A program made the translations under genes and the position numbers. Below, one piece after another: positions 1 through 64,000 of a stretch of 64,000 nucleotides of DNA. A model generated the notes under the pieces. It was not told where the DNA came from and ran no database searches. It saw only the letters and a list, made by a program, of their open reading frames with translations. The stretch is taken from NCBI GenBank assembly GCA_040399925.1, contig JBBARF010000002.1, positions 3,213 through 67,212 on the forward strand. The letters run 5' to 3'. Source of the DNA: Bacteriovoracaceae bacterium (GTDB taxonomy: Bacteria; Bdellovibrionota; Bacteriovoracia; Bacteriovoracales; Bacteriovoracaceae). Positions within the stretch are counted from its first letter, which is position 1. Every line of letters begins with the position of its first letter.

Positions 1-2
1 GG

Positions 3-140
3 AAATCTAATATTTCAACAACCGGTCGCTATTCAGCCTCGATTCGAGAAGTCTCTGCTGACGGGATTATGCTTGGTGTTCAAACCTCTGACATGACCAG
101 TGGTACACGTTGCGGTATTCTTATTAACCAGGAAAATTAA
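3..140 (+). CDS. 3' end of an upstream gene (partial), C-terminus ...GVQTSDMTSGTRCGILINQEN*
   Basis: Frame 3 is open from the window edge to TAA at 138-140, which is followed 1 nt later by the ATG of the next gene (operon-like spacing). Confidence 0.6.
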   Translation, partial: KSNISTTGRYSASIREVSADGIMLGVQTSDMTSGTRCGILINQEN

Positions 141-141
141 G

Positions 142-3100
142 ATGAAGCATCACTTCCTGATTTATTTTTTCCTTCTGATTCTAGGTGCATGTAATACACC
201 AGGGACATCGGTTAAGGTGACATCTGGAGGAATCACGACGGATGCTCTTTACGCTCTTGATGGAAACAATGTAGATGGCAAGTTAGTTGACTTAGGTGAA
301 TATCTTTTGACAAGTGATCCGCGCGTGCTCACTATCAGCGTTTATAATAGTACTGCGAAAAGTTATACGGAACTTGATCTTAAAATCACTACCGAAGCCG
401 ATAAAGCTCCCTCGATTACTTTTGCTCCTACTAGTGATGGTGCCATTAATTACCCTGGTCAGGGTGGAACTTGTGGGAAAGAGCTGGGTGCAAATTCTGG
501 TTGCCTCATCAAGCTTTTGCTCACCCCAAGAGAAGGTCGCCGTTACCTCGAGACATTAACACTTAGTTTTAAAAACTTTATTGAAGTCGAAACTCATACT
601 GCCCAAGTTAAGTTTATTGCAGGGACTGCAGCATCGCTAGTTTTTACCAATGATAAAACTCAATACACTTTTGGGGCGCTTGTAGGAAGTGCCCAGACAC
701 CTGTTGTTGAGCGAGCGGAGAAACCAACTTTTAATGAAGAACTAGAGATCGTGAATGCTGGTGGATTACCAGCAAAAGATATTGTCGTCACTCTCGCAGA
801 AGTCTGTCTCTCAGCGATAAGTAATGACTGCCCAACAGGAATGATAGGGGCCTATTCATTTGAAAATAACTGCCCCGCTGTTCTTGAACCAGGCGACAAG
901 TGTAAAGTCATGATTCGTTACACGCCAAAAAACCAGGATATCGCAGGTGATCCTCTTAGATCGGAAATAGCAGAGATTAATTACCGCGCAACTTTAAATT
1001 TAGCCTTTAAAAAAGATCCCATGAACTCAAGCGGAGGCCTTAACGGTTATTTCCGTTCTGTCTCAACAACCATTGAAGCGCGTTTTAAAGTTTCTCAAGC
1101 GACGGTGAGTTTTGAAGCTCCAGTTATTTCAGGTAACCGAGACGTCCGCACCATGAGGATCAGCAACGTTGGTTACCAAGAAGGTGAGATCAAGGCAATT
1201 GCTGTGAGGGATAGTGGGGGAGTTCTCATGGGAACTTGTAGCGCTAGAGCGGGATTTGATTATCTTGTTTGCGTTGATCCTTCAAATACTCCTCTCTCTC
1301 TGGCGAGTTTCCCTTTTACAATAAAAGATAAAGATTCCTGTGTTGCTGTTTCGCCTCTGGTTGGAAAACTTGTTCCGGTTGGGTCAGGTTGCCTTATTGA
1401 TGTCACCTTTCAGCCCTCGGTAACCTATATCCGCGACTATGATACTGATTTTTTAAACTTACAGCCTGAAGTCATTTTTGATTCTCGCTGGCAGGGCACA
1501 ACTAAAATTGTCACGACAAAACTTTTTAATCTTTCGGCAAAAGCTAGAGCTGCGGCCAGAATAAGTGTAACAAGCGTGCTCCTAGATGGAACCAAATATC
1601 CAATCACAGCGGGAGTGAACCCGACTGCAGATTTAGGTCGACTTGCTCTTCAGTCTCCTCTCTATTTTAAAAGGGCCCCATTTGTTGTTACTTTCACCAA
1701 TAATGGTAGCATCTCGGCGACTAACATTTCTCTTCGAGATGGCTTGAATCGTACAATTCCGATTGGTGGCGCCGGAGCGAATCTAGGAGCAATGGCCCCA
1801 TTTTATTTTTCTGGAGCAGTGGCCAGTGATAGCTTCTGTACCGTGATTCCCCCTGCTGGATCATGCACAATCGTTACGAATTTTGCTCCCATCGGAATGG
1901 CCACAGGTGCACAAGAAGATGCAAATATGTTTGATGGCATTGGGCTTGACCTTAGACCCTATAAATCTTTTGAGCTCCTCTATGATAGTGGAGCCGCCTA
2001 TACTGATATTAATCGTGATAACAATATTCCAGATTATCCTCGCAGCTCTGCCAATGTGAGAGTCAATACACTTCTTGCCCGAAAGGGTCTGTTGATGAGA
2101 CTCAGTGATGATACTAGAAACGTTAATTCTTTCGGCGGAACCATTAATGCCGTAGGTGGCACTTTTATATCGAATATCTTTTTAACCAACATTGGAACAG
2201 GAACGATTCCTTATATCCGTTTACAGAATCCTCCGGTACCGACCGCCCCATCATTTCATTTTAATACCAATCTCATTCCGACTACAAACCCTGCTTCTCT
2301 TGGTGCAGACTATGATTGCTTGAGTATCACTGACCAAGATTTTACCTACGCAACACCTGCTGGTGCAGATCCATCAGTAAGAGCTGGAATGTTCGCAGGT
2401 CTCCCTAAAGACAAGTCTTGCGTCTATACCATCGAAATGAAAACTGCTGATAGGTTCCGCTTCGTTAATCCTACTTCGTGTACAAGTCTACTTCCTACCG
2501 ACTCAAATGAAGAAGAGGCAACAAGGCTTTTTAGCCGTTCGCTAGATTCCTCTGGAGGTACAAGTCTTTGGGAGTTTTGTAGTAATAATGCAGTAGCGAT
2601 TCTTTGGTCAAACATTGGCGTGACTTACTATGATGGCGATAATGAAGATCTTCTCGCAAGACCTTTTGGAAGAAGATTTAACTTACCTAATTACACTCAC
2701 TCCGTTAACCAGAGAGATGTTGCAAAACTCAGTCTCCATTCCTTTTTTCCACCTCTAACCTCGACCATGTATCGACCTGGTTTTACCTACCCGGCAATAT
2801 CAGGGACTCAAGTGGCAAGAATTATTCCAGAGATGTGGTTCTATGGACTTGGAAAGAATTTTAACTATCTTGCCAATGATCCCCTGCAAGTTTCTCCCTT
2901 TGTGAGAGGTAATGGCTCGAGGAACTTTGTTCCTACTCTTTCAGGGTTTGCTGATCGGGCCAACTATGACTTTATTCTTTATGTCGGAAGTTTTCCTCAA
3001 GGGTCTCCGGCGTTTGATCTTCCCATTGGCCTGGGAAACTTTGGAGAGCATCCGGCGAAAGTTCTGAGCTACACCAACACTCCAGATCCTAGTTTCACAG

Positions 3101-5391
3101 TACTTACTTCGCCTGAAACTTTCCCCGTCACGGTTCCAAGTAATTCTAATCTTTTGCCACTAACTTACAGATTTAATCCTTCCATCGCTGGAGAGCACCG
3201 GATGGAGATTGATCTGTCCTATGAAAATGGAAGACACTTAGTTCCTCTCATTTATAAATCTAGTAATGTCCCTTCGAATCTCGCAACAGCTACAAAAGAA
3301 GTGATGGACCTAAAAATTTTGGTTCTTGCTCACGTTCAGCAAGCCGGTACCCATCCACTGCTCACGATGAATGTGAGTGACTATGATGTGATTCAAAATG
3401 AATCTGGACCACCAACAGTTACTCTCGGCGATGCTTATCCCTCTTCACTTACATGGAATAGCAGTCCTCCCACCTCAAATCTTATTTTCGATACGATTAA
3501 ATTAACCGCTGCACCAACAGTAAATGATGCTTATGCTAAAAAGAAAATCGTCTTCAGCAATAATACCGCATTTCCACTTTTAGATCTGAGGAATATTTTT
3601 AGAGTCGATGCCTCGGCTTCGGCTTCTAGAACTGTTCCTTCAAGCTTTACATCCTCACTGGCGCAAGTTCCAATGGGTGAGACGCCTTGTACATCAGGAA
3701 TGACCCTAAATCCTTTTTCAAGTTGTACTCTCATTCTTATTTATCAGCCAACGGCTGCTGATTCGACGGAATCGTTTGTGTTGACCTCCATTTATAATAT
3801 GGGATCTATTGGAGGCCAGTACGTCATGCAAAATGTGGGTGTAAACCTACTACCTCGATCACCGGGCTTTGTCGTCGCCTCTGGACGAACGCTGGAGACT
3901 ATCAACTACAATGTTTCCCAAGGAAGTACAACCGTCCCTCGCTCATCATATGCGATGAATTTTGGTACTGTGAGTATGTCGACAATGCCTTTGAAATTTA
4001 ATTTTCAAGAACCAACTGGCCTCTATCAGAGATTAATTTTACGAAATACCCAAGCGACTAAGGCGTCGCTGCTGCTTGCCTATCAGAAAAATGTCACAAG
4101 ATATTCTTTGCGAGGGTATTCTCCAGGATCACCAGCTCCCACCAGTTTGATTCCATCTGCTGGAGAATATCGGAACTACGGAGGCCTTGACTACGCTGTC
4201 ATTTACTCCACCAAGTATGGCAATGGTGATAAAAAAGTCACGATGGAAGCCTCAAAGGGCTGTTTTTTTGGTGATGACGAAACGAATAATGCGATACCTG
4301 CCCATCAAAAGGGATTCAGTTCTACAACTATTACACCTTGCAATGTGCTTACATACTTCAGTGCTAATTTTGACTTCCTTCATAGAACCCTCTCCATTTC
4401 GAACGGCAACGACATGAGGGAGACTGCGGCTGAGCTCTGGTACTTCTCTGTGAACCGAAGTTCTACTTCTTCATTATGGGTCCATATGAAAGGGGTTATT
4501 ACTCCTGATCCATCAATTGCGAGTGGATCAGTAGGATCAGTTGCGGCTTTAGATAACCGAACTGTAAACTTTAGTACGCAAAAAATGACACCTACCAATT
4601 CAGATCTAGGTGATATCGTCGGATTAAGAATCATGTTTTCAAATTCAGCTGTAGGTCTTAATAACCCGTATAGCACAGCCATTACGAGCTATGTTGATAT
4701 TAGGCCTTATGTCGCAACATCCACTCAGTTTGCAAATATTACGACCGGTCTAGCTAATGGTCAGTATTTTTATTTTAGGATTGTTGCAATCCGAAGGGAT
4801 ACTCGATTTGTTGATGGAACACCTAAGCGGTTCCTAGGTATGAATCTTAATGAATATCTTTCAGCGGCAAATAATAATGCAACTCCAGTTAGCATTCTGG
4901 TACCACCAATCAACTTCCATTATTTCCACACCCAGAAGCTCCTTGTAGAAAAGAGTCTCACAGGCGGGATTGCTTACGACCCATTCATGACTTCCTCAAA
5001 CAGGTGCTCGCTACGAACGCAGCTCACACTTAAGAATCCTGGAAATATCAACCGCCCTTTTCAGTTGATTAACTCAGCTGCTTGGTCTCTACTGCTCAGC
5101 ACTCCAAGTGCTAATTCTTATGCAAACATGACCCAGATTCCCCATTGGATGGGAGATGCGGCTACTAACATTGATCTCTTATTTGGGAGTATGCCAGGTT
5201 TCATTCCAGGTACCTCATCCCAAATACTCCCTGGTAGCTCGGCTTTCTATATTAGAGACAGTGCTATTCCCAATGCTAATGTACGTATAGCACGTGGTGG
5301 AGTTCCAGGAACGACCTACGCTAACTATACTTCGCTCATTCATAGTACTATCATATATGGTTCTGCACGTTGCATGGTTTTATTACCTTAG
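142..5391 (+). CDS. Giant surface lipoprotein/adhesin with tandem ASH/choice-of-anchor-D-like Ig domains, an FN3-like domain and a C-terminal Cys-containing tip domain
   Basis: ATG142 (AGGA upstream) gives MKHHFLIYFFLLILGA-C, a lipobox. Repeats of a [LF]xNxG ... CxnCxIxxx[FY]xP motif occur about 7-8 times; TGLANGQYFYFRIVA is FN3-like. The track's GTG100 start overlaps the upstream gene and is unlikely. Confidence 0.75.
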   Translation: MKHHFLIYFFLLILGACNTPGTSVKVTSGGITTDALYALDGNNVDGKLVDLGEYLLTSDPRVLTISVYNSTAKSYTELDLKITTEADKAPSITFAPTSDGAINYPGQGGTCGKELGANSGCLIKLLLTPREGRRYLETLTLSFKNFIEVETHTAQVKFIAGTAASLVFTNDKTQYTFGALVGSAQTPVVERAEKPTFNEELEIVNAGGLPAKDIVVTLAEVCLSAISNDCPTGMIGAYSFENNCPAVLEPGDKCKVMIRYTPKNQDIAGDPLRSEIAEINYRATLNLAFKKDPMNSSGGLNGYFRSVSTTIEARFKVSQATVSFEAPVISGNRDVRTMRISNVGYQEGEIKAIAVRDSGGVLMGTCSARAGFDYLVCVDPSNTPLSLASFPFTIKDKDSCVAVSPLVGKLVPVGSGCLIDVTFQPSVTYIRDYDTDFLNLQPEVIFDSRWQGTTKIVTTKLFNLSAKARAAARISVTSVLLDGTKYPITAGVNPTADLGRLALQSPLYFKRAPFVVTFTNNGSISATNISLRDGLNRTIPIGGAGANLGAMAPFYFSGAVASDSFCTVIPPAGSCTIVTNFAPIGMATGAQEDANMFDGIGLDLRPYKSFELLYDSGAAYTDINRDNNIPDYPRSSANVRVNTLLARKGLLMRLSDDTRNVNSFGGTINAVGGTFISNIFLTNIGTGTIPYIRLQNPPVPTAPSFHFNTNLIPTTNPASLGADYDCLSITDQDFTYATPAGADPSVRAGMFAGLPKDKSCVYTIEMKTADRFRFVNPTSCTSLLPTDSNEEEATRLFSRSLDSSGGTSLWEFCSNNAVAILWSNIGVTYYDGDNEDLLARPFGRRFNLPNYTHSVNQRDVAKLSLHSFFPPLTSTMYRPGFTYPAISGTQVARIIPEMWFYGLGKNFNYLANDPLQVSPFVRGNGSRNFVPTLSGFADRANYDFILYVGSFPQGSPAFDLPIGLGNFGEHPAKVLSYTNTPDPSFTVLTSPETFPVTVPSNSNLLPLTYRFNPSIAGEHRMEIDLSYENGRHLVPLIYKSSNVPSNLATATKEVMDLKILVLAHVQQAGTHPLLTMNVSDYDVIQNESGPPTVTLGDAYPSSLTWNSSPPTSNLIFDTIKLTAAPTVNDAYAKKKIVFSNNTAFPLLDLRNIFRVDASASASRTVPSSFTSSLAQVPMGETPCTSGMTLNPFSSCTLILIYQPTAADSTESFVLTSIYNMGSIGGQYVMQNVGVNLLPRSPGFVVASGRTLETINYNVSQGSTTVPRSSYAMNFGTVSMSTMPLKFNFQEPTGLYQRLILRNTQATKASLLLAYQKNVTRYSLRGYSPGSPAPTSLIPSAGEYRNYGGLDYAVIYSTKYGNGDKKVTMEASKGCFFGDDETNNAIPAHQKGFSSTTITPCNVLTYFSANFDFLHRTLSISNGNDMRETAAELWYFSVNRSSTSSLWVHMKGVITPDPSIASGSVGSVAALDNRTVNFSTQKMTPTNSDLGDIVGLRIMFSNSAVGLNNPYSTAITSYVDIRPYVATSTQFANITTGLANGQYFYFRIVAIRRDTRFVDGTPKRFLGMNLNEYLSAANNNATPVSILVPPINFHYFHTQKLLVEKSLTGGIAYDPFMTSSNRCSLRTQLTLKNPGNINRPFQLINSAAWSLLLSTPSANSYANMTQIPHWMGDAATNIDLLFGSMPGFIPGTSSQILPGSSAFYIRDSAIPNANVRIARGGVPGTTYANYTSLIHSTIIYGSARCMVLLP

Positions 5392-5440
5392 AGGTTTTTT
5401 CCTCATTGTATAGAATCTGACTTCAACATAAGATTTTCTT

Positions 5441-6781
5441 ATGTGTAAGCTAGGTTTCAAATTCTCAATTCTCTTATTTTTATTCCTGAATCTTCAGGCC
5501 CATGCCAATGATTCACGGTTAATTTTAGTTAGGAAAATTCAAGGTCTTGAGCAATTATCCGATGCTCTCGGCAGGCAGATGCAAACTTTAACTTTAAAAG
5601 TTGCTTCGCAACAGCCGGGTCACCAGATACTTCTTTCTGGAAGTGATACTCCTGAGTCAACTACTGTGGACATGGTTGCGATGGAAGCAGAAGTAGGTCG
5701 CTCAGAGAATGGATATAAAATTGAAACTCGTCTTCTTGATCTCAGATCCAAAAAGCTTTTAACTAAAGCGTCCTTAGAAAACATTCGAGAAGAAAACCTC
5801 CTCCGCATGTTCCAAGGGGCCCTAGAGTCTTTATTTATTCTAGATGAAAAAAATCCCTCAAAAGTCCCTAAAGTAAAAACTCCTCAGCCGGTAATCAAGA
5901 AAGAGAATCTAAGATCAAAACCGTCGACGACGCAGGTAAATCAAGCCGATCCCCCAACGCTAAAATTTAGAGAACGAGTTTTGCAAATGAAAGCTGATGC
6001 CGATGAGAGTATTCAAAAGATCGTAAATGATAAGCAGAACGCAGCACCGAGCGCCGAAAAGCTCTCTGCTCCTTCAACTCAATCAAGCTCTATGGCCTCT
6101 CCGAACCAAGTTTCGGTCGCAGAGGATCCGGTCAAAAAAGCAGTCATCGAGAAAACGTATGCAAAAAGTTATGGATTAGCTGGGGGTTATGATTCTAGAG
6201 AAATTAAAAGTCAGTATCTCGTTGGAACAACAACCAAAGCTCAGCTGTTAACCTTAAAGGCATCAGCTTTTTTTCCGATGGCGTTCTCAAGCGGGAAGGT
6301 TGGTGGAGATTTTGATATGGCCTATAGCCGGGCGATCTCATCTCCTGTGGTGTTGCCATCAATTTATCAAATAGGAGCTTTTCTCACTTGGAAAGAAGAG
6401 CGCTGGACTCTTTCAACGGGGCTTCAGCAAGATTCATCTTTTTTTGTTAACCTCCCCTCAGCGGGAGAAGGACTTAAGCCACAAACCATTACGGGAACAT
6501 GGCTAAAATTAAAATCATCGTTTCGGTTTTATGCCAAAGGTTATTGGAAAGTGAATTTGGGTTACGGATCACCATTGTTAGCTCAGACGAACTATTCTCC
6601 TCTCAAAAAGGTAACTAAGTGGTCGGGACTTAACGCTGTTCTTTCTGTCGTTCCACCCTGGTCCTATCGTCAATGGCAAGCAAACTTTACGATTGAAAAA
6701 ATTAATCTCAATACATCGGGAGAAACGTCATTTACCTTAAACGAATCACGAACTGGCTTATTTGCTACTCGGCAGCTTTAA
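5441..6781 (+). CDS. Exported protein: N-terminal TolB-N/CsgG-like alpha/beta domain, Pro/Lys/Ser-rich linker, C-terminal outer-membrane beta-barrel
   Basis: Signal peptide ending AHA; motif YKIETRLLDLRSKKLL typical of CsgG/FlgO/TolB-N folds; low-complexity linker; amphipathic aromatic beta-strands in the last 200 aa. Confidence 0.55.
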   Translation: MCKLGFKFSILLFLFLNLQAHANDSRLILVRKIQGLEQLSDALGRQMQTLTLKVASQQPGHQILLSGSDTPESTTVDMVAMEAEVGRSENGYKIETRLLDLRSKKLLTKASLENIREENLLRMFQGALESLFILDEKNPSKVPKVKTPQPVIKKENLRSKPSTTQVNQADPPTLKFRERVLQMKADADESIQKIVNDKQNAAPSAEKLSAPSTQSSSMASPNQVSVAEDPVKKAVIEKTYAKSYGLAGGYDSREIKSQYLVGTTTKAQLLTLKASAFFPMAFSSGKVGGDFDMAYSRAISSPVVLPSIYQIGAFLTWKEERWTLSTGLQQDSSFFVNLPSAGEGLKPQTITGTWLKLKSSFRFYAKGYWKVNLGYGSPLLAQTNYSPLKKVTKWSGLNAVLSVVPPWSYRQWQANFTIEKINLNTSGETSFTLNESRTGLFATRQL

Positions 6782-6810
6782 TATTTTGTAGTCAGGTCTC
6801 AGCTTACGAG

Positions 6811-7368
6811 ATGATTCAGTCAGGACTCAAAAAGTCTGATGAGTTTTCTCTCATGATGGGAATGGCGAATATAAGTTTCACAGAGTCTCAGAGTGCTTTA
6901 AGTGGGCCTAATCAGCAAACTCCTGCCTCAGGATCTGTAGCAAGCATCAGTGGGATGCTCCACTATCGATTCAGAACGGATGGAAATAAGGCCTGGTATG
7001 GCCAGTTTACCTTTCCTCTCATAGCAAGCCAGGGAACCTACTTTTCGAGTGGTGGTGGGCTGGAGTATTACTTTGGCAATTCAAATGCTGCCAAGGTAAT
7101 CCTCCAAGATGCTACGACATCTCTTAGTATTACTCCAGTAACTCGCTATTTTCTTTTATCTGGACTTAACATGGCCTACATTTCTTACCTAACTGATACG
7201 GCAAAGAAAAACGATACCCTTTTAGAAATTGATTTAGGTGGGGGAGTAAGTCGTCGTTTTGAGAAGTGGACTTTAAGGGCCCAGGCAGAAATTGCCCGGG
7301 GGATTGGGATATCGACCACAACTTTAGCAATGAAGGCCATGGTAGGTGGCATTTATTTCCTCGATTAA
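6811..7368 (+). CDS. Small outer-membrane beta-barrel protein (true start probably upstream, near 6730)
   Basis: Alternating hydrophobic beta-strands, Gly/aromatic rich, ends GGIYFLD. The frame is open back to 6706 and encodes a signal-peptide-like stretch there. Confidence 0.6.
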   Translation: MIQSGLKKSDEFSLMMGMANISFTESQSALSGPNQQTPASGSVASISGMLHYRFRTDGNKAWYGQFTFPLIASQGTYFSSGGGLEYYFGNSNAAKVILQDATTSLSITPVTRYFLLSGLNMAYISYLTDTAKKNDTLLEIDLGGGVSRRFEKWTLRAQAEIARGIGISTTTLAMKAMVGGIYFLD

Positions 7369-7420
7369 GAAACCTTTCAAGGAATATGAGTTTTATTGGA
7401 TAATAGTACTGGAGACTATT

Positions 7421-8026
7421 ATGAAACGGCTTTTATTCATTACTTTTATTCTGTCAATCATCTTGAGCGATGTATCAATGGCAGCTAAATTAAACATTAA
7501 AAGTCAGCCAGATGCCGCTGAGATTTTTATTAGCACAAACGGTAAACCTATACGTCTGGGTGTGACTCCTTACGAAGCGAACCTAACTGAGGTTATGAAC
7601 GTATACGTTAAATCAAATAGCTTCGTACTTGAAATTAGAAAATCTGGTCATACTCCTTACCGAGTACTTTTAGCTAAAACGACGGACTCCGATCTGGAAC
7701 TCACGGCCAACCTTGAATTAGACAAGGCCATATCAAATATCAAAGAGCATGATTCACTGATGAACCAACTTTTTGATGTTCAAAAACTTGTGAGAGGTCG
7801 CAACTTCCGTGATGCACTTTCGAAGTTAGATGATCTTGAGAAAAAACATCCAACTCTCTCTATTATTCCTGAAATGAAGGCCACGGCCTACTACATGAAT
7901 AAAGAAGTTGAGAGTGCTCTTAGTTATTACCGTAAAGCCTTTTCATTAAATTCAGACAATCATGATGCCTATAGGATGAAACTTTATCTCGAGAAAAAAC
8001 TCGGGGTAGATTCAGACGTTCAATGA
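7421..8026 (+). CDS. Periplasmic PEGA-domain + TPR protein
   Basis: GGAG at 7411 then ATG7421; signal peptide MKRLLFITFILSIILSDVSMA; PEGA motif KSQPDAAEIFI...GVTP; TPR helices AYYMNKEVESALSYYRKAFSLN. Confidence 0.75.
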   Translation: MKRLLFITFILSIILSDVSMAAKLNIKSQPDAAEIFISTNGKPIRLGVTPYEANLTEVMNVYVKSNSFVLEIRKSGHTPYRVLLAKTTDSDLELTANLELDKAISNIKEHDSLMNQLFDVQKLVRGRNFRDALSKLDDLEKKHPTLSIIPEMKATAYYMNKEVESALSYYRKAFSLNSDNHDAYRMKLYLEKKLGVDSDVQ

Positions 8027-9942
8027 TGAAATTTTCCATTGCATTTCTAGTTTGTTTAATCAGCGGTAATGTCTTTTCTTTAGCCGGAAATTCTTTGACT
8101 TGGCAAAAACTTGCTTTGGAAGAAAAAGTCCAGTCTAAGTATAATTCAACTATTTCAGCGCTCCTAAAAGATAACCAGTATATGGTTGATGTTGAAGTTG
8201 AAGTCTCTGAACCAGCTGCTCCTAATTTCGGAAATAATGGACATAAAGGTGGACCACGCGTTTCAGATCTTTCAATGGCCGAAGCTAGAGGCGATTACAT
8301 CGCATTCTCTAAAATGGGGCTTGAAGTTCCAGTGGTCGAAAAATTTCTTGATGAAGACCGCACAAAGCTGATGAACCTTTATCGTTTTAACGAAACCTAT
8401 GATGTCTTTAAGAGCATTAACTCACTTAATATTACTGTTTATCTTAGTGATAAGATTACTTCAGACCTCGCAGAGATTGTTAAAAAAGTTGTTGGAAATA
8501 CCAGAATCTCTGTCTCTGGAATTAAGCCAAAAATTAAATTCGAAAGTATCACGATGGAATGGGTCGATCCTGCTCTGAAAAAAATCGCTGATGATAAAAA
8601 ACTAGAGAAAAAACCTGAAGAGCAAGAACCAAAAATTTGGGCAAAGGATTGGTACGAATGGGCTTCTCGCTGGGGAAATGCAGTTGGTCTCATTCTTGGA
8701 GCTCTCATTATCAGCCTCATCGCTCTGTCACTTTTTAAGCAATGGAAAGCTTTTATGGAGAAATTTGCAGCTCAGGCCAATCAACCAAAGCCTGAGGAGA
8801 AGAAAGAAGAAGATGAGAAAGAAGAGGAACTTGCTACTGCACAAGCAACGAATATACCTAAAGAGGAAGAAGAGATGGCAGCTTCACACGATTTCGAAAG
8901 ATTCCAGCAGTGTCTTGAACAGCATTCAGATGAAGCTGTTAACATGGTGAGAAATTGGTTGAACGAGGACGAGGAAGCGTCTCTCTTGGCGCTACGTGGA
9001 GTAGCTCAACAGGTGAATGCTGCAGATATGGAAAAACTAATGGCGGGTTTGTCATCTGAGCAACGTGATAAGTGGAAAAATCTGATCCATCATCTTGAAC
9101 CCAAAGACTTAGTTACTGCTAACAAGCACATCTTTCAAGAAGTGATTCGTTATTTCTTAGTTCCAACAAAGATCAAAGATGGTGAGCTCCTAAATCTCAT
9201 CATGGAACTTAACTCCAAAGCAACCTTTGAATTCATCAATGCTAATAAAATCCATACTGGTGCGATGATGAACTTATTAAATCCAGTCATCGTTGGAAAG
9301 ATTCTAGCTGAAGTTGATGACGACACTGCTGACAACTGGCTAGCGTTAGGCGCTCAGTTTGACATTAAGAGAATGGATGAAGTGCTTCCGACTCTCAAAG
9401 AGGCCCTCCGTGCCCACAAAGAGGCCAATGGTCCGGCTCCGTTTGCTCAACGAATCATGACAATGATCCCGACATCATCTCCGAAAAGAGAAGGAGTTCT
9501 TTTTAGAGCTCTGGCCAAAGCTGGCAATGCTGGAATGGTGACAGAAGTCGCCAAACGCCACTTTCCGAGTGAGCTTATCTTAGAACTTCCGGTTCCTTTT
9601 CTAAAAGAAGTTCTACAGTCTTATCCGATTTCAAAAAGGGTAGAGTTTTTACAAAGTCGTCCGGAAGATGTCCGAGCAAATTTGATTGATATACTTGCTG
9701 AAACTGGTACACCGGCACGGGACATGCTCGACATGGAACTTGAAAATATTTCCCATGACGCTTCTAAGCTCCAATCCATATCTGATCGTAGTGAAGATAT
9801 TTGGTACGACTTTGTTAAGCTTTCGAGAATGAGTCTAAGTAAAAATTCTTCTTATGCCACGATCTTAAATCAGCTCATTCAAGAATGGAGCTCTCAGCTT
9901 CAAGGTAAGCTTCAGTCGATTAAGGGTGGAAAAGCCGCATAG
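8023..9942 (+). CDS. Putative natural FliF-FliG fusion: signal peptide, FliF RBM3/SpoIIIAG-like ring motif, TM helix, FliF C-tail, FliG N/M/C domains
   Basis: Segments match the FliF/FliG consensus patterns in the correct order: LEEKVQSKY..LL...VDVEVEV; INSLNITVYL..IVKKVVG; TM AVGLILGALIISLIALSLF; HSDEAVNMVRNWLNE; FPSELILELPVPFLKEVLQSY; ARDMLDMELENI. Confidence 0.75.
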   Translation: MMKFSIAFLVCLISGNVFSLAGNSLTWQKLALEEKVQSKYNSTISALLKDNQYMVDVEVEVSEPAAPNFGNNGHKGGPRVSDLSMAEARGDYIAFSKMGLEVPVVEKFLDEDRTKLMNLYRFNETYDVFKSINSLNITVYLSDKITSDLAEIVKKVVGNTRISVSGIKPKIKFESITMEWVDPALKKIADDKKLEKKPEEQEPKIWAKDWYEWASRWGNAVGLILGALIISLIALSLFKQWKAFMEKFAAQANQPKPEEKKEEDEKEEELATAQATNIPKEEEEMAASHDFERFQQCLEQHSDEAVNMVRNWLNEDEEASLLALRGVAQQVNAADMEKLMAGLSSEQRDKWKNLIHHLEPKDLVTANKHIFQEVIRYFLVPTKIKDGELLNLIMELNSKATFEFINANKIHTGAMMNLLNPVIVGKILAEVDDDTADNWLALGAQFDIKRMDEVLPTLKEALRAHKEANGPAPFAQRIMTMIPTSSPKREGVLFRALAKAGNAGMVTEVAKRHFPSELILELPVPFLKEVLQSYPISKRVEFLQSRPEDVRANLIDILAETGTPARDMLDMELENISHDASKLQSISDRSEDIWYDFVKLSRMSLSKNSSYATILNQLIQEWSSQLQGKLQSIKGGKAA

Positions 9943-9967
9943 GTGGCAATCTCTACCATCTTTTTTT
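9942..9967 (+). terminator. Weak Rho-independent terminator candidate
   Basis: GGTGG-caatct-CTACC stem (one G-U pair) followed by ATC and T7, directly after the stop codon. Confidence 0.4.
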
Positions 9968-10025
9968 ACCTCATAGGCTATTCTAGAATGGTAATTGCTA
10001 CAGCTCACCAATGACAGGAGGTCTT

Positions 10026-10526
10026 GTGAGAGGTCCAGATTCAAATGCTATTGAAAATACTCAAAAAACACCTGACAAAGAAAAAAGTGCTCAAACGGTT
10101 TATGACTGGAAAGTCGTTCTTGATAAAGGTCTAGGTGATGATAAGAATGTCATCTACCAAGAAAAAGCATGGGCCCAATTATGTTCTAAGATGCGTGAGG
10201 CGTGCCCTGAAACAAATTGGTATGCGATCTCGGAGCGGGTCGAAAAATGCACACCTGACAGAGCAGTGACGATTGATGCGATAGGAAAATGGCTTAATAA
10301 TCTCCTTGCCTCATCTGAATGGCCTTTTCCCGAAAAAATTATTCTGGTTTCTGTTCAAAGACCAACACCGAGTTGGAAAATTATCTTTGAAGGTAATTAC
10401 AAAAAGCTCCCTTTTACGAATCCTCCCTTAAGTTTATCAGTCATCCCTTTTCGGGATAAATTCTCTTCTGGCTGGACTATCCACGAAATAGATTCATATA
10501 ACATTAGCAAAGTTGGCGAAGCATGA
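10026..10526 (+). CDS. Hypothetical cytoplasmic protein
   Basis: AGGAGG at 10016-10021 favours GTG10026 over ATG10011; 4-bp overlap with the next gene; no family recognised. Confidence 0.65.
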   Translation: MRGPDSNAIENTQKTPDKEKSAQTVYDWKVVLDKGLGDDKNVIYQEKAWAQLCSKMREACPETNWYAISERVEKCTPDRAVTIDAIGKWLNNLLASSEWPFPEKIILVSVQRPTPSWKIIFEGNYKKLPFTNPPLSLSVIPFRDKFSSGWTIHEIDSYNISKVGEA

Positions 10527-11743
10527 AATCTTGTTTTATTTTGATTTTGTGTCTATTTTTTATACCTTTATCCCATGGCTCGAATCCATCTTTGACTAAC
10601 CTGCTTAAAACCATCGATGGAAAAATTAAGCATGATGAAAAGATTAAAAAAACAGCAGCCAATGAAACTAAATCAGTTTCAATCCCCTGGGGAATTGTAG
10701 ATCGGCGCGAGAGAAATCTTTGGACCTCTATAGTTTACGCTTACGATCACTTGAAAAATTTTTCTGCCACTGAAAGATATAATTTTATGTATGAGGCGAT
10801 GCGTGCCACTTCTTTTGGTCACCCAAAAAGAGTCTATGCTCTTAAAGCATGGATTAAAAAAGAAGATGCTCGTATGGTAAGCAGAGGCATGCCAGCGAAT
10901 TTCTATCTAAATTGGACTAAGCATGTTTTCTCCATTAATAAAGCCATTGATGAAGTCGGTGCTCCTCGTCCAACTGTTAATATACAAAAAACAGAATTAG
11001 GAATGGGCCCTGAAACGATAAGCTTCATTAAAAACCTTCGCGCTCAAATTGATCAGATCAAACCTGAAGCCTCTAAAGAAAAGTTTTCAATAGGTGAAAA
11101 AGTCGCTGAAAAGAAATCAAGCGCTTCTTTACCGATAAATGTTTTAATGTCGACGGTACTTCTTTCAATCTTGGGTTTTTACTTTGGAAGAAAAAGCAAG
11201 CCTGCGAAAGTGATCATTAAAACGATCAAGGTTCCGGTTCCTAAAGAAAAGACTGAGGTGACACCTGTTATTGAGGCCCAAGCGGCGCAGGTAAGTTTAG
11301 AGCAAGAATTTCACAAGTTATTAACTGAAAACTATCATCTGTTAGAAGTTGCGCAGATTAATGTCAACTTGGGGAATCGCAGTCCTTTCAATAGTGATGT
11401 GAATGCACCTCGAGAGTCTGTGTATGAGGCCCTTAAATGGCTTTTAAAAGGGACTATCGCTATCGCTAATACAAGTGGTTCAAGAGTGTCTCATATGGAA
11501 TGGAACTGTAAAGAAAGCCAAGGCAGAGTAACATTTCAATTCACTCTTCACGGAATTGAGTGTGATAATGATTCCCTCTATATGAATGCCCTGATAGATG
11601 GTGAAAACTCAGCTCCGGCCCACTTTGGAAGAAGTGAGCAGGCATTATCTGGGCATCTACCTTTGATTCAGTTCACATCAGGCAACCGTAAGACGAGTGT
11701 TTCTTTAGGACTGGATTCAATTAGATCTTCAATGAATCAATAA
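10523..11743 (+). CDS. Membrane protein: signal peptide, periplasmic domain, one TM helix, degenerate HATPase_c (GHKL)-like cytoplasmic domain
   Basis: N-terminal signal; TM INVLMSTVLLSILGFYFG; C-terminal helix-strand order (YEALKWLLKGTI...VTFQFTLHGIE...TSVSLGL) mimics HATPase_c, but N-box, G-boxes and H-box are missing. Confidence 0.55.
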   Translation: MKSCFILILCLFFIPLSHGSNPSLTNLLKTIDGKIKHDEKIKKTAANETKSVSIPWGIVDRRERNLWTSIVYAYDHLKNFSATERYNFMYEAMRATSFGHPKRVYALKAWIKKEDARMVSRGMPANFYLNWTKHVFSINKAIDEVGAPRPTVNIQKTELGMGPETISFIKNLRAQIDQIKPEASKEKFSIGEKVAEKKSSASLPINVLMSTVLLSILGFYFGRKSKPAKVIIKTIKVPVPKEKTEVTPVIEAQAAQVSLEQEFHKLLTENYHLLEVAQINVNLGNRSPFNSDVNAPRESVYEALKWLLKGTIAIANTSGSRVSHMEWNCKESQGRVTFQFTLHGIECDNDSLYMNALIDGENSAPAHFGRSEQALSGHLPLIQFTSGNRKTSVSLGLDSIRSSMNQ

Positions 11744-11750
11744 TATAAAA

Positions 11751-11783
11751 AAAGCCCCTAGGAATGATTCCGAGAGGTTTTAT
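11751..11783. terminator. Bidirectional terminator candidate between convergent genes
   Basis: A-tract, imperfect stem GCCCCTAGGAA-tga-TTCCGAGAGGT, then T-rich tract. Confidence 0.5.
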
Positions 11784-12182
11784 TTATTGATCTTGTTTGA
11801 AAATATAGGCATCAGCTGAATTGTCTGCTCCTTCACCATCTTGGAACAAAGCACCCGCTCTTATCTTACCGTTGTGTTTGGCGATAGGTTCTAAGACTCT
11901 AATCACGGCACGTCGGTTAAGCTTCGCAATTTCTCTAGGTGACACTCCATTTTTTGCTTCCATCTTATATTCGGCCACTGGTTCTCGATCTCCCTTGGCC
12001 AAAGCAACGAGGTATTCAGTCTTAAATCCGAAGTATTCAAACCTTGCAATGACTTGAGCCGCTCTGGCAGCACTCAAGGACCAGTGGTTCATATTACCAG
12101 CAATTAAGGATTCATTCTTATCTGCGTGGCCTTCAATGAGAATTCGATACTCAGTGTGATGGGCCTTAATCATCTCAATCAG
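11784..12182 (-). pseudogene. motB: 5'-truncated MotB (OmpA-like peptidoglycan-binding domain only)
   Basis: ILIEGHAD...NHWSLSAARAAQV...LVALAKGDREPV...NRRAVI is the MotB/OmpA C-terminal signature. There is no TM or plug region, and the frame is closed by TGA at 12216-12218 inside the neighbouring GT gene. Confidence 0.8.
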
Positions 12183-13054
12183 CCCATGGCCTCGAGAACT
12201 ACTCGACCGAATTCTTCAATGCGGGCCGGGAGGACGAAGAGGTCGATAGCATTATAGAAATTTTGAATGTCATCAAGGGATGGCTGAAACTTTACCACGG
12301 AGTCGAGATTTTTAGTTGTGATGAGATCACGGAAAGGTCCGGGCTCATCTTTACCGATAATTCGCACATCAATTTTTTGAAGGGTTTCGGGTTTGAGTTT
12401 GGCCAGAGCTTCAACAAAAATATCAAGCCCACGTTTTTTAAAATTTCCCGACGTGATGAGACTCACCACGATTTTATCGGTGAAACCAAAACGCTTGCGC
12501 TGAAATTGTTTTTCCTGTTTTGAGAGGGGAAAAAACATTTTGGTATCAAGGGCCGGATAGATGACCTGAATTTTTTCTGCCGGTACTCCAAAACGTTTGA
12601 TGGTGTCGTTTTTCATTAGCTTGGAATTTGCGATCATGTAACGGAAGCTTTGATTCTTGAGCAGTGGTCCGTGAGTCAGGGCCATCTCGTGATCAGCCGG
12701 TAGAGCTTTGTTATTGATGAGTTCAGAGGCGTAGAACACACAGTTATGGAGAGTCACCACGTCCTGATCTTGGATGTCTCCGTGACCGACGGTGATAGTG
12801 GGACTCAGTTTTTGGCGAAGGTTTTGCACTTGCCAGTTATACCAACGGCGGCGAGTGATGCCGGTGCTTTTGAGCCATGGGAGCATTTTATGAGGGATGA
12901 CTGAGATCGATTTTAAGGCATCTTTGTCCATGGTCATAGCGGCGACATGAACGACGTAACCCTTAGATTGAAAATAACGAATATTTTCAAACGCGGTTCG
13001 GGCGGAACCGGAGTTCTTGTGGAGTTGGAGCATGCAGATGAGGGCGGTTTTCAT
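12179..13054 (-). pseudogene. GT4 (WaaG/RfaG-like) glycosyltransferase, 3'-truncated
   Basis: GT-B motifs KRGLDIF and FVLPARIEEFGRVVLEAMG. The ORF stops immediately after the E-x7-E motif, where intact GT4 enzymes continue (G.PV...) for tens of residues. Confidence 0.8.
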
Positions 13055-13095
13055 ACTGTTAATATGTCACCGTTCTGAAGCAAATTCAAAGATAA

Positions 13096-13407
13096 TTAGG
13101 CGGCGTTTTTAATCGCTGCGGTAATTTTGAGTAGTGTTTCAATGTTGTAGTTTGATCCTGCAGCAACACGGCGAATTGTAGCAATGGGAAGTTTTGAAAT
13201 TCTCGAGAGTTCGTCTTTGTTGATGATGCTTAGGTAACCCATAATTATTTCTTGAAATGCTTCTCTGTCGCCTTCCATGAGGGCCTGTGACAATGCCAAA
13301 GTTACCTTCTCTTCACTTCGGGAAAAATCTTTAGGAGTTATCTTAAACAACTTCACGTTTTTCTTTAATTTGAGAGGCTTCATCATTTTGATATTAAACT
13401 TTGTCAT
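13096..13407 (-). CDS. HTH antitoxin-like protein (HI1420/addiction-module antidote type), no adjacent toxin
   Basis: ALSQALMEGDREAF...ELSRISKL..ATIRRVAAGSNYNIETLLKI resembles the antidote-family HTH. Confidence 0.65.
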   Translation of the reverse strand: MTKFNIKMMKPLKLKKNVKLFKITPKDFSRSEEKVTLALSQALMEGDREAFQEIIMGYLSIINKDELSRISKLPIATIRRVAAGSNYNIETLLKITAAIKNAA

Positions 13408-13440
13408 TATGATTCCTCGGATACGTATTTGATTATTAGT

Positions 13441-13487
13441 TTTCTAATGATCTTGAATATTTCATATGAAGACTTTGAATGCTTATC
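13441..13487. repeat. 47-bp imperfect direct repeat, copy 1
   Basis: 42/47 identical to 15820-15866 by manual alignment; contains the ATG and upstream region of a truncated paralog (MKYSRSLEN*). Confidence 0.85.
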
Positions 13488-13511
13488 AATTTTACTTTAA
13501 ATAAAATTCTT

Positions 13512-13556
13512 AAAAAAAACTATGTCCAAAAGGTACATGGCACCTTTTGGACATAG
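13512..13556 (-). terminator. 15-bp perfect hairpin followed by U8 on the minus strand
   Basis: CTATGTCCAAAAGGT-acatggc-ACCTTTTGGACATAG (13520-13556), with A8 at 13512-13519. Confidence 0.65.
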
Positions 13557-13674
13557 AGACCTTACGACCTAGGATGTTTTCCAAGTATGAAAAGAAACGA
13601 CAGAGTCTTAAGTGAGAGGATTTCTTTTTGATAGATGTGAGATATTGCAATTAAGCCATTGATATTAATGATTA

Positions 13675-13716
13675 TTGATAATAATACAAAGATGGTATAT
13701 ACTATATGTGTATATA
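13675..13716 (+). promoter_or_regulatory. Sigma70-type promoter with overlapping palindromic operator
   Basis: TTGATA(13675)-17 nt-TATACT(13698); inverted repeat TATATAC-N7-GTATATA (13696-13716) overlaps the -10 box. Confidence 0.6.
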
Positions 13717-13733
13717 TCAGATTGGGACAAGGT

Positions 13734-14069
13734 ATGAATCCAAATCTGCCAATACACCGTCAACGCTTGACCACTGATCGACGAGGTTGAATTTGTAAAA
13801 TTGAAGTTAGTATTGAGCAGACTGCTGACTCGAATATCTATCAACCAGATGGTCAAAAATGTGTTTTTAAAGTTTTGAGAGAAAAGTTAAAAGGCGAAGA
13901 AGAATTTGAAATTGTTCTCTTAATTGATAGTCACAGTCCTTTTGGATTTCATAATCACTCAAAGCTACCGCTGAATCATGAAGTTCGAGAAACCATCCAT
14001 GCATCAAATTGGATCGAAGCGTGGCATATATTCGATAAGAAAGTTAGGGAGCTATTGGATGAAGCTTAA
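13734..14069 (+). pseudogene. DUF6516/TumE-like toxin candidate interrupted by an in-frame TGA at 13788-13790
   Basis: ATG13734 is in frame with the track ORF 13875-14069; a single TGA separates MNPNLPIHRQRLTTDRRG from ICKIEVSI...IDSHSPFGFHNH. It sits upstream of an HVO_A0114-type gene, the usual pairing. Confidence 0.6.
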
Positions 14070-14499
14070 AATTTTAAATGTCATTTTTTCTAGTCATGAT
14101 GAATTCATGGGAGAATTAAAAGAAGCTTTATTCAATGGTAAAAACTCAAATGAAGCGAATCAAACTCTTTCGTTTGATAGTTTTGAAACATTCAAAAGGT
14201 TGATGACGGCCAATAAACTTGAAATTTTAATGGCGATAGCGAGAATAAAGCCGACCTCAATAAATCAACTATCAAAAATTTTGAATCGTGAATATCCTCA
14301 TGTCTTAAAGGACTGTAACTCACTTCTCAATTTGGGATTCATTAAATTAGAAATAGTTGAGAGTGCAAGAAAACAGTTTGTGCCAAAACTTGCTTTTGAC
14401 TACGACATCATTGTTGTGAAATCCCGCATAGAAGAAATATTTTCCATTTCTGAAAAATCTAACAAGGTACTCTTAATGGCGAGAGTGAATAATTTATGA
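14059..14499 (+). CDS. HVO_A0114-family (MarR-like wHTH) DNA-binding protein, putative antitoxin
   Basis: TLSFDSFETFKRLMTANKLEILMAI..IKPTSINQLSKILNREYPHVLKDCNSLLNLGFI; GGGAG at 14047 supports ATG14059. Confidence 0.75.
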   Translation: MKLKILNVIFSSHDEFMGELKEALFNGKNSNEANQTLSFDSFETFKRLMTANKLEILMAIARIKPTSINQLSKILNREYPHVLKDCNSLLNLGFIKLEIVESARKQFVPKLAFDYDIIVVKSRIEEIFSISEKSNKVLLMARVNNL

Positions 14500-15101
14500 A
14501 AAAGAAATTAGAAGTCATAAAGACTAAGCCAAATGATAAAAAAATGATCTATCGCTTGAGAATTAGTCTTGATGAAACTGAACCCGAGGTCTGGAGACGC
14601 CTTCTTGTTCCGGGAAAGCTTAGCTTGGAGAAGCTGCATCTTATTTTTCAAATAGTCATGGGATGGGAGAATTCGCATCTCCATGAATTTAAGATTCACT
14701 CTAAAAGATATATTAATCCGCTGAATGATCCAGATGCTATTTACTCCTTCCCGCCATCTTTTGATGAAAGGAAAGTCAAAATCGCTGATGTTTTAAGTAA
14801 AAAAGATCGATTCACTTACGATTACGACTTTGGAGATAATTGGTCTCATTCAGTAGTCGTTGAGGATGTTCTAAGTCCAAATGAGATTTTTACCTATCCT
14901 GTTTGCCTCGACGGTGCGAATGCCTGTCCCCCCGAAGATAGTGGAGGCATTCATGGGTACTATGCCCTATTGGAAGATCTGGCACAGGAAGATTCAAAAG
15001 AGCATGAGAATGCGATGGCATGGGTCGGTGGGCAGTTTAATCCAAGTTCTTTTGATGCAAACCGAATCAATAGAGATGTCCTTTGGCTGTTGAAATGGTG
15101 A
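14496..15101 (+). CDS. Plasmid pRiA4b ORF-3 family protein
   Basis: Signature motifs VWRRLLVP..LSLEKLH, MGWENSHLHEF, YDYDFGDNW, GANACPPEDSGG. Confidence 0.9.
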   Translation: MKKKLEVIKTKPNDKKMIYRLRISLDETEPEVWRRLLVPGKLSLEKLHLIFQIVMGWENSHLHEFKIHSKRYINPLNDPDAIYSFPPSFDERKVKIADVLSKKDRFTYDYDFGDNWSHSVVVEDVLSPNEIFTYPVCLDGANACPPEDSGGIHGYYALLEDLAQEDSKEHENAMAWVGGQFNPSSFDANRINRDVLWLLKW

Positions 15102-15124
15102 CTTTTTAAACGAGCTCTATCATT

Positions 15125-15524
15125 TTATCTAAACTTTGAAAGTTTTCTACCTCTAGGTACTTCTTCAAACATGCTCAAAAACGCATTCGCTCTAGGAATT
15201 AACTTCGGAGAGCTTCCTTTCTTTTGGATTTTGTTGGTTGAAAATTTTTCAAGAGTTTTTAAGAGATACGCTTGTTCATAGAGTTTAAGATAATGTTTTA
15301 CGAGATCGACGTTTACCCCTCCTGGAGTTGACCTAAAAATTTATTAAGGCTTAAGACCTCTCCCGCATGTAAACAGGCCACTTCGTCCTAAGCCATTCAG
15401 GTTTTGAACTAAATACGGAATCAGCATTTTCATAAATGAAATGACGAAGGCCTAGGATAACTTGGATAAACCTAGTTTCTTCTAACAGGACTTGCTTTAA
15501 GTGAGATACAAAAGGTCTCTTCAT
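15125..15524 (-). pseudogene. Decayed AAA_14/DUF4143-type ATP-binding protein
   Basis: Three out-of-frame fragments: MKRPFVSHLKQVLLEETRFIQVILGLR (start of Walker A, broken), ACLHAGEVLSLNKFLGQLQ, and NVDLVKHYLKLYEQAYLLKTLEKFSTNKIQKKGSSPKL. Confidence 0.7.
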
Positions 15525-15622
15525 AAAATAGTAGGACAAGCTACTATTTTTAGTAGGTCAACCTATCAAAAAAGAATAGCTCTGGTTTAATTGATTAAAT
15601 ACAGGTGTTTGGGGTGTCTTTT

Positions 15623-15844
15623 TTATTGATTTAGGCGACGTGACTTTTTTGCAGCTTTTTCAAAATCATCAGCCAATTCTGAAAGTATTGCATCTAAAGC
15701 GCTCTCTGTGACAGGGAGATTGTTCTCTTGGAGCTCACTGACAGCGTTATAGACCGCGCCTGAAACAAAGTTTTTTGCTTCAATTGGTCCCATTTTACCA
15801 TTGATGATTTCGTATAATTTTTCTAATGATTTTGAGGATTTCAT
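15623..15844 (-). CDS. Small hypothetical helical protein (73 aa)
   Basis: Clean ORF downstream of brnA on the same strand; its 5' end is duplicated at 13441-13487. Confidence 0.6.
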   Translation of the reverse strand: MKSSKSLEKLYEIINGKMGPIEAKNFVSGAVYNAVSELQENNLPVTESALDAILSELADDFEKAAKKSRRLNQ

Positions 15845-15866
15845 ATGACGCCTTTGAATGCTTATC
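15820..15866. repeat. 47-bp imperfect direct repeat, copy 2
   Basis: 42/47 identical to 13441-13487. Confidence 0.85.
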
Positions 15867-15918
15867 GGTCTCTTTAGGGCTTTTGTTTAATTTTAACCTG
15901 CTAATCATTATAGTTCGT

Positions 15919-16161
15919 TTATGCTGTTTTATTTAAAGATTCCTCAAGTGAATTCCTTATCCATTTTTGGTAATCCAGGCCTTCTAATTCGGCTTTTTCT
16001 TTAATTGCTTCGAGCAGATCCTCACTCATACGTAGGGTTACTGTTTTGTTTTTAGGCTTTAGTTCAAAATTTACTTTTTTCCATCCTGGAAGATCGAACA
16101 AAGAGGTTAGATCCCGTTTAAGAGGATCTTTATTTTTTGAAGGTTTCTTTGAACTTTTCAT
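15919..16161 (-). CDS. brnA: BrnA/CopG-type RHH antitoxin
   Basis: C-terminal RHH motif KTVTLRMSEDLLEAIKEKAELEGLDYQKWI; overlaps the brnT stop. Confidence 0.8.
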   Translation of the reverse strand: MKSSKKPSKNKDPLKRDLTSLFDLPGWKKVNFELKPKNKTVTLRMSEDLLEAIKEKAELEGLDYQKWIRNSLEESLNKTA

Positions 16162-16411
16162 ATTTAGTAGCTTCTTTTGGTCTCATGAACCTTGCTGAAA
16201 TAACTCGTATTTTAGTATCCCTGAAAGTGAAACATACAAACATTGGCTTGCCGGATTTTCCTCGTCCAACCGCGATAAAGCGTTCCTCGGTTTTGGAATG
16301 ATTTGGGTCTGGGATAATCATTAAATCTTGTTGAAAAAACTCCTCTATTTCTTCAATAGGGAATCTTTTGAGGATTTTACCGATGTTCCCTTCATCCCAT
16401 TCAAAAATCAT
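16130..16411 (-). CDS. brnT: BrnT family ribonuclease toxin (DUF497)
   Basis: FEWDEGN...EEIEEFF...DPNHSKTEERFIAVG...VCFTFRDTKIRVISAR. Confidence 0.9.
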   Translation of the reverse strand: MIFEWDEGNIGKILKRFPIEEIEEFFQQDLMIIPDPNHSKTEERFIAVGRGKSGKPMFVCFTFRDTKIRVISARFMRPKEATKYEKFKETFKK

Positions 16412-16434
16412 TCTCTACCTCAATTAGACCATGA

Positions 16435-16463
16435 ATTACAAGAAATGTAAATACAAATGTAAA
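16435..16463 (-). promoter_or_regulatory. Putative brnTA promoter with tandem operator repeats
   Basis: On the minus strand TTTACA-17 nt-TGTAAT; 9-bp direct repeat AAATGTAAA at 16443 and 16455. Confidence 0.45.
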
Positions 16464-16540
16464 CACTCGGATTTGTAAAGATATTATAGATTAATGAAGG
16501 CGCGTTTTATAAGCTCAAAGAGAATTTTAGTGGAAGATTT

Positions 16541-17188
16541 TCAAAACCGATAAAGCAAATCAGTAAACACCGTCGATTCTTCATCAAAGTGATGCTTACT
16601 TTCAAGCACCCGTGCTGAAACAAAAGTGAAGTGGGGTTTCAAGAGTTTTTGGTACTTCTCCCGAGTGCGGTGGATGGCGTACTCGTCTTTAAAATCGAGC
16701 TCCGAAACCTGGCGGCCGAGCTCCACGTTGGTGGGAACGGTAAGATATAGGTACTTAATTCGTTGGGCGAGAATCGGGATAATTTCTTTGAGATCCTTAT
16801 CGCTCAGATACTGAAAAACCGAAGTGCAAATGCCGAGGTCGAAAGGTTTTGATTTCTTAGCATCTCCGCGGCACCAAGTAAGAAGATCCATTTCGAAAAG
16901 GCGCAGGTCAGTTGAGGGGACTGGGCGCAGTTTATCCAGTTTTGCCTTTTTAAAAATATAGGGCGAGGGTTCAATGCCGATGGCTGTGTGAGGAATGAAG
17001 GCCTTCATCATTTCGCGGAAAAGATGGCCGTAACCGAAACCGAGATCGACGATGGTACCGATGTCGACGTGCTCGATGGCGAAGAATGATTGGAGGTAAC
17101 GGGTGTGCTCTTTAGCATTGCCGATGCCGTCCATGGACATGGGGTCTGAGTAGTTTTTATCCCAGTAGGTTTTGTCGAAGGCTTTCAT
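16541..17188 (-). CDS. Class I SAM-dependent methyltransferase
   Basis: Motif I VDLGFGYG, motif II GIEPS, post-II FDLGICTSVFQY. ATG17188 (MKAFDKTYW) is preferred over the track start at 17248. Confidence 0.8.
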   Translation of the reverse strand: MKAFDKTYWDKNYSDPMSMDGIGNAKEHTRYLQSFFAIEHVDIGTIVDLGFGYGHLFREMMKAFIPHTAIGIEPSPYIFKKAKLDKLRPVPSTDLRLFEMDLLTWCRGDAKKSKPFDLGICTSVFQYLSDKDLKEIIPILAQRIKYLYLTVPTNVELGRQVSELDFKDEYAIHRTREKYQKLLKPHFTFVSARVLESKHHFDEESTVFTDLLYRF

Positions 17189-17357
17189 GTGTAAAAATGT
17201 ACAGTTCAAACCCGCATTTTGACTACAATCAAATCCTTTAATTCCCAATATTCGTTTAAATTCCCTATTGGAAAATTTTTGTTAACTGTTCTGAAAAAAC
17301 TGTGACTCTGGGCCAAGCACTGCTAATAATCACGTAAATACAGGCGTTTGATGAGTA

Positions 17358-17401
17358 TTGATATAAACTGATAATCGGCTATAATGTAAACTAGGTTTAC
17401 A
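17358..17401 (+). promoter_or_regulatory. Sigma70 promoter with perfect palindromic operator
   Basis: TTGATA(17358)-16 nt-TATAAT(17380); TGTAAAC-tag-GTTTACA (17385-17401) covers the transcription start region. Confidence 0.7.
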
Positions 17402-17419
17402 CCGATAAGAAGGTGGGAT

Positions 17420-17761
17420 GTGGCGACATCAAGAAGAAAACCAGAAAAAAAGAGCGATCTAAGTTTGTTTGAATTGGTAGAAAGGAGAGTTGAAAATGTT
17501 GACTACATTTTTCTACCACACGCAAAAGCAAGATTGTCGGAGAGAGATATTTTAGAACCGGCCGTTCTGGATATCCTCGAAGGTAGGCATGGAAGGAAAC
17601 GGAAAAGAAATAAGAGAAAAGATGCTTACAAAGATGGCAATAAGGATTGGAATTATTGTATTGAAGGAGTCTCTCCTGATAATGAGAAAATTCGAATAAT
17701 ATTAAGCTTTGACGAAAAGATGATGCTTATCATAACTGTGATGTGGGTAGGGAAGGAATAA
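17420..17761 (+). CDS. DUF4258-family toxin-like protein
   Basis: YIFLPHAKARLSERDI....VLDIL...WNYCIEG....KIRIILSF...MLIITVM; located directly upstream of an HTH gene. Confidence 0.75.
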   Translation: MATSRRKPEKKSDLSLFELVERRVENVDYIFLPHAKARLSERDILEPAVLDILEGRHGRKRKRNKRKDAYKDGNKDWNYCIEGVSPDNEKIRIILSFDEKMMLIITVMWVGKE

Positions 17762-17762
17762 A

Positions 17763-18212
17763 ATGGAAACGAAAATTCAACAGAAGTATATTTATGAAGG
17801 TTTAGGTTTTCCTGTCGAACTTCATAACGTCATTATGGTAAAAGTAGGGAAAGAATGGGCACCAAAGATTGATGTAAGAAAAATTGCCAAGGATGCCTTA
17901 AAAGAAATTCCGACTCAACAAACCCGATTAACCGGCGCGCAAATTAGATTTGTTAGAGAGTCTTTTGGAATGTCTCTCCGAGTGTTCGCTACAAAAGTGG
18001 TCCATCAGTCCCACATGGCGGTCAGCAAATGGGAAAAATTTGACGATGAACCAACGAATATGGATGCAGCTACCGAGGTTGTGCTCAGACTATATGTCTT
18101 CCATGAGGTAACAGCAAAAAAACCAAAACAAGAAATGAAGTTTTTTCAGGCCTACGAAATAATAAGTTCCATGGTTTTTAAGGATTCTAAGTTAGTTGCT
18201 TTGAGCCTTTAA
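17763..18212 (+). CDS. MqsA/YgiT-like XRE HTH antitoxin (no Zn finger)
   Basis: LTGAQIRFVRESFGMSLRVFA...SHMAVSKWE HTH; 1-bp gap after the toxin. Confidence 0.8.
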   Translation: METKIQQKYIYEGLGFPVELHNVIMVKVGKEWAPKIDVRKIAKDALKEIPTQQTRLTGAQIRFVRESFGMSLRVFATKVVHQSHMAVSKWEKFDDEPTNMDAATEVVLRLYVFHEVTAKKPKQEMKFFQAYEIISSMVFKDSKLVALSL

Positions 18213-18223
18213 TTTTTTTAATA

Positions 18224-18406
18224 ATGAAACGAAGGCGTCATTCAGTAGAGTCTTCTGCGAAGAGACTTCTAGGCATGGTTGAAGCCCTGATCAAGTCTGG
18301 TGCAGATATTCGCTTGGAAGCTATATTTGAGGAAGTTAAGAAGAAAGTTGCGGGCCTTGATAAGAAGATAAGGCTTCATAGGAAAGTTGAATCGGTTAAT
18401 TATTGA
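18224..18406 (+). CDS. Short hypothetical ORF or gene fragment
   Basis: 60-aa ORF following the TA pair; weak RBS; no confident family. Confidence 0.3.
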   Translation: MKRRRHSVESSAKRLLGMVEALIKSGADIRLEAIFEEVKKKVAGLDKKIRLHRKVESVNY

Positions 18407-18425
18407 TAGTTTGTTTGTGGAGAGG

Positions 18426-19988
18426 TCATTGTTTCATCCATAGTTCATGGCCGCATTGTCCTACAAAAATCTTTCTGAATTCGACTCCTGATGGTGAAGT
18501 GACCGAAGTCTTATTTTTAAGATCGTTATAAAACCGTTTTTTCTCGTCCCAGTTCTCAACCATCTTTCCGTAGAAATCTTTGGGAGGATCATTAAGGTAT
18601 TGTGTTGAGTTATGTCTGGTGACACCGAAGAAAACTACTTTTTCAGTAATCTTGCTCCAGTCAATTCCCCAATGAGCGGAGGTGTATTTATCGATTTTTT
18701 CGTCGGTTGGGAAATACGGTTCTTTAGCTACAAGATGATTTTCAGAAACGGTGGAAGAAATAATTTTCGTGATCTGATCGTACTCACTAAAACATGCGTT
18801 TTGCATTTTCTTCATTGCAAAATAGTTAGGACTAATTCCAATCAGTTTTATTCCGACTAAAATCAAAACTGCCGCAGCAAGATTAGAATTTACTCGCCAA
18901 GGTAAATAATGAAGTACCAAAACAAGGACTAGTACCATAAATGCAATCACTAGTGGCATTGTATGATGATCGCCATTAAACGACATCTTTCTCATTAAAA
19001 TAGGAATGAAACTTATGATCACCAAGGCGACTATTTTAAAAGAAAATAATTTTTCTCGGTTTTGAGAAAAGATGCTACCAACAAGTATAATTGGAGCGAC
19101 ATAAATTAATTGGTTTCCTGCAATACCTAGAATCTTTGAAATAGACTCTAAATCACCTATAGAATGGACGCTGCTTTCAAGAAGCAAAAACCGAATGTGT
19201 TTATAGAAGCCGAAGTTTTGCGGAAAGCCTACTGCTAAGTAAGCCAAGAGCATGTAACTAACATACTTTAGTGTGAGAGAAAGATTTTTTTTATTTAAAG
19301 GTACTATGAGAAGTAACAAGATCCCAGGTATGAAAATGGAGGTTGACCGCTTTACCGCCATGGCCAAGCCCCAAGTGAAGGCTGAAATAATTAGAATACG
19401 AAGATTCTCTTTTTCCGACAGAAAGCGAGCAAACATATATACAGCGATAGCAGTAAAGACATTTAGGAGATGCTCGGGATGAGGCCGAAAAATCCATTCA
19501 GTCCACATCGGTATTTGTAGTGTCGAGAGAAGGAAGAACATTCCAAAAAGTGGAACGATATAAACAGTTCCAAAAAATACCCATCCTATAAACAGACCCA
19601 AACTATACAATGAGAAAAGCGAAACAAGCTTGAGAGCAAAATTATGAGACTTTTCTCTGCCTTCTAGAGATGTCAGATTACCATTTTGCAATGGTACTAA
19701 ATCGGCAATTGACTGAGAAAGCCGGTAATAAAGGTTTCCATACGGGGCAAAATGATTCGAATTGTACCATCTGGTGGCCATAGAAGTTTCAATGGCCCTC
19801 CCCCCATCATTGTCGCCAGCAAAGACATAGCCCTTGTGTGTTGAGGTCTCATAGAGCGGAATCGACAAGTTAATGAGCAAATAAGCTGAAATCATTAGCG
19901 AGAATAACCATGAAACAACTCTGAAGGTATCCGAGATTAAGTGGTGGCTTCTTAAGAGAGAAAACTGCTGTAAAATAAATGCTTTCAA
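18426..19988 (-). CDS. Polytopic membrane protein, GT-C (ArnT/PMT-like) glycosyltransferase candidate
   Basis: About 11 TM helices, first-loop acidic motif DNDGG, conserved-type GLAMAVK, soluble C-terminal domain. Confidence 0.55.
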   Translation of the reverse strand: MKAFILQQFSLLRSHHLISDTFRVVSWLFSLMISAYLLINLSIPLYETSTHKGYVFAGDNDGGRAIETSMATRWYNSNHFAPYGNLYYRLSQSIADLVPLQNGNLTSLEGREKSHNFALKLVSLFSLYSLGLFIGWVFFGTVYIVPLFGMFFLLSTLQIPMWTEWIFRPHPEHLLNVFTAIAVYMFARFLSEKENLRILIISAFTWGLAMAVKRSTSIFIPGILLLLIVPLNKKNLSLTLKYVSYMLLAYLAVGFPQNFGFYKHIRFLLLESSVHSIGDLESISKILGIAGNQLIYVAPIILVGSIFSQNREKLFSFKIVALVIISFIPILMRKMSFNGDHHTMPLVIAFMVLVLVLVLHYLPWRVNSNLAAAVLILVGIKLIGISPNYFAMKKMQNACFSEYDQITKIISSTVSENHLVAKEPYFPTDEKIDKYTSAHWGIDWSKITEKVVFFGVTRHNSTQYLNDPPKDFYGKMVENWDEKKRFYNDLKNKTSVTSPSGVEFRKIFVGQCGHELWMKQ

Positions 19989-20032
19989 TACTTAATCCTG
20001 AGTTCTAATTGGAGAAAAATTAGTTTAGTATT

Positions 20033-21373
20033 TTGACTACTAAAATACAAAATTTGATTTCTTTAAATAGGAGTTTTGCTTTGCGAAATAATGTCATTGA
20101 AGCATCAAAAGCTTTTTTTCAACAACAGGGCGTTAAGAAGATTGTTCCAGGCACGGATTATATCCCTGTATCTGGAAAAGTTCTGGAAGAAGACGATCTG
20201 ACCAATCTTATTGAATCTTGCCTCGACCTCTGGTTAACCACCGGTCGTTTTGCTAAAGATTTTGAAAAGCAGTTCGCTACTTTCATGGAACAAAAATACT
20301 GTTTACTCGTCAATTCTGGATCATCGGCCAATCTAGTTGCTTTCAGTGCTCTGACTTCACCAGTTCTTGGAAAAGATATGGTTAAAGTTGGGGATGAAGT
20401 TATTACGGTCGCTGCTGGTTTTCCAACGACGGTCAATCCGATCATTCAATGTGGCTGTATTCCAGTTTTCGTCGATGTCGAAGCTGATACCCACCAAGTG
20501 GACATTACTCTTTTAGAAAAAGCTTTAAGTCCTAAAACTTCAGCAGTGATGATTGCCCATACTCTGGGAAATCCTTTCAACGTTAAAGCGGTTAAAGAAT
20601 TTTGCGACAAGCATGATCTTTGGCTGGTTGAAGATTGTTGTGATGCTGTTGGTGCTCGCCACCACGGTAAGATGATAGGAACTTTCGGTGATATCGCTAC
20701 AGTGAGCTTTTATCCTGCTCACCATATGACTATGGGTGAAGGCGGAGCTGTTCTCATGTCTGAGCATCGTTTGAAAAAGATTGCAGAAAGTTTCCGTGAC
20801 TGGGGTCGTGACTGTTGGTGCCCGACTGGAAAAGATAACTCATGCAATAATCGTTTTGGTCAGAAAATGGGCGAATTGCCAGAAGGCTATGATCATAAAT
20901 ATATCTACACTCACATTGGTTACAATCTCAAAGTGACGGATATGCAAGCGGCCATTGGTCTGTCTCAACTTCGTAAGCTTCCTAAGTTTATTGAAATGAG
21001 AAATGCCAATGCAAAATATCTTTCAACTAAACTTGAACATCTTACCCAGTTCATTAACTTGCCTAAAGTTACTCCTGATAGTGAGCCGAGTTGGTTTGGA
21101 TATCCGATTACCATTAAGGATCCTCGCATTTCAAGAAACGCTCTGGTTAAATTTCTTGAAGCTAATAAAATTGGAACTCGTTTGCTCTTCGCTGGAAATC
21201 TTTTACGCCAACCTCTTTATGAGCATGCTCCCAAGAGAGTCGTGGGTGAACTGAAGAATACCGATAAAATTATGAATGATACTTTCTGGACTGGAGTTTA
21301 TCCGGCGATCAAAGAAGTTCACTTAGATTATATCGCTTTAAAAATTGAAGAAGGAATTAAGGCACAACTATGA
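20033..21373 (+). CDS. rfbH: CDP-4-keto-6-deoxyglucose 3-dehydrase E1 (RfbH/DdhC)
   Basis: IPVSGKV, NSGSSANL, SFYPAHHMTMGEGG, RDWGRDCWC Fe-S Cys motif, RLLFAGNL. Confidence 0.93.
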   Translation: MTTKIQNLISLNRSFALRNNVIEASKAFFQQQGVKKIVPGTDYIPVSGKVLEEDDLTNLIESCLDLWLTTGRFAKDFEKQFATFMEQKYCLLVNSGSSANLVAFSALTSPVLGKDMVKVGDEVITVAAGFPTTVNPIIQCGCIPVFVDVEADTHQVDITLLEKALSPKTSAVMIAHTLGNPFNVKAVKEFCDKHDLWLVEDCCDAVGARHHGKMIGTFGDIATVSFYPAHHMTMGEGGAVLMSEHRLKKIAESFRDWGRDCWCPTGKDNSCNNRFGQKMGELPEGYDHKYIYTHIGYNLKVTDMQAAIGLSQLRKLPKFIEMRNANAKYLSTKLEHLTQFINLPKVTPDSEPSWFGYPITIKDPRISRNALVKFLEANKIGTRLLFAGNLLRQPLYEHAPKRVVGELKNTDKIMNDTFWTGVYPAIKEVHLDYIALKIEEGIKAQL

Positions 21374-22140
21374 AAGTCGCAATTCTCGCAGGTGGATACG
21401 GAACAAGATTAAGTGAAGAGACCGACATTAAACCAAAACCAATGGTTGATATTGGTGGAAAGCCCATCATCTGGCACATCATGAAACACTATTCTCATTA
21501 CGGGCATAATGAATTCGTCATCCTTTGTGGTTACAAGAGCTATTACATTAAAGAATATTTCGCGAACTATTTTCTTCATCAGAGTGACGTTACGTTTGAT
21601 ATTAAAAATAATAAAATGGAAATTCACAACAACACTAGTGAACCATGGAAAGTGACTTTGGTTGATACCGGTCTTGAAACAATGACTGGCGGGCGTGTGA
21701 AACGGGCTGAGAAGTTTTTAAAAGATGATACCTTTCTTCTTACTTACGGTGATGGAGTGAGTGACATTGATCTTGAAAAATTGATCTCCTTCCATAAGAA
21801 GAATGGCAAGCTCATGACTCTGACTTCGGTTCAACCTGATGGCAGATTCGGAGCACTTGAACTTGAAGGAGATTTGATCCGTAAATTTGCCGAGAAACCA
21901 AAAGGCGACGGTTCTTGGATCAATGGCGGCTTCTTTGTATGTGAGCCGAAAATTTTTGATTACATTACTGAAGGTGACGCAACAATTCTCGAAAGATCTC
22001 CTCTGGAAAAACTCGCTAACGAAAGACAACTCGTGGCTTTCAAACACGAAGGATTCTGGAGACCAATGGACACTCTTAGAGATAAAGTTCAGCTGGAACA
22101 ACTATGGGCCGATAAGAAGGCTCCATGGAAGGTTTGGTAG
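21370..22140 (+). CDS. rfbF: Glucose-1-phosphate cytidylyltransferase
   Basis: ILAGGYGTRLSEET..KPKPMV, VDTGLETMTGGRVKR, LTYGDGVSD. Confidence 0.95.
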   Translation: MKVAILAGGYGTRLSEETDIKPKPMVDIGGKPIIWHIMKHYSHYGHNEFVILCGYKSYYIKEYFANYFLHQSDVTFDIKNNKMEIHNNTSEPWKVTLVDTGLETMTGGRVKRAEKFLKDDTFLLTYGDGVSDIDLEKLISFHKKNGKLMTLTSVQPDGRFGALELEGDLIRKFAEKPKGDGSWINGGFFVCEPKIFDYITEGDATILERSPLEKLANERQLVAFKHEGFWRPMDTLRDKVQLEQLWADKKAPWKVW

Positions 22141-23201
22141 TGAATAAGGCGTTCTGGAAAGGGAAAAGAGTTTTTGTTACCGGTCATACTGGCTTCAAAG
22201 GAAGCTGGTTAGTGATGATACTCAAAGATGCTGGCGCCGTTGTGGCCGGATATTCGCGAGATATCCCGACAACTCCATCGTTTTTTGAAACTTGTAAAGT
22301 AAGTGAGCTTTTAGAAAAAGATTATCGTGGTGATATTGTTAATCATCAAAAATTTAAACAAGACCTCTTTGATTTTTCTCCTGAGATCGTTTTCCACTTG
22401 GCGGCTCAGCCACTGGTTAGATTATCTTATGCAGACCCATTTGAAACCTACAACACAAACGTCATGGGCACACTTTCCGTCTTAATGGCGGCGAGCGAGT
22501 GCTTAAGTGTAAATACCATCGTCAATATTACGACCGACAAATGTTATGACAATAAAGAGTGGGCATGGGGCTATAGAGAAAATGATTCTCTAGGCGGGCA
22601 TGATCCTTATTCTAGCTCCAAAGCATGTGCTGAAATATTATCTGCCAGTATCAGAGATTCTTTTCTAACGAAGAGTCATAAGAAAATGGCCACTGCCCGC
22701 GCTGGAAATGTAATCGGTGGCGGTGACTGGGCACAGGACAGGATTGTTCCGGATTTTATGCGTGCCTTTGAATCAAAAACTAAAATACAAATTCGTAACC
22801 CCTATGCCACTCGTCCATGGCAACATGTGATTGAGCCTCTTGTAGGTTATATGACTTTGGCCGAGAAGCTTTATAATGATGGCAGCTACTCTGGTGCTTG
22901 GAATTTTGGTCCAGATGAGAAAGACTGTAAGAATGTTGAATACATTGTCTCCACACTTCATGAAATCGTTCCTGAACACAAGGGCATTGAAGTTCAGAAA
23001 AGTGCTCATCAACCGCATGAAGCTAATTTCTTAAAGCTTGATTGCAGTAAGGCCAAATCACAGCTTGGTTGGTATCCAAAGTTTGATGTCAAAGAAGCAC
23101 TCACTTTATCGGCTGACTGGTATGTGAAGTTCCTTCAGGGTGATGATATGCAGAAAGTTTCTTATGATCATATCAATCGATACTTTCAACATGAAAAATG
23201 A
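22125..23201 (+). CDS. rfbG: CDP-glucose 4,6-dehydratase
   Basis: FWKGKRVFVTGHTGFKGSWL, HLAAQPLVR, TTDKCY, DPYSSSK, RPWQHV. Confidence 0.95.
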   Translation: MEGLVVNKAFWKGKRVFVTGHTGFKGSWLVMILKDAGAVVAGYSRDIPTTPSFFETCKVSELLEKDYRGDIVNHQKFKQDLFDFSPEIVFHLAAQPLVRLSYADPFETYNTNVMGTLSVLMAASECLSVNTIVNITTDKCYDNKEWAWGYRENDSLGGHDPYSSSKACAEILSASIRDSFLTKSHKKMATARAGNVIGGGDWAQDRIVPDFMRAFESKTKIQIRNPYATRPWQHVIEPLVGYMTLAEKLYNDGSYSGAWNFGPDEKDCKNVEYIVSTLHEIVPEHKGIEVQKSAHQPHEANFLKLDCSKAKSQLGWYPKFDVKEALTLSADWYVKFLQGDDMQKVSYDHINRYFQHEK

Positions 23202-24177
23202 AGTTCTTGCGAAGTTAAATGGCAAACGTCTTTTCTTAACTGGTGGCACCGGTTATTTCGGTAAATCATTTTTGCAATGCCTGAAGTCGTATGATGTTGA
23301 ACTGAAAATCTTGACCCGCAACAGTCGTAGCTTTATCGAAAAATATCCTGGCTTATATGATTGTAAACGTATGTCCTTTATTGATGGTGATATCCAGACA
23401 TTTGATTTTCCCAAAGAACACTTTGATCACATCCTTCATTTTGCGACTCCCGCAGACGCAATTTGGAATGTCACTCATCCTCTTGAGATGTTTGATACGA
23501 TTGTAAACGGTACCCGCAGAGTTTTAGATTTCGCTGTAGAAGCGAAAATTAAGTCGGTGCTTTTTGCTAGTTCAGGTGCCGTTTATGGGAAGCAACCTCG
23601 GGAGTGTTCTCACATTCCTGAAGAGTATTTAGGTGCTCCGGACGTTACTCAGAATAATTCATCCTACGGTGAAGGCAAACGAGTCGCCGAGTATTTAGGA
23701 ACCTCCTATTCCCGCAAATATGGCTTCGATTTTAAGATTGCCCGCTGTTTTGCTTTTATCGGACCTCATCTTGATCCTGATGGAACCTATGCTATCGGCA
23801 ATCTTTTAAAAGATGCTGTTCAGGGCAAAACATTAACTATTCAGGGCGATGGAACGCCCTACAGATCGTTTCTCTATAGTGATGATCTGGTTTTATGGTT
23901 GGTGAAAATTCTGTGTGATGGTAAAAACTCCATCCCTTATAACGTAGGATCGGATCAAGATTTAAGCATCAAGGACCTGGCAGAGAAAATCGTAAAGACT
24001 CTCAATCTAAATAATGAAATCATAATTAAAAGTCAGACTACTCCTGGTAAACCGATCGAACGATATGTTCCATCTATCGAACGGGCCAAAAGGGACTTGG
24101 GTCTACAGGTATATACTTCTCTCGACGAATCCATCAAACTAACAGCTGCTTTTTATGCTGAAAAAATAGGCTTATAA
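23191..24177 (+). CDS. NAD-dependent epimerase/dehydratase (extended SDR), possible side-chain ketoreductase
   Basis: TGGTGYFG, ASSGAVYG, YGEGK, ARCFAFIGP. ATG23191 is preferred over 23140. Confidence 0.8.
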   Translation: MKNEVLAKLNGKRLFLTGGTGYFGKSFLQCLKSYDVELKILTRNSRSFIEKYPGLYDCKRMSFIDGDIQTFDFPKEHFDHILHFATPADAIWNVTHPLEMFDTIVNGTRRVLDFAVEAKIKSVLFASSGAVYGKQPRECSHIPEEYLGAPDVTQNNSSYGEGKRVAEYLGTSYSRKYGFDFKIARCFAFIGPHLDPDGTYAIGNLLKDAVQGKTLTIQGDGTPYRSFLYSDDLVLWLVKILCDGKNSIPYNVGSDQDLSIKDLAEKIVKTLNLNNEIIIKSQTTPGKPIERYVPSIERAKRDLGLQVYTSLDESIKLTAAFYAEKIGL

Positions 24178-24179
24178 AA

Positions 24180-26027
24180 ATGAATGATACGACTAAAATT
24201 AAAGTTTCAGACTACCTCGCGCAATTCTTGAAAGATAAAAAGATTGAACACGTTTTTGGAATCATTGGTTCCGGAAACGCTCATATTTTCGACTCAATCA
24301 ATAGTCTTGGCTATAGTGAGATCGTTTGTGTTCACCACGAGCAAGCCGCAGTTATGGCCGCTGGAACTTACTATCGTATGACCGGAAAAATTAGTGCCGT
24401 GTTGTTAACAACAGGTGCTGGCTCACTGAACGGGATTACAGGAAACATTAGTCTCTGGATGGATTCCATTCCGGCGTTAATTCTTTCTGGAAATGAAAAT
24501 TCGAAATTCACTACTCCTGAAAACAAATTACGTATCTGGGGTATCCAGGGCTACAACAGCACTAAGGTTGTTGAAGATTATAATAAATACGTTATGCGCG
24601 TAATGAATCCTGCATCGATAAGTCTTGAATTAGAAAAAGCTTATGACATTGCCGGGAAGGGCAGACCGGGTCCTGTTTGGCTTGATATTCCTATGAATAT
24701 CCAGGCGGCCCAGGTGGCAGTTGCTGAACTTCAGAAATACGATAAGCCAATTGAAACTTCTTTCAAACCAACTAAGAGCGTTCAGACTTTTGATCAAGGT
24801 ATTGATCAGATTGTAGCTGGTCTTCAAAATGCTAAACGTCCAGTTATCTGGCTGGGTCACGGCATACGTCTGGCCGGAGCTGTAGAATTAATTAAACCAC
24901 TACTCAAAAACTTAAATTCACCTGCGCTTATTACCTGGAACGGAATCGACATGCTTGATTCTGATCATCCATCTCTCTTTGGCAGAGCGGGAATCTATGG
25001 CCAGAGAGCTGGAAACTTTGTTCTTCAGAACTGTGATTATCTTTTAACGATTGGAACCAGACTCGCTATTCCGCAAGTAGGATATGAGATCAATGAACTC
25101 GCAAGAGACGCTAAAATTGCATGCATTGATGTCGATCATCTTGAAGTTGAAAAATATGCTCAGCGCTTTGAAACCTGTCTCTGTGTTGATGCCAAAGAGT
25201 TTATGGAAAAACTCATTCAGAAAACGGATTCCTTAAAAGGAACGTTCTCAGCTTCCTACAGCGACTGGTGGAAGCAATGTCATTTGTATAAAGAGCGTTT
25301 CCCATGGGTCATGCCAGAACATAAAGACAAAGACGGCTTCATCAACTCTTACCCGTTCATGGAAAAGCTCTCTAAACACCTTAAAAAAGATTCAATTGTT
25401 GTTACAGACATGGGGACTGCTCTCTTGAGTGGTCACCAGGTTTTGAAAATGAAAGATCAGCAAAGACTCATGACTTCAACCGGTCTTGGCGAAATGGGTT
25501 TTGGTTTGCCGGCTGCTATCGGTGCTTCTTTTGGAAGTAACCACGGTGAAGTGGTATGCCTAAACTGCGATGGCGGGATGATGATGAATTTGCAGGAACT
25601 GCAAACCATCGCTCATCACAAGCTTCCTGTTAAAATCATCATCTTCAATAATGATGGTTACCTGATGATTAAACATACTCAAAAAGCCCTCTTTCAAGGC
25701 CGGTACTCTGGTACCGATCAGAAATCAGGGGTTACGTGTCCTGACTTCACGGAGCTGGCTAAAGCCTTTAAATTTGAAAATTTCCAGATTCGCACATGGG
25801 AAAACTTCGATGAGGTCATCCCTAAAATGATGAACACCAAAGGTCCTACTATCGTCGAAGTGTTCATGCACCCAGAGCAGTTATTTGTTCCGAAGCTATC
25901 CCTTGCTCCTCAGAAAGATGGTTCAATCGTCTCTCCCCCGATGGAGGATTTGTTCCCGTTCCTGGATAGAGCAGTATTGAAAGAAAATATGATCATTGGA
26001 ATTCATCCAAAATCTGAAAAGGTTTAA
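24180..26027 (+). CDS. ThDP-dependent carboligase (YerE-like, acetolactate-synthase fold) with CDG motif
   Basis: HHEQAA, GRPGPVWLDIP, GEMGFGLPAAIG, cofactor motif CDG-x24-NN (C463 at 25566). Confidence 0.85.
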   Translation: MNDTTKIKVSDYLAQFLKDKKIEHVFGIIGSGNAHIFDSINSLGYSEIVCVHHEQAAVMAAGTYYRMTGKISAVLLTTGAGSLNGITGNISLWMDSIPALILSGNENSKFTTPENKLRIWGIQGYNSTKVVEDYNKYVMRVMNPASISLELEKAYDIAGKGRPGPVWLDIPMNIQAAQVAVAELQKYDKPIETSFKPTKSVQTFDQGIDQIVAGLQNAKRPVIWLGHGIRLAGAVELIKPLLKNLNSPALITWNGIDMLDSDHPSLFGRAGIYGQRAGNFVLQNCDYLLTIGTRLAIPQVGYEINELARDAKIACIDVDHLEVEKYAQRFETCLCVDAKEFMEKLIQKTDSLKGTFSASYSDWWKQCHLYKERFPWVMPEHKDKDGFINSYPFMEKLSKHLKKDSIVVTDMGTALLSGHQVLKMKDQQRLMTSTGLGEMGFGLPAAIGASFGSNHGEVVCLNCDGGMMMNLQELQTIAHHKLPVKIIIFNNDGYLMIKHTQKALFQGRYSGTDQKSGVTCPDFTELAKAFKFENFQIRTWENFDEVIPKMMNTKGPTIVEVFMHPEQLFVPKLSLAPQKDGSIVSPPMEDLFPFLDRAVLKENMIIGIHPKSEKV

Positions 26028-26030
26028 GAA

Positions 26031-26969
26031 ATGTCAGGCGCAGAATTTATCAGTATTGTTACACCTTGCTTCAATGAAGAAGGAAATATCGAAGAGTTGG
26101 TTAAACAAATCAGAGATGTTTTCATTAAGATGAATCACACGAACTATGAGCACATTATCATTGATAATGATTCACAGGATAATACTCAGAATCTTCTGCG
26201 TGAATTGGCGGCAAAAGACCCTAAGATCAAAGTGATCATGAATAACCGAAACTTCGGTCATATTCGTTCACCTTATTATGGTCTACTTCAAGCGAAGGGT
26301 GATGCTGCTGTCTTGATGGCCTCTGATCTGCAGGATCCGCCTGAGATGATTATCGATTTCGTTAAAAAATGGCGAGAAGGATATAAGGTCGTTCTGGGCG
26401 TGAAAACTCAGAGTGAAGAGTCGCCGATCATGTTCGCCATCCGCAAGGCCTATTACGATTTCGTGGCCCGTGTATCTGATACAAAACTTGTTAAAAACAA
26501 TACCGGTTTCGGACTGTATGACAAAAAAGTCATTCAGATCTTAAACGATATCCAGGACCCATATCCATACTTTCGTGGCTTAATCTCTGAATTAGGATTT
26601 AAGTCCGCTAAAATTGATTTCCACCAGCCGAGTCGCAAGCGTGGTGTAACCAGCAATAACTTTTATAAGCTCTACGATATCGCAATGCTGGGGATTACCA
26701 GTCACTCGAAAGTTCCGCTTAGAATGGCAACAATGTCAGGGTTCTTGTTATCGATTTTGAGTTTTATTACGGCCATGGTTTACTTCGTCTTGAAACTTAT
26801 CTTTTGGGATCAGTTCCAGCTGGGAATTGCCCCAATGCTCATTGGGATCTTCTTCTTTATGTCGATTCAGCTTTTTTTCATTGGCATTATAGGTGAATAC
26901 GTTGGATTCATCCATACACAGGTGATGAAGCGACCGCTGGTGACTGAAAAAGAACGTATTAACTTTTAA
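26031..26969 (+). CDS. GT2 polyprenol-phosphate glycosyltransferase (GtrB/DPM-like)
   Basis: SIVTPCFNEEGNI, IDNDSQD, RNFGH, MASDLQDPP, two C-terminal TM helices. Confidence 0.9.
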   Translation: MSGAEFISIVTPCFNEEGNIEELVKQIRDVFIKMNHTNYEHIIIDNDSQDNTQNLLRELAAKDPKIKVIMNNRNFGHIRSPYYGLLQAKGDAAVLMASDLQDPPEMIIDFVKKWREGYKVVLGVKTQSEESPIMFAIRKAYYDFVARVSDTKLVKNNTGFGLYDKKVIQILNDIQDPYPYFRGLISELGFKSAKIDFHQPSRKRGVTSNNFYKLYDIAMLGITSHSKVPLRMATMSGFLLSILSFITAMVYFVLKLIFWDQFQLGIAPMLIGIFFFMSIQLFFIGIIGEYVGFIHTQVMKRPLVTEKERINF

Positions 26970-26973
26970 GTTA

Positions 26974-28029
26974 TTACCTTCCTAAACGGTACCAACGAAT
27001 AGATTTCTCAATTGCTGTTTTAGTATCAATCTTCAATTTAACGTTGAAAGTACTTTCAAATTTACTGATTGATGGAAGAAACTTAGTTAAAAGTCCCGAG
27101 TGAACAGGCACTGTTGAAACGATGCCTGATTTTCCATCAAAGTTCTGATCAACGATCTGAGCGGTAGCTCTTAATGATTTACCGTCGTCACTTCCAATAT
27201 TAAACGATGCTCCTGAAGTTTTGTTAGAAAGCGCCAGAAGAGTCCAGAAGGCCATTTCTGTAGGATACATGTAACTACGAACAGTTTCCTCATCACCGAT
27301 AATTCTGATCGGCTGCGAGGCAAGACCGTCACGAATGAAATTATTGATCGCCCATGGACGCTCTAGCGACTGATAAGGTCCAATGAATGCGAAAGGGCGA
27401 AGAACTGTAAGTGGTATCTTAAAAGAACTTCTATAAGACTGTGCCATCGATTCTGCAGCTCGTTTAGATTCAGCGTATGTTGAATTTAGAGACGAACAGC
27501 TGAGACCATAGAACGATTCTTCTTTGATATTCTCAGAAGAATAGGGCTGCATGCCGTAAACAAGACCAGAACTATACTGAAGGAAGTTAGCTAAATTATC
27601 GAGTCTCGTGCTGGCATTTAAAATCTGGTTAGTTCCAGTAATAATATCGTTCATGACTCTGACCGGGTCAGAAGCATGCTCTCTATTATCGGGAGTTCCT
27701 GCGAGGTGAATAACATAAGAAACATCTCTATCGATTTCAGAAAGATTCTTAATGTCGCCCTGAAGGAGCTTGATATTTTTTTTATTGAAAACTTCCGGAA
27801 ACTCAACGGCCACAGAGTTCATTCTGCGAGAGTGAGCAATAACCTGGATATTAGAACTGTGGTTTTCATTCAGAAAATTAATTAATCCTATGATCCATTT
27901 TCCAACAAACCCAGAAGCCCCTGAAATAAAGATCTGCTTGTTTTTTAGGAAATCAAGACGGCTGACGTTCCCACTAGCAAGCATTTCAGTAATATCTAAA
28001 TTGAACGCATCAATCTGTTTTAAATTCAT
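26974..28029 (-). CDS. NAD-dependent epimerase/dehydratase (extended SDR)
   Basis: ISGASGFVG, SSGLVYG, YAESK, LRPFAFIGP. Confidence 0.85.
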   Translation of the reverse strand: MNLKQIDAFNLDITEMLASGNVSRLDFLKNKQIFISGASGFVGKWIIGLINFLNENHSSNIQVIAHSRRMNSVAVEFPEVFNKKNIKLLQGDIKNLSEIDRDVSYVIHLAGTPDNREHASDPVRVMNDIITGTNQILNASTRLDNLANFLQYSSGLVYGMQPYSSENIKEESFYGLSCSSLNSTYAESKRAAESMAQSYRSSFKIPLTVLRPFAFIGPYQSLERPWAINNFIRDGLASQPIRIIGDEETVRSYMYPTEMAFWTLLALSNKTSGASFNIGSDDGKSLRATAQIVDQNFDGKSGIVSTVPVHSGLLTKFLPSISKFESTFNVKLKIDTKTAIEKSIRWYRLGR

Positions 28030-29042
28030 GTGGTCATCCTTACTTGCTTAGAAAGCTCAATCGCAACTTCAACAATAACGTCTTCCTGACCGGCAACAAC
28101 TTTACGCTCACCGAGCTTAAAGAAAATATCACGAGGGTCAACGTTGTATTCTTTGGCAAGTCTGTTCACTGGAGCTGCGAAACCTGAGAATACGCCGGCA
28201 ATTCCACTTACGATACTTGTCGACTTGATACTAGGAACTTCAGTCATCAAATGCTTCTCAGCGATGTCTGCAGCATCTAATACGCTATAAAGATCAATCC
28301 CTGTAGAGAAGCCTTCTTTCTCTAATACCGGAACTAAAACTTCTAACTGAGTATTTCCCGCACCAGCACCGAAACCTCTGGCACATGCGTCTAAAATCGT
28401 TGCGCCGTTCTGGGCTGCAATGATTGAGTTAATCACGGCCATCCCTAGGTTGTTGTGACCATGGAAACCAACTCGGATCTTTAAATTAGCTACGAGAGCT
28501 TTAATTCTTTCTTCAATATCTCTCGGGAAGTAGGCACCAGCTGAATCCATGATAACCACAGCTTCGGCTCCGTAAGTTTCCATCTTTTTAGCTTCTTCAA
28601 CCAGAGTTTCCACGGAGGCCATGTGGCTCATCATCAGTACTCCGAAAACTTCTTTGCCTTTCTCACGAACATAACTGATGTGATTTCTTGTGACGTCAGC
28701 TTCGGTACAGTGAGAAGCAATTCTGAAAACATCTACACCAATATCCAGTGCCAGATTGATATCTTTTTTGATTGTCGCAAATCCAGGAATTACGTGAATG
28801 CTGAGTTTTGAATGATTGAGATTCTCACGAGCGGTTTCAAGAAGCGTCTTATCCGTTTCGCGACAAATACCAACCTGAATTGAAGAAGCACCCAAACCAT
28901 TTCCATGGCCAACTTCAATCACTGGAATACGCGCCTTATCAGCAGCTTTACAATAAAGGGCAATTTGCTCTTTAGTGAGTTGGTGTTTGATAGCGTGGTT
29001 TCCATCTCGTAGAGTAGGGTCACAAATTGTGATATGTTTCAT
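28026..29042 (-). CDS. dmpG: 4-hydroxy-2-oxovalerate aldolase (DmpG/MhpE family)
   Basis: DPTLRDGNH, IEVGHGNGLG, HCTEAD, DSAG, GFHGHNNLG, DPRDI. GGAG supports ATG29042. Confidence 0.92.
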   Translation of the reverse strand: MKHITICDPTLRDGNHAIKHQLTKEQIALYCKAADKARIPVIEVGHGNGLGASSIQVGICRETDKTLLETARENLNHSKLSIHVIPGFATIKKDINLALDIGVDVFRIASHCTEADVTRNHISYVREKGKEVFGVLMMSHMASVETLVEEAKKMETYGAEAVVIMDSAGAYFPRDIEERIKALVANLKIRVGFHGHNNLGMAVINSIIAAQNGATILDACARGFGAGAGNTQLEVLVPVLEKEGFSTGIDLYSVLDAADIAEKHLMTEVPSIKSTSIVSGIAGVFSGFAAPVNRLAKEYNVDPRDIFFKLGERKVVAGQEDVIVEVAIELSKQVRMTT

Positions 29043-29054
29043 TTGATTCTCCAA

Positions 29055-29927
29055 TTATTTATTTTTGGCGTATTCTTCGGCCATGCTGATGGCTGCACAG
29101 TTGATAATATCCAGATTCCCGGCATATTTTGGTAGGTAATCACCAAGTCCCTGAACGCGAACCATAACCATAATTCTACCGTTTTCAAAAACTGGAGGTA
29201 CTACAATTCTGTAGCCTGGAACATAAGCTTGAATTTTAGCTTCCATTTCGCGTATCGGACCTTCTAATTTCTTAGCGTCACACTCTTTAACTTTGGCAAA
29301 TACCGTTGTCTGCATATCGATGCACGGAACAGCAGGGTTAAGATTCAAAATCGCCTTAACGTTCTTGCAGCCAGACAATTCCTGAATACCCATTTCCGTA
29401 TTATCGATATATTCATCAATATTGGCACGAGTACCAGGACCAGCACTTCTTGAAGCAATGCTTGATACTGTTTCAATATACTCAATTCCTTCAACATGCT
29501 TCATAAGCGTATAAGCAAGGGGAGTAGAGGCCTGTCCACCACATGTAACCATGTTGATGTTATCGTAACCAAGGCAGTCTTTACCGTTGATTGCAGGCAC
29601 ACACATTTTTCCGAATTGAGACGGAGTCATGTCGATACATTTAATTCCAAGCTTTCGAAGAATTGGGGCATGGATGAGGTGTGAGGCTGCAGTTGTAGCA
29701 TCAAACACCAGATCACAAATGGTTGGGTTTTGTTGGATGGCCTCGATTCCCTGATCCGATATCGGAACATTTTTGGAATTGGCTTTTTGCATACCGGGAG
29801 AAGCGAGGTTTCGGCCGATGAACAATGTGCATTCAAGGTGCTCAGATCTTAGGATCTTAAGCAACAGATCTGTACCGATATTTCCACTGCCAAGAATGGC
29901 AACTCTTAGTTTTTTGCCCGATATCAA
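29055..29927 (-). CDS. dmpF: Acetaldehyde dehydrogenase (acylating) (DmpF/MhpF family)
   Basis: ILGSGNIGTDL, FDATTA, NMVTCGGQA, SAGPGTRANIDEY, YAGNLDI. Confidence 0.93.
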   Translation of the reverse strand: MISGKKLRVAILGSGNIGTDLLLKILRSEHLECTLFIGRNLASPGMQKANSKNVPISDQGIEAIQQNPTICDLVFDATTAASHLIHAPILRKLGIKCIDMTPSQFGKMCVPAINGKDCLGYDNINMVTCGGQASTPLAYTLMKHVEGIEYIETVSSIASRSAGPGTRANIDEYIDNTEMGIQELSGCKNVKAILNLNPAVPCIDMQTTVFAKVKECDAKKLEGPIREMEAKIQAYVPGYRIVVPPVFENGRIMVMVRVQGLGDYLPKYAGNLDIINCAAISMAEEYAKNK

Positions 29928-30141
29928 AAGAACCCCCTAAGGATGCATAACTTAATTTTTTTTATGAGATTATAACAAATAGGGAATGTTGTCGTGAGTA
30001 AAATAGACATTTGATACATGGCGTGAGCAAGGGGTATTTTTTTAATCAATTTAATTAGTTATTTATTAACAAGCTTAGATATATATCAATTTACGGTTCA
30101 TTTTTACCCTAATCCATGTAATCTCATTATGAGATAAATAA

Positions 30142-31683
30142 ATGACTTCAAATAAACCATATCTAAATCCTTACTTACAGATTCTTCTTGGAAGTCTGAT
30201 AGTCTTCTTTTTGGCCTATTGCTTTCACTTTAATGCGGATTTGAGTGATGAAGGGTTCTATCTCTACTATTTCCAGCAGGGCCACAAGGCCGTTTCCTTT
30301 AACTTTTATCATGTTTTTGTTTCACCGATCGGAAGTCTTTTTTCCCACTATTTGATTGGATATCGATATTTGAGGTTGGTTCTTATATTAGGATCTAGCT
30401 TATTCCTTTATTTCTCCATGCCGGTGGATAAGCGGAGAAATAACTGGCTTCTTCCCTTATGTCTTGGTCTCTTGTATTTCAATCTACTTTCTACCTTTTC
30501 ATACAATACGGCTGTTCTCTGTGGAGCAAGTCTTGCATTAGCTCTGAACATCAAAATTCAGTATTCGACATTCAAAAAAACGATTTCTTCCATCCTAGGA
30601 ATATTGTGCTTTTTTTCTTTTTCCGCCAGGTTTGGTTCTGGAATTATCATTCTTGTTTTGAGCTCAATTTCTTTTTTTCTTTATATAGAAAATAAACGAG
30701 AGGCGATGAAATGCATCGCACTTTTATGGGTCATGTTCACCCTTTGTTTCGTGATTTATTTGTTCATGTTCAAAGAAAACTTTTTTTTGATGCTTGAAAC
30801 CTTACCTGCAATTACAAAGAGTACTCATCTTGGACTTTTTGATAAGTATCTGAGTCAAACCACTAGATTCATCCTCAGAAGTGTCTTCCCGCCACTTTTA
30901 TTAGGCCTACTTTCATTAAAGTATTTCCCTCGCAAGTACTTTTCAGTTTTATTGGCCTATCTTAGCTGGTTCATTGTTAAAAATATTTTCTACGAGTACG
31001 ATTTTTCGAAGTTTGGGTATTATGCATCCGGCTTAATTCTCACTCTTGCGATCATAGAAATTTATACCAAATACACTAAAGAAACTTTTTTCTATCTTTT
31101 GTTTCCACTGGCGCTGTATTTTTCATCTTCTTTGGGGACGAATAATAATCTTTTTGAATTTGCCGCCTATAATTCACTTTTATTTTACCCTTTGATTGGC
31201 AGTTTAAGATTGAGTTCACTTAAATTTCAGATTTTAAGTAGTTTATTGTTCATCCTGGCATTGGTGGGAATTTATAAGAATCAGTATCATCAAACTTATC
31301 GATCTTTGCCTCGCTCAGAACTGACATTCGTCGCGAGCAATTATCCCGCGCTAAGAGGCATAAAAGTAAATCAAATGACTGAGTTGAAACTAGCTAATCT
31401 TACACAAATGCTGACGAGCTCAGGGTTCAACTTTCAATCAGATCAAATAGTGGTTTACCCTAATATGCCAGGCCTTGTTTCTTTCTTAAACCTCAAGGCT
31501 TTTGGGAATCCATGGAATATTGATATCTATCCTAAGTCTCATATTTCCAACTGCATATTCTATAAAGTTGAACCAATTAATGCCGAAGGTCGGGTTTTCC
31601 TTTACTCGGAAAAAGACCTACCGACTGAAATGACTGAATGTTTAAAAAGGCCAATGATTGAGCTTCATGGAAAGTCTCAATAG
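30142..31683 (+). CDS. Polytopic membrane protein, GT-C-like glycosyltransferase (or polymerase/ligase) candidate
   Basis: About 12 TM helices, acidic motif DLSDEGFY right after TM1, soluble C-terminal domain. Confidence 0.55.
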   Translation: MTSNKPYLNPYLQILLGSLIVFFLAYCFHFNADLSDEGFYLYYFQQGHKAVSFNFYHVFVSPIGSLFSHYLIGYRYLRLVLILGSSLFLYFSMPVDKRRNNWLLPLCLGLLYFNLLSTFSYNTAVLCGASLALALNIKIQYSTFKKTISSILGILCFFSFSARFGSGIIILVLSSISFFLYIENKREAMKCIALLWVMFTLCFVIYLFMFKENFFLMLETLPAITKSTHLGLFDKYLSQTTRFILRSVFPPLLLGLLSLKYFPRKYFSVLLAYLSWFIVKNIFYEYDFSKFGYYASGLILTLAIIEIYTKYTKETFFYLLFPLALYFSSSLGTNNNLFEFAAYNSLLFYPLIGSLRLSSLKFQILSSLLFILALVGIYKNQYHQTYRSLPRSELTFVASNYPALRGIKVNQMTELKLANLTQMLTSSGFNFQSDQIVVYPNMPGLVSFLNLKAFGNPWNIDIYPKSHISNCIFYKVEPINAEGRVFLYSEKDLPTEMTECLKRPMIELHGKSQ

Positions 31684-31773
31684 TTCTTTTGCCATGTGTT
31701 ATCCATCGATCTTTCATAGCTGAAAACCTCCTGTTTTGTTATAAAAGTAGTGTAAATTCAACACGGGATTTCC

Positions 31774-32832
31774 ATGAAGGCAAAATGCTTATTAGTTACT
31801 GGCGGTGCTGGCTTTATCGGCTCGGCCCTGATTCGACATTTAATCAAAACGACTGACTATACCGTAATTAATTTAGACAAGCTTACCTATGCGGGAAATC
31901 TAGAATCTCTGGCCGAAATTGAAAATTCAAACCGATACACCTTTGTTAAAGGTGATATTTGCGACAAAACGTTGGTCAGCAAACTTTTAAAAACCCATCA
32001 GCCCTCTGCAATCATGCATCTTGCAGCAGAGTCGCATGTGGATCGCTCTATCGATGGTCCGTCTGAGTTTATTCAAACAAACATCATCGGTACGTTCAAT
32101 CTTCTCGAATGCGCTTTAGAGTACTGGAAATCTGAAAATCAAAATCCAGATTTTAGATTTCAGCATATTTCGACGGATGAAGTTTATGGATCGCTTGGTG
32201 AAACAGGTCTCTTTAAAGAAACGACTCCCTATGATCCTAGTTCTCCCTATTCGGCCTCTAAAGCTTCTTCGGATCATCTCGTCAGAGCATGGGAACGCAC
32301 ATACGGTCTGCCAGTTCTCGTAACAAATTGCTCTAACAATTATGGTCCTTATCACTTTCCTGAAAAACTGATTCCCTTAATTATTCAAAATGCACTCCAA
32401 GGAAAACCTTTGCCTGTCTATGGTGATGGAAAACAAATTCGTGATTGGCTCTTTGTTGAAGATCATGCCAAGGCCCTTTTTGCGGTCCTTGAAAAAGGTA
32501 AAGTCGGCGAGACCTACAATGTAGGCGGGGATTCTGAGAGACAAAATATCGATGTCGTAAAAAAAATCTGCGGCTTTCTGGATGAATACGTTCCTGATTC
32601 TGCGTTCAGGCCTCATGCTCAACTCATTACCTACGTTGCTGATCGACCAGGGCATGACAGAAGATATGCCATTGATTGCAGTAAACTCAAAAATGAACTG
32701 GGTTGGAAACAAGAAGAGAACTTTGAGTCGGGCATAAAGAAAACAGTTCAATGGTTTCTTGATAACCAGGCATGGGTTAAACAGGTTCTTGCCAATAAAT
32801 ACTCTGGCGAAAGATTAGGATTAAAAAAATGA
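31774..32832 (+). CDS. rfbB: dTDP-glucose 4,6-dehydratase
   Basis: [45 protein letters not shown]. Confidence 0.97.
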
Positions 32833-33707
32833 AAGGTATTATTTTAGCGGGTGGAAGTGGTTCGAGACTTTTTCCAATTACTCGCGGAGTTTCAAAACAG
32901 CTTTTACCTATTTATGACAAGCCGATGATTTATTATCCGCTGTCGGTTTTGATGTTGGCGGGAATTCAGGACATTCTAATCATCACAACTCCTGAGGATG
33001 CCGATAGTTTTAAAAGGCTCTTGGGTAATGGTGAAATATTCGGAGTAAGACTCACTTACGCGGCTCAACCTAAACCTGATGGTCTTGCCCAAGCTTTCAT
33101 CATTGGCGAAGAATTCATTGGGAAAGATAACGTATGTTTAATTCTTGGGGATAATATTTTCTATGGTCAGGGTTTCACACCGATACTCAAGAGAGCGATC
33201 GAAAATAATAAGGGTGCAACAATCTTTGGTTATAAAGTTAAAGATCCTGAACGTTACGGTGTTGTTGAGTTTGATAAAAACATGAAGGTTATTTCGATTG
33301 AAGAAAAACCTACGAAGCCAAAATCTAATTACGCAGCCACTGGACTCTACTTTTACGATAACCGGGTTTCATCTATTGCGAAGACGATTAAGCCTTCTGC
33401 TAGAGGTGAGCTTGAGATCACAACTTTGAATAATGAATATCTAAAAATGGGCGAACTCAATACTGAAATCCTTGGTCGTGGATTTGCTTGGCTCGATACC
33501 GGAACTCATGACAGTTTGATTGAGGCCGGTCACTATGTTGAGACTATTCAAAATATGCAGGGACTAAAAGTGGCATGTTTGGAAGAGATTGGATGGCGTA
33601 TGGGATGGCTGAGCGATGCCGAGCTCGCTGAACAGGCCCAGTTCAATTCTAAGAATGAATACGGTCAGTATTTGAAACAACTCCTCATTGAAGCAGGAAA
33701 GGCATGA
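32829..33707 (+). CDS. rfbA: Glucose-1-phosphate thymidylyltransferase
   Basis: [46 protein letters not shown]. Confidence 0.97.
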
Positions 33708-34099
33708 GCAAAAAGTTAATGGATCTGAAAGGCCATACCGACGGAAGAGGACTACTTGTTGCTCTTGAGTCTAATAAGTCTGTACCGTTTGATATCAAAC
33801 GTATTTATTATCTGACAGATTTAAAAAAATCAGAACCGCGTGGATTTCACGCTCATAAAAACTTAAAGCAAGTTGCTATCTGTCTGCAAGGGAGCTGTCG
33901 CTTTATTCTGGATGACGGCAAGACACGTGAAGAATTTATTCTTTCAAGTGCTACACAAGGTTTACTCATTGAAGAAATGTATTGGCGTGAAATGGATCAA
34001 TTCAGTGATGGATGTGTGATCCTGGTTCTTGCAAGCGAGCTTTACGATGAGTCTGATTATATTCGTGACTACAATGAATTCAAAAAGCGAGTTCTCTAA
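33704..34099 (+). CDS. fdtA: dTDP-4-keto-6-deoxyhexose 3,4-ketoisomerase (FdtA/QdtA cupin)
   Basis: [27 protein letters not shown]. FdtA and QdtA cannot be separated by eye. Confidence 0.85.
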
Positions 34100-34554
34100 T
34101 GATTCATCCTTTGAGTGACGTGAAATCTCAAACTATTGGAACGAGTACAAATATTTGGCAATTCGTAGTTGTTTTACCCAAGGCTAAAATAGGTGAGAAT
34201 TGTAATGTTTGTTCTCATTGTTTTATCGAGAATGAAGTCGTCATTGGCAATAATGTGACCATTAAGAATAATGTCCAGATCTGGGATGGTATTACGATCG
34301 AAGATGATGTTTTTATCGGTCCGAATGCTACATTCACCAATGATGTTTATCCTCGCTCAAAGGTTTATCCGGATTCATTTCCGAAGACTCTTGTTCAAAA
34401 GGGTGCCTCCATTGGAGCGAATGCCACCATCCTTCCTGGTATTACGATCGGAGCAGGGGCGATGATTGGTGCTGGCTCTGTTGTAACCAAGGATGTACCT
34501 GCAAAAGCATTAGTCGTAGGGAATCCAGCTAAATTAGTAAGGATGTTAGAATGA
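34099..34554 (+). CDS. Left-handed beta-helix N-acetyltransferase (FdtC/QdtC/WxcM-like)
   Basis: [12 protein letters not shown], hexapeptide repeats, GNPA. Confidence 0.85.
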
Positions 34555-35660
34555 AGACGGTGGAATTTCTTAGTTTAAAAGAACTGAATGCTCAGTTTAA
34601 TGAAGAGCTCAAAGCTGCATCGAACAGAGTTATCGATTCTGGTTGGTATATTGGTGGTAGCGAATTAAGTCATTTTGAAAAAGAGTTTGCGACGTACTGT
34701 GGAGTCAAAGAGTGCATTGGTGTGGCCAATGGCCTTGATGCCCTTATCCTGACATTGAGAGCTTGGAAGGAAATGGGGAAACTCAAGGACGGTGATGAAG
34801 TCATCGTTCCGGCTAATACCTACATTGCAAGTGTTCTGGCAATTACTGAGAACAACCTCGTTCCCGTGTTGGTTGAGCCTGATGAGCAAACCTATAACCT
34901 TGACCCAAATTTAATTCGAAAAGCGATTACGCCTAAAACGAAAGTCATTCTTCCTGTTCATTTATATGGTCAGCTAGCGGATATGCCTGCGATCATGAAA
35001 ATTGCGAAGGAATTTAATCTCCTTGTTTTAGAAGATTCAGCACAGGCCCATGGTGCTCAGATTGATGGAATTAAAGCTGGGAACTGGGGAGATGCTTCAG
35101 GGTTTAGTTTTTATCCTGGTAAGAATCTTGGGGCACTCGGTGATGCAGGCGCTATTACCACCAATGATCCTCAGCTTGCGGACACTCTTCGCGCTCTAAG
35201 AAATTATGGTTCTCACGAAAAGTATAAAAATCTGTTTAAAGGTGTGAATAGTCGTTTGGATGAAATCCAAGCGGCATTCTTATCGGTGAAATTGAAGTAT
35301 CTTGATACTCATACAGAAATGCGAAGAAAAGTAATTGAGCAGTATCTGGAAGGGATTACTAATCCGCTGATTAAATTGCCGGTGGTATCTAATCCAGATC
35401 AGCATGTGTGGCATTTGTTTGTTGTTAGATGCGAATCTAGATCAAGTCTTATAGAACACTTGAAGAGAAATGATATTCAAACCTTGGTTCATTATCCGAT
35501 CCCTCCCCATAAACAGGATGCTTATAAAGAATTTAAGCACCTCTCGTTTTCATTAACAGAAAAAATTCACGATGAAGTTCTGAGTTTGCCACTCTCGCCG
35601 GTCATGACCGATGAAGATCTACTTAGGGTCATTGATGCGATCAATGCTTACCAAGCATGA
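34551..35660 (+). CDS. fdtB: dTDP-3-amino-3,6-dideoxyhexose aminotransferase (FdtB, DegT family)
   Basis: [43 protein letters not shown]. Confidence 0.88.
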
Positions 35661-36907
35661 GTTTAGTTAGAACCAGTCTCTTGAATGGTATCGCAGTCAT
35701 GGTCAGAATGCTGACTTTGCTGGGTATTAACAAAGTACTGGCTATTTATGTGGGACCTTTAGGGTTTGCAGTGGTGGGGCAATTCTATAATGCCGTTCAA
35801 ATGATTACGACTTTTGCCAGTGGGGCGATAAATATTGGCGTTGTTAGATATACAGCCGAGCATGCTCAGGATGAAGTGCTCCTTCGGAAGACTTGGCAGA
35901 CTTCGGGGAAGATAGCTTTATTTGGATCAGTTATCGCTTCAGTACTCATTATTGCTTTTCATACTCAATTAGCCGGCCTTTTTTTAAAGGATGAATCTTT
36001 AGGCAGTGTGTTTATTTGGTTCGGAGCTTCGCTTGTATTTTTTGTATTCAATACACTTTTACTAGCAATTCTTAATGGTAAAAAAGAAATCCGTCGATTT
36101 GTAATAGCCAATATTGTCGGCAGTTTGCTTTCGCTTATTCTGACTTCGTGGCTGGCAATTACATATAAACTTTACGGATCCCTAGTGGCTCTTGGGATTT
36201 ATCAATCAATTGCATTCTTTGGAACTCTATCATTGTGCCTAAGAACAAACTGGTTCAAGATCTCTTACCTTTATGGTGAGATTGATTGGACTATTGCTCG
36301 AAATCTCGCCAAATATACAATCATGGCCTTAACCTCAGCTATTTTTGTTCCCTTAAGCCAGATTTTTATTCGGAATCATATTGGTACTAACATTAGTTGG
36401 GTCGCTGCTGGTTATTGGGAAGCGATGTGGAAATTTAGTTCTGCGTACTTGTTGTTTATAACATCCACCCTTAGCGTTTATTATTTGCCTCGAATTTCAG
36501 AAATCAATAAACCAGAAGAGTTAAGAAAAGAAATTTTTAATTGCTTTAAGTTTGTTATTCCTCTTTCGATAGTCGGAGGAGTCCTTGCCTACAATCTAAG
36601 AGATGTAATCATTGGTATTCTCTTTACCTCGGAATTTTCGTTGGTCAGAGATCTTTTCTTTTGGCAGTTAATCGGGGATACCTTGAAGGTCGCTAGCTGG
36701 ATTTTGGGATTTGTTTATTTAGCGAAGGGATATGTAAAGTGGTACGTCGCTTCGGAAATATTCTCATGTTTTACCTTCTACATACTTGTGGTCCTATTAC
36801 AGCCGAAATATGGCCTTGAAGCTTCGGCCATTGCCCATGCGATCAATTATTTAGTATATTTTGGTGTCGTGTATATTGGTCTTCGACCCAAAGGCTACGT
36901 TAGATGA
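35657..36907 (+). CDS. wzx: O-antigen flippase (Wzx)
   Basis: About 12 TM helices; [20 protein letters not shown] typical of Wzx linked to fdt genes. Confidence 0.88.
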
Positions 36908-37800
36908 ACTCAAGTCCTAAAGTCTCTATTATAGTGCCTTGTTACAATCATCGTATCTTCATTGAGAAGCTAATCGATTCTATTTATCGTCAAACATTTA
37001 AAGATTTTGAACTCATTGTATTGGATGATGGTTCTAAAGATGGTTCAGCAGAACTTCTGAAAACCCTCTCTGAGAAGCACCATTTCTATTTAAAGATCAA
37101 AGATAATGAAGGTCTATGCAAAACCCTAAATCAAGGTCTAGCGCTCGCTAAGGGCGAATATATAACGATTATTGCCAGTGATGATTTTATTCCTGAGTAT
37201 CGACTTGAGGAACAGGTGAACTTTTTTAATGATCGACCCGAAATAGATGTGGTCGCAGGTTGTATGACAGTCGTTGATATAAATAATAATGAAACGAACT
37301 ATAAAAACACTGCAGTTAAAGGACTCGTTTCTTTGCATGAGATGCTTAAGAGAAATCGTGTATTTGCAGCTACAGCGATGATCAGAATGAGTACCTATAA
37401 AAAGTTTGGAAACTATAACGAAAATCATGTTTTTGAAGACTTTGGAATGTGGTTGAAAATCTTGAAGGGTAACGGGAAAATATTTAATACTTCACAAATG
37501 TGGGCATTTTATAGGATTGATAATCGTGATTTAGAGAGAAAATTTAACTGGTATTTTAAAGGGATAATGCAAGTCCTTGAAGATTATTCGGATTATCCCT
37601 CAATAAAACAGATTCGATATCGTCATACCATGACTTTTTTAATTAAAGTGGCATTGCTTCTTGGAAATGAAGCAGTTAAAAAATATCCAAAGGTATACAC
37701 TTCAGTAGATTTGAAAGGTCGAATCTTAGTAAATCTTGTTTCGCTATCGCCTTCGATAATAAGACAAGGTGTCATGACCTTCTTGAAATTAAGAAGTTAA
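36904..37800 (+). CDS. GT2 glycosyltransferase
   Basis: VSIIVPCYN, DDGSKD, IASDD, EDFGMW. Confidence 0.9.
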   Translation: MNSSPKVSIIVPCYNHRIFIEKLIDSIYRQTFKDFELIVLDDGSKDGSAELLKTLSEKHHFYLKIKDNEGLCKTLNQGLALAKGEYITIIASDDFIPEYRLEEQVNFFNDRPEIDVVAGCMTVVDINNNETNYKNTAVKGLVSLHEMLKRNRVFAATAMIRMSTYKKFGNYNENHVFEDFGMWLKILKGNGKIFNTSQMWAFYRIDNRDLERKFNWYFKGIMQVLEDYSDYPSIKQIRYRHTMTFLIKVALLLGNEAVKKYPKVYTSVDLKGRILVNLVSLSPSIIRQGVMTFLKLRS

Positions 37801-38888
37801 AAATAATTTTCTGTGATGTGTTTCGCGATGGCTGGAGCCGAAGTCAGACCGGGTGATTCTATACCAAGACATTCGATGTAATTTTTAACAGGTGACTTGA
37901 TCCAGAAGTCAGTAAAAAGTTTCTTATCATCTTTAAACCTGATTTTACTGCGGCAACCAGCATAGTCCCAATGAAGCTTTTCTTTCTCGATATTCTTAAA
38001 ATAAAAACCAATCAAGTTTTCCATTTCTTCAAGTGCATCTAGGGGAGGAGTGTAGCTGACATTAGTAATCTCTTCTGTATTCGGGCCAAATTTAACTTTC
38101 CCATCCAAATCAATAGTAGAATGAACTCCCAGTCCTTTTAAATCAGCAGGAGGAATTGGATAATAAAGAGTTTCATACTTTAATTTTTGGGTTGTTGAAA
38201 GATAGTGGCCTCTAACGAAATAATTTTCTAGGTCATTTAAACCAAGCTTCTCTCTCAGGCTTATGGCCCCTAATCCCCCGGCGTTGATAACTTTGCTCGC
38301 TTTTAGATCGAAAGCCGGAAATTTAATAATGAATTCAGCATTGGTGAAACTTAAAGAATCTACTTGGCTAAGAAGAAATACATTCACACCTCTGGCCTCC
38401 AAATTGTATTTCAATTTAGTGATCGCTTCTGAAACATTTATAATTCCAGTAGAAGGAGAACTGATAGCATTGAATGCATTTACATCCGTTTGAAGAATCT
38501 GAAGTTCTTTTTTTGAAGCCCACTCTATAGGAACATCATTCTTGGCAGCATTTTTAATTAATTCGTCAAGATTTGAGTCTTCAGATTCCGAATTTGAGAA
38601 AATTAATTTTCCGCATTTTCTGAAACCAATTTCTAAATCCGAAGCCAGCTTCTTCCAAAGTTGATTTCCTTCCAGACATAATAAATGTTTTAAACTTTTA
38701 TTCGGATAATATAAACCGGCATGTAAAACGCCACTGTTCCGCCCGCTAGAATGCTCCCCTAAGTAGGGTTCTTTATCAAATACTGCAATTTCACAATCAG
38801 GGAATTGATTTTTAATTTCATAGGCGAGAGTCAAGCCTATGATGCCTGCTCCAATAATTGCTACATCAACAGCAACAGTCTCTTGCAT
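37797..38888 (-). CDS. lhgO: FAD-dependent oxidoreductase, L-2-hydroxyglutarate oxidase (LhgO) family
   Basis: IIGAGIIG, HSSGRNSGVLHAGLYY, GVHSTIDLDG, GIESPGLTSAPAIA. Confidence 0.8.
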   Translation of the reverse strand: MQETVAVDVAIIGAGIIGLTLAYEIKNQFPDCEIAVFDKEPYLGEHSSGRNSGVLHAGLYYPNKSLKHLLCLEGNQLWKKLASDLEIGFRKCGKLIFSNSESEDSNLDELIKNAAKNDVPIEWASKKELQILQTDVNAFNAISSPSTGIINVSEAITKLKYNLEARGVNVFLLSQVDSLSFTNAEFIIKFPAFDLKASKVINAGGLGAISLREKLGLNDLENYFVRGHYLSTTQKLKYETLYYPIPPADLKGLGVHSTIDLDGKVKFGPNTEEITNVSYTPPLDALEEMENLIGFYFKNIEKEKLHWDYAGCRSKIRFKDDKKLFTDFWIKSPVKNYIECLGIESPGLTSAPAIAKHITENYF

Positions 38889-39980
38889 TTATTTGATGGC
38901 GTTAAAAAGACACTCAACAACTTTGTCCTGTGTTTTTTCATCGAGGTATGGGTGCATCGGTAAACTCATGACTCTTTCGCCAGCTCTTTCCGAATGAGGG
39001 AAATCTCCTAATTTATAACCAATATTTTTGTAAACCGGTTGTAAATGCATTGGAATCGGATAATGGACTGCAGTCGGTACGCCCATTTCATTTAATCGAG
39101 CTTGAACCACTTTTCTATTATCCACCTCAACCGTATATTGAGCGTAGACATTCGTCTGGTTAGAGGGAACTTTTTGGATTTTTAATTGGTCACCAATTAG
39201 TTTTGAATACCTAGCACCAATCTTTTCACGCAACTTAACTTCTTCTTCGAAGATTTCCATTTTGGCCAAAAGGATTGCTGCTTGAAGGGTGTCCATTCTT
39301 CCGTTGATACCCACCTGGGTGTGGTAGTAACGACTTTCTTGACCATGAACACGAAGCTCTTTCATTTTTTGGGCCAGACCATCATCATTTGTAAAACAAG
39401 CCCCGCTATCACCATATCCACCCAGAGGTTTAGATGGAAAAAAGCTAGTGCAACCAACGGTTGTCAAAGAACAAGCTTTCTTGCCCTTGTAAGTAGAACC
39501 GAAACTTTGGGCCGCATCTTCGAATACGGGGATTTTGTGCTTTGCTGCAATTTGATTAATAGGGTCAAAATCAGCAGAAAGGCCATAAAGACTGACCGGC
39601 ACAATTGCTTTGGTTTTATTTGTAATGGCCGCTTCTATTTTCTTAGGGTCTAAATTGTAAGTGTCAGGATCTATGTCTACTAATACGAGCTTAGCCCCGA
39701 TTAAAGAGATCATTTCGCCAGTTGCGAAGAATGTGAATGGTGTTGTGATAATTTCATCACCTGGTCCAATATTCATGGCCATCATTGCAAGTAACAAAGC
39801 ATCTGTTCCACTCGAGTTAGAAATGCAGTGTTTCGAACCGACATAATTGCTTAAAACTGCTTCAAGTTCAGCAATTTCAGGACCCATTATGTATTGCCCA
39901 TGGTCGAGGACTTTCATCATCCTACTATCTATGCTTTTTCGAATTTTTGATTGTTGGGTTTTTAGATCGATAAATTCCAT
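38889..39980 (-). CDS. wbpE: UDP-3-keto-GlcNAcA aminotransferase (WbpE/WlbC)
   Basis: MEFIDLKTQ, SFFPSKPLGGYGDSGA, GINGRMDTLQAA, SLPMHPY. Confidence 0.88.
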   Translation of the reverse strand: MEFIDLKTQQSKIRKSIDSRMMKVLDHGQYIMGPEIAELEAVLSNYVGSKHCISNSSGTDALLLAMMAMNIGPGDEIITTPFTFFATGEMISLIGAKLVLVDIDPDTYNLDPKKIEAAITNKTKAIVPVSLYGLSADFDPINQIAAKHKIPVFEDAAQSFGSTYKGKKACSLTTVGCTSFFPSKPLGGYGDSGACFTNDDGLAQKMKELRVHGQESRYYHTQVGINGRMDTLQAAILLAKMEIFEEEVKLREKIGARYSKLIGDQLKIQKVPSNQTNVYAQYTVEVDNRKVVQARLNEMGVPTAVHYPIPMHLQPVYKNIGYKLGDFPHSERAGERVMSLPMHPYLDEKTQDKVVECLFNAIK

Positions 39981-40043
39981 TTTTCCCTCTTAAATAAGAC
40001 TTTTTCATTTACGAAAGTCATGACGTACAGCTAATATCTGGCT

Positions 40044-40057
40044 TCAAAATATTTTGA
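40044..40057. promoter_or_regulatory. Perfect 14-bp palindrome in the divergent wbpE/wbpA intergenic region
   Basis: TCAAAATATTTTGA; AT-rich, so significance is limited. Confidence 0.3.
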
Positions 40058-40070
40058 GAGGAAATGTAGC

Positions 40071-41372
40071 ATGAATCAGCTGATTACATCATTAAAAAAT
40101 ACGAACTCAAAAATCGGGATTGTTGGTCTGGGTTATGTGGGTCTTCCCCTAATGCTTCGCTATCAAGAAGAAGGTTATAAAGTAATTGGTTTTGATATTG
40201 ATGAATTTAAAGTCTCTCGTTTGATGAAGGGTGAAAGTTATATTGAACACATCCGTTCTGAAAAAATTAAACTCGCTGTATCTCAAGGGTTTGAAGCAAC
40301 TTTGGATTTCAAAAGAATCAAAGAAGTTGACGCAATTATTCTTTGCGTTCCAACACCGCTTAATAAATATCGTGAACCGGATCTTAGTTTTGTTTTAAAT
40401 ACTGTTGATTCAATTGTTCCTCATCTTCGCGCAGGTCAGATTGTTTCACTTGAAAGTACTACTTACCCAGGAACAACAGAAGAAGAACTTCTTCCAAGAA
40501 TCGAATCTCGTGGCTTGAAAGTTGGACAAGATGTTTACTTAGTATTCTCGCCGGAAAGAGAAGATCCAGGACGTGGTGATTATACTACAAAAACAACTCC
40601 TAAGGTTGTTGGTGGTCAAACTAAGAACTGTCTTGAAGTAGGAATGGCCCTATACGGAAAAGTCATTGATCAGGTTGTACCAGTGAGTTCAACCAAAGCT
40701 GCTGAGATGACAAAATTGTTAGAAAATATTCACAGAGCAGTAAATATTGGTCTAGTAAATGAAATGAAAATCGTTTGTGATAAAATGGGTATCGACATTC
40801 ACGAAGTCATTGATGCCGCTGCAACTAAACCATTTGGTTTCGTAGCTTATCGTCCAGGCCCTGGTCTTGGCGGTCACTGCATTCCTATCGATCCCTTTTA
40901 CTTAACGTGGAAAGCGCGTGAGTACGGTGTACATACGCGTTTCATTGAACTTGCAGGTGAAATCAATTCATCTATGCCTTCATATGTTCTGAAAAAGATC
41001 GCAAAGTCTTTAAACGAAAGAAAAAAATCAATCAACGGTTCAAAAATCCTTATTCTTGGAATTTCATACAAGAAGAATGTTGATGATATGAGAGAGTCTC
41101 CATCTGTTTTTTTGATGGAAAAGCTTAGAGCAGAAGGTGCAGAGATCAGTTACTCAGATCCTCACGTTCCAGTCTTCCCAAAAATGCGTGAGCACAAATT
41201 TGACTTGAAATCAGTGGAGCTAAATGCTGCTACTTTGAAATCATACGATTGTATCGTGCTAACAACGGATCATGATCGATTTGATTATAAGTTGATCATT
41301 GATAATGCTTCTCTGATTATCGACACACGCGGAAAGTATCGTGATCAATCTGACAACCTGGTTAGAGCTTAA
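40071..41372 (+). CDS. wbpA: UDP-GlcNAc 6-dehydrogenase (WbpA)
   Basis: [44 protein letters not shown]. Confidence 0.9.
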
Positions 41373-42259
41373 TGAAAAACTTTGCTGTCATTGGAGTAGG
41401 TGGATATATAGCTCCAAGACATCTTGAAGCTATCAAGGTAACCGGCAACAAGATGGTAGCCGCTTATGATACAAAGGATTCTGTAGGAATCCTTGATCGA
41501 TATTTCCCTGACTGCAAATTTTTTACTGATTTCGAAAGATTTGAATCATATGTTGAGTCTTTGAAAAACACTAAAGACCAGCTTGATTATGTTTCAATTT
41601 GCTCACCTAATTACCTTCATTCTTCACATATCAAGTTTGCTCTTCGACATGGGGCCAATGCTATTTGTGAGAAGCCATTAGTACTTCTTGAAAGTGACGT
41701 GGATGAATTAGCTGCTTATGAAAAAAAGTTTGATAAGAAGGTTTATACTGTTCTTCAGCTTCGCGTGCACGAAGCCATCATCAATCTAAAAGCGAAAGTA
41801 GATAAAGCTAATAAAACTGATCATAAGGTTGAGCTTACTTATTTAACTTCTCGTGGAAACTGGTATTTCGAATCTTGGAAAGGCGACGATAAAAAGTCGG
41901 GTGGTCTTTCTACAAATATCGGAGTTCATTTCTTTGATATGTTGACCTGGATTTTTGGGACGATGAAGAATGTCGAAATTATTGAAAAATCCCCATCCAT
42001 AGAAAGAGGGTTTGTAGAGCTTGAGAAGGCTAAAGTTAACTGGATGCTTTCGGTTGATAGGAACTTACTCCCTGCTGATGCTGTTGCTTCGGGAAAAACA
42101 ACTTTTCGCTCAATAAAAATTGATGGAGAAGAGTTTGAGTTCTCTGAAGGTTTCACAGAGCTTCATAATACTGTTTACAAAGAAATCCTTGCCGGTAAGG
42201 GCTACGGCCTTGAAGCTGCCCGAATTGCAATTCGAATTGTAGAAAACTTAAGGAAATAA
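41372..42259 (+). CDS. wbpB: UDP-GlcNAcA 3-dehydrogenase (WbpB/WlbA, P. aeruginosa-like)
   Basis: [58 protein letters not shown]. Confidence 0.92.
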
Positions 42260-42261
42260 TA

Positions 42262-42846
42262 ATGACACTTCTCTATACGAAACATGAAACGGCTATTGTC
42301 GACGAAGGTGCACAGATTGGTGCAGGTTCTCGAGTCTGGCATTGGGTTCATATTTCTGGGAAAGCAAAAATTGGTGAGAAGTGCTCATTTGGACAAAATG
42401 TTTTTGTTGGAAACAACGTTGTTATCGGTAACAACTGCAAAATCCAAAACAATGTTTCAATCTACGATAATGTTTTCCTTGAAGATGATGTTTTTTGTGG
42501 ACCAAGTATGGTTTTCACGAATGTTTATAATCCTCGTTCAGCTATCGTTCGTAAGGACGAGTATAGAAATACTTACGTTAAGAAAGGTGTGACGATTGGA
42601 GCTAATGCAACAATCGTGTGTGGTGTTACTCTGGGGGAATTTTCATTCATTGCTGCGGGTGCAGTGATAAACAAAGACGTTAAGCCATTCGCACTCATGG
42701 CCGGTGTTCCGGCTAAGCAAATTGGTTGGATGAGTAAATATGGAGAACAAATTAAACTTCCTCTTGAAGGGAAGGGCGAGTTTGTTTGCACCAATACAAA
42801 AGAAAAGTATGTATTGAATGGATCAAAGCTCGAGGTATATAGCTAA
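42262..42846 (+). CDS. wbpD: UDP-GlcNAc3NA N-acetyltransferase (WbpD/WlbB)
   Basis: [32 protein letters not shown]. Confidence 0.92.
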
Positions 42847-44759
42847 TGTGCGGAATTGCTGGAGCGATCAATTTAGGTTACTCGAAGGTTAATAAGCTCA
42901 AGAAAAGTATTGAGGTTATGAACCAGCTTCAGCACCATCGTGGTCCTGACGGTGAAGGCATATGGCAACACTCTAAAGAATTTATCGGTTTCGGCCATAA
43001 GCGTTTAGCGATTATTGATCTTTCTACAGGTCATCAGCCCATGTCTAATGAGGCAGGCTGCACGATTACTTATAACGGCGAAATCTACAATTACCTGGAA
43101 CTCAGAAAAGACCTTTCTCACGATTATTCATTCAAAACTAATTCCGATACAGAAGTTATCCTTGCTGCTTATCTTAAGTGGGGAGTTGATTGTGTAAAGC
43201 ACTTTAGAGGAATGTTCGCCTTTGCTCTCTGGGATGAGAAGAAAGGTCGTTTGTTCTGTGCCCGCGATCAGTTTGGGATTAAGCCTTTCTATTACACGAT
43301 TGTTGATGGAACGCTTTATTTTGCTTCAGAGATGAAGGCACTCTTGCCTATTATACCAAAGCTCGAGATTGAAGATACTGCACTCAGAGATTATCTGGTA
43401 TTCCAACTATACCTAGGCCACAAAACTCCATTTAAAGGTGTAAATGAACTTAAAGCTGCTCATCATCTTGTTATCGAAAACGGAAATCTGAATTTTGAGA
43501 GATACTGGGAAGTTTACTACACTCAGGATTGGTCTCATTCTCATAGTTATTTTGAAGAGAAGCTCCGCTCATTAATTGATGAGTCTGTAGAAATGCACTT
43601 GAGAAGTGATGTGCCTGTTGGTGCTTACGTTTCTGGTGGTATTGATTCAAGTTCGATCGCGGGTCTCGCTAAAAAACATACTGGTAAAGATGTCGTCGGT
43701 TTTGTCGGGAAGTTTGCCAATGAAGGTGATCTTTACGATGAATCTTCTTATGCAAGGTCTGCCTGTAAAATGCACGGCATGGAACTTCATGAGAGAAATA
43801 TAACGGCTGACGATTTTAAAAAGAATATCGAGAGCGTAATTTATCATCTCGATTGTCCAATAGCTGGTCCCGGTTCATTCCCTCAATATTGTGTATCTGA
43901 ACTGGCGTCGAAGCATAGAAAAGTTGTTCTTGGTGGTCAGGGTGGGGATGAGATCTTTGGTGGTTACACCAGATATCTTGTTGCTTACTTCGAGCAGTGT
44001 ATTAAGGGTGCTATTGATGGTTCATTGGGTAACGGGAATTATGTTGTAACATACGAATCGATTATTCCAAATCTCCAGGCACTTTCGAATTACAAACCCA
44101 TGATCAAAGAGTTTTTCTCTCAGGGATTATTTGATCCGATGGATAAACGCTATTACCAGCTTATTAATCGTGCTCCGAGCTTGGGTAGCGAGATTAACTG
44201 GAATGAATTTTCAGCTTATAGTCCGTTTGATTCATTCAGTAAGATCTTCAATGGAACGAATGTTGGTAAAGAATCTTTCTTTGATAAAATGACCCATTTT
44301 GATTTTAAAACACTGCTCCCTGGACTTTTACAGGTGGAAGATAGAATGAGCATGGCCCATAGTATTGAATCTCGTGTGCCGTTGATTGAGAGTAAGATTG
44401 TAGAGTTTGCGGCTACTATGCCTGCAGATATCAAATTCAAAGATGGAACGCTCAAACTCATATATACAAATACAATTAAAGACATGCTTCCTCCCGATAT
44501 TTTGGCGAGAAAGAACAAGATGGGATTCCCTGTGCCGTTCAATCAATGGATGAAGCATGATATTAAGGATTTCGTTTTTGATATTATGAGCTCGAGCTCA
44601 GCTAAGCACCGTCAGTATATTTCAAATGAAAAAGTTATAGATCAAATCGATAATCAAAGTGAATTCGGTCGTAAGATCTGGGGGCTATTGTCTCTAGAGA
44701 TTTGGCAGAGAGAATTTTTTGATAATCACCACAAATTTAAAGAGTTATTGAATTCCTAG
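42846..44759 (+). CDS. asnB: Asparagine-synthase-type amidotransferase, copy 1 (uronamide formation)
   Basis: N-terminal MCGI, HRGPD, GHKRLAIID, SGGIDSS, GQGGDE, ESRVP. Confidence 0.9.
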   Translation: MCGIAGAINLGYSKVNKLKKSIEVMNQLQHHRGPDGEGIWQHSKEFIGFGHKRLAIIDLSTGHQPMSNEAGCTITYNGEIYNYLELRKDLSHDYSFKTNSDTEVILAAYLKWGVDCVKHFRGMFAFALWDEKKGRLFCARDQFGIKPFYYTIVDGTLYFASEMKALLPIIPKLEIEDTALRDYLVFQLYLGHKTPFKGVNELKAAHHLVIENGNLNFERYWEVYYTQDWSHSHSYFEEKLRSLIDESVEMHLRSDVPVGAYVSGGIDSSSIAGLAKKHTGKDVVGFVGKFANEGDLYDESSYARSACKMHGMELHERNITADDFKKNIESVIYHLDCPIAGPGSFPQYCVSELASKHRKVVLGGQGGDEIFGGYTRYLVAYFEQCIKGAIDGSLGNGNYVVTYESIIPNLQALSNYKPMIKEFFSQGLFDPMDKRYYQLINRAPSLGSEINWNEFSAYSPFDSFSKIFNGTNVGKESFFDKMTHFDFKTLLPGLLQVEDRMSMAHSIESRVPLIESKIVEFAATMPADIKFKDGTLKLIYTNTIKDMLPPDILARKNKMGFPVPFNQWMKHDIKDFVFDIMSSSSAKHRQYISNEKVIDQIDNQSEFGRKIWGLLSLEIWQREFFDNHHKFKELLNS

Positions 44760-44765
44760 GAGGAA

Positions 44766-45716
44766 ATGATGAGAGTTTTAATTACTGGAGGATCAGGTTT
44801 CGTTGGTTCTCATACAGCCGACAGATTATTAGCTTCAGGACACGAAGTATTCGTCATTGATAACTTTGCAACTGGACGTAAAGATAACCTGCGTGCTCAT
44901 AAAAATCTTCAAGTCGCTGAAGGCACTATCGCAGACGCTAAGTTCGTAAATGAATGCTTTACTAAATTTAAGCCTGAAGTTGTAGTTCATGCCGCTGCTG
45001 CTTATAAAGATCCGGAAGCTTGGGAAGAAGATACTCAAACAAACGTATTGGGATCTATTAACGTTGTACGTGCTGCTAAAGCCGTAAATGCTAAAAGAGT
45101 TATCTACTTCCAAACCGCTCTTTGTTACGGCCTTAAGCCAATTCAACAGCCGATTACTTTCACGCACCCGTTGTTCTCAGGCGGCTATGAAGGTGGAAGT
45201 TCTTATGCAATCTCTAAAACTGGTGGAGAACAATATATTGAGCTATCAGGTCTAGATTTCATTTCTTTCCGTCTTGCAAATGCTTACGGTCCAAGAAATA
45301 TCAGTGGTCCACTTCCAACATTCTTTGCTCGTCTTACAACTGGTAAGTCATGCTTCTGCATGGATACACGTCGTGACTTCATTTACATCCAGGATCTGGT
45401 TGATGTTGTTGAAAAAGCAATTCATGGCGAAGGTAAACGTGGATACTACCATATCTCTACTGGTAGCGATTATTCGATCAAAGAACTTTACGACGCGACA
45501 ATTAAGGCTCTGAATATGCCTGAAAAAGCTGACGTTCCTATAACTCCACGGAATCCAGATGATGTTTACACAATTCTCATCGATCCATCTAAAACTGAGA
45601 AAGATTTCAATTGGAAACCTAAAACTCAATTAGAAGACGGGATTGCGGCAGCGATTAATTACTATAAAGAATATGGTATCAATCAAACTTACACTCATCT
45701 TAAAGAAACTAAGTAG
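44766..45716 (+). CDS. Extended SDR, WbmG/WbmH-like
   Basis: IDNFATG, HAAAAYKDP, FQTALCYG.KPIQQP, GPLPTFF, YTHL: motifs shared with Bordetella WbmG/H. Confidence 0.8.
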   Translation: MMRVLITGGSGFVGSHTADRLLASGHEVFVIDNFATGRKDNLRAHKNLQVAEGTIADAKFVNECFTKFKPEVVVHAAAAYKDPEAWEEDTQTNVLGSINVVRAAKAVNAKRVIYFQTALCYGLKPIQQPITFTHPLFSGGYEGGSSYAISKTGGEQYIELSGLDFISFRLANAYGPRNISGPLPTFFARLTTGKSCFCMDTRRDFIYIQDLVDVVEKAIHGEGKRGYYHISTGSDYSIKELYDATIKALNMPEKADVPITPRNPDDVYTILIDPSKTEKDFNWKPKTQLEDGIAAAINYYKEYGINQTYTHLKETK

Positions 45717-45721
45717 TCAGC

Positions 45722-45769
45722 TAGATCTTCGACAAAGATAGATCAATCTATCTTTGTCGAACTGATCTA
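45722..45769. repeat. Long intergenic inverted repeat (16-bp perfect core, 22 bp with a 2-nt bulge)
   Basis: TAGATC-TTCGACAAAGATAGAT-ca-ATCTATCTTTGTCGAA-ct-GATCTA; no U-tract. Confidence 0.85.
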
Positions 45770-46575
45770 TGGGTTTAAATATGGATGACATAAGTAAAAA
45801 GAATACAATTTTCTGGAATGAGATGTGTGGAAGCACATTGGCTAAGAAACTTGGTCTAAAAAATTTTTCCTCTCAGGAATTGAAAAAGTTTGATGACGAT
45901 TTTTTTAATGTTTATTGTTATTTATTAAACTACTTCAATGAAAATGAATTACGAACTTCTCAGGTTGCTGAATTTGGTCTTGGTTACGGCTCTCTCAGTC
46001 AGTTTTTAGCTACCAAATCTAAAAGCTACACTGGTGTCGATATAGCACAGGGACCAGTTTCCATTGTTAACGACCGAATCTCTCAACAGAAATTAAATGA
46101 TAAAGCCTCTGCTCTTCAGGGGTCCGCACTTGAGATGCCATTCGAAGATAATAGTCTGGATTTGGTGGTCTCAATCGGCTGCTTTCACCATACGGGTAAT
46201 TTCAAAAAGTGCATTGATGAGACATACAGGGTCCTTCGTCCGGGCGGAAAGGCGATCCTTATGGTTTATAATAAATATTCTTATAGAAGATGGTTTGGAT
46301 GGCCTGTTAAGACTATGGCCAGTCTGCTTAAAATAAAAAACATTCAAGTAGATAGTGATGAACGAGCCGAGTATGACCTTGATACAAAAGGTAATTCAGC
46401 CCCCGAAACACAGTTCTATTCAATAGTCGAAGTGAAATCGATCTCTAAAAACTTCAGCAGTGTTCAAGTTCACAAAGAGAACTGGAGTTCAAAATATCCG
46501 AGTCTCCGTATCAAAACTTTCCCGAAGCTTGGTAACTTTTGTGGTTCAGATTTATATATAAAATTAGAAAAATAA
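45769..46575 (+). CDS. Class I SAM-dependent methyltransferase
   Basis: AEFGLGYG, GVDIA, GSALEMPFEDNSLDLV, HH, RVLRPGG. Confidence 0.88.
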   Translation: MGLNMDDISKKNTIFWNEMCGSTLAKKLGLKNFSSQELKKFDDDFFNVYCYLLNYFNENELRTSQVAEFGLGYGSLSQFLATKSKSYTGVDIAQGPVSIVNDRISQQKLNDKASALQGSALEMPFEDNSLDLVVSIGCFHHTGNFKKCIDETYRVLRPGGKAILMVYNKYSYRRWFGWPVKTMASLLKIKNIQVDSDERAEYDLDTKGNSAPETQFYSIVEVKSISKNFSSVQVHKENWSSKYPSLRIKTFPKLGNFCGSDLYIKLEK

Positions 46576-47633
46576 GAAAAAATAAGGGTTTTATGAAAAG
46601 TTTCAATAATACTAAAGTATTAATCGTTGGCGGCGCAGGATTTGTAGGAAGCAACTTAACAAAGATGATTCTTAATGAAAACAAAGATGCAACTGTTTGG
46701 ATTGTAGATAACCTCCTTTCTGCCGAGAGAGAGAATCTTCCTGAAGACTCACGTATAAAGTTTATTTTAGGTTCAATTGCTGACGATAAAATTCTCTCCC
46801 TCCTCGATGATTCATTTGATTATGTTTTTCATCTTTCAACTTTTCACGGAAACCAGAGCTCGATTCATGATCCAATCAAAGATCATGAAAATAATACCCT
46901 GACGACTTTGAAACTGATGAACCACATGAAGGATTACAAATTTCTTAAAAAGATGGTTTATTCAGCGGCCGGTTGTTCTGCTGCGAAGAAAACTTATGGT
47001 GAAGCGGAGGCTACTACTGAAGAAGCTCCTCTTTCAGTCATGCAAGATAGTCCATATTCGATCTCTAAAGTCATTGGTGAGTATTACGCTGTTTATTTTA
47101 ATAAACAGCATGGATTACCTACAGTGAGAGCAAGATTCCAGAACGTATATGGTCCAGGTGAAGTCCTTGGAGCTGGAGAATGGCGAGGAACCGTACACAC
47201 TGTTTGGAGAAATGTTACGCCGACTTTTGTTTATAAGTCACTGAAAGGAGAAAAACTTCCATTACATAATGGTGGTGATGCTTCCAGGGATTTCATTTTT
47301 GTTGATGATATTTGTAAAGGTTTAATGGCTTGCGCTCTTAAAGGGACTGCCGGGGATGTTTATAATATTGCTTCTGGGAACGAGGTAACGATCAGAGAAT
47401 GGGCAGAGCTTATTTGTGAACTCACTGACAATCTTCGAGGGGTAGAACTCTTACCTAAGCGCGACTGGGACACATCAGGTAAGAGATTTGGATCCACTGA
47501 CAAAGCAGAAAAAGAATTAGGATTCAAGGCCAGAATTCATTACAAAGATGGAATTAAAACTACGGTTGAATGGACTAAGGCGAATCTATCCAGAATCGAT
47601 AAAACAATTCAAAAACATTCTAAATATCTCTAA
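46539..47633 (+). CDS. wbmF: Extended SDR, WbmF-like putative 3,5-epimerase
   Basis: DNLLSAE, HGNQSSIHDP..DHENNTLTTLKL, YSAAGCS, GAGEWRGT..TVWRNVTPTF, WDTSGKRFGS. The real start may be ATG46593. Confidence 0.85.
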   Translation: MWFRFIYKIRKIRKNKGFMKSFNNTKVLIVGGAGFVGSNLTKMILNENKDATVWIVDNLLSAERENLPEDSRIKFILGSIADDKILSLLDDSFDYVFHLSTFHGNQSSIHDPIKDHENNTLTTLKLMNHMKDYKFLKKMVYSAAGCSAAKKTYGEAEATTEEAPLSVMQDSPYSISKVIGEYYAVYFNKQHGLPTVRARFQNVYGPGEVLGAGEWRGTVHTVWRNVTPTFVYKSLKGEKLPLHNGGDASRDFIFVDDICKGLMACALKGTAGDVYNIASGNEVTIREWAELICELTDNLRGVELLPKRDWDTSGKRFGSTDKAEKELGFKARIHYKDGIKTTVEWTKANLSRIDKTIQKHSKYL

Positions 47634-47660
47634 CCTCAATTCGGATCAGAAGTAGGTCTT

Positions 47661-49394
47661 ATGTGCGGAATTGCGGGTATAGTTCTAAGTAAGCCCAGCT
47701 CAGGCAAATCAGCCGAGCTAGGGCAGCTCATAGACCTTTTAAAACACCGGGGTCCTGACGCTAAAGGATTGTGGTCTTCAAAAGATAATAAAGCTCATTT
47801 TAGCCATGCTCGACTTTCGATTTTAGACTTAAGTGATGTCGGGAATCAGCCTTTTGTATCGGTAGACGATAGATTTACAATTGTTTTCAACGGTGAAATT
47901 TATAACTACAAAGCACTTAGAATTGAGTGTGAAAACCTGGGTTCTCAGTTTAAGAGCAATAGCGATACTGAAGTTGTCATTGAAATGTACAGGCACTTTG
48001 GAATTGGTTGTTTTAAAAAATTCCGTGGTATGTGGGCTATTGTTCTGCATGACCAAATAAAGCAGCAAGTTATTGTTTCCCGCGATCCATTCGGGATTAA
48101 GCCGTTATATTATAGTCTGTCGGAAGGTGAGTTCTATTTTGCTTCAGAACCCTCTGCTCTGAGTAAGGTCATAAAAAACGGTAGACAGGTAGATGAGGTA
48201 TCAAAAGAGCTTTATCTAGATCATGGAGTATTAGACAGAGGCCAATGGACTTTCTTCAAGAAAATCAAAAAAGTTCCTCAAAGTTGTTACTCAATTCTCA
48301 ATTTGAATGGAGAACTTGATCAAATAGTATTCAGTACCTATTGGGATTTTGACGATTATCCTAAATTGAAATTTAACAATCTCGATGAATGGACAGATGC
48401 TTTTAAGAAAAAGTTAAAAGAATCGATAGAACTCCATACAGTTTCAGACGTTGAAATCGGGGCTACCCTGAGCGGAGGTCTGGATTCTTCAAGTATAGTA
48501 GCCTTTCTTCATTCAAATAGTCATAAATTCAAAACCTTCTCATCTGATTTTTCTTCAGTGGATAAAAATATTGATGAAACTCATTTTGTAGATTTGGTAT
48601 GTAATTCACTAAAGATTCAAAATTACAAAACTGCTCCCGAGATCAAGGATTTCGAGCGTTGCTTTGATGAAGTCGTCTCAGCCCAGGGTGAACCATTTCC
48701 AACATGCAGTATCTTGTCTCAGTTTTTTGTATATAAATTGATTGCAGACAATAAAGTGAAAGTTGTTCTTGGTGGACAAGGTGCAGATGAAACTTTAGGA
48801 GGATATTCATATCTTCAAAAGTTAATTATAGATGAGTTCAAAAGAATAAATCCGTTCAGATATGTCTACGAATTGATACTTTTCTATTTTATTCATAAAC
48901 AAAAGCCTGTCATCAAAAATTCTTTTTATTCTCATTCCAGTCATTCGTCCCAGGTTAAAGACTTCATTAATTTTACTTACGACGGAACTGTGGCTGAAAG
49001 ATTGAAATCTTTGAACTTTAAACCTCAGGGTTACAACGAATATTTGAAGTACTTAGTTTTCGAATCCAACCTTCCTCAAATTCTAAGATATGAAGATCGA
49101 AACTCCATGCATTTCTCCATTGAGAGCAGAGTTCCATTCCTGGATCCTGAACTGGTGAATCTTTGTTTCCAAATACCAGTAGGTTTCCGTTATAAAGCAG
49201 GTTTTTCGAAATTACTTTTAAGAGAGGTTTTGAAAGGATTAGTTCCAGAAGCCGTCAGGACAAGACGTGGTAAGTTAGGATTTCCTGGTCCTGATCAGCA
49301 GGTATTCAAGAAATTAACTGGTAAAGATCTTGATTCAACGGGTAGTAGGTTGTGGCGCCAAATGTCTTATGATTATTGGGAAAAAAAACTATGA
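47661..49394 (+). CDS. asnB: Asparagine-synthase-type amidotransferase, copy 2
   Basis: MCGIAG, HRGPD, SGGLDSS, GQGADE, EDRNSM..SIESRVPFLD. Confidence 0.9.
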   Translation: MCGIAGIVLSKPSSGKSAELGQLIDLLKHRGPDAKGLWSSKDNKAHFSHARLSILDLSDVGNQPFVSVDDRFTIVFNGEIYNYKALRIECENLGSQFKSNSDTEVVIEMYRHFGIGCFKKFRGMWAIVLHDQIKQQVIVSRDPFGIKPLYYSLSEGEFYFASEPSALSKVIKNGRQVDEVSKELYLDHGVLDRGQWTFFKKIKKVPQSCYSILNLNGELDQIVFSTYWDFDDYPKLKFNNLDEWTDAFKKKLKESIELHTVSDVEIGATLSGGLDSSSIVAFLHSNSHKFKTFSSDFSSVDKNIDETHFVDLVCNSLKIQNYKTAPEIKDFERCFDEVVSAQGEPFPTCSILSQFFVYKLIADNKVKVVLGGQGADETLGGYSYLQKLIIDEFKRINPFRYVYELILFYFIHKQKPVIKNSFYSHSSHSSQVKDFINFTYDGTVAERLKSLNFKPQGYNEYLKYLVFESNLPQILRYEDRNSMHFSIESRVPFLDPELVNLCFQIPVGFRYKAGFSKLLLREVLKGLVPEAVRTRRGKLGFPGPDQQVFKKLTGKDLDSTGSRLWRQMSYDYWEKKL

Positions 49395-51769
49395 ACATCT
49401 CGAAATTAGAAAATTTTGACTGCGTTATCATGCTTACCTTTTCCGATTGGTTTACTGAAATGCGTAGCAATCGCTTCCATTATGCAAAAAGATTTGGTCA
49501 AAACACGAAAGTTTTTTTTATTCAAGTAAACGGCTCAAGTAGTACCTTGAGATTTTACGATACAGAATTTCCGAATGTTCAGGTTCTGAGAATTAACGCT
49601 GCTGAAAGTATTGATGGCTTCAATCGGGCCTTGAAACACATTCGAGATGCAAGTTATAAGAAGCCATTGTTTTGGGTCTACAATCCAAATTTTTCTAACC
49701 TCTTAATGGCCCTAAAAAACCCTCAGGTTGTTTATCATGCCACTGAAGATTATTTTTCTCCTGAGTTTCATCATGACTATTCATTCATTAGAAAAGTTAA
49801 AGAGATCGTCTCTATGTCCTGCTTGGTTGTTGCTGTTTCTGATGGAGTCGCTGAAAGCATTCTTAAAAATACATCAACTTCTAATAAACTTATCGTTGCC
49901 CCAAATGGTTGTGATTTTGAGACATGGAGCGCTTGTAAAGATGTTCCCAAAAAACGAGCGGTTGTTTATCAGGGTGGCATTAATAAGAAATTAGACTTTG
50001 AATTGTTAGAATTTATTGTAGACGACAATCCTGAGACTGAATTTGTCTTTTACGGGATGGTAAATAGCATTGTTAAAGGATGGGACAAGCTTCTCTCAAA
50101 AAAAAATGTAGTCTTCAAAGGCAAGTTTCCTATTGAAGATCTTGTCAAAGAGGTCTCTTCTTATAAAGTGGGGATAATTCCTTTCTTGAAAACTGACCTG
50201 ATGGTTAAAAGATCTTTACCCCTTAAGTTTTATGAATATTTGAGTGCTGGATTAGATGTCGTATCAATATCAATCGATAGTCTCCCTAAGAGCCTGTATC
50301 ATTCTGCCGATACCTATAAGGATTTCTCTGATGAGATCAAGAAAGCCCTGGCCCGTACTCTTTCCCCTGAGGTTATTGAATCGAATTTACAATCTTGTAA
50401 GAAATCTGATTACAGTTCAGCCTTCAATTTGGTTTCAAAAACATTGAATGAGTCACCCCCTAAGATGACCAAGAGACTTAGGGGAATTCTATTAGTAGAC
50501 ATCGATTCATTGGCCAACCAGGCAGTTAAGCAACATGTAGACGGCATTATCTCTGCATCATCATTTGAAATTGAGATAATGGATATAAGATATTTTTCCC
50601 GACTTAAGCCTGAAAACCTTCATTTCGTAGATGTAATCTTTGTTCATTTTTGTTTAAGAGTTTTTGGCACGCTCTTCACTCCCAGAACTATCAAATTGCT
50701 CAGACGCTTTGAGGGCCATAAGGCACTCTTTATTCAGGATGAGTACGATGAATTTCTGAAGACTCGTAAGCGATTGTTGGCGATGCAGTTTAGTGTTATT
50801 TATACCTGCGTTCCTGAAAAATTCGTTGAAACTGTTTATCCTAAGAAGATTTTCTCAGACACTCAATTCCTAACTTGTTTCACTGGCTACATTACTCAGG
50901 AGCTTCTGGACTTAAAAGCGAAGCTTGCTTTGAGAAAAGAGGAAAGAACTATTGATATCTTTTATCGTGGGCGAATTCTCCCTCTGGAGTATGGAAGCCT
51001 GGGTTATCAAAAGTATATTATTGGTAAGCATCTGAAGGAATTATTGATCAAAGACGGAAGAGATCTATCATCTGATATAGAAGTTGACGATTCTCTCCGT
51101 ATCTATGGCAATGAGTGGTATGTAAGACTATTAAAATCTAAAACTATGCTTGGTACAGAGAGTGGATCTAATGTTTTTGATTTTGATGGTAAGTTATCTC
51201 AATGTCTGCAGGAACTAAGACAATCAAACATGGAGTTGAAGAAGAAGATTGAGGTTCTTTCTAGCAAGTATGAAGGTTTGGTAGAGATGAATCAAGTTTC
51301 TCCAAAAATATTTGAAATGTTTGCATCAGGATGTGTTCCTATACTCTTCAAAGGTAATTACTCCGGACTCATTACCCCTAACGACAATTACATAAGTCTC
51401 GAGCACGACTTTAGTAATCTCGATGAAGTTTTAAAACTGGTAAAAGATAATAAGGAATTAGACCAAATTCGCGAAAACAATTTTAGATTTATTGAAAATC
51501 GAAAAGATGTTTATTTCGAAAACTTTGTCGGGTCGAAAGTATCCGATTATCTGAATAATTCCATCGTTTTTTATCCTAAAAAGAATGAAGAAAAAATCTA
51601 CCTGGTTATGAGGGAGAATCTCTCATTGATGCTTTCGCCAACGAATGTGAAGAATTTTATTAAACGAAGCCTGGTCATTTCACTTAAGCGAACGCTCATG
51701 ACTTCTTCGAAGTATTTTAAATTCGATCCTGATCAAGTCTACGATCGAATTAAATCTTTGCTTGCATAG
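49391..51769 (+). CDS. Two-domain glycosyltransferase-like protein (TuaH/GT4-like N-terminal half, second GT-B-like C-terminal half)
   Basis: N-terminal half: WVYNP, YHATED, PNGCD, GIIPF, PLKFYEYL. C-terminal half: FIQDEY, IFYRG, ESGSNVFDFDG, SPKIFE. ATG49391 gives a 4-bp overlap with the upstream gene. Confidence 0.7.
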   Translation: MNISKLENFDCVIMLTFSDWFTEMRSNRFHYAKRFGQNTKVFFIQVNGSSSTLRFYDTEFPNVQVLRINAAESIDGFNRALKHIRDASYKKPLFWVYNPNFSNLLMALKNPQVVYHATEDYFSPEFHHDYSFIRKVKEIVSMSCLVVAVSDGVAESILKNTSTSNKLIVAPNGCDFETWSACKDVPKKRAVVYQGGINKKLDFELLEFIVDDNPETEFVFYGMVNSIVKGWDKLLSKKNVVFKGKFPIEDLVKEVSSYKVGIIPFLKTDLMVKRSLPLKFYEYLSAGLDVVSISIDSLPKSLYHSADTYKDFSDEIKKALARTLSPEVIESNLQSCKKSDYSSAFNLVSKTLNESPPKMTKRLRGILLVDIDSLANQAVKQHVDGIISASSFEIEIMDIRYFSRLKPENLHFVDVIFVHFCLRVFGTLFTPRTIKLLRRFEGHKALFIQDEYDEFLKTRKRLLAMQFSVIYTCVPEKFVETVYPKKIFSDTQFLTCFTGYITQELLDLKAKLALRKEERTIDIFYRGRILPLEYGSLGYQKYIIGKHLKELLIKDGRDLSSDIEVDDSLRIYGNEWYVRLLKSKTMLGTESGSNVFDFDGKLSQCLQELRQSNMELKKKIEVLSSKYEGLVEMNQVSPKIFEMFASGCVPILFKGNYSGLITPNDNYISLEHDFSNLDEVLKLVKDNKELDQIRENNFRFIENRKDVYFENFVGSKVSDYLNNSIVFYPKKNEEKIYLVMRENLSLMLSPTNVKNFIKRSLVISLKRTLMTSSKYFKFDPDQVYDRIKSLLA

Positions 51770-51778
51770 GCAGCAGGG

Positions 51779-52693
51779 TTAAAGCTTTCTTATTTCAAAG
51801 ACAGCGTCGATTCCTGCGACATTGTTCTTCCATGATGGAATAAGCTTAGAATCATAGGTCAAATCGAGAAGAAACTTTCTGCTTTCAGCTGGAAGATCCT
51901 GGTGCATAAGAGCGACAGGAATGTCTTTGATCAAACTTAATTCAAAAAGCGATGCAGCAGCTCCACAGAATTTGGCTTCAAATCCAGATTCCTGGAGAAT
52001 CTTTATGAATTCTTCGGGGGTGTAGCACTTAGCAATCGGACAATTAATTCCGTCAGTCGTTTTTGTGAATGCTTGTTTAAGGCTAAGATCTTTGAAGCTC
52101 GGATCACAAATCTTTTTGGTATAGGCCACGTAAAGATGTACCCAGATACTGTCGTAGTTATAAATCATTATTCTACCAGTTCCACCCGGCTTCAAAATAC
52201 GGTGGAATTCTTTGATGACGCTTTTTTCGTCATCGATATGATGCAGCACGCCCGAACAATTGATATAATCAACTGAGTTTTCAGGAATTTCTATTTGAGA
52301 TTTTTTCGGATCAATAGCAATCAAATCGGCTTCAATTTTATGCATATTGAGCCGTTTTTTGGATTCTTCAAGGGATACTCTGGAAACGTCAGCACCTATC
52401 AATTTCTTGGGTTTTGAGAAGGTTCCTAGACCTACAAGATCATGACCGGGGCCACAGCCGTAATCAAGAATAGTTAAATTATCAAAATTTCTATGAGGCA
52501 TTAATTCAATGTATCCAGGATACTGGTCATTTCTCCAATCCAGGTAGTTCAGAGACTCAGCCACTGTTAGAAATTCTTTGTGCTGTGTAACATTGTGATC
52601 TTCCCAGTACTTTCTAACTTCCACGACAGAAGTGAGAAAAGGAAGGTTATTACCCAATATCTTTTTTACAACTTTACGAAGCATAATCACCAA
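51779..52693 (-). CDS. Class I SAM-dependent methyltransferase
   Basis: ILDYGCGPG, GADVS, GVLHH, RILKPGG. Confidence 0.9.
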   Translation of the reverse strand: MVIMLRKVVKKILGNNLPFLTSVVEVRKYWEDHNVTQHKEFLTVAESLNYLDWRNDQYPGYIELMPHRNFDNLTILDYGCGPGHDLVGLGTFSKPKKLIGADVSRVSLEESKKRLNMHKIEADLIAIDPKKSQIEIPENSVDYINCSGVLHHIDDEKSVIKEFHRILKPGGTGRIMIYNYDSIWVHLYVAYTKKICDPSFKDLSLKQAFTKTTDGINCPIAKCYTPEEFIKILQESGFEAKFCGAAASLFELSLIKDIPVALMHQDLPAESRKFLLDLTYDSKLIPSWKNNVAGIDAVFEIRKL

Positions 52694-52808
52694 TCCACTT
52701 TAGTTAGGGTGCACAGCATTGATATTCTGATTTAGTAAATATACTATGCTTTTTAAATGAAGTAATTTGAAAAAACTGTATTGAGTTGGCTTAGTAACTG
52801 GAAAATGA

Positions 52809-54137
52809 ATGCACAAAAGTCTCTTATTTGTAGGCCAATGTTATTACAATAACTTTTTTCTCTCTCAAGCCTTGAGAGAAAGAGATTGGCACGTAGAATC
52901 TCTAAGCATAGATCCGAATCCTGAATCTCAAAAATATTACTGGAGCCAGGACCCACTTCTTCCGCAGGATAAAGATGCAAGAATTGAGTTTTTTCTTAAT
53001 TCCCTTTTAAAATTTCAAATATTTCATTTTGCTAATCGTGGTGGAATATCTTTCATAACTTCCTATTCAAATGAAGATCTAACACCTTCTGAAATTGCGA
53101 AATATATTTTTCTGCTGCCCCTTTGGTTCTCTTTTAGAATTGTATTTAGATATAATATAAAACTATTTCTTAATCTGTTGAGTTTTATGGGATTAGGAAA
53201 GATAGAGCTTAACAAGTTTACAGTTTCATACCGACATAAAAAAATTCATAGAATTACGCATGTTTTTTATGATTTCTTACCAAGACATTGGGATCTTATG
53301 ATTCTTAAGGCTCTTGGAAAAAAAATTGTTTATACCAACAATGGTTGTCATGATGGGGTAACACCAAAAACTTTTTCAACATGGGGCCCGCATAATGTGT
53401 GCAGTATCTGTGCTTGGAATGGCACAAAAGTGTGTACAAATTCTGATGCTGAGAGATGGGGTAAATTCAGGAATTTTATGTCTGATTTTCAGATTCTTTC
53501 TGGAGGTAACAGAGCTGACTATAATCTCAACTCTAGTATACATGAGGTCCCTGAGTTTTACTGTCTTGATAAAGAATTATGGAAGCCGAACCTTGAAATT
53601 CCAGAGAAATATAAGCTAAATTTCCCCAAGGATGTAGTTAAGATTTATCATTCAGTGGGGAACTACAACGCTAGAACAAAAGATGGAGTGAACATCAAAT
53701 GCAGTCATATTTACTTTCCTTTGATTGAGGAACTTAAAAGAGAAGGCTACAAGGTTGAACTCGTGTTTTGTGAAGGCATCCCAATTAAAGATGTTCGATT
53801 CATTATGGGGCAATGTGATATCATTGCTGACATGTTAACTTTTGGATGGTTTGGAGCGAATGTTAGAGAAGGACTCATGCTAGGTATACCTACAATTTGC
53901 TTCTTAAGGCCTGAATGGTTAGCTAGTGCTAATCGAGAAAAACCAGACTATGTAAAAGAACTTCCAATTATAAATGCTTCACCAGAGAACATAAAAAAAT
54001 ATCTTATTGAGTTGATATGTAATGAGGCTTTAAGAAAGGAAGTCGGTAGGAAATCGCGTAAATTTGCAATCAAGTGGCATTCTAAAGAGGTTGGTGGCGA
54101 AATAATGGACCAGATCTACACAAATCTTATGAGTTAA
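52809..54137 (+). CDS. GT-B-fold glycosyltransferase-like protein
   Basis: C-terminal CDIIADML..GWFG....EGLMLGIPTI..PIINASPE is GT4-like. Confidence 0.65.
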   Translation: MHKSLLFVGQCYYNNFFLSQALRERDWHVESLSIDPNPESQKYYWSQDPLLPQDKDARIEFFLNSLLKFQIFHFANRGGISFITSYSNEDLTPSEIAKYIFLLPLWFSFRIVFRYNIKLFLNLLSFMGLGKIELNKFTVSYRHKKIHRITHVFYDFLPRHWDLMILKALGKKIVYTNNGCHDGVTPKTFSTWGPHNVCSICAWNGTKVCTNSDAERWGKFRNFMSDFQILSGGNRADYNLNSSIHEVPEFYCLDKELWKPNLEIPEKYKLNFPKDVVKIYHSVGNYNARTKDGVNIKCSHIYFPLIEELKREGYKVELVFCEGIPIKDVRFIMGQCDIIADMLTFGWFGANVREGLMLGIPTICFLRPEWLASANREKPDYVKELPIINASPENIKKYLIELICNEALRKEVGRKSRKFAIKWHSKEVGGEIMDQIYTNLMS

Positions 54138-54140
54138 AAG

Positions 54141-54953
54141 CTATAAAACAATACGCTTTATCGAAGAAATATCTCCTTCCGACACCATACTCCGAACTGC
54201 TTCAACTTCTTCCATTGATAATCTTTTTCCAAATCTAATAGTTTCATTTTCGGTCTCTAGATAGGCGCCAGCTAATGGTGGAATTTGAGCTCGTATGATG
54301 TTGAATATTGTTCTATCTGTCATATTGCTAAAGTCAATTTTTGGAAAATCGGAATTTAAGCGCGGATTGGTTGTAGCATCTTGTTCCTGTTGAGTTACAG
54401 GCAACAACTTATTAATCAATATCTCATCAAGCTTACTTTCGATGATTTGATTGGAAGCTTCTTTCAGTTTTACCATCAACGTTACCCATGTGTCGTGTTC
54501 TTCAATCAACACTGTTTCTTGATATAGAATAGGACCCTGATCAATTGTGTCACTCAGGTGGTGGACTGTAACTCCAGTTTCAAATTCGTTTTTTATAATT
54601 GACCATTGGATTGGATTCGGTCCTCTATTCTTGGGTAATTTTGACCAATGAATATTAATAGCTCTATCTGGAAATTTTTCTAATAAGTTTTGTCTAATGA
54701 TAAGTGAATATTGATTTGAGATTATGTGAGACAGATTAAGATCTAAAATTTTCTTCGAGAATGTTTCATATTCTGGCGAATCATAGGGAGGCTGAGTGAG
54801 TATTTCGATGTTGTTAATCGAGCAGAATTTGTCCATTTCTTCTAGTTTCTCAAACCGATTGTGAGCTCTGACCACCAATTTGATTTTCTCTTTCAGAGGG
54901 GATCTTTCGAATTGAAAAAGTCCCAGGTAATTAGTGAATAAGGCAATTTTCAT
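54141..54953 (-). CDS. Sugar N-formyltransferase (Fmt-like; WbmR/WbmU-type)
   Basis: INIHWSKLPKNRGPNP, GVTVH, IDQGPI, followed by a Formyl_trans_C-like region. Confidence 0.8.
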   Translation of the reverse strand: MKIALFTNYLGLFQFERSPLKEKIKLVVRAHNRFEKLEEMDKFCSINNIEILTQPPYDSPEYETFSKKILDLNLSHIISNQYSLIIRQNLLEKFPDRAINIHWSKLPKNRGPNPIQWSIIKNEFETGVTVHHLSDTIDQGPILYQETVLIEEHDTWVTLMVKLKEASNQIIESKLDEILINKLLPVTQQEQDATTNPRLNSDFPKIDFSNMTDRTIFNIIRAQIPPLAGAYLETENETIRFGKRLSMEEVEAVRSMVSEGDISSIKRIVL

Positions 54954-55086
54954 TTCAAATTCTTCCTGGGATTACGGATACTTTTAGAGCCTGGACATGG
55001 TGCGTCGCAAAGTAATCTTATAGGTTTTAAATATCATTTTTAGAACAATTAATGTAAATTTTGAAGTCAATTTTAATCATGCAATT

Positions 55087-55968
55087 ATGCGAGTCCAAAC
55101 AATGACGCAATCTCTCGTTAGTGAGGCAAAAGTATATCTTCCTCAGTCTGTTTTGAGAGAGCCGAATGTTTTTTTTAGATCAGCCCTTAAGGATCTTGGC
55201 CTTTCATTCCATATTGCGTGGGCAATCTTTTACAGAGATTTTTCTGCGAAATATCGCCAGACTTTTACTGGTTACTTAAGTGCGATTGTCCCTGTACTCA
55301 TCACAACCATCAGTTTTGTTTTTTTACAAAAATCCAATATTATTAATTTTTCGGAAGCAAATATTGATTATGGTAGTTTTATATTCATCAATACAATTTT
55401 CTGGGAACTTTTTTCAGAAAGTTGCTTAGGGCCTACCCGAGAAATTCAAAATAATGTTTCATCAATTATTAGATTGAATTTTCCAAGAGAATCAATTTTT
55501 CTGGCAAGTTTTTTAAATGTCATGTCGAACTTTATTGTAAAAATTCTGATTGCTCTTGTTTTCTCTTATTTCTTGCAAATTAAATTGTCATGGAATTTGG
55601 TACTCCTCATACCAATGTTAATTGGATTACTCACCTTTGGATTTTTAATAGGTCTTTTAGTTCTGCCTCTCTCTATACTTTATTCTGATTTTAAGCTTGT
55701 AGTTGATGTAATTTTGAGATTGGCTTTTTTCTTAACTCCTATAACTTATCAAATTGATTATGCAAAGCTTGGTCATTCTTGGATTCCTAAATTCAATATC
55801 CTTGGTTACTATTTCACAAATATAAAAGAGATTATCTTCCTAGGTCAGTTTCCACCCAATTTGAATTTGATATGTTTATTTTCTCTCCTGAGTTTTTCTT
55901 TTCTTTTTTTTGGTTGGATACTTTATCGAATTTCTATTCCCATCCTGATTGAGAGAATGCCCTCATGA
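55087..55968 (+). CDS. wzm: ABC-2 polysaccharide export permease (Wzm)
   Basis: RDFSAKYRQT, NFPRE, AFFLTPITY, about 6 TM helices. Confidence 0.9.
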   Translation: MRVQTMTQSLVSEAKVYLPQSVLREPNVFFRSALKDLGLSFHIAWAIFYRDFSAKYRQTFTGYLSAIVPVLITTISFVFLQKSNIINFSEANIDYGSFIFINTIFWELFSESCLGPTREIQNNVSSIIRLNFPRESIFLASFLNVMSNFIVKILIALVFSYFLQIKLSWNLVLLIPMLIGLLTFGFLIGLLVLPLSILYSDFKLVVDVILRLAFFLTPITYQIDYAKLGHSWIPKFNILGYYFTNIKEIIFLGQFPPNLNLICLFSLLSFSFLFFGWILYRISIPILIERMPS

Positions 55969-57155
55969 ATAAAGACATTGTTTTAAGTTTCAATCAGGTT
56001 TCTAAAAAATTCTCTCGCAATTTAAAAAGATCCCTCTATTACGGAGTTAAAGATCTTTTGGGGGAAATATTCCTCAATGATTCAAAGCGAGGAGAACTTC
56101 GACCACAAGAGTTTTGGGCCCTCAAAAATATCAGTTTTGATCTTAAGAAAGGTGAGTCCATCGGTATAGTTGGCCACAATGGAGCAGGTAAAACTACGAC
56201 ACTGAAGTTAATCAACGGACTTATAAAGCCTAATACCGGTAAAATTTTTGTCAAAGGTAAGGTAGGTGCACTAATTGCATTGGGGGCTGGATTCAATCCC
56301 ATTCTTACTGGGAGAGAAAATATACGAGTTGCTGGAGCAATGCTAGGTTACACCTCGGATGAAATTAAAACTAAAGAGCAGGACATCATTGATTTTAGTG
56401 AAGTTGGTGAATTTATCGATTCTCCAGTTCAGTCATACAGCAGCGGAATGATGGCAAGACTCGGCTTCTCGGTAGCGATACATTCCGATCCTGAGATTCT
56501 TTTGGTTGATGAAGTATTATCAGTGGGTGATTTGAATTTTGTAATTAAATGCTTCAGAAAAATTTTTGAATATCAGCATAATGGGGGAGCAATGCTCCTT
56601 GTAAGTCATAACATTTACAATATAAGAGCGAATTGTTCGCGAGCCCTATGGATTGAAAAAGGTGAGCTTCAGATGTTTGGGCCTGTAAATGAAGTTTGCG
56701 ATGCTTACGAAGCAAGCGTTGCCCAGCAAAACACAGAGGGGGCTCAGGGTGAACTATTCAATGATGAAAGGGTTCATGTTAGCGATGTTAAGTATCCTCT
56801 TTTATTTGCTTCCGGAAACGATCTAGAATTATCTTTTTCTCTAAATTCAGCCGTTAAAATTCAAAAACCCATACTGATGGCTGCTGTTTTTACATTAACT
56901 GGTGTAAATATAGTTTCTTCCATTCAAGAGATGGAAAGTTTTGATATTGGACTTCATAAAATGAAACTCAAAATACCCAATTTGATAATTTCCAGTGGTT
57001 CGTATTCTCTGAATTTAGTCATTGCCGATACTCAGATTAATAACCAATTATACGCGAGCACCAACCAGAACAAGTTTACAATCACTGGTACGACTAATGA
57101 ATATGGTGCAGGCCTTTTGAAACTTGCATCATCTTGGGTCCATGAAAAGATATGA
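55965..57155 (+). CDS. wzt: Polysaccharide ABC transporter ATPase (Wzt) with C-terminal carbohydrate-binding domain
   Basis: EFWALK, GHNGAGKTT, YSSGM..RLGF, DEVLSVGD, VSH; about 140-aa Wzt_C extension. Confidence 0.93.
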   Translation: MNKDIVLSFNQVSKKFSRNLKRSLYYGVKDLLGEIFLNDSKRGELRPQEFWALKNISFDLKKGESIGIVGHNGAGKTTTLKLINGLIKPNTGKIFVKGKVGALIALGAGFNPILTGRENIRVAGAMLGYTSDEIKTKEQDIIDFSEVGEFIDSPVQSYSSGMMARLGFSVAIHSDPEILLVDEVLSVGDLNFVIKCFRKIFEYQHNGGAMLLVSHNIYNIRANCSRALWIEKGELQMFGPVNEVCDAYEASVAQQNTEGAQGELFNDERVHVSDVKYPLLFASGNDLELSFSLNSAVKIQKPILMAAVFTLTGVNIVSSIQEMESFDIGLHKMKLKIPNLIISSGSYSLNLVIADTQINNQLYASTNQNKFTITGTTNEYGAGLLKLASSWVHEKI

Positions 57156-57850
57156 TCTTAGCTGCTCATCAACCCAATTTTTTCCCTTGGCTAGGTTACT
57201 TTAACAAAATACATCGCTCCGATGTTTTTGTTCTTCTAGATGACGTTCAAATGGTAAAAACTGGTTCTACTTGGTTCAATCGAACCTATTTACTAATCAA
57301 TAAAGAAGCCAGATTCATCACCGTTCCAGTGGCCAGGCCTTCCGGTACAGTCTCCATCAAAGACTCCCTCGTTTTAGACTTCAAATGGAAGAAGCGAGTC
57401 TTATCTTCATTGGAATCTTCTTACGGACGTCATCCTTATTTCAAAAATTATATTCCCGATATTTCCCTGTTAGTTGAGAATAGTTCGGAAAGCCTCTGCT
57501 CCTTTAACTTAAACGCGATATATCATTTTATTGATTTATTTGAGATGGATAAATCCAAGCTCGTTCTCTCATCAACCCTAAATGTGCAATCGTCTTCGAC
57601 TCGGCGCCTAATTGATTTAACGAAAGCGACTGGTTGTGATTCCTACCTTGAAGGTGGGGGTGCTACAGGATACCAGGAAGATAGTCTGTTCCAGGCCGAA
57701 GGTGTATCTCTGGTTAAGCAAAACTTCGTCCATCCTAAGTATCCTCAGAAGGGATCAGACCAATTCGTAATGGGTTTGAGTGTCCTGGATGCCCTTTTTA
57801 ATTGTGGTATAGACGAGACGAAGAAACTTATAATGGCTGGCGTTCTATAA
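57152..57850 (+). CDS. WbqC-family protein
   Basis: HQPNFFPWLGYF.KI...DVFV.LDDVQ, YL.G.GA..Y, LSVLDALFN.G. Confidence 0.88.
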   Translation: MILAAHQPNFFPWLGYFNKIHRSDVFVLLDDVQMVKTGSTWFNRTYLLINKEARFITVPVARPSGTVSIKDSLVLDFKWKKRVLSSLESSYGRHPYFKNYIPDISLLVENSSESLCSFNLNAIYHFIDLFEMDKSKLVLSSTLNVQSSSTRRLIDLTKATGCDSYLEGGGATGYQEDSLFQAEGVSLVKQNFVHPKYPQKGSDQFVMGLSVLDALFNCGIDETKKLIMAGVL

Positions 57851-57863
57851 TAGGAGTTCTAAA

Positions 57864-58874
57864 GTGGATTTGAAAGGTAAGCGGTTCTTGGTCATTGGCG
57901 GTGCAGGTTTCATTGGCTCGCATGTCGTAGATCAATTGCTCAAGGAAGATGTGGCTGAAGTTGTTATCTACGACAATTTTTTTCGTGGTCGCATGGATAA
58001 TATCGAAACGGCTTTGATGGATCCGAGATGTACTGTTTTTCCACATGGTGGAGATATTCTCTATCCGGATATCTTATCTAAAGCAATGGAAGGAATGGAT
58101 GGTGTATTCCACCTCGCTGCTCTTTGGATTCTTCAATGTCATGAGTATCCGAGAACTGCATTTGAAGTAAATGTCCAAGGGACTTTCAATGTTGTAGAAG
58201 CTGCGATTAAGAATAATATTAAGAAAGTTGTTTATTCTTCAAGCGCATCTGTTTACGGCAATGCTCTTGAACTTCCCATGACCGAAGATCATCCATACAA
58301 CAACTTCACTTTTTATGGTGCAAGTAAGATTGCGGGGGAGCATTTTTTCAAGTCTATGGCTGATCGTTATAAGTTTGATTGGGTAGGTCTTCGTTACATG
58401 AATGTTTATGGCCCCCGTCAAGATTATACAGGAGCATACACAGCAGTAATGCATAAAATCTTGGATAAAATTGATTCAGGTGAAAAGCCTCAAGTTTATG
58501 GAGATGGAAGCCAGCAATACGATTTTATCGATGTGGATGATATCGCTCGCTGTAATATTCTTGCTATGAAATCTTCAGCAACAGGTGAGTGTTACAACGT
58601 GGGTAGAGGAATTGGAACCTCCATCAAAGAATTATCTGAAATGCTCCTAAAGATTACTAATTGTAAAACTGGTATTGAATTCCTACCTCAAGGTTTAACT
58701 TTTGTTACAAACCGTGTTGGCTGTCCAGTCAAAGCTAAAAAAGACTTAGGATTCGATTGGACAATTGATTTAGAGAAAGGCATGCAGAGATTAGTGGACT
58801 GGCGAAAATCGGACAAGTCAGCGATTGATTCAAGAAGAAAACAAGTGAAAGGTGTTGGTCACGATAATAGATAG
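57864..58874 (+). CDS. NAD-dependent epimerase/dehydratase (extended SDR)
   Basis: [35 protein letters not shown]. Confidence 0.9.
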   Translation: MDLKGKRFLVIGGAGFIGSHVVDQLLKEDVAEVVIYDNFFRGRMDNIETALMDPRCTVFPHGGDILYPDILSKAMEGMDGVFHLAALWILQCHEYPRTAFEVNVQGTFNVVEAAIKNNIKKVVYSSSASVYGNALELPMTEDHPYNNFTFYGASKIAGEHFFKSMADRYKFDWVGLRYMNVYGPRQDYTGAYTAVMHKILDKIDSGEKPQVYGDGSQQYDFIDVDDIARCNILAMKSSATGECYNVGRGIGTSIKELSEMLLKITNCKTGIEFLPQGLTFVTNRVGCPVKAKKDLGFDWTIDLEKGMQRLVDWRKSDKSAIDSRRKQVKGVGHDNR

Positions 58875-58883
58875 AGTAAAGAC

Positions 58884-60755
58884 ATGTGCGGAATTATCGG
58901 AATTATAAATCAGAAAGAAAAATCAGTTTCGCATGAAAATGTGGAAGGGATGCTTAATACTATCTCCCATCGTGGACCTGATGGGCGCGGTATTTTTCTA
59001 GATAGAAACATTGGTTTAGGTCATAATCGGTTATCGATTATTGATTTAGCGAAGGTTTCCAATCAACCTATGGTTTCAAATGATGGTCGTTTTACGATTA
59101 GTTACAATGGTGAAATTTACAACTACCGTGAGCTTCGAAAACTTCTCGAACTTGAAGGATTTGTTTTCAAAACCAATTCCGACACTGAAGTACTGTTGTA
59201 TTCGTTCATTAAGTGGAAAGAGAAGTGCCTACATAAATTCAACGGTATGTTCGCATTTCTTATCTGGGATAAAGTTGAGCAGCAAATGTTTGTTGCTCGT
59301 GACAGATATGGTATCAAACCTCTTTATTACACTAATCAAAATAGCAGTCTATATTTTGCCTCTGAGAATAAAGCATTTGATGCAATATCGGGCTTCAAAC
59401 GAGAAGTAGATAAGTCGTCACTCGTTGAATACATGACTTTTCAGAATTTTTTCAGAAAAGAAACTTTATTTAAAAATGTTTTTATCTTTCCGGCCGGGCA
59501 CTTCGCCTTCATCAAAGATCCATCTGCATCGTTGAAGCTTTTTCAGTTTTGGGATTTCTCATTCAAGAGTGATCCGGTTGATAAACAGCTGACTGAAGGG
59601 GAATATCTCGAAGAATTGGATTCGCTGGTTAAAAATGCAGTTAATCGCCAATTAGTTTCAGATGTGGAAATAGGATCTTACTTAAGTGGTGGGATGGACT
59701 CTGGTTCAATCACGGCAATTGCAGCCAAGGAATTGCCCTACATTAAGACTTTCACTGTAGGATTCGATCTAAGTTCTGCATCTGGTGTTGAGCTGGCGTA
59801 TGACGAACGTGAGAAAGCGGAAAGAATGTCGTATCTCTTCAAAACAGAGCATTATGAAATGGTTCTGAAGTCCGGAGATATGGAACGATGTTTACCAAGG
59901 GTTGCTTACCATCTTGATGAGCCAAGGGTTGGGCAAAGCTATCCCAACTTCTATGCTGCTAAACTAGCAAGCAAGTTTACAAAAGTCGTACTTTCAGGGT
60001 GTGGAGGAGATGAGATTTTTGCTGGCTATCCGTGGAGATATTACCACGGACAAAATAATCTAAATTTCGATCAATACATCGATGCATATTATGCTTATTG
60101 GCAGAGACTTGTTCCCAATAGTGAGATGAGAGAATTCTTTGATCCAATTTGGACTGATGTTAAACAAGTTGATACAAAAGAAATTTTCCGTTTTGTTTTC
60201 AATAATCAATCACCTTCTATAAAGAGCAATGAGGATTTGATTAATTCTTCCCTTTATTTTGAAGCTAAAACTTTTCTTCATGGTCTTTTGGTTGTTGAAG
60301 ATAAGCTAAGTATGGCCCATTCATTGGAAACCAGAGTGCCGCTGTTGGACAATGATCTAGTGGATTTTGGAATGAAGTTGCCACTAAGATTCAAGCTGAA
60401 TAATTTGGATAAACAACACAAAATCAATGAGAATGAGGTTTCTGAAAAATTCTCACAAATCCAAAGAACATCAGATGGGAAAATGTTATTCCGAAAACTA
60501 ATGAAAAAGTATATTCCAGAGGAAGTTGCCAATAGAGAGAAACAGGGGTTTTCAGCTCCTGATGCAAGTTGGTTTAAAGGTGAGAGCATCGACTTCACAA
60601 AGAAAATTTTATTAGAGAACGATTCTCCGATTTATAATTATTTATCAAAAAAGAAAGTTGAATCTGCCCTGGAAAATCACATTAATGGAAGAGAAAATAA
60701 ACGTCTACTTATCTGGTCATTACTGAATCTGCATATGATCTTAAGTAAGAACTAA
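58884..60755 (+). CDS. asnB: Asparagine-synthase-type amidotransferase, copy 3
   Basis: MCGIIG, HRGPD, SGGMDSG, GCGGDE, EDKLSMAHSLETRVP. Confidence 0.9.
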   Translation: MCGIIGIINQKEKSVSHENVEGMLNTISHRGPDGRGIFLDRNIGLGHNRLSIIDLAKVSNQPMVSNDGRFTISYNGEIYNYRELRKLLELEGFVFKTNSDTEVLLYSFIKWKEKCLHKFNGMFAFLIWDKVEQQMFVARDRYGIKPLYYTNQNSSLYFASENKAFDAISGFKREVDKSSLVEYMTFQNFFRKETLFKNVFIFPAGHFAFIKDPSASLKLFQFWDFSFKSDPVDKQLTEGEYLEELDSLVKNAVNRQLVSDVEIGSYLSGGMDSGSITAIAAKELPYIKTFTVGFDLSSASGVELAYDEREKAERMSYLFKTEHYEMVLKSGDMERCLPRVAYHLDEPRVGQSYPNFYAAKLASKFTKVVLSGCGGDEIFAGYPWRYYHGQNNLNFDQYIDAYYAYWQRLVPNSEMREFFDPIWTDVKQVDTKEIFRFVFNNQSPSIKSNEDLINSSLYFEAKTFLHGLLVVEDKLSMAHSLETRVPLLDNDLVDFGMKLPLRFKLNNLDKQHKINENEVSEKFSQIQRTSDGKMLFRKLMKKYIPEEVANREKQGFSAPDASWFKGESIDFTKKILLENDSPIYNYLSKKKVESALENHINGRENKRLLIWSLLNLHMILSKN

Positions 60756-61510
60756 AAGAATTTCCGGTTATATTTTTCACATACATTTTTGTACCAGTTC
60801 GTAAAATGTTCATCTGAAGAGGTTAAGGCGTTTTTAAGTCTTGTCTTAGGTGTACCAGGTTTGTGATCCCACCATACTGGATGCGTGAGGAGGTAAATGT
60901 TTTCATCACAGTTTTTATCCATAAAAGACTTCAATGTTTCGTGTCTCCAGTAACCATTACTATCCGAAAGATACTTAAATTTGTTGAAAAGAGTTTCACT
61001 GTAATAATTTGATAATCCGAGGTAGCTATCAGATTTATTCTCAAGGATTTTTGGATTGGGCATATGGTAAGAGAAGCACTCAGGAGTAGTGTTTGTGAAT
61101 TTTTCGAAGAATAGAATTTCCTTTTCTAATGCTCCTTGAACTTCACTTTCACTCGTTAGCTCCTTCGAGGTTAAATGAATTCCTATTGAGTGCCCGAGTT
61201 TTTTGAGCGTCGAGATTAACTCCAAGCCTTCATCTGAAATTAAGTTATATTTGTCGGCGTTCGATAGAAAAAAGTAAGTTGCCTGAATATCCAGAGACTT
61301 TTCAAGTGTGGCCATCTCTAGAACAGGATTAAGAAGAAAATCTACATCATGACGAATGATTGAAAAATGGGATTCTTTGTTAAGGCTTGAAAAATCAATT
61401 TTTCCGGCAAGGAATGCTGGATTACGCGCCTTGATAATATTTAGCGCTGCTTTGTAGTTTTCGTAGATCAATGCCTCATCCATTGAATTCAATAAATTTT
61501 TGCAATCCAT
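60752..61510 (-). CDS. Polysaccharide-deacetylase-like protein (WbmS-type)
   Basis: IIRHDVD, ATYFF, GHSIGIH, FSYHMP, LLTHPVWW. Confidence 0.7.
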   Translation of the reverse strand: MDCKNLLNSMDEALIYENYKAALNIIKARNPAFLAGKIDFSSLNKESHFSIIRHDVDFLLNPVLEMATLEKSLDIQATYFFLSNADKYNLISDEGLELISTLKKLGHSIGIHLTSKELTSESEVQGALEKEILFFEKFTNTTPECFSYHMPNPKILENKSDSYLGLSNYYSETLFNKFKYLSDSNGYWRHETLKSFMDKNCDENIYLLTHPVWWDHKPGTPKTRLKNALTSSDEHFTNWYKNVCEKYNRKFF

Positions 61511-62339
61511 TTTCTAGCCTGGTTTTAAATTTAAAATTTATCTCATTAACTAATTTCGTGGGTCTAGCGATCATATCGTATTTATTTGCATCTAATGATT
61601 CCTGAATTATTAGATCTTTTTTTGATATTTTTGAAATCATATCAATAACTTTCCTGAAATTGACTACTTCATCTCCTCCGAGGTTAAACGTTCCCTGAGG
61701 TGCTTGCTTCAAAGACTCAATCAGAGCGAAACAAATATCATCTAAGTATATGGGATTGAAACTAAAGTCTTTACCAGGGTAGATCTTGATCGGCTGATCG
61801 TTTTGGATTTGTTTTACAATCCTTGAGAAAAATTTATCTCCCAGGTTTGGTCCGTAGGGGTTAAATAATCTAAGGATCGTCGTTTTAAAAAATTTCGAAT
61901 ACAAGTTGATTAGATTTTCAGACGTAAGTTTGCTGAACGAATAATAATCTGAAACCTGTGTAGAACTTTCCTCGGTGATAGGGGATTTAGAAAGATCATA
62001 GACGGATCCACTTGAAACATAAAGAAAGTGTTTGACCTGGTTTTTGAGTGCTAGATCTAAAAGTTGCTGGGTCAATAGAATGTTACAATCAAAAATGGAT
62101 CTGGCCTGCTTAGGGAAGTCTCTATAGTTTCTTTCCTGGGCCAGGTGGATTATGGAGTCAAATTGATCCTGGAATTCATTGAATGATTGTGATGAGATGA
62201 TTGTATATGGGGTTCTTAGTTCATATGAAGCTTTGGAGTTAGCCAGTATATAAAAATGCGTAGACAGTCCCAGCTCATCTAGGAGCTGAAGTAATCGAGA
62301 ACCAATGAATCCTGAACCACCTGTAATTAGAATCTTCAT
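61476..62339 (-). CDS. NAD-dependent epimerase/dehydratase (extended SDR)
   Basis: MKILITGGSGFIG, SSGSVY, YSFSK, LRLFNPYGP. Confidence 0.88.
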   Translation of the reverse strand: MKILITGGSGFIGSRLLQLLDELGLSTHFYILANSKASYELRTPYTIISSQSFNEFQDQFDSIIHLAQERNYRDFPKQARSIFDCNILLTQQLLDLALKNQVKHFLYVSSGSVYDLSKSPITEESSTQVSDYYSFSKLTSENLINLYSKFFKTTILRLFNPYGPNLGDKFFSRIVKQIQNDQPIKIYPGKDFSFNPIYLDDICFALIESLKQAPQGTFNLGGDEVVNFRKVIDMISKISKKDLIIQESLDANKYDMIARPTKLVNEINFKFKTRLENGLQKFIEFNG

Positions 62340-63118
62340 TAACTGTCTTTCACAGCACACAGATAAAGGGATTCTCGATGATCGTTATCTTTCCAAACGT
62401 CTTTGAACAGATATGAGATTTTGAAATTTTCCAGAACTGTCATTAACTGGTTTTCACGGAAATGATGAAAATGATTAGTGTCGTTAAATAATTCCGCTCT
62501 TTTTGTCCAAATTAGTGATGAGAATAATAATTTTCCACCGGGTTTTAATACACGGTAAGCCTCATCTATAGCCTTGTGATAATCTAAAACATGATCCAAG
62601 CTCGACATCATAAGCACGTTGTCAAAAGTACTATCCTTGAAAGGTAATAGTTCAGCTATTCCAATCACTCGAAATTCATCAGTAATAGTGAAAGAAGGAT
62701 CGAGTCCAACATAACTAATATCTTTCGAATGAAGATTGATATTGATACTTGGAGTGTCACAGCCAATATCTAAAAGCAGCCCATCATTGCAATGGCCGTA
62801 TAGCCTCTTGCAGTTATCCATATGTCTTTTGTACCAATAATCATTATGGTCACTATTAATAGTGGGATGATTCTGCTTGATTGAACTAATAAGGAAATAT
62901 TGAACGAATTTTTCGAGTGCTTGATCCATCGGTATTTCAATGCGCCCATTTTTTATGAAAGGCTGCAGTTTAGCGGGTAGAAGAATAGGCAGTTCTTTAA
63001 TTAACGGATATTTGTTTTCTCCATCAGTGAGTTCATTCATACCAATAGTGAGGTTCCTGTCGCAATCGGGTGATTTCAGTGTTTCAGCAAAGTCTTTTAG
63101 TCTTAATATTTTTTTCAC
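62339..63118 (-). CDS. Class I SAM-dependent methyltransferase with Trm112-like N-terminus
   Basis: LKSPD...YPLIKELPILL; LLDIGC; GLDPS; AELLPFKDSTFD; RVLKPGG. Confidence 0.85.
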   Translation of the reverse strand: MKKILRLKDFAETLKSPDCDRNLTIGMNELTDGENKYPLIKELPILLPAKLQPFIKNGRIEIPMDQALEKFVQYFLISSIKQNHPTINSDHNDYWYKRHMDNCKRLYGHCNDGLLLDIGCDTPSININLHSKDISYVGLDPSFTITDEFRVIGIAELLPFKDSTFDNVLMMSSLDHVLDYHKAIDEAYRVLKPGGKLLFSSLIWTKRAELFNDTNHFHHFRENQLMTVLENFKISYLFKDVWKDNDHRESLYLCAVKDS

Positions 63119-63148
63119 GTATTTCCCTTCAAAAATTTATAGTAAATT

Positions 63149-64000
63149 TTATCTTTTAATTCCAAGCTGCGCAAAGCGATTATTGTAAAGTCGAAGCATG
63201 AGATAAGCTATACAGCTTCCTGTCTTAACGCGGAGGCTTTGTAGGACCGTCATTCTACCATTTGGAGCAAAATCCCACTTATTGAAAAAGGTTTTTATAA
63301 AGTGCGAATAGCTTAAGCTGGGATTATTTATTACATCATTTCTAAAATTTGTAATAACCTCCTGAACATAAGCTTCATTTTTGATGAGCTCTTTTACTTC
63401 ATCTAAATTGTCTAATTCTACTGATACAGGGATGTAATGTTTGTACTTGGTTAAAATATTTGAATAATTTCCCTCTACAAGGATCTGGCAGCAGTTGAAC
63501 ATTCCTGCTTCAAATATTCTTGGCGAAATGACTTCTAGTTTATAATCTTGAGAGATGTTCTTGGCCTCAAATAATTGTGTAAGCTCAGCAATATCATAGT
63601 TCTGTTTTTTGGCCAGAAGTGAAGATATGGATCCATCAACATCTAATACATTGGAACCTGAGGGAACACCAAGGGTGAAGCGCGATCTGGCCAAAAGTTC
63701 AAACCAGCTATTGCCCGTTAAAAAACCACTACCTACTTGGATATCTGAATTTGGAATATTCAATCTATTTCCGAAATCTGCAATTCTATACTTAAGCCAA
63801 CCCACTTTCCCGAGGACCGCCATTTGTGGTCCCGGGTATGCAGTACGATAAGAAATTCCAATGTCCTTGGATTTTCGAGCCAAAATGTCATTGGCTTCTT
63901 TAACATCATCATCTGAAATGTAACCTGTAAGATACAAAGTCATGTTTTCTTTTAAAACATCAGGGTAGATTTTGTTCCATTCATTTTCAGGTACGACAGT
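63149..64000 (-). CDS. GT-B-like protein, partial (continues past the window), paralog of the C-terminal half of 49391-51769
   Basis: Frame open to the window edge; shares VVPE..YP..LTGY, GSNV.D.DG, ISPRIFE, GNYS and NLDEV motifs. Confidence 0.75.
   Translation of the reverse strand, partial: TVVPENEWNKIYPDVLKENMTLYLTGYISDDDVKEANDILARKSKDIGISYRTAYPGPQMAVLGKVGWLKYRIADFGNRLNIPNSDIQVGSGFLTGNSWFELLARSRFTLGVPSGSNVLDVDGSISSLLAKKQNYDIAELTQLFEAKNISQDYKLEVISPRIFEAGMFNCCQILVEGNYSNILTKYKHYIPVSVELDNLDEVKELIKNEAYVQEVITNFRNDVINNPSLSYSHFIKTFFNKWDFAPNGRMTVLQSLRVKTGSCIAYLMLRLYNNRFAQLGIKR

Follow-up and report, generated by a model that had tools for sequence, protein, structure and literature searches.

A 64-kb stretch of DNA (hereafter the window) carries, amongst genes for sugar biosynthesis, a pair of minus-strand genes resembling dmpF and dmpG, which raises the question of whether the pair acts in catabolism, as its best-known relatives do, or runs in the opposite direction to build a sugar. 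The first-pass annotation favored the latter, with the aldol product of the pair serving as the donor for a ThDP enzyme. Based on gene content, comparison across genomes, and active-site residues, the pair very probably supplies the side chain in an erwiniose-type pathway to a C4-branched 3,6-dideoxyhexose (Table 1).

Table 1. Genes of the predicted branched-sugar module, by position in the window
Feature	Position	Strand	Remarks
rfbH (E1 3-dehydrase), rfbF (glucose-1-phosphate cytidylyltransferase), rfbG (CDP-glucose 4,6-dehydratase)	20033..23201	+	
Second extended SDR, epimerase or reductase	23140..24177	+	345 aa
YerE-like ThDP carboligase, CDG motif, JanthE family	24180..26027	+	All three ThDP domains found
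GT2, PgfS/ArnC type (polyprenyl-phosphate sugar synthase)	26031..26969	+	
Extended SDR, ErwF/YerF-like; candidate ketoreductase acting on the C1' ketone of the added branch	26974..28029	-	351 aa; Pfam Epimerase match
dmpG/ErwI-like class II pyruvate aldolase (putative)	28026..29054	-	342 aa from TTG, 338 aa from ATG at 29042
dmpF/ErwJ-like acetylating acetaldehyde dehydrogenase (putative)	29055..29927	-	290 aa; family matches

The open reading frames of dmpF and dmpG are both real at the minus-strand coordinates in Table 1. The dmpF stop codon (TAA, 29057-29055) directly abuts dmpG, for which the start is probably the ATG rather than the TTG at 29054, because a GGAG lies six bases upstream of the ATG. 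At its other end, the dmpG stop overlaps the start of the ketoreductase candidate in an ATGA (28029-28026); to judge from this overlap, the SDR is translationally coupled to dmpG. With both junctions this close, all three minus-strand genes have the packing of an operon. A promoter and terminator scan of 26500-30300 returned 10 sites where 8.8 were expected from shuffles, i.e., no excess, and is therefore uninformative on transcription. The tight packing nonetheless agrees with the first-pass view of dmpF, dmpG, and a sugar SDR as one transcription unit, and its statement that no catechol dioxygenase, hydrolase, or hydratase lies nearby holds throughout the 64-kb window. No close solved homolog of this SDR was found.

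The plus-strand neighbors are those of a CDP-3,6-dideoxyhexose pathway. The rfb trio matched NCBIfam equivalogs NF011936 (697 bits), TIGR02623 (424 bits), and TIGR02622 (476 bits). The ThDP enzyme is a CDG-motif lyase of the JanthE type, with Cys-Asp-Gly (C463-D464-G465, invariant in 29 homologs) replacing Gly-Asp-Gly and a match of 811 bits to JanthE (PDB 8rph). The GT2 scored 190 bits against the NCBIfam PgfS model and 125 bits against ArnC, each under its cut-off, and its type suggests a lipid carrier for delivery of the branched sugar. Amongst 80 related loci (see below), homologs of the GT2 occur in about 25 (50-63% identity) and those of the second SDR in about 20 (40-49% identity), i.e., in a subset of cassettes, while neither of the membrane proteins on the flanks (18426-19988 and 30142-31683) has a homolog in any of the 80, so that both fall outside the conserved cassette. 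An E3 (DdhD/AscD) reductase was found neither in the module nor in two related cassettes, and no FAD_binding_6 (PF00970) protein was found across the 92%-complete assembly. This missing E3 counts against the model, with the route of RfbH re-reduction left without a candidate gene.

For erwiniose, from Pectobacterium atrosepticum SCRI1043, a route has been proposed that employs ErwJ (acetaldehyde dehydrogenase), ErwI (aldolase), ErwE (ThDP), and ErwF (reductase) (Steitz et al. 2022, PMC9306805), with ErwE converting (R)-4-hydroxy-2-oxopentanoate and rejecting pyruvate (PMC9306805). Compared by published description, the Erw system shares its gene set and proposed logic with the window, where the genes for a YerE-like ThDP enzyme, a predicted NAD(P)H reductase, a BphI/BphJ-like pair, and the synthesis of CDP-4-keto-3,6-dideoxyglucose all fall within 20033-29927. 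In the window, the dehydrogenase would reduce acetyl-CoA to acetaldehyde, probably with NADPH, and the acetaldehyde would be handed to the partner aldolase and combined with pyruvate to yield (4R)-4-hydroxy-2-oxopentanoate. The CDG-type ThDP enzyme would decarboxylate this keto acid and join the 3-hydroxybutanoyl unit to C4 of CDP-4-keto-3,6-dideoxyglucose, an acceptor that RfbF, RfbG, and RfbH would supply. The minus-strand SDR would then reduce the branch ketone, giving a 1,3-dihydroxybutyl branch, and the sugar would enter a surface glycan, probably through a polyprenyl-phosphate carrier (GT2). The predicted 4R aldol product fits the donor preference of ErwE. The window differs from the erwiniose locus in gene order, with the trio convergent with the ThDP gene, in possessing the extra SDR and the PgfS/ArnC-like GT2, and in belonging to an uncultured bacterium with its closest cassette homologs in the Bdellovibrionota. 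As the same scheme is already published for erwiniose (PMC9306805), the locus is a new example and not a new mechanism, and the overall picture is left unchanged.

The arrangement is widespread. Amongst 80 public loci picked via their CDG-type ThDP gene, such that linkage figures run in the direction from ThDP to dmpFG, both dmpF and dmpG were present in 74, syntenic with the ThDP and CDP-3,6-dideoxyhexose genes and spanning about 15 phyla, a co-occurrence that the first-pass annotation had named as a check and that is borne out here. Three of the six loci without the pair are contigs <4.5 kb; the other three (L035, L069, and L077) lack it despite ample flank. Within the 74 loci, which hold the same erwiniose-type set, dmpF adjoins dmpG in 69, an SDR homolog directly follows dmpG in 68, and the ThDP gene is ≤300 bp away in 64. 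The trio is co-directional with the ThDP gene in 70 of these loci and convergent with it in the window. Cultured carriers of the cassette include Rugamonas rivuli FT103W, Mucilaginibacter pedocola, and Leptospira ilyithenensis. In a tree of the aldolases, the catabolic sequences are set apart by a branch with 98% support and all cassette aldolases form one clade (95% support), with the window aldolase closest to cassette homologs from the Bdellovibrionota.

The window dehydrogenase has the Semialdehyde-DH-type NAD domain, AcetDehyd-dimer domain (Pfam, 6e-49), and catalytic Cys of an acetylating acetaldehyde dehydrogenase, scoring 368 bits against NCBIfam TIGR03215 (cut-off 282) and matching PDB entries 7z3s (top match, 3.6e-80) and 1nvm_B (DmpF; 3.6e-66). 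Both the catalytic Cys129 (TCGGQA), kept in 81 of 81 aligned sequences, and the nucleotide-binding loop GSGNIGTD are intact. The end of strand β2 reads Gly38-Arg39-Asn40 in the window protein, whereas the catabolic enzymes have Gly-Ile-Asp. Cassette dehydrogenases carry Arg39 in 75/75 and Asn40 in 70/75 sequences (overall Gly-Arg-Asn/Ser), while catabolic dehydrogenases carry Gly-Ile/Val-Asp in 22/22. The window dehydrogenase thus lacks the acidic residue at this position that is typical of the NAD+-dependent DmpF/MhpF members, which, solely by the general Rossmann-fold rule, suggests that the cassette dehydrogenases use NADPH.

The window aldolase possesses the DmpG/BphI-type fold, an HMGL-like TIM barrel with a DmpG communication domain at the C-terminus (TIGR03217, PF00682, and PF07836), with 391 bits against TIGR03217 (cut-off 286), HMGL-like and DmpG_comm matches of 153 and 89 bits, all above curated cut-offs, and a match to PDB 1nvm_A (DmpG) at 6.7e-82. 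The equivalents of the DmpG metal and catalytic residues R17, D18, H21, H200, and H202 are kept in it and in 74 cassette homologs. At the DmpG positions L88 and Y291, His and Phe are found in 75 of 75 cassette aldolases, the window aldolase included (His87 and Phe289 in its own numbering), in contrast to Leu or Ile at 88 with Tyr at 291 in 22 of 22 catabolic aldolases, 18 of which are random draws from 400 Gammaproteobacteria. The window aldolase lacks the Leu88/Tyr291 pair (Leu87/Tyr290 in BphI) responsible for 4S stereocontrol, so that it belongs to the family in fold and chemistry without matching the 4S catabolic enzymes in function. As described in a review, the BphI variant L87N/Y290F, and likewise L87W/Y290F, shifts stereospecificity from 4S to 4R (Baker and Seah 2012, reviewed in PMC3962088). 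The cassette aldolases, predicted to be 4R-specific, resemble these described variants in a polar or bulky residue at the first position and Phe at the second, differing in that the natural residue is His where the engineered enzymes have Asn or Trp. Collectively, the active-site and cofactor-site changes in the cassette pair appear to suit an anabolic, 4R-specific role. The catabolic complexes DmpG/DmpF (1NVM), BphI/BphJ, MhpE/MhpF, and HsaF/HsaG match the cassette proteins (40-45% identity) in their folds and domains, the DmpG communication domain amongst them, and in their metal and catalytic residues as well as the catalytic Cys, but the cassette proteins form their own clade, bear the His/Phe and Gly-Arg-Asn signatures, lack meta-cleavage neighbors, and are proposed to work in the opposite direction.

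That the pair is an ordinary catabolic DmpFG or MhpEF cleaving 4-hydroxy-2-oxovalerate in aromatic or steroid meta-cleavage, with sugar neighbors acquired by chance or mis-assembly, is very improbable and already largely refuted. Such a role would agree with both proteins exceeding the NCBIfam equivalog cut-offs for catabolic enzymes and with a misjoin reported elsewhere on the contig (12165-12200), but the neighborhood recurs in the same form in the 74 loci, and neither His88/Phe291 nor Gly-Arg-Asn occurs in any of the 22 catabolic homologs, from which the cassette clade is separate. Further, a tblastn search of the whole 3.67-Mb, 92%-complete assembly with meta-pathway proteins from P. putida and E. 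coli matched only the window pair and generic aldehyde dehydrogenases and hydrolases; DmpE, catechol 2,3-dioxygenase, MhpB, DmpH, and 4-OT were absent from the assembly, which has a single DmpG. Window and assembly alike lack the dioxygenase, hydrolase/dehydrogenase, hydratase, and decarboxylase of a dmp/xyl/bph/mhp pathway, and so the meta-pathway elsewhere in the genome that, according to the first-pass annotation, would speak against its reading was not found in the 92% of the genome represented. Random gammaproteobacterial dmpG loci had DmpE or DmpH neighbors in 14 of 18 cases and ThDP or rfb neighbors in none of the 18, and the draw of 400 Gammaproteobacteria contained no further cassette. 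A catabolic role was rejected on the genome-wide lack of meta-pathway genes together with the contrast to these 18 loci. The reverse-running pair feeding its aldol product to the ThDP enzyme is supported by the synteny, the missing meta-cleavage pathway, and the separate clade; from these sequences we infer the in vivo direction, the product, the use of NADPH, and the structure of the final sugar.

Two anabolic alternatives are each unlikely, though less remote than a catabolic role. The order of the steps may be reversed, with the ThDP enzyme adding an acetyl unit from pyruvate, as for yersiniose, and the aldolase then using acetaldehyde to extend this acetyl branch while it is bound to the sugar nucleotide, an alternative raised by Steitz et al. 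themselves (PMC9306805). YerE and YerF of Yersinia pseudotuberculosis resemble the window system in acceptor sugar, ThDP-dependent C4 branching, and later ketoreduction, but YerE has the canonical GDG motif and uses pyruvate for a C2 branch without an aldolase-dehydrogenase pair. JanthE-type enzymes also take pyruvate and other donors (PMC12188165), and thus the ThDP enzyme alone does not set the in vivo donor. Against this order stand the rejection of pyruvate by ErwE and the full pyruvate and metal site kept in the aldolase; a DmpG-type site would be expected to bind a 2-oxo acid, and the carboxylate is missing from a 4-C-acetyl sugar. Alternatively, the pair may be anabolic with a different outcome, either taking propanal or glycolaldehyde as the aldehyde or passing its keto acid to a non-sugar product (a gamma-hydroxy amino acid, for example); the chances of such an outcome are similarly small. 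DmpFG-like pairs do occur in non-sugar biosynthetic clusters (Streptomyces NRPS/KSIII and Phaeobacter ATP-grasp/aminotransferase), and ErwE also accepts C4 and C6 hydroxy-keto acids (PMC9306805). However, the minus-strand operon contains no aminotransferase and is very closely linked to the ThDP and rfb genes. Further, BphI L89A is described as accepting longer aldehydes (PMC3962088), and this enlarging change is absent from the cassette aldolases because the corresponding DmpG position 90 is a bulky Ile or Met in all of them, which counts against such an outcome.

Extending the erwiniose-type reading beyond this locus, we consider the odds to be slightly favorable that the following hold jointly: that the cassette pairs descend from a distinct, ancient lineage of anabolic enzymes instead of having been borrowed from catabolism, with His88/Phe291 as the natural counterpart of the two-residue 4R switch engineered in BphI and an NADPH dehydrogenase (Gly-Arg-Asn) driving acetyl-CoA reduction, and that the whole CDG-motif ThDP family, including JanthE, branches CDP-3,6-dideoxyhexoses at C4 with this keto acid. 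If true, erwiniose-like sugars would be widespread components of surface glycans in about 15 phyla. The useful part of the analysis is comparative: anabolic DmpFG pairs can be told apart from catabolic ones by two signatures, His/Phe in the aldolase and Gly-Arg-Asn in the dehydrogenase. These signatures could allow the re-annotation of thousands of genes automatically labeled as aromatic degradation, could let C4-branched sugars be predicted from sequence, and suggest that pyruvate aldolases with natural 4R selectivity, perhaps linked to NADPH, may be available for biocatalysis.

The genomic context also offers a candidate physiological role for the JanthE-type carboligases. JanthE, from Janthinobacterium sp. 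HH01 (PDB 8rph/8rpi/8rpj), has been studied as a biocatalyst, with its natural substrates stated to be unidentified, and takes 4-hydroxy-2-oxovalerate (PMC12188165), in line with the donor proposed for the window enzyme. The window ThDP enzyme shares the CDG motif and has about 57% identity to a JanthE-like copy amongst the 80 loci (L058). A near-identical copy of JanthE (a 610-residue match with a handful of differences) is present in a Rugamonas rivuli cassette with the order rfbF-rfbG-rfbH-ThDP-dmpF-dmpG-SDR.

The minus-strand pair consists, as the first-pass annotation had noticed, of dmpF- and dmpG-like genes, and the anabolic reading of the pair is supported. The dmpF-like protein scored 368 bits against TIGR03215 (cut-off, 282) and matched PDB entries 7z3s (3.6e-80) and DmpF (1nvm_B; 3.6e-66), and the dmpG-like protein scored 391 bits against TIGR03217 (cut-off, 286) and matched DmpG (1nvm_A; 6.7e-82). 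No close solved relative was found for the SDR of the trio. The three genes are spaced like one operon, with dmpG directly abutting the dmpF stop codon and an ATGA joining the dmpG stop to the SDR start, in line with the claimed co-transcription with a sugar SDR; an ATG at 29042, with GGAG upstream, is the likelier dmpG start. A consensus scan for promoters and terminators around the trio returned nothing exceeding chance.

Features of the sugar module and its surroundings
Feature	Coordinates	Strand	Remarks
Membrane protein, multi-pass	18426-19988	-	
rfbH, E1 3-dehydrase		+	697 bits on its equivalog model
rfbF, glucose-1-phosphate cytidylyltransferase		+	
rfbG, CDP-glucose 4,6-dehydratase		+	
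Second SDR	23140-24177	+	between rfbG and ThDP gene
ThDP enzyme, 615 aa		+	unusual motif C463-D464-G465
GT2		+	nearest to PgfS and ArnC, scores under curated cut-offs
Extended SDR, nucleotide-sugar type, 351 aa	28029-26974	-	directly downstream of dmpG
dmpG-like 4-hydroxy-2-oxovalerate aldolase, 342 aa	29054-28026	-	HMGL-like barrel, DmpG communication domain
dmpF-like acetylating acetaldehyde dehydrogenase, 290 aa	29927-29055	-	Pfam AcetDehyd-dimer; NCBIfam TIGR03215
Membrane protein, multi-pass	30142-31683	+	
rmlB, rmlA, fdtA, hexapeptide acetyltransferase, DegT aminotransferase	31774-35660		

A catabolic role would call for a meta-cleavage context. No dioxygenase, hydrolase or hydratase was found within the window, as had been claimed for the surroundings of the pair, and a meta-pathway elsewhere was not found in the assembly (3.67 Mb, 195 contigs, 92% complete). 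One gene of the assembly encodes a DmpG_comm domain and none matches the DmpE model; tblastn searches that used meta-pathway proteins of P. putida and E. coli as queries recovered DmpF and DmpG and otherwise only generic aldehyde dehydrogenases and weak matches to alpha/beta-hydrolases. Among 18 aldolases from an even draw of 400 Gammaproteobacteria, DmpE/DmpH neighbours accompany 14, and ThDP or rfb neighbours accompany none.

For the anabolic reading there is a precedent, as Pectobacterium atrosepticum has the same gene arrangement (Steitz et al. 2022, PMC9306805), to which the window cassette is likened through the published description of the erwiniose genes. In the scheme proposed there, ErwJ (acetaldehyde dehydrogenase, 41% similar to BphJ) and ErwI (aldolase, 43% similar to BphI) convert acetyl-CoA and pyruvate to (R)-4-hydroxy-2-oxopentanoate, ErwE, a ThDP enzyme, joins this acid to CDP-4-keto-3,6-dideoxyglucose, and erwiniose results once ErwF has reduced the branch; pyruvate was not a substrate of ErwE, which took the hydroxy-keto acid and was (R)-selective (PMC9306805). 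The earlier proposal, from acetyl-CoA through acetaldehyde to an aldol product serving as the ThDP donor, is correct in substance and supported, and had already been published for erwiniose (PMC9306805), so that the locus is a further example and not a new mechanism, and the comparative signatures in the aldolase and dehydrogenase are modest additions to the published pathway.

Homologues of the ThDP enzyme were aligned (29, the CDG motif being invariant in all), and one genome per species was scanned. Co-occurrence of dmpFG with CDG-type enzymes, proposed as a check on the anabolic reading, was borne out in 74 of the best 80 loci, which have both homologues (identity, 54-74%); three of the other six are contigs <4.5 kb. 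Within the 74 loci, dmpG directly follows dmpF in 69, the SDR directly follows dmpG in 68, and the ThDP gene lies ≤300 bp away in 64 and on the same strand in 70, with rfbF, rfbG and rfbH also present in most. The cassette behaves like a mobile glycan module, given that it is spread over about 15 phyla, that the aldolase phylogeny does not track taxonomy and that a close homologue of the window ThDP enzyme occurs in none of 24 same-genus genomes. In three loci with sufficient flanking sequence (L035, L069 and L077), the CDG ThDP gene, SDR and rfbFGH occur without dmpF/dmpG; these loci probably use another donor, pyruvate leading to a yersiniose-like sugar being a candidate. In Pseudomonas sp. 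286 (L071/L111), the cassette aldolase (G041:C61:241169-242170) contains one in-frame TGA and an SDR2 homologue was not detected beside it; this cassette may be decaying, or the TGA may be a sequencing error.

The window and cassette aldolases retain Arg17, Asp18, His21, His200 and His202 (DmpG numbering). At positions 88 and 291, equivalent to BphI Leu87 and Tyr290, the window aldolase and all 74 cassette homologues have His and Phe; Leu and Tyr occupy these positions in four catabolic references (P. putida, Rhodococcus RHA1, Thermus and E. coli MhpE) and in the 18 gammaproteobacterial aldolases, with one Ile for Leu. The comparison spans 97 sequences. In BphI, Y290F abolished stereocontrol, and L87N/Y290F or L87W/Y290F cleaved the 4R enantiomer alone (PMC3962088). 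The cassette aldolases thus have what looks like a natural counterpart of the engineered 4R switch, which fits the use of the (R) acid by ErwE. In a maximum-likelihood tree, a branch with 98% support sets the catabolic enzymes apart and all 75 cassette aldolases form one clade (95% support), the nearest relative of the window aldolase being from a Bdellovibrio MAG (74% identity). Many DmpG homologues (P0160, P0169, P0171 and about 70 further representatives) are 620-710 aa long at 30-37% identity, with Tyr replacing the catalytic His21 and His replacing Tyr291 (pattern RDY..HHH), which suggests a large family whose members are fused or extended.

Both the catalytic Cys and the GxGxxG loop are conserved in the dehydrogenases. 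Where strand beta-2 ends, all 22 catabolic dehydrogenases read Gly-Ile/Val-Asp; in the cassette dehydrogenases the middle residue is Arg (75 of 75) and Asn replaces Asp (70 of 75). In Rossmann folds, loss of the acidic residue with gain of Arg generally points to NADP(H) use, and by this rule the cassette dehydrogenases are predicted to be NADP(H)-linked, which, if true, would help push the unfavourable reduction of acetyl-CoA.

Upstream, the plus strand carries rfbH, rfbF, rfbG, the second SDR, the ThDP gene and GT2, in that order. The ThDP enzyme matched the structure of JanthE, the CDG-motif enzyme of Janthinobacterium sp. HH01 (PDB 8rph), with 811 bits. According to a 2025 paper (PMC12188165), JanthE accepts 4-hydroxy-2-oxovalerate and has no identified physiological substrates. 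In Rugamonas rivuli, the ThDP gene of locus L058 aligns with JanthE along all 610 residues, differing at only a handful of positions (1388 bits), and the gene order there is rfbF-rfbG-rfbH-ThDP-dmpF-dmpG-SDR, a context suggesting that the natural JanthE reaction is erwiniose-type branching.

The whole region is a surface-glycan locus. The resemblance of GT2 to PgfS and ArnC suggests a possible lipid-carrier route for the sugar, and farther downstream are a Wzx-type flippase, additional glycosyltransferases and a standard dTDP-3-acetamido-3,6-dideoxyhexose gene set, which makes it likely that two unusual deoxysugars are present in the glycan. Two outward-pointing membrane proteins, one PMT_2/GT-C-like and the other without a Pfam match, bracket the module; homologues of both are absent from the 80 related loci, and any transfer step would therefore be lineage-specific. 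Searches of the module, of two related cassettes and of the 92%-complete genome revealed no DdhD/AscD-type E3 reductase for RfbH, and no FAD_binding_6 (PF00970) protein was detected in the genome, although the module relies on 3-deoxygenation.

Related pairs also occur outside sugar cassettes. On a Streptomyces sp. NBC_00726 plasmid (NZ_CP108984.1; L081:8072-10026), dmpF-dmpG lies inside a natural-product cluster (NRPS, KSIII, ACP, aminotransferase, P450 and methyltransferase), with an aldolase 58% identical to that of the window, Phe/Phe at the stereocontrol positions and Gly-Arg-Asp in the dehydrogenase; this is another anabolic use, not sugar-related. On Phaeobacter piscinae plasmid pP23_c (L082:9013-12278), dmpG-dmpF (52% identity; His/Cys at the stereocontrol positions, Gly-Arg-Asn in the dehydrogenase) precedes a class I/II aminotransferase gene and has two ATP-grasp genes as flanks; it may serve the synthesis of a gamma-hydroxy amino acid or a peptide.
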